Positions 1 through 27,443 of a stretch of DNA of 27,443 nucleotides are shown here, piece by piece. The position numbers and the translations under genes were made by a program. How positions within the stretch are numbered: position 1 is the first letter of the stretch; each line of letters begins with the position of its first letter. The notes beneath the pieces were generated by a model that saw only the letters and a list, made by a program, of their open reading frames with translations, was not told where the DNA came from and did no database searches. This DNA is from a virus. Its lineage: Duplodnaviria; Caudoviricetes. The stretch is from positions 1-27,443 of the IMG/VR virus record IMGVR_UViG_3300034777_000409. One strand, given 5' to 3'.

Positions 1-49
1 CCCGGCACGGGAAAGTGCAAACCAATAATAACAATTAAAACCAAAACCA

Positions 50-340
50 ATGACGTTTTATTACGAGACTAATTCGTGGACTAGTCAACCGCAACCAAAC
101 CATAACCAAGTTAAACTATGGAACCATATATGCAACAAAGCTAACTGGCGCATAGTCCAATTACCAAATGGTTATTACCAAACAGAATATCAAGATCTTC
201 AAGATGAAGAAAAGTGGATTGACGTCACAAGGCGTGAAACAATGCAAGCTGCAGAAACTGCAATTGATAAAACTGTTGAACACTACCAAAAGAAAGTTGA
301 ATTTTTAAACGGGCCCAAAGTGGTCAAAACCTTTAAGTAG
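50..340 (+). CDS. Hypothetical phage protein (96 aa)
   Basis: Clean ORF with an A-rich leader, same strand as all neighbours; no motif recognised. Confidence 0.75.
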   Translation: MTFYYETNSWTSQPQPNHNQVKLWNHICNKANWRIVQLPNGYYQTEYQDLQDEEKWIDVTRRETMQAAETAIDKTVEHYQKKVEFLNGPKVVKTFK

Positions 341-373
341 TATAATTTACAATATAATATAATTTAATTTAAT

Positions 374-1930
374 ATGACTGACAAAATTGTTAAGAATCTT
401 AACTTTGGTAATAATGCCAAAGAAAAAGTTTTTACTGGAATTGAAAAACTCACAAAAGCCGTTAGCTCTACATTAGGGGCTAGCGGTAAATGTGTAATTC
501 TTGAAGATAATACAGGCAGGCCTGTTATTACAAAAGACGGAGTGACTGTTGCAAATGCAATTACACTATTAGATCCGGTTGAAAATATCGGGGCAACTCT
601 AATAAAGCAGGCGGCACAAAGAACCGTAAGCGAGGCTGGCGATGGAACTACCACGGCAACGGTACTGGCGCATGCAATACTTAAGCAAGCTTACAAAGCG
701 CTTAAATCGCATGGCACTCGCAATATTAAAGACGGTATAAACATAGGGGTTAAAAAGGTTTGCGCAGCTTTAGAAAAGCTAGCAATACCGGTAGCGGGGG
801 ACATGGTAAACCAAGTTGCTACAATATCTGCTAATAATGATAAAAAACTTGGCGATTTAATCGCAGAGGCTTTTAAAGCTGTAAACAATACAGGGGTAGT
901 TATGATGGAAACATCCAACGAGGCTACTACCACAATTGAAATTGTTGATGGGGTACAATATGATAAAGGACTTAAAAACTTTCATTTTGTTACTAATAAA
1001 GAAAATGGAACTTCAGAACTAAATAATCCTTTAGTTTTAATTATAGAATCAGAGGTTCCTAATGTAAGAAAAATACAAAGCGTATTAGAGTACGTTATAA
1101 AAAATAAGAGAAGCCTTTTGATAGTGGCTGATTTAGGGCTGGAGGTTTTGAATGCTTTAGCTATGAACCACGTAAAAGGCAATATAAAAGTAAACGTTGT
1201 TGATGCTCCCACGTATGGGGTGACCAAAAAAGAAGTATTGCAGGATCTAGCGTTATTAACAGGCGCGACCGTGATAAATGAAAATCTTGGTGACGACATG
1301 GATCTGATACAGCCAGAGCATCTTGGCGAATGTTTAAAATCTGTAACTAATAATGAAGAAACGATTTTTCAAATTAACGAACCCTGTGAAGAAGCTCAAG
1401 AGCTTTTACAACAAGTTAAAAAACAGCTTGATGAAAATGCGCAATCAGGTTTTAGATTTCGACTTGAAAAAAGAATTGCTCGTCTCTCCGCTAAAGTGGC
1501 TTCTGTCAAAGTTGGAGCAAACTCAGAAGTAGAGTTAAAAGAGAAAAAAGATAGAGTTGAAGACGCTATTTGTGCTACAAAAGCCGCAATAAAAGAAGGT
1601 ATAGTTCCAGGAGGAGGTATTGCTTTGCTTAATGCATCTACTGCTATAACAGCTAAAAGTGAGGGTGAAAAAGTTTTACTTGAAGCAATAAAGGCTCCAT
1701 ACGAAACAATCCTCAGCAATGCAGGTTTAGATATTGTTTATCCTCAAACAAAAAATAAGGGGTTAAACGTTGTTACAGGTAAGGACGTAAATATGGTACA
1801 GGCGGGCATTATTGATCCTTTGTTGGTTACCAAAAGTGCCTTAAAAAATGCGGCTTCCGTAGCGACAACTATAATTTCAACAGATTGTGTAATTAACAAC
1901 TTAAGAGTTACAGATGAAAGCAATAGGTAG
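374..1930 (+). CDS. groEL: Phage-encoded group I chaperonin GroEL (Cpn60)
   Basis: ITKDGVTVA, AGDGTTTATVLA (nucleotide binding), RVEDA (catalytic Asp), GIVPGGG and GIIDP motifs; 518 aa; no C-terminal GGM tail. Confidence 0.97.
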   Translation: MTDKIVKNLNFGNNAKEKVFTGIEKLTKAVSSTLGASGKCVILEDNTGRPVITKDGVTVANAITLLDPVENIGATLIKQAAQRTVSEAGDGTTTATVLAHAILKQAYKALKSHGTRNIKDGINIGVKKVCAALEKLAIPVAGDMVNQVATISANNDKKLGDLIAEAFKAVNNTGVVMMETSNEATTTIEIVDGVQYDKGLKNFHFVTNKENGTSELNNPLVLIIESEVPNVRKIQSVLEYVIKNKRSLLIVADLGLEVLNALAMNHVKGNIKVNVVDAPTYGVTKKEVLQDLALLTGATVINENLGDDMDLIQPEHLGECLKSVTNNEETIFQINEPCEEAQELLQQVKKQLDENAQSGFRFRLEKRIARLSAKVASVKVGANSEVELKEKKDRVEDAICATKAAIKEGIVPGGGIALLNASTAITAKSEGEKVLLEAIKAPYETILSNAGLDIVYPQTKNKGLNVVTGKDVNMVQAGIIDPLLVTKSALKNAASVATTIISTDCVINNLRVTDESNR

Positions 1931-2174
1931 AAATTTAGTTATATCAAAGAAAAAGCAAGGCACAACTGAAACAAAAGGGGGATTGCTTATAGCGGAAAAA
2001 CAGCGTGAAGACATTAGATACGCAGAGGCGCGTGTTGTTTCTGCAGGCAACGAGGTGGTTGGTGTAAATGAAGGTGATGTAATATATTATGATCGCCATG
2101 CAGGGCACCAGATAGAGTTTGAAAGCAAAATGTACCATGTCATTCGAATGCAAGACGTGGTTGTTGTTGCATGA
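1914..2174 (+). CDS. groES: Co-chaperonin GroES (Cpn10)
   Basis: Mobile loop TETKGGLLI, ARVVSAG, GDVIYY, terminal IRMQDVV; overlaps the groEL 3' end. Confidence 0.9.
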   Translation: MKAIGRNLVISKKKQGTTETKGGLLIAEKQREDIRYAEARVVSAGNEVVGVNEGDVIYYDRHAGHQIEFESKMYHVIRMQDVVVVA

Positions 2175-2590
2175 GGCGTTTAGAAGCGGCTGATCTGCGT
2201 AGCTTAAACATTTTAAAGCACTACCGTATAATTAGAAAGTGGGCTGCTAAGAGTTACAATTTACAAGAAGCAGATTTAGAGCTTTTAATATACTTTGATT
2301 GCTTAGGTCACTTTAAAAAAAACGATTATAAAATAGGCGTGCTTGCTTACAGCTGGGATAATAAAAGATGGAATAGGCTTTTAAAAGAAGATTGGGTAAC
2401 TGTGTGGCGAAAAAGAAACCATACGACCCAAAAGTACAATATATATAAAACTTCCTTTAAGTGTAAGCAAATGATTACGCGCATGTACAAAATGCTCTTA
2501 GACGAGGAGGAAATACCACTGATAAAAAAGCCCCAATCATATTCAGAGCGTATGCTTGGGTTAGCAATAAAAAAAATAAATTATGAGTAG
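2171..2590 (+). CDS. Hypothetical protein, possibly winged-helix DNA-binding
   Basis: ATGA overlap with groES; basic and aromatic-rich; LELLIYF helix followed by a W/K/R-rich segment. The fold is inference. Confidence 0.65.
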   Translation: MRRLEAADLRSLNILKHYRIIRKWAAKSYNLQEADLELLIYFDCLGHFKKNDYKIGVLAYSWDNKRWNRLLKEDWVTVWRKRNHTTQKYNIYKTSFKCKQMITRMYKMLLDEEEIPLIKKPQSYSERMLGLAIKKINYE

Positions 2591-3071
2591 CGATAACACA
2601 AAGTTTACAGTACCCGGTATAAAAGCTAGCCGTATTTCAGCGCGAGTGGACACAAGTAAAATAGGTCAGACGGCAGATTGGAGTAGTATTGGCCAAAATA
2701 TAGCCCAGGGTGGAGACAGTATTGCGGCCGGTATACAAGCCAAAAAAACCCAACTTCAGATAGCTGAGGGGCAAATGGAAGAAGGGGCAAAACCTGTAAA
2801 TAAACTGCAAGCTAAGATTGACAAAGCTACGGCAGAAGGTAAAGACTCAAAAGCAGCTAGACTTCAAGGCAGAAAAGATCGACGCGACGTACGTGATGAT
2901 GCAAGAGCTGAGCGTATTAAAACGCGTAATAAAGAACGAATGGCGCAAACTCAAGCAAGGCAGGATAAAAAAGACGAAAAGTTTGAGGACAGAAGAGAAG
3001 ACAATAATGTTCCATTTAGCAGCTTTAGCCAAGTATTTGATAGATTTTCAACAATAGCAAAAAAATTATAA
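2583..3071 (+). CDS. Highly charged protein with an N-terminal leader shared with the ejection-region protein at 26048
   Basis: Residues 11-52 align without gaps to residues 10-51 of the 26048 ORF (18/42 identical); K/R/D/E-rich helical C-half. Confidence 0.75.
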   Translation: MSSDNTKFTVPGIKASRISARVDTSKIGQTADWSSIGQNIAQGGDSIAAGIQAKKTQLQIAEGQMEEGAKPVNKLQAKIDKATAEGKDSKAARLQGRKDRRDVRDDARAERIKTRNKERMAQTQARQDKKDEKFEDRREDNNVPFSSFSQVFDRFSTIAKKL

Positions 3072-3072
3072 T

Positions 3073-3786
3073 ATGAGTACAACAGCAGCAGCGGTAGCAG
3101 CGGGAAGTAATAACAACAGCGAAGGTTCAAGTAAAATGAAACAATTCATACTTGCCGGAGGCAAAGGTGCGCTTGGAGCTCTTGGCGGGGCAATTAGAGG
3201 TGGCTCAGCAGTTGCAGCGCAGATAAAAACAGCTGATCCAAATGCGGTAGTTGGAAGTTCAAATACGAGTGGTGTGATGGCAGAACCCGAAATGCCAGAA
3301 ATAACTGGTGCCATGATAGGTGGTACAATGCGAAATAACCCCAACGTTATAGAACCAAACTCGACAACTAATTTACAGGACATCCCTGGAATGAGCGCTT
3401 ATGATCTACGCCAAAAATACGCGGAGCTAATAACTAGTGGAACAGCAGGAAGTGGATCAAATAGAAATTTATTAAAAGCGTATGCGTCAAGAATTAAAGA
3501 ATTAAGCTCCGGACCCAATGGGGGCGGTGCATTTGGTGCGTTTACAGGGTTTAATGCCGCAACAAAAGATCCCCATTCTTTTTTGGAAAACCAAGATCAA
3601 TATAGCGTGGAAGAAAATGTTAATAGCATGAATGACTCTATTGAAATGATGGAAACCGGCGGATTTTCCCCAACGGCTAAATCCACAGCAACAGGCGTAT
3701 TTGGAAGTCAAGATCAAAGAGATTTGGCTGTAGGAGCGTCTACATCAGAAAAAATGCTAGCTAGCTTAAGCAGAACTCAAAGTTAA
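3073..3786 (+). CDS. Gly/Ala/Ser-rich hypothetical protein (candidate internal virion protein)
   Basis: 237-aa ORF starting 1 nt after the previous stop; GxxxG-rich segment GGKGALGALGGAIRGG. Confidence 0.7.
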   Translation: MSTTAAAVAAGSNNNSEGSSKMKQFILAGGKGALGALGGAIRGGSAVAAQIKTADPNAVVGSSNTSGVMAEPEMPEITGAMIGGTMRNNPNVIEPNSTTNLQDIPGMSAYDLRQKYAELITSGTAGSGSNRNLLKAYASRIKELSSGPNGGGAFGAFTGFNAATKDPHSFLENQDQYSVEENVNSMNDSIEMMETGGFSPTAKSTATGVFGSQDQRDLAVGASTSEKMLASLSRTQS

Positions 3787-3805
3787 AAATAATAAATAAT
3801 TAATT

Positions 3806-4000
3806 ATGTCAAAACACAATTATAAAAAACCATTGCAAGGAACAGTAGGGGAATCTCACGTATGGGACGGCCCTATTGATTTAGACGAACTTCCACAAGT
3901 TAAAGGAAGTAACCGCGGGCCAAACGGTATGCAAGTAAAAAAGTATCCCTGCAAATCATATGAATTGCAAGGACCAATTACACAACGCGCAAAACAATAA
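3806..4000 (+). CDS. Small hypothetical phage protein (64 aa)
   Basis: AT-rich leader; fills the gap in the operon; GESHVWDGP segment. Confidence 0.7.
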   Translation: MSKHNYKKPLQGTVGESHVWDGPIDLDELPQVKGSNRGPNGMQVKKYPCKSYELQGPITQRAKQ

Positions 4001-4002
4001 TT

Positions 4003-4317
4003 ATGTACGTTCAGCATAACTCACCGTTAGATAAAAAAGGGGATGCTCCGTCTAGAAAGAAATCGAAAGGGTATTACGCTAAAGTAAAAAAAGGTAGCGG
4101 CACCGGGAGTAAAGCTGGCGGTGGCATGACTGAAAAAGGCGTTAAAAAATACCGTAAAGATAATCCAGGTAGTAAGCTATCAACAGCTGTAACTACGCCT
4201 CCTTCGAAGCTTAAAAAAGGAAGTAAAGCGTGGAAACGCAGAAAATCATTTTGCGCACGATCTAAAGGCTGGAAGTCTGAAAGAGGTAGAGCTGCGCGAA
4301 GAAAATGGAATTGCTAA
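4003..4317 (+). CDS. Very basic phage protein (RRKSFCAR type, DUF6321-like)
   Basis: GGGMTEKGVKKYRKDNPGSKL...RRKSFCAR...RRKWNC pattern, recalled from small phage proteins; the DUF number is tentative. Confidence 0.7.
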   Translation: MYVQHNSPLDKKGDAPSRKKSKGYYAKVKKGSGTGSKAGGGMTEKGVKKYRKDNPGSKLSTAVTTPPSKLKKGSKAWKRRKSFCARSKGWKSERGRAARRKWNC

Positions 4318-4318
4318 T

Positions 4319-4486
4319 ATGAAAGATAAAGGGCTTGGCGATACTATAGCGCGTGCTACTAAAGCTACAGGTATAGATAAGTTTGCAAATAGACTAGCAA
4401 ATGGTTTAAATATACCAGGCGGCTGTGGATGCAAAAAGCGGCAAGAATATCTTAATAAGGTTGTACCATACGGAAAACAAAAATAA
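4319..4486 (+). CDS. Small 55-aa protein with GLGDT and CGC motifs (not in the supplied ORF track)
   Basis: ATG at 4319, TAA at 4484-4486 overlapping the next ATG (TAATG). Translation: MKDKGLGDTIARATKATGIDKFANRLANGLNIPGGCGCKKRQEYLNKVVPYGKQK. Confidence 0.85.
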   Translation: MKDKGLGDTIARATKATGIDKFANRLANGLNIPGGCGCKKRQEYLNKVVPYGKQK

Positions 4487-4794
4487 TGGCTTTTAAATTA
4501 AAACCCTTTTACTCATTAGATAATACTCCCATTTATCATGTAGATATGGAAGATGGCGTTTTAGGAAAAGCTAATAACAATGGAACAATTATTGTTAGCA
4601 ATAAAATAAATAGCCCTGTTCAGCTCAAAGATGTTGTAGATCACGAAATGATTCATATAAATCAAATGAAGCGTGGTGATCTAGATTACGACGATAAATA
4701 TGTTTATTGGAAAGGTAAAAAATATTTAAGATCAGAAATGCAGGAAGGAAATAAAAAATTGCCTTGGGAGGCAGAAGCATATAAAAACGCATAA
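4486..4794 (+). CDS. Minimal zincin-type metallopeptidase
   Basis: HEMIH (HEXXH) helix preceded by the LGKA...IIV strands; downstream PWEAEAY provides a candidate third Zn ligand Glu. Confidence 0.8.
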   Translation: MAFKLKPFYSLDNTPIYHVDMEDGVLGKANNNGTIIVSNKINSPVQLKDVVDHEMIHINQMKRGDLDYDDKYVYWKGKKYLRSEMQEGNKKLPWEAEAYKNA

Positions 4795-4804
4795 AATAAA
4801 AAAA

Positions 4805-5191
4805 ATGGCATATACACAAAAACCTGGACGCGGTAATGGAAATCCTATTATGAAGGTGTCCGACAAATTAAAAGAAGGTAGCGGATTAATGTTACTAGGA
4901 GATTTAGACAAGAATGGGGTGCTAAACCCATACGAAAAAAAACGCCAGGCTGCCATTGTAGCAAACACCAGTCCGGCTTCAATGTATGGAGCTCCTATAG
5001 AAATGAAAGCAAATAATGGGCCAATGCCACAGTCCGGCTTAAACTATGGTGCGCCACTAAAAAAAGCGGGCGATGGTGAAGTTCCGCAAAAAACAAATAA
5101 GTGGCTACAAAGTAGCGGAAGCACTGGCGGCTCAACTTATGCTAGCGGAAAAAAGCGTACGATAGTAAAAAAAGCGGCTAACACGCAATAA
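4805..5191 (+). CDS. Small basic protein with an EF-hand-like loop, YGAP repeats and a C-terminal copy of part of the downstream hydrolase
   Basis: DLDKNGVLNPYE fits DxDxNGxxxxxE; YGAPIEMK/YGAPLKK; 5069-5158 duplicates 5467-5556. Confidence 0.75.
   Translation: MAYTQKPGRGNGNPIMKVSDKLKEGSGLMLLGDLDKNGVLNPYEKKRQAAIVANTSPASMYGAPIEMKANNGPMPQSGLNYGAPLKKAGDGEVPQKTNKWLQSSGSTGGSTYASGKKRTIVKKAANTQ
5069..5158 (+). repeat. Imperfect direct repeat, copy 1 (90 nt; partner 5467-5556)
   Basis: Manual ungapped alignment, 71/90 identical, in frame in both genes; shared blocks TTCCGCAAAAAACA, TGGCTACAAAGTAG and GCTCAACTTATGCT. Confidence 0.92.
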
Positions 5192-5208
5192 TATAGATAT
5201 AATTTTAT

Positions 5209-6156
5209 ATGGCTTTTAAACTCAACAACCCAACAGATCCGCCTTCTGGCAGTACAAATACCGACGCTGAAAACTTACGTCAAAAACGTATAGACGCATG
5301 GAAAGCGTTAGACGCTGAGCGTAAAAGAGTCATGAATATCAGAAAAAAAATTGACGAGACTGCTGAAACCGCCGTGGGCGAAATTGAATTTGACGAGGAG
5401 GGGGAAGCAATTACACAGCCATATACCATAGATTACGGAACAAACGACATGAGAGCCGGGGTTAAGGGCGCTGGCGTAATTCCGCAAAAAACATACGAAT
5501 GGCTACAAAGTAGGGGTGGCGCGGGCTGCTCAACTTATGCTTGCGGCATAATGCGCCAAGCAGGTGTGACTGTTCCTAATTCAGTTGGGCCAGAAGGAAT
5601 AACTATAAACAATGTTACGTACAAGGCCGGCGACAAAATGCCAATCATACCAGGTAATGCACAATTTGATGCGGTAGCGCCTATGCTTGGATTTGAATTA
5701 AAAGCTCCTGGTAGTTTGCCAGAAGAAGGCGATGTTACTAGGGTGGGTTATGGCTATGGACTAACAACTCATTCTACAATTCAAACAGGTGGAGGGCGGA
5801 ATGTTTATAATCCAGGAACACCGGAATACGGTTTGAAGGAATCGCAGTACTTCGCTGAGCCATCTGATTTTAAAGGTATGTCCAAAGAGGAGTCGAAAGA
5901 ATTTATAGAGCAAAGTGGAGAGTTTTACCCGGGCCTGAAGGCAAAGCTTGCAGAGGACAAAAGAATATATCCTAACAGATTAATGCAATATACGGGGGAT
6001 TTGCCGGCGTTGCGAAAACAATATAGACAAGCCGTGGAGGCAGCTCCTTACAAACCGGTAGTCACTCTGAAACCAAAACCAATTAAGCTAAGTTCCCCAA
6101 AACCAACAGCACAATTACCAACTAATATGTCGAATTTTTTTAATAGAAATAAATAA
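5209..6156 (+). CDS. Putative NlpC/P60 (papain-fold, Cys-His) peptidoglycan hydrolase/amidase
   Basis: GCSTYACGIMRQAG nucleophile helix, then GDV...THSTI...VYNPG, the order expected for this fold; MAFKL N-terminus; Pro/Lys-rich tail. Confidence 0.6.
   Translation: MAFKLNNPTDPPSGSTNTDAENLRQKRIDAWKALDAERKRVMNIRKKIDETAETAVGEIEFDEEGEAITQPYTIDYGTNDMRAGVKGAGVIPQKTYEWLQSRGGAGCSTYACGIMRQAGVTVPNSVGPEGITINNVTYKAGDKMPIIPGNAQFDAVAPMLGFELKAPGSLPEEGDVTRVGYGYGLTTHSTIQTGGGRNVYNPGTPEYGLKESQYFAEPSDFKGMSKEESKEFIEQSGEFYPGLKAKLAEDKRIYPNRLMQYTGDLPALRKQYRQAVEAAPYKPVVTLKPKPIKLSSPKPTAQLPTNMSNFFNRNK
5467..5556 (+). repeat. Imperfect direct repeat, copy 2 (covers the putative catalytic Cys)
   Basis: 398 nt downstream of copy 1; encodes GAGVIPQKTYEWLQSRGGAGCSTYACGIMR. 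Confidence 0.92.
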
Positions 6157-6170
6157 TTTAATTTAATAAA

Positions 6171-6902
6171 ATGAAAAAGCTAGTTTTTATTTTAGCTTTT
6201 CTTTGCTTAGGCATTACTAATGCTCAAGACAAACTTTCTATATCTAATTATTTTAAAATACCAGAAAGTTATAAAAGAATAGCTGAAACTAATTACCATA
6301 AATGGTTAATTAATAAAGAAATAAAAGTAGAAGAAGTAAAAACTTATGACGGATACACTGTATATGGATTGGGGGATTATTATGCTGCAAAGTTTGATTA
6401 CAATATTGGCAAAAGAAATTTGCATCAGTGCGCGGACGCGGCTATGTATTTTAGAGCCTGGTATCATTTTAATAAAGGCGATATAAATAAAATAACATTT
6501 ACATTTACAGACGGCACAAAGTACAGCTATAGTGAATTTTTAAAACAAAAGAATCTTAGCAATACGTTTAAAAGCTTAAATAAGTATATGGTTATTATAT
6601 GGTCTTATGCTGGAACGTGGTCAATAAACGAGTACGATACGATACCCGTAAGCATAAATAACATGTCTGCTGGTGATATATTTGTTATAGGTGGATTTCC
6701 AGGTCATGCAGTAACTATTGTGGACATAATAGAAAACGAATGTGGAAATAAAAAAATAATGATTTCACAAAGTTTTATGCCAGCGCAAGATCATCATATA
6801 TTATTAAATCCAAAAAGTAATACTGTTTGGTTTGATATAAATGAAGTGCACAATACAGGATTTTACTTTACTGAAAACAATTTAAAAAGATTTAAAATAT
6901 AA
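6171..6902 (+). CDS. DUF4846-like secreted protein (Cys-His motifs)
   Basis: Sec signal MKKLVFILAFLCLGITNA|QD; HQCADA, YAGT, GDIFVIGGFPGHAV and QSFMPAQ motifs recognised as this Bacteroidota-associated family. Confidence 0.8.
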   Translation: MKKLVFILAFLCLGITNAQDKLSISNYFKIPESYKRIAETNYHKWLINKEIKVEEVKTYDGYTVYGLGDYYAAKFDYNIGKRNLHQCADAAMYFRAWYHFNKGDINKITFTFTDGTKYSYSEFLKQKNLSNTFKSLNKYMVIIWSYAGTWSINEYDTIPVSINNMSAGDIFVIGGFPGHAVTIVDIIENECGNKKIMISQSFMPAQDHHILLNPKSNTVWFDINEVHNTGFYFTENNLKRFKI

Positions 6903-7297
6903 TGAAAAAAATTTGGCAGTGGCTTACTGGTTCTGTTATAAAAGAGGTTGGCGAGGTTTTAGATAACCTAACTACAACTAAAGAAGAAAAATTAGAGGCG
7001 CAACGCCTTATAACAGAAATACTAGAAAAAGCAGATAAAGAAGCGCAAGAGCAGGTCACAGCAAGATGGCAAGCGGATATGGCCTCTGATTCTATGTTGT
7101 CTAAAAATATAAGGCCATTAGTATTAATATATTTAACTGTTATATTTACAGTTTGTGCATTTTTTGATGGCAATATAGGTGAGTTTAGCATTGCTGAAGA
7201 ATACATACCTATATTTCAAACACTCTTAGTTACAGTGTATGGAGCCTATTTTGTAGGTCGTAGCTGGGAGAAAGCAAAATCCATGCAATCAAAATAA
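6902..7297 (+). CDS. Holin (3TM / GTA-type holin family)
   Basis: RWQADMASDSMLSKNIRPL motif followed by hydrophobic helices and GAYFVGRSWEK. Confidence 0.8.
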   Translation: MKKIWQWLTGSVIKEVGEVLDNLTTTKEEKLEAQRLITEILEKADKEAQEQVTARWQADMASDSMLSKNIRPLVLIYLTVIFTVCAFFDGNIGEFSIAEEYIPIFQTLLVTVYGAYFVGRSWEKAKSMQSK

Positions 7298-7316
7298 TTA
7301 ACTTAAATTAAATTAA

Positions 7317-7550
7317 ATGACAAAAATTAAAGATAAGCAACTAACTAAAGTACGTGAGCAGCAAACTAAACTAAATGAACTATTAAATCAAATGGGTTAT
7401 TTAGAAGCTCAAAAGCACGGGTTGCTGCATGAGTTTGCAAATGTTAGTAAACAAGTGGAGGATTATAAAAAAGAACTTGAAGCTGAATATGGCCAAGTAA
7501 ATATTAATCTTGAAACTGGAGAATACACAGAGCTAAATAAGGATGGATAA
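7317..7550 (+). CDS. Small coiled-coil hypothetical protein
   Basis: Heptad-like L/Q/E/K pattern ending ELEAEYGQVNINLETGE. Confidence 0.75.
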   Translation: MTKIKDKQLTKVREQQTKLNELLNQMGYLEAQKHGLLHEFANVSKQVEDYKKELEAEYGQVNINLETGEYTELNKDG

Positions 7551-7770
7551 CAATATAAGAAAAATCAGTATTGGCTCTGATTATAAGAACGACGCAATGC
7601 ACTATTCTGTAGGGCAGCAGGTTTATGGTGGGCACGAAATATCAAATATATTATTTGACAATACTGACAACTCTTACAACATTTATATAAAAAAACAAAA
7701 CGAGGTGTTGCCGTGGAAAAAGTTTAATCAAAACATGGCAATATCCGTTGAGTATGATTTAGAGTATTAA
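7543..7770 (+). CDS. Hypothetical phage protein (75 aa)
   Basis: Overlaps both neighbours (translational coupling); beta-rich pattern. Confidence 0.75.
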   Translation: MDNNIRKISIGSDYKNDAMHYSVGQQVYGGHEISNILFDNTDNSYNIYIKKQNEVLPWKKFNQNMAISVEYDLEY

Positions 7771-8375
7771 TGGAGAGCCTGTATAGTTTTATTGTTAAAC
7801 CCGCAGAAGGTAGATACAATAACAAAAAAAAAGTTGGCGACAATGATTTGATATTGAATACCAATATAGAGTCTTTTCGCTATATAAGCAAGGAAGCTAT
7901 TGTTGTAGCCACGCCTAAGGCTTTTAAAACAAATATAGAGCCAGGCGATAAAGTTATTATACATCATAACATATTTAGAAGATATTATGATATTAAAGGC
8001 AAAGAAAAAAATGGCAGTACATATTTTAAAAATGATTTGTATTTTGTCAATATGGATCAAGTCTATATGTATAAAAAAAATAAAACATGGCACGCAAATT
8101 TAGAATATTGTTTTATAAAACCTGTTAAAGAAAACGCTATGTTTTCAATTAATTTTGAGAAGCCCCTAGTTGGTATATTAAAATATGGAAATAAGACGTT
8201 AGAAGCGCTTAAAATAAGCCCAGGAGACTTAATTGGGTTTACACCCTTTGGTGAGTTTGAGTTTATTATAAATAATGAGCGCTTATATTGTATGAAATCA
8301 AATGATATTGTAATTAAATATGACCGTAAAGGAAACGAAAAAGAGTATAATCCAAGCTGGGCGACGCGCAGTTAG
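7770..8375 (+). CDS. Tandem two-domain GroES-like protein
   Basis: Two units, each F-I/V-KP...GD-K/L-V/I; the second has EKPLVG and ends ERLYCMKSNDIV, resembling the GroES C-terminus. Confidence 0.65.
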   Translation: MESLYSFIVKPAEGRYNNKKKVGDNDLILNTNIESFRYISKEAIVVATPKAFKTNIEPGDKVIIHHNIFRRYYDIKGKEKNGSTYFKNDLYFVNMDQVYMYKKNKTWHANLEYCFIKPVKENAMFSINFEKPLVGILKYGNKTLEALKISPGDLIGFTPFGEFEFIINNERLYCMKSNDIVIKYDRKGNEKEYNPSWATRS

Positions 8376-8595
8376 CGAGCTTATAAAAGTTGCAGAAGAA
8401 AAAATTATCACCAACACCGAAGATGATGTTTCGGCTGACCGACTTAAAAACGCTGCGGCCACCAAAAAGCTGGCTATATTTGATGCATTTGAAATTTTAA
8501 ATCGCATAGAAGAAGAGCAGGCTATGCTTGATGGAAAAGAAAATAATACACGAGCAAGTTCGTTTAAAGGTTTTGCGGAGGGTAGGTCACAATGA
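8320..8595 (+). CDS. Small helical protein, candidate terminase small subunit
   Basis: Directly upstream of the large terminase with an ATGA overlap; function inferred from position only. Confidence 0.55.
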   Translation: MTVKETKKSIIQAGRRAVSELIKVAEEKIITNTEDDVSADRLKNAAATKKLAIFDAFEILNRIEEEQAMLDGKENNTRASSFKGFAEGRSQ

Positions 8596-10805
8596 TATAC
8601 GAGCAAACATTATATAAGGTTTTACCTGATCACATTAAAAAAAGCGTGATTAAGAAAAACAACCGTTATAAAAAATGGAAATATGGCTATAACAAAGAAT
8701 ATGACGTTGTAGTAATAAGCAAGACCGGGCAGATAGGTGAGATATATGAAATACAAAACTTAAAAATAGCACTGCCTAAAGAAACAAGCGTGCACGCTTT
8801 TAAGGCAGACAAATGGGGCAGATTAGATTATCCTAAAGAGCTGCAAAAAATTAAAAGTGTATTTGAATGGAACGCAAAGCCTGAGTATTTCAAGGATAAA
8901 TATTATGACTACATTGATAAAGAATTTAATCGCAGATCGCAAGGGTTTTGGTTCTATAATAAGGGTTTGGCTACTTACGTTACTGGTACTCACTTTATGT
9001 ACCTGCAGTGGGCCAAAATTGATGTTGGGGCAGCAGAATTTAGGGAGTCAAACAGACTATTTTTTATATTCTGGGAAGCTTGCAAAGCGGACGCAAGATG
9101 CTATGGCATGTGCTACCTCAAAAACAGACGGTCTGGCTTTAGCTTCATGGCATCAGGGGAAACTGTTAACCTTGCAACAATATCTAGTGACTCAAGATTC
9201 GGTATATTATCAAAATCAGGGGCTGATGCTAAAAAAATGTTTACAGACAAGGTAGTGCCTATATCGGTAAATTACCCTTTCTTTTTTAAACCAATACAAG
9301 ACGGTATGGACCGTCCAAAAACAGAATTAGCATACAGGGTTCCTGCTTCAAAGCTAACTCGAAGAAAACTTGATCAAGGTGAAAACCCAGAAGAGCTCGA
9401 GGGGTTAGACACAACTATTGACTGGAAAAACACAGGTGACAACAGTTATGATGGTGAAAAATTAAAACTGTTAGTTCACGATGAAAGCGGTAAATGGGAA
9501 AGACCTGATAATATATTAAATAACTGGCGAGTAACAAAAACTTGTTTGCGCTTAGGGTCTAGGATTGTGGGTAAGTGTATGATGGGTTCAACATCTAACT
9601 CTTTAGACAAAGGAGGGGGAAATTTTAAAAAACTATATTACGCTTCAGATGTTACAAAAAGAAACCGCAATGGACAGACTAGCTCGGGACTATATAGTTT
9701 GTTCATACCTATGGAATGGAACTACGAAGGATTCATTAACTCTTATGGGATACCTGTATTCAATACACCCAAAAAGCCCGTTAAAGGCCCTTACGGAGAG
9801 TCGATAGATCAAGGGGTTATTGAGCACTGGCAAAATGAAGTTGATGGTCTTAAAAGTGATCAAGATGGATTAAATGAATATTATCGTCAATTCCCAAGAA
9901 CGGAGCAGCATGCTTTTAGGGATGAGGCTAAAGAGTCTTTATTCAATCTAACTAAAATATATCAGCAAATAGATTACAACGAAGATTTAAAAAACTCTAG
10001 CACTGTAACACGCGGAAGCTTTTATTGGGAAAACGGTATTCAAGATACAAGAGTAATATTTTCGCCTAATAAAGATGGAAGATTTTTAATATCTTGGATT
10101 CCTAATAAAAACCAACAAAACCGTGTAATAGTAAAAAATGGTATAAAATACCCAGGCAATGAACATATGGGTGCGTTTGGTTGTGATAGTTATGACATAT
10201 CAGGAACGACTGATGGCAAAGGATCAAAAGGGTCTTTGCATGGCTTAACAAAGTTTAGTTTAGAAGATGCGCCGGCTAATACGTTTTTTTTAGAATATAT
10301 TTCAAGACCACAGACAGCTGAAATATTTTTTGAGGACGTACTTATGGCTTTAGTATTTTATGGAATGCCAATATTAGCTGAAAATAATAAGCCTCGATTA
10401 TTGTATTATTTAAAAAGAAGAGGATATAGAGGATTTTCAATGAACCGCCCGGATAAGCTTTTAAATAAGCTTTCGGTTACAGAAAAAGAAATAGGAGGAA
10501 TGCCTAACTCAAGCGAAGATATTAAACAAGCCCACGCGGCTGCTATTGAGAGTTATATAGAAACTTACGTAGGCCTATTAAGCGACAATACCTACGGGAC
10601 TACATACTTTCAAAACACATTAGAAGATTGGGGTAAATTTAATATTAACAACAGAACTAAGCACGATGCCTCTATTAGCTCAGGCTTAGCTATAATGGCT
10701 TGTAATAAAAACAAATATAGCCCCAGGGCGGAAAAAATAATAAAATCACATACTTTAAGTATTAAAAAGTATAATAATAAAGGATATAGTTCAAAAATAA
10801 TATAA
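8592..10805 (+). CDS. terL: Terminase large subunit
   Basis: Walker A-like LKNRRSGFS, Walker B LLVHDESGK, coupling motif GSTS, RNase H-like nuclease FGCDSYD...ENN...HDA. Confidence 0.9.
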   Translation: MIYEQTLYKVLPDHIKKSVIKKNNRYKKWKYGYNKEYDVVVISKTGQIGEIYEIQNLKIALPKETSVHAFKADKWGRLDYPKELQKIKSVFEWNAKPEYFKDKYYDYIDKEFNRRSQGFWFYNKGLATYVTGTHFMYLQWAKIDVGAAEFRESNRLFFIFWEACKADARCYGMCYLKNRRSGFSFMASGETVNLATISSDSRFGILSKSGADAKKMFTDKVVPISVNYPFFFKPIQDGMDRPKTELAYRVPASKLTRRKLDQGENPEELEGLDTTIDWKNTGDNSYDGEKLKLLVHDESGKWERPDNILNNWRVTKTCLRLGSRIVGKCMMGSTSNSLDKGGGNFKKLYYASDVTKRNRNGQTSSGLYSLFIPMEWNYEGFINSYGIPVFNTPKKPVKGPYGESIDQGVIEHWQNEVDGLKSDQDGLNEYYRQFPRTEQHAFRDEAKESLFNLTKIYQQIDYNEDLKNSSTVTRGSFYWENGIQDTRVIFSPNKDGRFLISWIPNKNQQNRVIVKNGIKYPGNEHMGAFGCDSYDISGTTDGKGSKGSLHGLTKFSLEDAPANTFFLEYISRPQTAEIFFEDVLMALVFYGMPILAENNKPRLLYYLKRRGYRGFSMNRPDKLLNKLSVTEKEIGGMPNSSEDIKQAHAAAIESYIETYVGLLSDNTYGTTYFQNTLEDWGKFNINNRTKHDASISSGLAIMACNKNKYSPRAEKIIKSHTLSIKKYNNKGYSSKII

Positions 10806-13214
10806 ATGGTATATAGTAGCTACAATAGTTCATTTCCCGACCAGGTGGTACCCGCGGTGGAAAAGCTAAATTTAGAATACGGTGCAGCTGTAGGCAGGGC
10901 TATCGAAAACGAATGGTTTAGAAATAACCGAGGCAATGATAGGTTTACGGCTAACTTCCAAAATTTTCATAGGCTAAAACTGTATGCCAGAGGAGAGCAG
11001 CCTATACAAAAATACAAAGATGAGTTAGCAATTAACGGTGATTTATCTTACTTAAATTTAGATTGGAAACCAATCCCTGTAATATCTAAGTTTGTTGACA
11101 TTGTTGTAAATGGAATGTCGCAAAGAAGTTATGAGATAAAAGCATTTGCTCAGGATCCTGAGTCTTTAAAGAAAAGAACAGATTACGCTGAGCGCTTGCA
11201 ACGCGATATGACAGCAAAAGATTTTTTAGATAATGTGGAAAGTACATTGGGGCTAAATTTATATTCAACAAACAAAGAGCAGCTCCCCAATGATATAAAC
11301 GAGCTATCATTAAAAATGCAGCTTGAATTTAAAGAATCTGTAGAAATAGCCGAAGAAGAAGCTATTAATACAATATTAGATAAAAATAGATACGACGAGT
11401 TGAGAAAGCGGGTCCTTTATGATTTAGTTGTTACTGGCATTGGTGCTACTAAAACAAATTTTAACCCCTCTGATGGCGTAAAGGTTGAATATGTTGACCC
11501 AGCTAGCATGGTGTACTCTTATACAGAAGACCCAAACTTTGAAGATTTATATTATGTTGGTGAAGTTAAAACAATATCATTAGCAGAAGTTAAAAAGCAA
11601 TTTCCTTATTTATCAGATCAAGAGTTATCTGAAATACAAAAGTGGGGTAGCAGCCCTAACAATCATTTAAGAAATTATTACGGAGCTGGAACAGACGACA
11701 ACCAAATTAATATTTTATTTTTTGAATACAAAACATATAATGATCAAGTATTTAAAATTAAAAGAAATGATGCTGGCCTAGAAAAGACTCTAGAAAAGCC
11801 AGATACATTTAACCCGCCTAAAAATGATAACTTTGAAAGGGTGGGCCGAAGCATAGAGGTTTTATATTCCGGAGCTAAAGTGCTGGGCTACAATAAAATG
11901 CTCAAATGGGATTTAGCAGAAAATATGACTCGCCCATTTGCTGATACAACTAAAATAAAAATGAATTATTCAATTTGTGCACCAAGAATGTACAAGGGGA
12001 GAATAGATTCTTTAGTAAATAGAATAACTGGATTTGCTGATATGATTCAAATAACACATTTGAAAATGCAGCAAGTTATTAGCAGGGTGGTACCAGACGG
12101 TGTTTATCTTGATGTTGATGGCTTAGCCGAAGTTGACTTAGGAAACGGAACAAACTATAATCCAGCTGAGGCGCTTAATATGTACTTCCAAACCGGTAGC
12201 ATTGTAGGTAGGAGCTTAACACAAGATGGTGATATTAATAGAGGCAAGGTGCCAATTCAGGAGCTGCAGTCGTCTAATGGCATGAGTAAGCTTTCGGCTT
12301 TAATATCTACATATCAGTATTATTTACAAATGATTCGGGACGTGACCGGGCTAAATGAAGCAAGAGACGGTAGTACACCGGATAAAAATGCTTTGGTAGG
12401 TTTACAAAAAATAGCGGCAGCTAATTCTAATACAGCCACAAGACACATATTACAAGCTCAATTGTTTATTACATTATCAACGTGTGAAAATGTTGCACTT
12501 CGATTAGCAGACGCTTTAGCGTACCCGCTAACAGCAGAATCTTTAAAAAAATCTGTAAGTAATTACAACGTGGGTACCCTAGAGGAATTAGCCTCGCTAC
12601 AGATGCATGACTTTGGCATATTTTTAGAACTAATGCCGGACGATGAAGAAAAAGCAAAACTAGAAAACAATGTGCAAACAGCCTTGTCCGCCGGATTAAT
12701 TGGTCTAGACGACGCAATAGATATTAGAAACATTGCAAATATAAAAACCGCTAATGAGTTTTTAAAGATTAGGCAACAGCAAAAAGCCAAGCGTGATCAA
12801 CAAGCGCAGCAGGCTAACATTGCAGCCCAAGCTCAAGCAAACGCCCAATTAGCCGAACAAACCGCTTTAGCTGAAACACAAAAGCAGCAAGTTATAAATG
12901 AACAAAAGATACAGCTAGAGCAGGCTAAAGTGCAATTCGAAATTCAAAAGCTGCAGCAAGAGGCGGCTATTAAAAAGCAATTAATGGGTGAGGAGTTTAA
13001 TTATAACATGGAGCTCGCTCGAATAAACTCTCAAGCACAAACCACCAAAGAAAATAATAAAGAAGACCGTAAAGATAACCGCTCTAAATTGGTTGCATCA
13101 CAGCAAAGCGAGCTTATTAATCAACGGCAAAACAATACTCCACCAAAAAGCTTTGAATCTTCGGGTTTTGATGTTTTAGGCGGGTTTGGTTTAGAACAAT
13201 TTGAACCAAAGTAA
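10806..13214 (+). CDS. Portal protein
   Basis: 802 aa directly after terL; PVISKFVDIVVNGM, RDVTGLNEARDG and a Q/A-rich C-terminal coiled coil (barrel) as in P22/crAss-type portals. Confidence 0.85.
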   Translation: MVYSSYNSSFPDQVVPAVEKLNLEYGAAVGRAIENEWFRNNRGNDRFTANFQNFHRLKLYARGEQPIQKYKDELAINGDLSYLNLDWKPIPVISKFVDIVVNGMSQRSYEIKAFAQDPESLKKRTDYAERLQRDMTAKDFLDNVESTLGLNLYSTNKEQLPNDINELSLKMQLEFKESVEIAEEEAINTILDKNRYDELRKRVLYDLVVTGIGATKTNFNPSDGVKVEYVDPASMVYSYTEDPNFEDLYYVGEVKTISLAEVKKQFPYLSDQELSEIQKWGSSPNNHLRNYYGAGTDDNQINILFFEYKTYNDQVFKIKRNDAGLEKTLEKPDTFNPPKNDNFERVGRSIEVLYSGAKVLGYNKMLKWDLAENMTRPFADTTKIKMNYSICAPRMYKGRIDSLVNRITGFADMIQITHLKMQQVISRVVPDGVYLDVDGLAEVDLGNGTNYNPAEALNMYFQTGSIVGRSLTQDGDINRGKVPIQELQSSNGMSKLSALISTYQYYLQMIRDVTGLNEARDGSTPDKNALVGLQKIAAANSNTATRHILQAQLFITLSTCENVALRLADALAYPLTAESLKKSVSNYNVGTLEELASLQMHDFGIFLELMPDDEEKAKLENNVQTALSAGLIGLDDAIDIRNIANIKTANEFLKIRQQQKAKRDQQAQQANIAAQAQANAQLAEQTALAETQKQQVINEQKIQLEQAKVQFEIQKLQQEAAIKKQLMGEEFNYNMELARINSQAQTTKENNKEDRKDNRSKLVASQQSELINQRQNNTPPKSFESSGFDVLGGFGLEQFEPK

Positions 13215-13245
13215 TTTTTTACTAATTATTTAATTATATTATATT

Positions 13246-14460
13246 ATGGCTGAAGTAAAGCAAGAAGGGGAATTTAAAGTTAAATCCCGTAAAATGAAAA
13301 ACCTAGCTAAGCAAGATAAACCTATTAAAGTAGATCTTGCCGCTAAAAAAGAAGAACAAGCTGCAAAGGTAGAAGCAGTAAAGGTAGATTTAACGGAAAA
13401 AAAAGAAGAAGATGCCGTTCAAACACAGGAGACAAATGATAGCGATGCTGTTATCGAAAAGCAAGAAGACACAGCAGACAGCAAAGAAGTGGTTGAAGAA
13501 GTACGGTCCACCGAAGAAGAATTAAAAGAAGACGTACAGGTAATTCAAGAAATTACAGAAGAAGAAGTTGAAGCAAAAACTGAAGATTTACAAAATCAAG
13601 TACAAGAAGCGGTTCAACAATCCACAGAACAAAATATTAATCTGCCAGAAAATATTCAAAAAGTTGTAGACTTTATGAATGAAACCGGCGGAACATTACA
13701 AGATTATGTTCGCTTAAACGCGGATTACAGTAATATATCTGATGGGGTTTTGTTACAAGAATATTACACTAAAACAAAACCTTATTTAGAACGTGAAGAT
13801 ATTAACCTCTTATTAGAAGATTTTTCATACGATGAAGAATTAGACGACGAGAGAGATGTACGCAAAAAGAAAATAGCGTATAAAGAAGAAATTGCAAAGG
13901 CCAAAAACTATTTGGAAGGCTTAAAGAGTAAATACTACGACGAGATCAAGTTGAGACCGGGCGTTACTCAAGAGCAACAAAAAGCTATGGACTTTTTCAA
14001 TAGATATAACGAAGAGCAACGCAATAATGAGAATATAAGAAAAGGTTTCTTAAATGGTACTAATAATTATTTTGCTAATGAATTCAAAGGTTTTGATTTC
14101 AGTGTTGGTGAAAAGAAATTTAGGTACAACGTTAAAGACACTAATTCCGTTATGGAAAAACAGAGTGATTTAAAAAGCGTCATTGGAAAGTTTCTAAATG
14201 ACAAAGGAGAAGTTAAAAATTACTCTCAATACCATAAAGCCATATATGCGGCCAGAAATGCTGATACTATTGCCCAACATTTTTATGAGCAAGGAAAAAC
14301 AGATGCAGTGCGCGAGATAACAGCTAAATCAAATAATGTTTCAACTGAAATCAGACAAAGTGCACCTGATAGCGTGTTTGTAAATGGGTTAAAAGTAAAA
14401 GTAATTGGTGGCGATGATTCTTCAAAATTAAAAATTAAAAAAATTAAACTTAACAGCTAA
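13246..14460 (+). CDS. Acidic scaffolding-like capsid assembly protein
   Basis: Lies between portal and capsid; E/D/K-rich disordered N-half, helical core, basic C-terminal tip. Confidence 0.65.
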   Translation: MAEVKQEGEFKVKSRKMKNLAKQDKPIKVDLAAKKEEQAAKVEAVKVDLTEKKEEDAVQTQETNDSDAVIEKQEDTADSKEVVEEVRSTEEELKEDVQVIQEITEEEVEAKTEDLQNQVQEAVQQSTEQNINLPENIQKVVDFMNETGGTLQDYVRLNADYSNISDGVLLQEYYTKTKPYLEREDINLLLEDFSYDEELDDERDVRKKKIAYKEEIAKAKNYLEGLKSKYYDEIKLRPGVTQEQQKAMDFFNRYNEEQRNNENIRKGFLNGTNNYFANEFKGFDFSVGEKKFRYNVKDTNSVMEKQSDLKSVIGKFLNDKGEVKNYSQYHKAIYAARNADTIAQHFYEQGKTDAVREITAKSNNVSTEIRQSAPDSVFVNGLKVKVIGGDDSSKLKIKKIKLNS

Positions 14461-14473
14461 AAAAAAATAAAAA

Positions 14474-15916
14474 ATGGCTATTACACCTTTATTTGGGGAC
14501 ATTGTCCCAACAGCAAAACCTGTACCTACTATTGGTAGTTATCTAGACTTTACTAGTGGAGCAGGAAATGACTTCTCACAGCAATATTTGCCTGAGATTT
14601 ATGAAGCAGAAGTAGAACGATATGGTAATCGTACACTTTCTGGCTTTCTTAGTATGGTAGGCGCTGAAATGCCTATGACTTCTGACCAAGTTGTTTGGTC
14701 TGAGCAAAATCGTTTGCACGTATCTTATGACGCGTGTACAATTGCAGCTGCTGGCAACGCAGAAGTTGTAATTAACGACGCTGAGAACAAAATTGGCGGG
14801 GGTGCCGGACAGCACGATCACGCTATCCGTGTAAACCAATTGATTGTTGTATTTGATCCAGCTAGTGGAACAGAGCAAAAAGCAATTGTAAAAACAGTCA
14901 CCGGTACAACCGTAGACGCTTATCCTTTTGATGCGAACGCATGGAACGCTACTATTGTAGCCGCTGCTGCATTGAAAGTATTTGTATTTGGTTCTGAGTT
15001 TGCAAAAGGAACTAACGGAATGGACGGTGCTGTTGACGCTACCTTCACTCAGTTTAGCAATTCTCCTATTATCATTAAAGATAAATATGAGGTTTCTGGT
15101 TCTGATACAGCTCAAATCGGTTGGGTTGAAGTGGCTACTGAAGACGGTACATCTGGCTTCTTATGGTACTTGAAGGCTGAATCTGAAACTCGCTTACGTT
15201 TTCAAGATTATCTTGAAATGTCTGTAGTTGAAGCCGAGCCTGCTGATCAAGCAGCTGGTGGTATTTCTGCAGCTTCACAAGGCGCTAAAGGATCTGAAGG
15301 TCTTTTCTACGCTATCGAAGATCGCGGAAACGTACACACTGGAGGTATTGGTGGCATCAAAGCTGATTTTGATCCTATCCTTAAAAACTTGGATACTCAA
15401 GGGGCTATCGAAGAAAATATGCTTTTCTTAGATCGTGATACAAACCTACAGTTTGACGATGCATTGGCTGATCTTTCTAACGGTGCTAACGGTGGTACTG
15501 CTTATGGATTGTTTGAAAACTCCGAAGAAATGGCATTGAACCTTGGGTTCAGCGGTTTCCGAAGAGGTTCTTACGACTTTTATAAAACTGACTGGAAATA
15601 TTTGAACGACGCTTCAACAAGAGGTAATACTTCGCAGCTTACTGCTGAAGGTACTGACTCTATTGACGGGGTTCTTATTCCAGCCGGTACTTCAACTGTA
15701 TATGACCAAATCCTTGGAACTAACATCCGTAGACCTTTCTTGCATGTACGATACAGAGCTTCACAAGCTGACGATCGTAAAATGAAGTCTTGGTTAACTG
15801 GATCTGTTGGTGGTGCGGTCACATCTGATCTTGACGCTATGGAGGTACACTTCCTTTCTGAAAGATGCTTGTGTGTGCAAGGCGCTAACAACTTTGTATT
15901 GTTGAAAAACGCTTAG
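14474..15916 (+). CDS. Major capsid protein
   Basis: 480 aa at the expected position; codon use suggestive of high expression (GCT, GGT, TTC, AAC); followed by a strong terminator hairpin. Confidence 0.85.
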   Translation: MAITPLFGDIVPTAKPVPTIGSYLDFTSGAGNDFSQQYLPEIYEAEVERYGNRTLSGFLSMVGAEMPMTSDQVVWSEQNRLHVSYDACTIAAAGNAEVVINDAENKIGGGAGQHDHAIRVNQLIVVFDPASGTEQKAIVKTVTGTTVDAYPFDANAWNATIVAAAALKVFVFGSEFAKGTNGMDGAVDATFTQFSNSPIIIKDKYEVSGSDTAQIGWVEVATEDGTSGFLWYLKAESETRLRFQDYLEMSVVEAEPADQAAGGISAASQGAKGSEGLFYAIEDRGNVHTGGIGGIKADFDPILKNLDTQGAIEENMLFLDRDTNLQFDDALADLSNGANGGTAYGLFENSEEMALNLGFSGFRRGSYDFYKTDWKYLNDASTRGNTSQLTAEGTDSIDGVLIPAGTSTVYDQILGTNIRRPFLHVRYRASQADDRKMKSWLTGSVGGAVTSDLDAMEVHFLSERCLCVQGANNFVLLKNA

Positions 15917-15927
15917 TAACCAATAAT

Positions 15928-15974
15928 GTAGTAACTACCCTCGTTATAATAACGGGGGTAGCTATTACTTTTTT
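15928..15974 (+). terminator. Rho-independent terminator after the capsid gene
   Basis: GTAGTAACTACCCTCGTTA-TAA-TAACGGGGGTAGCTATTAC: about 19-bp stem (one mismatch, two G-U pairs) followed by TTTTTT. Confidence 0.85.
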
Positions 15975-15996
15975 AACTATTTAATTTTATTATATC

Positions 15997-16758
15997 ATGG
16001 CAAAAGCTAAAGAACAGGCGGATCAATGGGAACTCAAAGACCGTCACTATTATTTAACGGGTAATAAAACACCATTAAGTTTTACTATACCCTCTAGACA
16101 CAAAGCAAATAAACCATTGCTTTGGTTTGACGCAGAAAAAGCGCAACAAAGAGAATTAAGATATGCGACTAATATGCCAACCCCCTTTCGCGACGAACAA
16201 AGCGGCGAGGCTACATTGGGTCATATATCATTTAAAAATGGGCACTTGCACGTGCCAAAAGAATATCAAGCGTTACAAAAGCTATTATCATTGTATCACC
16301 CATATAGAAACAAAAGATATGCGGAGTTAGATACTGTAATGGAAGCTGTTGATGAACTTGAAATGATTGAGCTTGAAATCCAAGCGCTTAATGCAGCAAC
16401 ATCAATAGACATTGATATGGCAGAGGCTATTATGCGTGTTGAAAGTGGCTCAGCTGTTTCTAAAATGAGCTCAAAAGAGCTTAAACGCGATTTATTGTTA
16501 TTTGCTAAACGTAATCCTAGATTGTTTTTAGAATTAGTAAATGATGATAACGTTCAATTACGTAACTTTGCAATCAAAGCAACAGAAGCAAATATTATAA
16601 AGCTTTCGCAAGATCAAAGATACTTTACTTGGGCAACCAACGGTAAAAAGCTTATGACTATACCGTTTGATGAAAACCCGTATTCTGCTATGGCCGCGTA
16701 CTTCAAAACCGATGAAGGTGTAGAAGTATTTAAGTCAATAGAGAAAAAGTTTAAATAA
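15997..16758 (+). CDS. Conserved post-capsid protein of unknown function
   Basis: 253-aa ORF between capsid and tail genes, flanked by two hairpins. Confidence 0.8.
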   Translation: MAKAKEQADQWELKDRHYYLTGNKTPLSFTIPSRHKANKPLLWFDAEKAQQRELRYATNMPTPFRDEQSGEATLGHISFKNGHLHVPKEYQALQKLLSLYHPYRNKRYAELDTVMEAVDELEMIELEIQALNAATSIDIDMAEAIMRVESGSAVSKMSSKELKRDLLLFAKRNPRLFLELVNDDNVQLRNFAIKATEANIIKLSQDQRYFTWATNGKKLMTIPFDENPYSAMAAYFKTDEGVEVFKSIEKKFK

Positions 16759-16772
16759 CATGTAACTATAAT

Positions 16773-16805
16773 AAGGCGGCGGTACCTACATTGCCGCCTT
16801 TTATT
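16773..16805 (+). terminator. Probable intrinsic terminator/attenuator
   Basis: AAGGCGGCGGT-ACCTAC-ATTGCCGCCTT stem followed by TTATT; the short U tract suggests read-through. Confidence 0.7.
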
Positions 16806-16820
16806 AAAATATAACAACAA

Positions 16821-17741
16821 ATGGCAGTAAGCGTAGATAAAGTATACAGAACTGTTTTGTTAATAATGAACAAAGAGCAGCGCGGTTACTTAACCCCTGA
16901 TGAATTTAACAAGATTGGTGCGCAAGTTCAACTTGAGATATTCAATGAATATTTTGAAGATTTAAACCAACAATTGCGGGTCCCTGAAAATGACAGCGAA
17001 TACGCAAATAGAGTTAAGAATCTTGAAGAAAAGCTCGCTCCATTTAAAAACGTACCGGCTATTGCAACGTACGTTTCAAATTATTTTAACTTGCCAACAC
17101 CTTCTTCAATAATTGGGCAAGAGTCGTTTACGACAGTAGCGGGAACGCAATCCTATTATTTTTCAAGCTTACAAGCCGCTGACATTCTGGCAGGCACCCT
17201 TGAGGTGTTTTTAGATGGTGTTAGAATAAACGAGACTACTGATTATGTTATTTCGCCGGGTGGTGGATTTATACAGTTAGTTGCAATACCGGTAGATGGT
17301 TCAGCATTGCAAGTTAATTTGTATGAAAATGATTTTTATAAAATTGGGACTGTAATATATAATGACGAAAAAGAAGTTGAAAGGATTGATAGAAATGATT
17401 TTCTTAATATAAATATGTCACCATTAACAAAACCCACATCTAAATACCCTATATACATATTTGAAAACAATAAGTTATATGTTTATCCTACAACTATTAC
17501 AAGCGGCATAAAGGCTTCATACATAAAAAAACCTAGAAATATAAACTGGGGCTTTACTTCAAGCGGAAGTGGTTACAACTATGACGCATCAAGTTCGGTT
17601 GACTTTCAACTGCACCAATCAGAGCAAACTAGTTTAATAATTAAAATTCTTTTATATGCTGGAGTAGTCATAAGAGACCCTCAAATAGTTCAAATGGCTG
17701 CAGGAAAAGTTCAGCAAGAAAAGGTAAATGAAAAAAGCTAA
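16821..17741 (+). CDS. Head-tail adaptor / tail ring protein with an inserted beta-domain
   Basis: Helical N-terminus (GYLTPDEFN...AQ), LYVYP...YIKKP and a helical C-terminus, typical of podovirus tubular/ring proteins. Confidence 0.65.
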   Translation: MAVSVDKVYRTVLLIMNKEQRGYLTPDEFNKIGAQVQLEIFNEYFEDLNQQLRVPENDSEYANRVKNLEEKLAPFKNVPAIATYVSNYFNLPTPSSIIGQESFTTVAGTQSYYFSSLQAADILAGTLEVFLDGVRINETTDYVISPGGGFIQLVAIPVDGSALQVNLYENDFYKIGTVIYNDEKEVERIDRNDFLNINMSPLTKPTSKYPIYIFENNKLYVYPTTITSGIKASYIKKPRNINWGFTSSGSGYNYDASSSVDFQLHQSEQTSLIIKILLYAGVVIRDPQIVQMAAGKVQQEKVNEKS

Positions 17742-17744
17742 TAA

Positions 17745-18899
17745 ATGGGATTAATAAACGAAACTAATAGACAATATTACGCTGGTGCACAAAGTTTTCA
17801 ATCAGCAGGCACCGAAACTGAGTTTCAATTTACTTTTGACGAGCAGTTAAAATTATATGATTCTAATTCATGGGACCCAAACAGCCCGGATTACATGCAA
17901 AACAACTTCATATTTGAATATAGCTTAACAGGCGTAAGCCCATATACCCCTGTTGCAACACAGTATAGTATATCAAATAATAAAATAACACTTGCAACTG
18001 GTGCGTTTGCAATTGGTTATTATAGAGTAAGACTCAAGGATCTTAATTATGGTGGTTATTCTTATATATCAATTGATGATATTATAAATAATTTTCTTAT
18101 GATTTATGTTGGTGAAGGAAAGTTAATACCTTCAATGAAGCGTACAGATTTAATATTCTTTGCTAAAAGAGCAATGCAGGAGTTTAGTTATGACACTTTA
18201 AAGTCCGTGAAGTCCCAAGAATTAACAATACCAAACAACTTAAGTCTTCCATTGCCTCAAGACTATGTTAACTATGTTAAAGCAGCCTGGACGGATAGTA
18301 TGGGTATTGAGCACGTTATATACCCCACTAGGCTAACCTCTAACCCTACGGAAATGCCAATACAAGATGGCAAGGGCATACCAACGCAAGATAACTTTGA
18401 TAATAACATAACAGGCACCTCAATAGTTGAAGAAAAGTGGGGGGCTGCTGATATGAAAAAAATTACCGGCGCATATAACGAAGTCTTTGAAGATGCAGGT
18501 ATCGATAATTTTACCTACAGTAGAATTGGTAAAGGCCAAAGATACGGAGCAAACCCTGAAACCACGCAGGTTAACGGATTCTTTACTATAAATGAAAGGG
18601 AAGGTAAGTTTTCATTTTCAAGTGATTTAGTTAATAAAGTTATTATATTTAAATATATTTCAGACGGGTTAGCTTATGACACTGACATGCTTGTTCCTAA
18701 GATGGCCGAGGATGCCTTTTATTCGCTCATACTCTACTCCGTTTTATCCGGAAGGGTAAACATACCAGAGTATATAATTAATCGCGTTAGAAGAGAAAAA
18801 TCGTCAAAGTTAAGAAATGCTAAAATTAGACTTTCAAATATTAAGATTGAAGAAATTACACAAGTATTAAGAAATAAATCTAAAATAATTAAACACTAA
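17745..18899 (+). CDS. Tail ring / tubular structural protein
   Basis: LPLPQDYVNYVK and YISDGL motifs, helical ends, position in the tail module. Confidence 0.65.
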   Translation: MGLINETNRQYYAGAQSFQSAGTETEFQFTFDEQLKLYDSNSWDPNSPDYMQNNFIFEYSLTGVSPYTPVATQYSISNNKITLATGAFAIGYYRVRLKDLNYGGYSYISIDDIINNFLMIYVGEGKLIPSMKRTDLIFFAKRAMQEFSYDTLKSVKSQELTIPNNLSLPLPQDYVNYVKAAWTDSMGIEHVIYPTRLTSNPTEMPIQDGKGIPTQDNFDNNITGTSIVEEKWGAADMKKITGAYNEVFEDAGIDNFTYSRIGKGQRYGANPETTQVNGFFTINEREGKFSFSSDLVNKVIIFKYISDGLAYDTDMLVPKMAEDAFYSLILYSVLSGRVNIPEYIINRVRREKSSKLRNAKIRLSNIKIEEITQVLRNKSKIIKH

Positions 18900-21800
18900 T
18901 GGCTGAGGCTAAAAATAGTTTTCTAAAGGCAAAAATGAATCAAGACCTGGACGACAGGTTATTGCCTAATGGTGAATATAGAACTGCTCAGAACATACTT
19001 GTTGGTAAATCTGAAGAAGACAGTGTTGGCACGCTTGAAAATATAAAAGGTAATAAGTTAATAGCTGCTACCGACTTAGGCACTTTTCCTCCGTATGGCC
19101 CCGCTTATATTATTGGCTTTCTTATGGACGAAACCAATGATAGAATATACACTTTTTTAACTAACTGGACTGAATTAGGTGACGCTCCAAGTGATGCGTA
19201 TTGCTGTATTAGAGTTTTAGAGGTTAGTAACGGTACGCAATACACTTCTCTAGTTGAAGGTAGTTTTTTAAATTTTTCAACAAGAAATAATATTATAGGC
19301 GTTAATCTTATAGAAGATTTATTATTTTGGACAGACAATAGAAATCAGCCAAGAAAAATAAATGTAGAAACAGCAAGAAATAATTCTACATATTATACAA
19401 AAGAAAATCATATATCTGTAGCAAGGTATAATCCATATTTACCTATTGAGCTATACAGAGAAGAAGTAGAAAAAGTTACAGTCGTAAGTACAAATACAAT
19501 AACTGTTAACAGCAACTTAAACATTACTGCTGGAATGACGGTATTAACCATTTCAGCTGCTAACCCAGCGGCAGGGGCCAATGCTAATTCTTATTTATTA
19601 GTACAAAGCGTAGACAACACTTCGCCAACCTCCACAGTAATAACTCTTTCTGAAGATGTTACTTCAATTATTTCCGTAGGTGATACAGCTTATTTTTTAG
19701 GATCTACAATGACTGACAAGTCCAATATTACTACCTGGCCAGGTGATCCTAATTATTTAGAAGATAAATTTGTAAGATTTGCTTATAGGTTTAAGTTCGA
19801 CGATAATGAGTATTCTATATTTTCTCCATTTACACAGATAGCTTTTATACCAAAACAAAAAGGTTATTTTATAAATGGCGATCAAAATAAAACGCTTAGC
19901 AGTTCTGTGCTAGATTTTTTTGAAAATGGAATAAATGATATAGAGCTTATTATACCGCTACCGGACGCGGCTAATAACATTGAAAATTCTTACAAAATAA
20001 AAGAAATTGAAATTCTTTATAAAGAATCGGATAAGCTTGCTGTCAGAGTATTAGACACTATACAAACACCAATAGACAGCTCATACGCTTATTATGTTTA
20101 TTCTTATCAGTCAAGGAAACCGAAAACAACTATTACTCAAGATCAGACCACAAGAGTATATGACAAAGTACCTGTTAAAGCTTTTGCTCAATCAGTAGCG
20201 GGAAACAGGGTAATATATGGCAATTTTCAAACAAAGCACACGCCTCCTAATAATATTGGGTACAACGTTTCTGTTCAGCAGAAAGGGGGCACATCAGGAT
20301 CTACTAACTTCATAGAGCATCCAAATCACACATTAAAACAAAATAGAAATTATCAGGTAGGCTTTGTATTATCAGATAAATTCGGAAGGCAGTCTGACGT
20401 AATATTGTCGTCTCCAACACAAAGTGTTGTTGATACGGGAGGTTTTTTATTTTCAGGTTCTACTATATATGCGGAATACATAGAAGATGAACCAGCGGGA
20501 TCTGGCGTTCCTGATAATAAATATATAGACTCATCAAAAGCTGATTGGCGTGGCAATGCGTTATTTGTAGCCGTTGACTCTCCTATCCAATCAACTAGAA
20601 GTTCAGCTACGGGCGCCCCTGGCCTTTACGCCGATATTGTGGGCGGTGGTTTTGATTTGTTGTTTGGTCAAATTCCAACAATAAACGGCAATACATACAC
20701 ATTTGTTGTTGATCCAGCTGGGCTAACAGGAGTACCTTCAGAAGGCGAATACCTAAAAGGGGAGTATATAGATTATGTTGAAATTACTAGTATAACTGGG
20801 AGCGGGACTGTTGCGGACCCATACATTATAACAACCAACGGGCAAGTAGACAGTTCATATTTAAAAGATCCGCTTTTACCACAAGCATCTGCAGACACTA
20901 AATTTAGTTTTACTATAAACCCACTAGGGTGGTATTCTTATAAAATTGTTGTAAAACAAGTTGAACAAGAATATTATAATGTTTACTTGCCCAGCGCCAC
21001 TGCCGGCGGTACAATATACCCAAGCAGTATAGACACAAATATTGACACTACTTATTTGTCGCTTATAAACGATAATATTAATAAAATACCAAGAGACTTG
21101 TCTGAAGTTGGCCCTGATCAAAGGCAATATAGAAGTAGCGTTAAATTATTTGGTAGAGTTAATCCAACCGTGGATACAGAGGTGGCGCCGCAAGCTGTTT
21201 TTGGCAATGAACAATTTTACCCAGGTAGGAGGTCGGATACATCGACTAACATAGGGCAACTAGATACGGTATTTTCGGATGTGCCAACTTTAGACCCCCT
21301 AAAATTTTTGTTTCAAGCAGAAACAGATCCTATTGTAGTTAGGGTATCTACTGGAAAACAATTTGGCCTAGACGCAGGAGTATTTGCTACTCAACAAACA
21401 AGATTTCAATTAGCTGTATATGAAACAGACCCTTTTGTTTCGGCTATTGACATATTTTGGGAAACCGCGTCCGCGGGCTTGGTGTCAGATTTAAATGCCG
21501 ACGTTTTCGTTGGCTTTGAAGGTCCAGTAGGCTTTCAGCCTATTCTATGGGATTTTCCAGAAAGTAAAGAAATAGGAGAAGACCTTACAACAGACTTCGC
21601 TCCGATTAATGTTCAAGGAAACGCGCTTCAAGCAACAGAATTAAATTCGGTAAATGGATTTACGGTTACCTCGGGTAGAGGAGATGTTACCAGCGATTTT
21701 AGTATTTCGCAAAATTCCGGGGGAGAGTACAAAATATCTTTAGTTAACCCTTATACATTTATAGTTGACAGCGATGAAAAAGATGAGTTTACGTTTGAGC

Positions 21801-23257
21801 TGAACATCGTGGATCTTACGCCTAATTCAATTTGGGAACAAGCAACATTATCTTTTACTGAAAAATTAACTAATGTAGTGCCCTCTTATACATTTCCTGT
21901 TCCATCTAGTCCTTATTATTATATAAATGACACATACACAGCAGGGCAAACTATTCATGATTTTGGCGATTGGAATAATAACGCAAGAAATAACGGGGAT
22001 TATAGCTCAAACGACGGCCCTACAACAATACCAAACAATACTGGATTAGTTTGGGAAATAACAGCGGGTAACAGTGATGGCTATTTCGCTATTAACTCTA
22101 ATACAGGCGTATTAACATTAACTAGCGCAGGCGTAAACGCAGGTGTAGGCACATATTGTTTAGACTTAAAATTAACCGACGCATCAGAGGGGACTGAGGC
22201 TCTTAGCGTAACTAAATCCCCCTGTATTGTAAAAGGCTATCCTCCTATAAATAACGGAGGCAGCCAAGGGGGCAATGGTAGTTTTTACATTCCAGGTGGG
22301 GGATGCCAAGCGTTGCCTACAGACGGTAGCTCAACAGGTACATTTATTTATTATTTAGCCGATAACACTATACCTAATAATCAGCTACCAGAACAAGCTA
22401 ATAACTACGGCAGTGACGGCACTACTCCAACTCCACCATTTAGAATGGGGGACGCCTTAGACCAAGGCCAAATGCTGGTAAATTTTCAAGGTACTTTTCA
22501 GGTTGACCCATTTTCCCCGTGCGATGGCAATGAATACAACTCGTCCTCAGAGCAGACTATTAAATTTAGAATATATTACAGAGCTTCTGGTTCCAGCGGG
22601 TGGAATCTTATAAATGATTTAAATAATTACCAAAGCGAATTAACATATGTTTTAAGAAGCAGCAATAACGCTAGCATCTCGGTTCAAAATGATGTTCATG
22701 CAAATGTTTACGCTGCATACGGGAACGGCGGAGAATATTGTTTTGTTGTTGAACACACTTCTTTTTTAGATACTTCCGGGAATTCAGGCTATTTGGTTTA
22801 TACTTATGATCATGCCATTAGCGTTATTGACTTGCATGATGCTACTAATCCAAGCAAATTTTCAATAGATACATCCGGAAGTTCTGCGGCTATATGTAAA
22901 CCCAATGATACTACACCGTTTGTTTATTCGAGTGCAAAGCTTCCTGATTATGCAGAAATTTTATTTGACGACTCAGCTCTTTTAACGGTTTTTCAGCCCA
23001 CGGTAGGGTTACAATATTTTCCATTAAGAATTAGCGAAGTAAATGGCGCTTCCGCCGATGACAAAACTAAGCAGTCTACCGCTACGCCGTTGATAGGGGG
23101 ACATGAAATCACAGTGAATACAATATTAGACTCTAACGGCTCTAAGCAAACCACAGCCTCTGGTGCGTATGCGGTTATTAAATATGATCATAATGTTTCG
23201 GGTTGTCTAAGTCTAGCTAGCCCGCAGCCACCCAATAGACAACTAGTTATAACGTAA
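18899..23257 (+). CDS. Large tail stabilisation/muzzle-like protein with C-terminal beta-sandwich (cadherin-like) domains
   Basis: KMNQDLDDRLLPNGEYRTAQN start, LLFWTDNRNQPRKIN, FAYRFKFDDNEYS, GNRVIYGNF; T/S/G/N-rich C-terminal third. Confidence 0.7.
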   Translation: MAEAKNSFLKAKMNQDLDDRLLPNGEYRTAQNILVGKSEEDSVGTLENIKGNKLIAATDLGTFPPYGPAYIIGFLMDETNDRIYTFLTNWTELGDAPSDAYCCIRVLEVSNGTQYTSLVEGSFLNFSTRNNIIGVNLIEDLLFWTDNRNQPRKINVETARNNSTYYTKENHISVARYNPYLPIELYREEVEKVTVVSTNTITVNSNLNITAGMTVLTISAANPAAGANANSYLLVQSVDNTSPTSTVITLSEDVTSIISVGDTAYFLGSTMTDKSNITTWPGDPNYLEDKFVRFAYRFKFDDNEYSIFSPFTQIAFIPKQKGYFINGDQNKTLSSSVLDFFENGINDIELIIPLPDAANNIENSYKIKEIEILYKESDKLAVRVLDTIQTPIDSSYAYYVYSYQSRKPKTTITQDQTTRVYDKVPVKAFAQSVAGNRVIYGNFQTKHTPPNNIGYNVSVQQKGGTSGSTNFIEHPNHTLKQNRNYQVGFVLSDKFGRQSDVILSSPTQSVVDTGGFLFSGSTIYAEYIEDEPAGSGVPDNKYIDSSKADWRGNALFVAVDSPIQSTRSSATGAPGLYADIVGGGFDLLFGQIPTINGNTYTFVVDPAGLTGVPSEGEYLKGEYIDYVEITSITGSGTVADPYIITTNGQVDSSYLKDPLLPQASADTKFSFTINPLGWYSYKIVVKQVEQEYYNVYLPSATAGGTIYPSSIDTNIDTTYLSLINDNINKIPRDLSEVGPDQRQYRSSVKLFGRVNPTVDTEVAPQAVFGNEQFYPGRRSDTSTNIGQLDTVFSDVPTLDPLKFLFQAETDPIVVRVSTGKQFGLDAGVFATQQTRFQLAVYETDPFVSAIDIFWETASAGLVSDLNADVFVGFEGPVGFQPILWDFPESKEIGEDLTTDFAPINVQGNALQATELNSVNGFTVTSGRGDVTSDFSISQNSGGEYKISLVNPYTFIVDSDEKDEFTFELNIVDLTPNSIWEQATLSFTEKLTNVVPSYTFPVPSSPYYYINDTYTAGQTIHDFGDWNNNARNNGDYSSNDGPTTIPNNTGLVWEITAGNSDGYFAINSNTGVLTLTSAGVNAGVGTYCLDLKLTDASEGTEALSVTKSPCIVKGYPPINNGGSQGGNGSFYIPGGGCQALPTDGSSTGTFIYYLADNTIPNNQLPEQANNYGSDGTTPTPPFRMGDALDQGQMLVNFQGTFQVDPFSPCDGNEYNSSSEQTIKFRIYYRASGSSGWNLINDLNNYQSELTYVLRSSNNASISVQNDVHANVYAAYGNGGEYCFVVEHTSFLDTSGNSGYLVYTYDHAISVIDLHDATNPSKFSIDTSGSSAAICKPNDTTPFVYSSAKLPDYAEILFDDSALLTVFQPTVGLQYFPLRISEVNGASADDKTKQSTATPLIGGHEITVNTILDSNGSKQTTASGAYAVIKYDHNVSGCLSLASPQPPNRQLVIT

Positions 23258-23288
23258 TAAACTTAAATAATAGGTGATTAATTAATAT

Positions 23289-24890
23289 ATGGCAGCTATA
23301 ATTGAACTAAAGTATTTTAACTCTTTTTGGTTAAAGAAGATACAAAGCATTGCTGACGTTTTACCTAGTTCAGCTGATGGAGGTGCAGAAGGTGATTTCC
23401 AATCTCAAAATGGGGCTATAATAACTATTAGCACCGGCTTAAGCTTACAACAAATGAACGTAGGCCAAAAGGTCACATGCAGCTACGGCAATGCTGATTT
23501 TTATGAAGGTTTTATAGTTGAGCGCACGAGTGATGATACTTTTGTTTTAAACGAAGCACCAAATCCAGCTATAACCGGAACTAATGTAAAAATAGTGTTT
23601 GGGCCTATAGAAGATTTTTCTTCAATACCGCAAGCTTATCCTGTTGTAGCTGAGCCCAACTCAGATTGGTTTATAGAAGAAGCAAGGATACGTGGAGGCT
23701 ACAATAATACATCAGTAGACTTTGGGGTTAAGGCATACGCTATAGACGAAGTTAAAAACGCTGAAAATAGAATTAATGCCATGATTTATTCTGGTATTTA
23801 TAATTCAAAAACAGGCATTAATAACACAAACCAGTTTTCTGCAGCGGAAGATATTACAAAAGCGGTTGACCCTGTTTATGGTTCAATACAAAAGCTTTTT
23901 GCCGAAGACTCTAATTTAATTATATTTCAAGAAGACAAAGTTAGCAGAGCTTTAATTGACAAAGACGCAATATATACAGCGGAAGGAAACCCTGTTACAA
24001 CTTCAACTGATTTAGTTATAGGTCAAGTACAACAATACGGCGGTGCTTATGGAATATCTAAAGATCCAGAAAGTTTTGCAGTCTATGGCTATAGAAAGTA
24101 CTTTTCAGACAGAAAGCGAAATGCCATACTTAGGTTATCTATGGATGGTATTGAGGAAATATCACGCTATGGTATGAGCGACTTTTTTAGAGATCAATTA
24201 TCTATTCAAAATTCAAACCTTAAAGTTGTTGGCGGGTATGATTTACATACAAAAAAATACGAAATTTCTATATTAAAAAGTGGCCAATATACAAATTTAT
24301 CTGGGGAGTTAGCTTATAATGCGGGTATATACGAAACATTGTCATTTGACGAAAGTGTTAAAGGCTGGACGAGTTTTTACACATATGGCCCCGACTATTT
24401 GGGTAGCTTAAAAAATAAGTTTTATTCATTTAAACAAGGCAAAATATACGAGCATTACGATAACAATAACACACGTGGAACATTTTATGATTTTGAAGTG
24501 CCTGCTTCTGTTACTTTTATATTTAACCCCAATGTGTCCGCGGTTAAAAACTTTAAAACTATAAATTACGAAGGGTCTACGGGTTGGGTTGTATCGGAAA
24601 TAACAACAAATGAAGATAATGGTGCATATATAAGCTATTATACGCCTAATACAAATCAAGCTAGTTTAGAAAATAGTTTATTTAGCAATAGTTTTACAAG
24701 AAAAGAAGATAAATATTTTGCTAACATAAAAAATTCAAGCCCTCAAAATAATGGTGAAATTGTGTTTGGAAGATCAATGACTGGTATTAAAGGATTTTTT
24801 GCAACCGCCAAAATGACAATTGAAGAAAATCCAAATCTATTTAAAGAACTATTTGCAGTTTCTACAGAATATGTAGAATCATCTTACTAA
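23289..24890 (+). CDS. Tail stabilisation/muzzle-like protein, C-terminal part (beta-propeller-like)
   Basis: YGSIQKL...LIIFQEDKV, YGISKDPESFA, GWTSFY and KNFKTINYEG motifs of P22 gp10/crAss muzzle-type proteins. Confidence 0.65.
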   Translation: MAAIIELKYFNSFWLKKIQSIADVLPSSADGGAEGDFQSQNGAIITISTGLSLQQMNVGQKVTCSYGNADFYEGFIVERTSDDTFVLNEAPNPAITGTNVKIVFGPIEDFSSIPQAYPVVAEPNSDWFIEEARIRGGYNNTSVDFGVKAYAIDEVKNAENRINAMIYSGIYNSKTGINNTNQFSAAEDITKAVDPVYGSIQKLFAEDSNLIIFQEDKVSRALIDKDAIYTAEGNPVTTSTDLVIGQVQQYGGAYGISKDPESFAVYGYRKYFSDRKRNAILRLSMDGIEEISRYGMSDFFRDQLSIQNSNLKVVGGYDLHTKKYEISILKSGQYTNLSGELAYNAGIYETLSFDESVKGWTSFYTYGPDYLGSLKNKFYSFKQGKIYEHYDNNNTRGTFYDFEVPASVTFIFNPNVSAVKNFKTINYEGSTGWVVSEITTNEDNGAYISYYTPNTNQASLENSLFSNSFTRKEDKYFANIKNSSPQNNGEIVFGRSMTGIKGFFATAKMTIEENPNLFKELFAVSTEYVESSY

Positions 24891-24900
24891 ATTAAATTAT

Positions 24901-25308
24901 ATGGAATTAAAAGCACGTTTATTAACAGACGACGATTGGGAAATACTTTGCTCATGGTGGGAAAAATGGCCAAAATGGGTTAACCCTCCTAAAAGCTTTT
25001 TGCCTGACCAAGGCAAAGGTGGTTTTATGGTTACAAAAGGTAATAAAAATATATGCGCTGGATTTATTTATTTAACAAATTCAGACGCGGCTCTGTTAGA
25101 GTGGATTGTTTCAAATCCAGAATATAGAGAAAAAGATAGAAAACAAGCATTAGAGTTGTTAATAACAACAGCGGAAAACGCTTGTAAGGCATTAGGTAAA
25201 GTGCACATGTTCTCTATCGGCAGAAATAGGCATTTAATAGAAACACACAAAAAATTAGGATGGACTGTTGACAAGGATCCATCGCACGAATTAATAAAAA
25301 ACATATAA
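24901..25308 (+). CDS. GNAT-fold acetyltransferase-like protein
   Basis: ICAGFIY strand, WIVSNPEYRE (motif A-like), HKKLGW (motif B-like); lies before the ejection genes, as in T7/P22-type podoviruses. Confidence 0.65.
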   Translation: MELKARLLTDDDWEILCSWWEKWPKWVNPPKSFLPDQGKGGFMVTKGNKNICAGFIYLTNSDAALLEWIVSNPEYREKDRKQALELLITTAENACKALGKVHMFSIGRNRHLIETHKKLGWTVDKDPSHELIKNI

Positions 25309-25311
25309 ATT

Positions 25312-26031
25312 ATGGCAGTAGTAGCAGCAATTGCAGGTGGCGCTTTAGCGGTCGGTGGAGCGGCAGCCAGCGCTTCCGCAGCAGGTAGAGAAGCAAGGTC
25401 ACAAGGTCGCGCGGCTAAAAGCGCAAGACTGCGCATGGAGGCTATTCAAAATAACAGACAAGCAATTATAAACCCATATGAAAATTTTGAAAGCGTAACT
25501 GGTTTGGCTGAGGATTTACAGAACACTATGAGTAACCCTTATGCTAATTTAAGCGTAGCAACACAAGCCGCTGAATTTCAAGCAGAGGAAGCGGATCTTG
25601 CCTTAGCAAATACTCTTGACACTCTTATGGCCACTGGCGCAAGTGCTGGGGGCGCAACCGCGTTAGCGCAAGCCGCGTTACAAAGTAAAAGAGGCGTGTC
25701 TTCAAGTATTGAATCACAAGAGGCCGCTAATGAAAAAATGAAAGCCGAAGGTGACCAAAAGCTACAAGAAAGACAAGCCGCAGAAGCAGTGCGAATGCAG
25801 AACGTTGCTTTGCAAGATGAGTTAAGACTTCAGTCTGCCGAAGCGCAGGGTAAAGCTTATCAATTTGAAATGAAAGAGCAGCGAGACGAAAACGACCTTG
25901 GGCGTTTAGCGGGAGAAAGGCAACAAGCTTTAGCAGCACGAGCAGCAGCGAAAGCCGGCCAAGCGTCTGCTTTTAGCGGAATGGCATCAATGGGTGGAAG
26001 TATACTCGGCGCAGCAATACCAGGATTATAA
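25312..26031 (+). CDS. Internal virion / DNA ejection protein
   Basis: Ala/Gly hydrophobic N- and C-termini around a Q/E/A coiled coil; position after the tail and GNAT genes. Confidence 0.65.
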   Translation: MAVVAAIAGGALAVGGAAASASAAGREARSQGRAAKSARLRMEAIQNNRQAIINPYENFESVTGLAEDLQNTMSNPYANLSVATQAAEFQAEEADLALANTLDTLMATGASAGGATALAQAALQSKRGVSSSIESQEAANEKMKAEGDQKLQERQAAEAVRMQNVALQDELRLQSAEAQGKAYQFEMKEQRDENDLGRLAGERQQALAARAAAKAGQASAFSGMASMGGSILGAAIPGL

Positions 26032-26047
26032 TAAACAAAAAATCAAT

Positions 26048-27443
26048 ATGGCAAACACAATAAATTGGAACGCCCCCACAATAAAAGCAGGTAAAATATC
26101 AGGCAAGAGTAGCGGAGGCGGAAGAACAGCCACTCCAAACTGGACTAATATGGGCCGTGATATTGCGTCTATTGGACAAAGTATTGCCGCTGGTATGCAG
26201 ATTAGGGAGAAGAATATTCGCTATGAAAAACAACAGCAACTAGAGCTTTTAAAAAGTAGAAATGAAAGAAACGAATTGCTTTATGATCAAGTAGCTAAAA
26301 TAGACACCTTGCCTAATAATTTATTTGAGCAAAGCAAAAACCAAATGTTGTATGGCTTAATGGATAAATACATTGCTATTAAAGACGCCATGAATGACCC
26401 CAGTAGCGGTCTAGATCCAGCTGTAGGCAGAAGGGCTTTAGAGGAAATTAATGCTTCGGTAAATAAATACAAAACATTTGCACCCTCAATTCTTGCAGCG
26501 GCTAATGAATTAAAAACTGCATTAAATAAACCATTTGGCACACCTGGCGCTATTGCTGGCGGTGTTCCAACCGAACAACAAAAGTTATTGTTGTCATTAA
26601 TAGAAGGGGGAGATGTTAAGATTACAGATAAAGACGGCGTTTTCTATTTATATAATGATGACAAAGATGGTAATGTACAAAATGTATTTAATGTAGATGA
26701 ATATATGCGTGTTACTAAAAATGGGGCAGAACCGTTTAATTATTTTAGAGAAATAATAAACACTGAGGATGAAGACAAAGGAGCCGTTGCTTTATTGGGC
26801 ACTCCCCAAAACCCAGTTCGCGCGTACTACGACTACGAAACAAGTAATTCAGCGGACGGTAAAACAGAAATAAGAAACCTTGCGTGGAAAAAAGATGAAA
26901 ACGGAATACTTATTGGAAGAAAAGCCGCTATAGATAATATCGCCGCTACTGGATACAACTACCTAACAGGTGATCCTGAAGCTAAGCAAGACATGGAAGA
27001 CTTGTGGAATGATGTAATTGGTATTGACAGCGAAGGTATCACGGGCCAAGATGCTGTTTGGGATCCTAAAAACAAAACCAAAAAAACATATAAAGTTAAA
27101 GGATATACTAATGATCAAGGGAAATTTGTATTTGACCCTAAGGGGGAGGAATCTCAAATCTATAAAGACGTATTTGGCAATGAATTAAAATTAACTCAAG
27201 ATGAATTTGCAAAAAGATGGTTAGCAGAAAATGCTATACACAAGTATGCACCGCGGCCGATGGCGGTAAGCACTTCAAAAGTTAGTGAAAAAGACAAAGG
27301 CTTTATGTATAAGGTTGATGCTGCTATAAAAGCAACTGCACCTATTATATCCGGGCGTTTTGATGGAAAAGGCGCGAATTTTAAACTTGTTGATGTGGAT
27401 GGCGTTCAACAGTATCAACTGCTTCAAACAAAAGGTGGTGTAA
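26048..27443 (+). CDS. Probable internal virion/ejection protein, 3'-truncated (at least 465 aa; not in the ORF track)
   Basis: ATG at 26048 (MANTINWNAPTIKAGKISG...); I read the frame open to the window end (...LQTKGGV); the terminal TAA is out of frame. Confidence 0.8.
   Translation, partial: MANTINWNAPTIKAGKISGKSSGGGRTATPNWTNMGRDIASIGQSIAAGMQIREKNIRYEKQQQLELLKSRNERNELLYDQVAKIDTLPNNLFEQSKNQMLYGLMDKYIAIKDAMNDPSSGLDPAVGRRALEEINASVNKYKTFAPSILAAANELKTALNKPFGTPGAIAGGVPTEQQKLLLSLIEGGDVKITDKDGVFYLYNDDKDGNVQNVFNVDEYMRVTKNGAEPFNYFREIINTEDEDKGAVALLGTPQNPVRAYYDYETSNSADGKTEIRNLAWKKDENGILIGRKAAIDNIAATGYNYLTGDPEAKQDMEDLWNDVIGIDSEGITGQDAVWDPKNKTKKTYKVKGYTNDQGKFVFDPKGEESQIYKDVFGNELKLTQDEFAKRWLAENAIHKYAPRPMAVSTSKVSEKDKGFMYKVDAAIKATAPIISGRFDGKGANFKLVDVDGVQQYQLLQTKGGV

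Follow-up and report, generated by a model that had tools for sequence, protein, structure and literature searches.

The first gene of a variable small-protein cassette in an uncultured marine phage, ORF2583, encodes a basic helical protein. Its N-terminus is an old copy, kept by selection, of the arm that begins ORF26048, probably the second ejection protein of the phage. By analogy with the ejection-protein arms of DEV, N4, T7 and P22 and with small basic proteins packaged in a related lineage, our leading reading, held at even odds, is that ORF2583 docks by this borrowed arm and would thereby enter the head as an optional passenger, possibly to be ejected with the channel.

Both genes lie in a 27-kb genome fragment (27,443 nucleotides; hereafter, the window) that also encodes GroEL, GroES, holin, terminase, portal and capsid proteins and a crAss-type muzzle. 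The source is a short-tailed marine phage, a relative of Cellulophaga phi38:1. Its closest annotated relatives by portal include Maribacter phage Panino, with identities of 51% for ctfjg026, 43% for the Elemoviruses and 34% for Cellulophaga phi38:1/phi40:1. As a practical limit, no cultured member of the window's clade was found, the nearest cultured portals being 43–45% identical, and function is here deduced. PMC7198788 places the marine relatives of phi38:1 in Flavobacteriaceae group 2, to which we infer that the window belongs. A GroEL–GroES pair occupies 374–2174, and an additional GroES-like protein of 201 aa lies ahead of the terminase at 7770–8375. The cassette has as its positional anchor a conserved 139-aa gene 3' of GroES (2171–2590, + strand). 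Pilot, scaffold and ejection protein are our own labels, assigned by position and general knowledge; the likely scaffold, an acidic protein (13246–14460, + strand), is so called by composition and its place between the portal and major capsid genes only. Family scans found no prohead protease among the 30 ORFs of the window, itself a genome fragment, and a promoter scan of it stayed at chance level (35 versus 28 ± 6).

ORF26048 (26048–27442, + strand) is cut by the window end and reaches 516 aa in the relative L003. It follows a 135-aa gene and ORF25312 (25312–26031, + strand), and in L003 precedes a gene of >3,000 aa; it is the middle member of a small-medium-giant trio that follows the tail genes, an order that recurs across pilot loci and in phi40:1. 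ORF25312, which is 239 aa long and Ala/Gly-rich with a hydrophobic N-terminus, is the likely first ejection (pilot) protein. The profile of its family matched phi38:1 gp99 at E = 4.7e-8, whereas the best E against PDB sequences was only 0.096 and tblastn against annotated phages returned no match. In the phi40:1 record, gp98–gp101 are marked as MS/MS virion proteins, including the gp99 counterpart and gp100 in the slot of ORF26048. On the strength of its position, we read ORF26048 as the likely second ejection protein. The two Callevirus phages share gene order and a homologous pilot with the window, and small basic proteins are packaged in their lineage, but no similarity was detected between gp100 and ORF26048.

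In the AlphaFold2 model of an ORF26048 orthologue folded alone (pLDDT 71), long helices span residues 32–87, 92–116 and 124–159, and residues 1–49 fall below pLDDT 50, including the start of the helix predicted from residue 32. A fold search with this model gave three viral models but no PDB match at E ≤ 0.001, the best Z of 6.6 belonging to unrelated helical bundles, and ORF26048 matched no solved ejection protein in sequence or fold. Family scans of ORF26048 and ORF2583 put nothing over the cut-off in Pfam, PHROGs or NCBIfam; the ESM Atlas gave no feature match, and structure matches there were generic long helices. The arm starts 28 of the 29 ORF26048 homologues, the sole exception being fragment-like and beginning further downstream. 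Mean column identity in these homologues was 0.82 at residues 5–18, 0.54 in the Gly/Ser linker, 0.68 at residues 31–52 and 0.70 in the body. The giant protein of the third ejection slot (L003:11565–20720, >3,051 aa) has one HExxH, present also in its Elemo and ctfjg026 counterparts; it has no Pfam match and lacks the D-[FY]-D-x-D motif of polymerases.

ORF2583 (2583–3071, + strand) has 162 aa and a pI of 9.9, and consists of the arm, a linker, a basic helical domain and a short conserved tail. Its arm (2613–2738, + strand) comprises a P-x-I-K-A-x-x-I segment, a variable linker and an amphipathic helix from W33 (hydrophobic moment 0.47). The basic helical domain (residues 73–135; 2799–2987, + strand) holds 21 K/R and 13 D/E, occurs with either of the arm types described below, and is the hallmark of a family that has 47 members among the 5,113 ORFs of the collected loci. 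The tail, F-x-K/R-F-S-x-I-A-K-x-L/I (3036–3068, + strand), is kept in most family members with the window's arm type. Structure prediction was confident for a helical domain at residues 74–139 and unconfident for the arm. ORF2583 has no evident signal peptide or membrane span (maximum 19-residue hydropathy 0.24). Searches of largely open-access literature gave no paper on the arm or the family; the available text of PMC13288928 has nothing on the arm.

The arms of ORF2583 and ORF26048 (26075–26200, + strand) align without gaps with 18 of 42 residues identical, and the shared stretch extends to about 55. The first-pass annotation had reported this identity at the correct coordinates in both genes. 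It had also held that the remainders look unrelated, and BLASTP agreed, with E = 5e-8 across residues 3–67 and all remaining segments at E ≥ 0.64; when the 30 main ORFs of the window are compared, only this pair and one other fall at E < 1e-5. The alignment is significant: its Smith–Waterman score of 96 was reached in none of 5,000 shuffles under any of three schemes (global, 20-aa and 10-aa windows; maxima 65, 69 and 65; 0/15,000 in total). The distance from the start methionine, described earlier as equal, differs by one residue, being 10 residues in ORF2583 and 9 in ORF26048. What ORF2583 keeps of the arm coincides with the best-conserved ejection-protein residues (P10, I12, W32, G36, I39, A40, G43, S45, A48 and G49), and P11 and I13 recur in at least 90% of 22 rows of the ORF2583 family. 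Homologues of both genes, each with its arm, co-occur on the independent contig G003, and contigs from two of four public runs, one possibly the window's own source, span ORF2583 unbroken; ORF2583 is therefore no assembly artefact.

The two copies share 70 of 126 nucleotides and use different codons at 8 of the 18 identical residues. Their divergence (dN 0.56, dS 1.22) points to an old duplication. The arm in ORF2583 is under purifying selection, as the first pass had supposed from synonymous differences. In three pairs with the window, dN/dS values were 0.093/0.81, 0.116/0.72 and 0.03/0.14 (ratios 0.11–0.21), below the ratio of the basic domain in the two more diverged pairs. Among nine non-independent arm pairs dN was lower than dS in seven, and dS was near zero in the other two. 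In several pairs dS was discordant between arm and basic domain, and one basic-domain clade carries five arm subtypes, which indicates that the arm is exchanged as a module. Recent copying at the DNA level from each genome's own ejection gene was rejected, with nucleotide scores of 16–30 and no own-genome preference.

Two arm types occur, PxIKA, as in the window, and YxNP. In distant relatives the protein in the second ejection slot mostly starts with (G)-x-Y-x-N-P followed by a helix. Elements of both types appear in P0049, L071 and L079, and the PxIKA and YxNP ejection-arm profiles align weakly within the helix (29%, E = 6e-4), from which we consider the types probably homologous. A profile of PxIKA ejection arms alone matched ORF2583 at E = 2e-14 among 4,900 ORFs, and at E < 0.2 in the same set matched, besides ejection proteins, the ORF2583 family only. 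The YxNP ejection-arm profile matched ORF2583-family members of other lineages and a bare C-terminal copy in one of these lineages (E = 2e-6 to 1e-4). In profile–profile comparison, PxIKA small-protein arms matched PxIKA ejection arms at 97% (E = 3e-11) versus 2% for YxNP ones, and YxNP small-protein arms matched YxNP ejection arms at 94% (E = 2e-7) versus 45% for PxIKA ones, the latter in the helix only; the small proteins were classed by motif, making the comparison partly circular. The helix pattern is kept in 28 of 60 PxIKA small proteins and degenerate in the other 32, so that the arm varies less in its front half.

To compare arm types within genomes we used 47 genomes that cover both regions, larger contigs picked from the collected loci, of which 5 had a PxIKA ejection arm, 37 were others with a complete cassette and 5 with partial cassettes were set aside. 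All five PxIKA genomes encode a small protein with a PxIKA arm. Four of the 37 others have the ORF2583 family, always with a YxN-type arm, and 33 are without it; arm-bearing look-alikes were seen in the cassettes of G015 (E = 0.003) and G017 (by eye). In G015 the cassette arm is of the YxN type and the genome's own second ejection-slot protein is of neither type. Arm type agreed between small protein and ejection protein in 9 of 9 genomes with both genes, weakly in G009 (5.6 bits) and G023 (4.3 bits). The PxIKA genomes form a single clade on the tree (support 1.0); the agreement thus amounts to one switch, which one recombination would explain. Within this clade the helix half is degenerate in three of five genomes, and the own ejection arm was the best match in just one of five, on which ground we rejected genome-by-genome co-evolution of the arms. 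A further four contigs with a PxIKA ejection gene all end short of the cassette, and arm subtypes such as those of L012, L017 and L143 are unpaired with an ejection gene.

How ORF2583 might dock is suggested by better-studied phages. Helix 25–54 of DEV gp72 binds gp73 (PMC11445570), residues before 52 of N4 gp51 are disordered without gp52 (PMC13434306), and a review proposes the same N-terminal arrangement for T7 gp15 and gp14 (PMC8954989). All three are second genes of a small-medium-giant ejection trio whose N-terminal 50 or so residues are unstructured alone, as is likely for ORF26048, and hold a helix, which in DEV binds the first ejection protein; they differ in that no sequence or fold similarity to the arm or ORF26048 was detected. 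The accessible text of these three papers contained no accessory protein with a copied arm, and that of PMC10172136, where crAss001 gp45 and gp46 are cargo proteins, no precedent for the arm among them. In short-tailed P22, whose ejection proteins are gp7, gp16 and gp20, loading into procapsids goes through N-terminal portions via scaffold, as for gp7 and gp20, both of which require it, but these regions have been mapped only to 134–314 residues (PMC8402733).

The stretch shared by ORF2583 and ORF26048 corresponds to these N-terminal regions. By these analogies the arm would be disordered alone and would bind the first ejection protein, ORF25312, or else the scaffold, and ORF2583 would dock through it at the ejection protein's own docking site; the basic domain, judging by its charge, may bind packaged DNA. 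Supporting this reading, the arm covers the stretch in which the ORF26048 orthologue is modelled without confidence. Small basic proteins are packaged in the related lineage, where phi40:1 gp69 and gp80 are MS/MS virion proteins. The contig L001, on which ORF2583 is identical to the window's, carries a gp80 homologue upstream (L001:1436–1678), an 80-aa basic protein 52% identical to phi38:1 gp80 (E = 1e-12), whose phi40:1 counterpart is the MS/MS virion protein. Several points weigh against docking. The agreement in type is a single switch, with two of its nine cases weak; G015 departs from it, and within the PxIKA clade the own ejection arm is seldom the best match; two of the nine dN/dS pairs do not show dN below dS; the family is absent from most other genomes with a complete cassette, and the helix half is degenerate in more than half of the PxIKA small proteins; ORF26048 itself matches no solved ejection protein; and the DEV and N4 contacts are post-ejection contacts, not loading signals.

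The duplicate hints that the ejection route may be open to accessory proteins. The selection, loading and ordering of ejection proteins in short-tailed phages have been mapped coarsely, in P22 with the large fragments given above. This natural duplicate narrows a candidate loading signal to about 50 residues, with about ten positions, and the two arm types provide material for swap experiments.

An unlikely alternative is that ORF2583 stays in the cell as a decoy or chaperone, its arm filling the pilot's arm-binding site and so delaying premature channel assembly or competing, while heads are being assembled, with ejection proteins from related co-infecting phages. One YxNP lineage indeed has a bare C-terminal arm of 41–43 residues with no cargo behind it (seven distinct sequences, whose profile matches that of YxNP ejection arms at 97%), the window's arm fits the ejection arms of other genomes at least as well as that of its own (scores of 94–115 versus 89), and the gene is optional. 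But the decoy leaves the basic domain without a role, and about half of the family has lost the helical part of the arm; with neither signal peptide nor membrane span, blocking of an incoming phage at the outer membrane would be improbable.

We give a similarly low weight to the idea that copying of a gene fragment brought the arm into the cassette, where it was kept for a job unrelated to ejection, such as self-association or binding a host or phage protein, with the type match reflecting one copying event after the clade arose. The cassette does take up gene fragments, as at 5068–5157, an in-frame 90-nt copy of 5466–5555 (72/90 identical) by which ORF4805 ends in a segment from the interior of ORF5209; recombination between arms and basic domains is free; and the single type switch comes without fine-scale tracking. 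What speaks against it is that, despite a dS above 1, the small protein retains the very residues that the ejection protein conserves best, and that ejection-type arms of two types sit in the cassettes of four or more separate lineages. The copied piece in ORF4805 has lost the Cys residues of its source, and it is absent from the other ORF4805 homologues listed except that of the identical contig L001.

A wider version of docking holds that in this abundant marine phage group the arm is a transferable loading-and-ejection signal: accessory proteins would copy it and switch type with the ejection protein, those of some lineages would expose it by cleavage at S-P motifs found across the cassette, and a short-tailed phage would thus deliver optional cargo via its own DNA-ejection channel. 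We hold this to be unlikely.

Least probable is a general portable address tag that, like the T4 capsid-targeting sequence, routes many unrelated cargos into the head: the arm is N-terminal on two otherwise unrelated proteins and C-terminal as a third module in one lineage, but a combined arm profile gave 55 matches that were all ejection proteins (7) or ORF2583-family members (48) among the best 8,000 candidates of 108–2,000 aa, six-frame scans of the window and of 37–47 kb of G003, G006 and G009 gave two carriers each and no third, and no second copy of their own arm within the fetched parts of phi38:1 (42.5 kb), Elemo 6-3D or ctfjg026. The portable tag proposed earlier stands insofar as the arm is significant, conserved, selected and moves between carriers as a module, and is not supported as regards varied cargo; further tagged ORFs, for which the first pass had proposed a scan, did not appear among the sequences covered. 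The motif it described, a PxIKA segment with an amphipathic helix, is present in ORF2583, but the helical half is missing from about half of the small proteins. The T4 sequence on IPI–III is likewise an N-terminal peptide common to otherwise unrelated, optional, basic proteins, but measures 10–19 residues, is cleaved by gp21 and occurs on diverse proteins (PMC9026906). At about 50 residues, seen on two families in these searches and native to the N-terminus of a protein in a core ejection slot, the arm is not a member of the T4-type capsid-targeting sequences, although it would work similarly.

The cassette has further features of its own. Across it (window 2583–8375 and relatives L230–L275) the motif S-P-[FLA]-x-[QMKL] occurs 64 times in 482 proteins versus 6 expected from shuffles, with core proteins at the background rate, and cassette proteins often begin M-A-[FY]-K-[LMQ]. 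With the broader S/T-P-F/L/A/M-x-Q/M/K/L, the ORF2583 family has 73 matches versus 4.6 in shuffles and 48 scaffolds have 2 versus 2.8; ORF2583 itself is without the motif. Among small proteins, the S-P motif stands ahead of the arm in all 20 of the YxNP type versus 9 of 70 of the PxIKA type, and in long cassette proteins it divides swappable modules, making it a candidate processing or targeting motif. A scaffold-type cut site was rejected, the motif not being enriched in scaffold, portal, pilot or terminase. The window also encodes a conserved 102-aa HExxH cassette protein (4486–4794; 76 homologues in the collected loci) with a weak, below-cut-off match to Peptidase_M76 (E = 7e-4), a candidate processing peptidase. 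Finally, cassette proteins of about 390–420 aa with two ejection-type arms were found in L020 (2663–3934), L022, L024, L025, L304 and L306–L311. One arm is near the N-terminus and the other is the bare C-terminal copy directly after S-P-A-A, where a cut would expose a start like that of a YxNP ejection protein.
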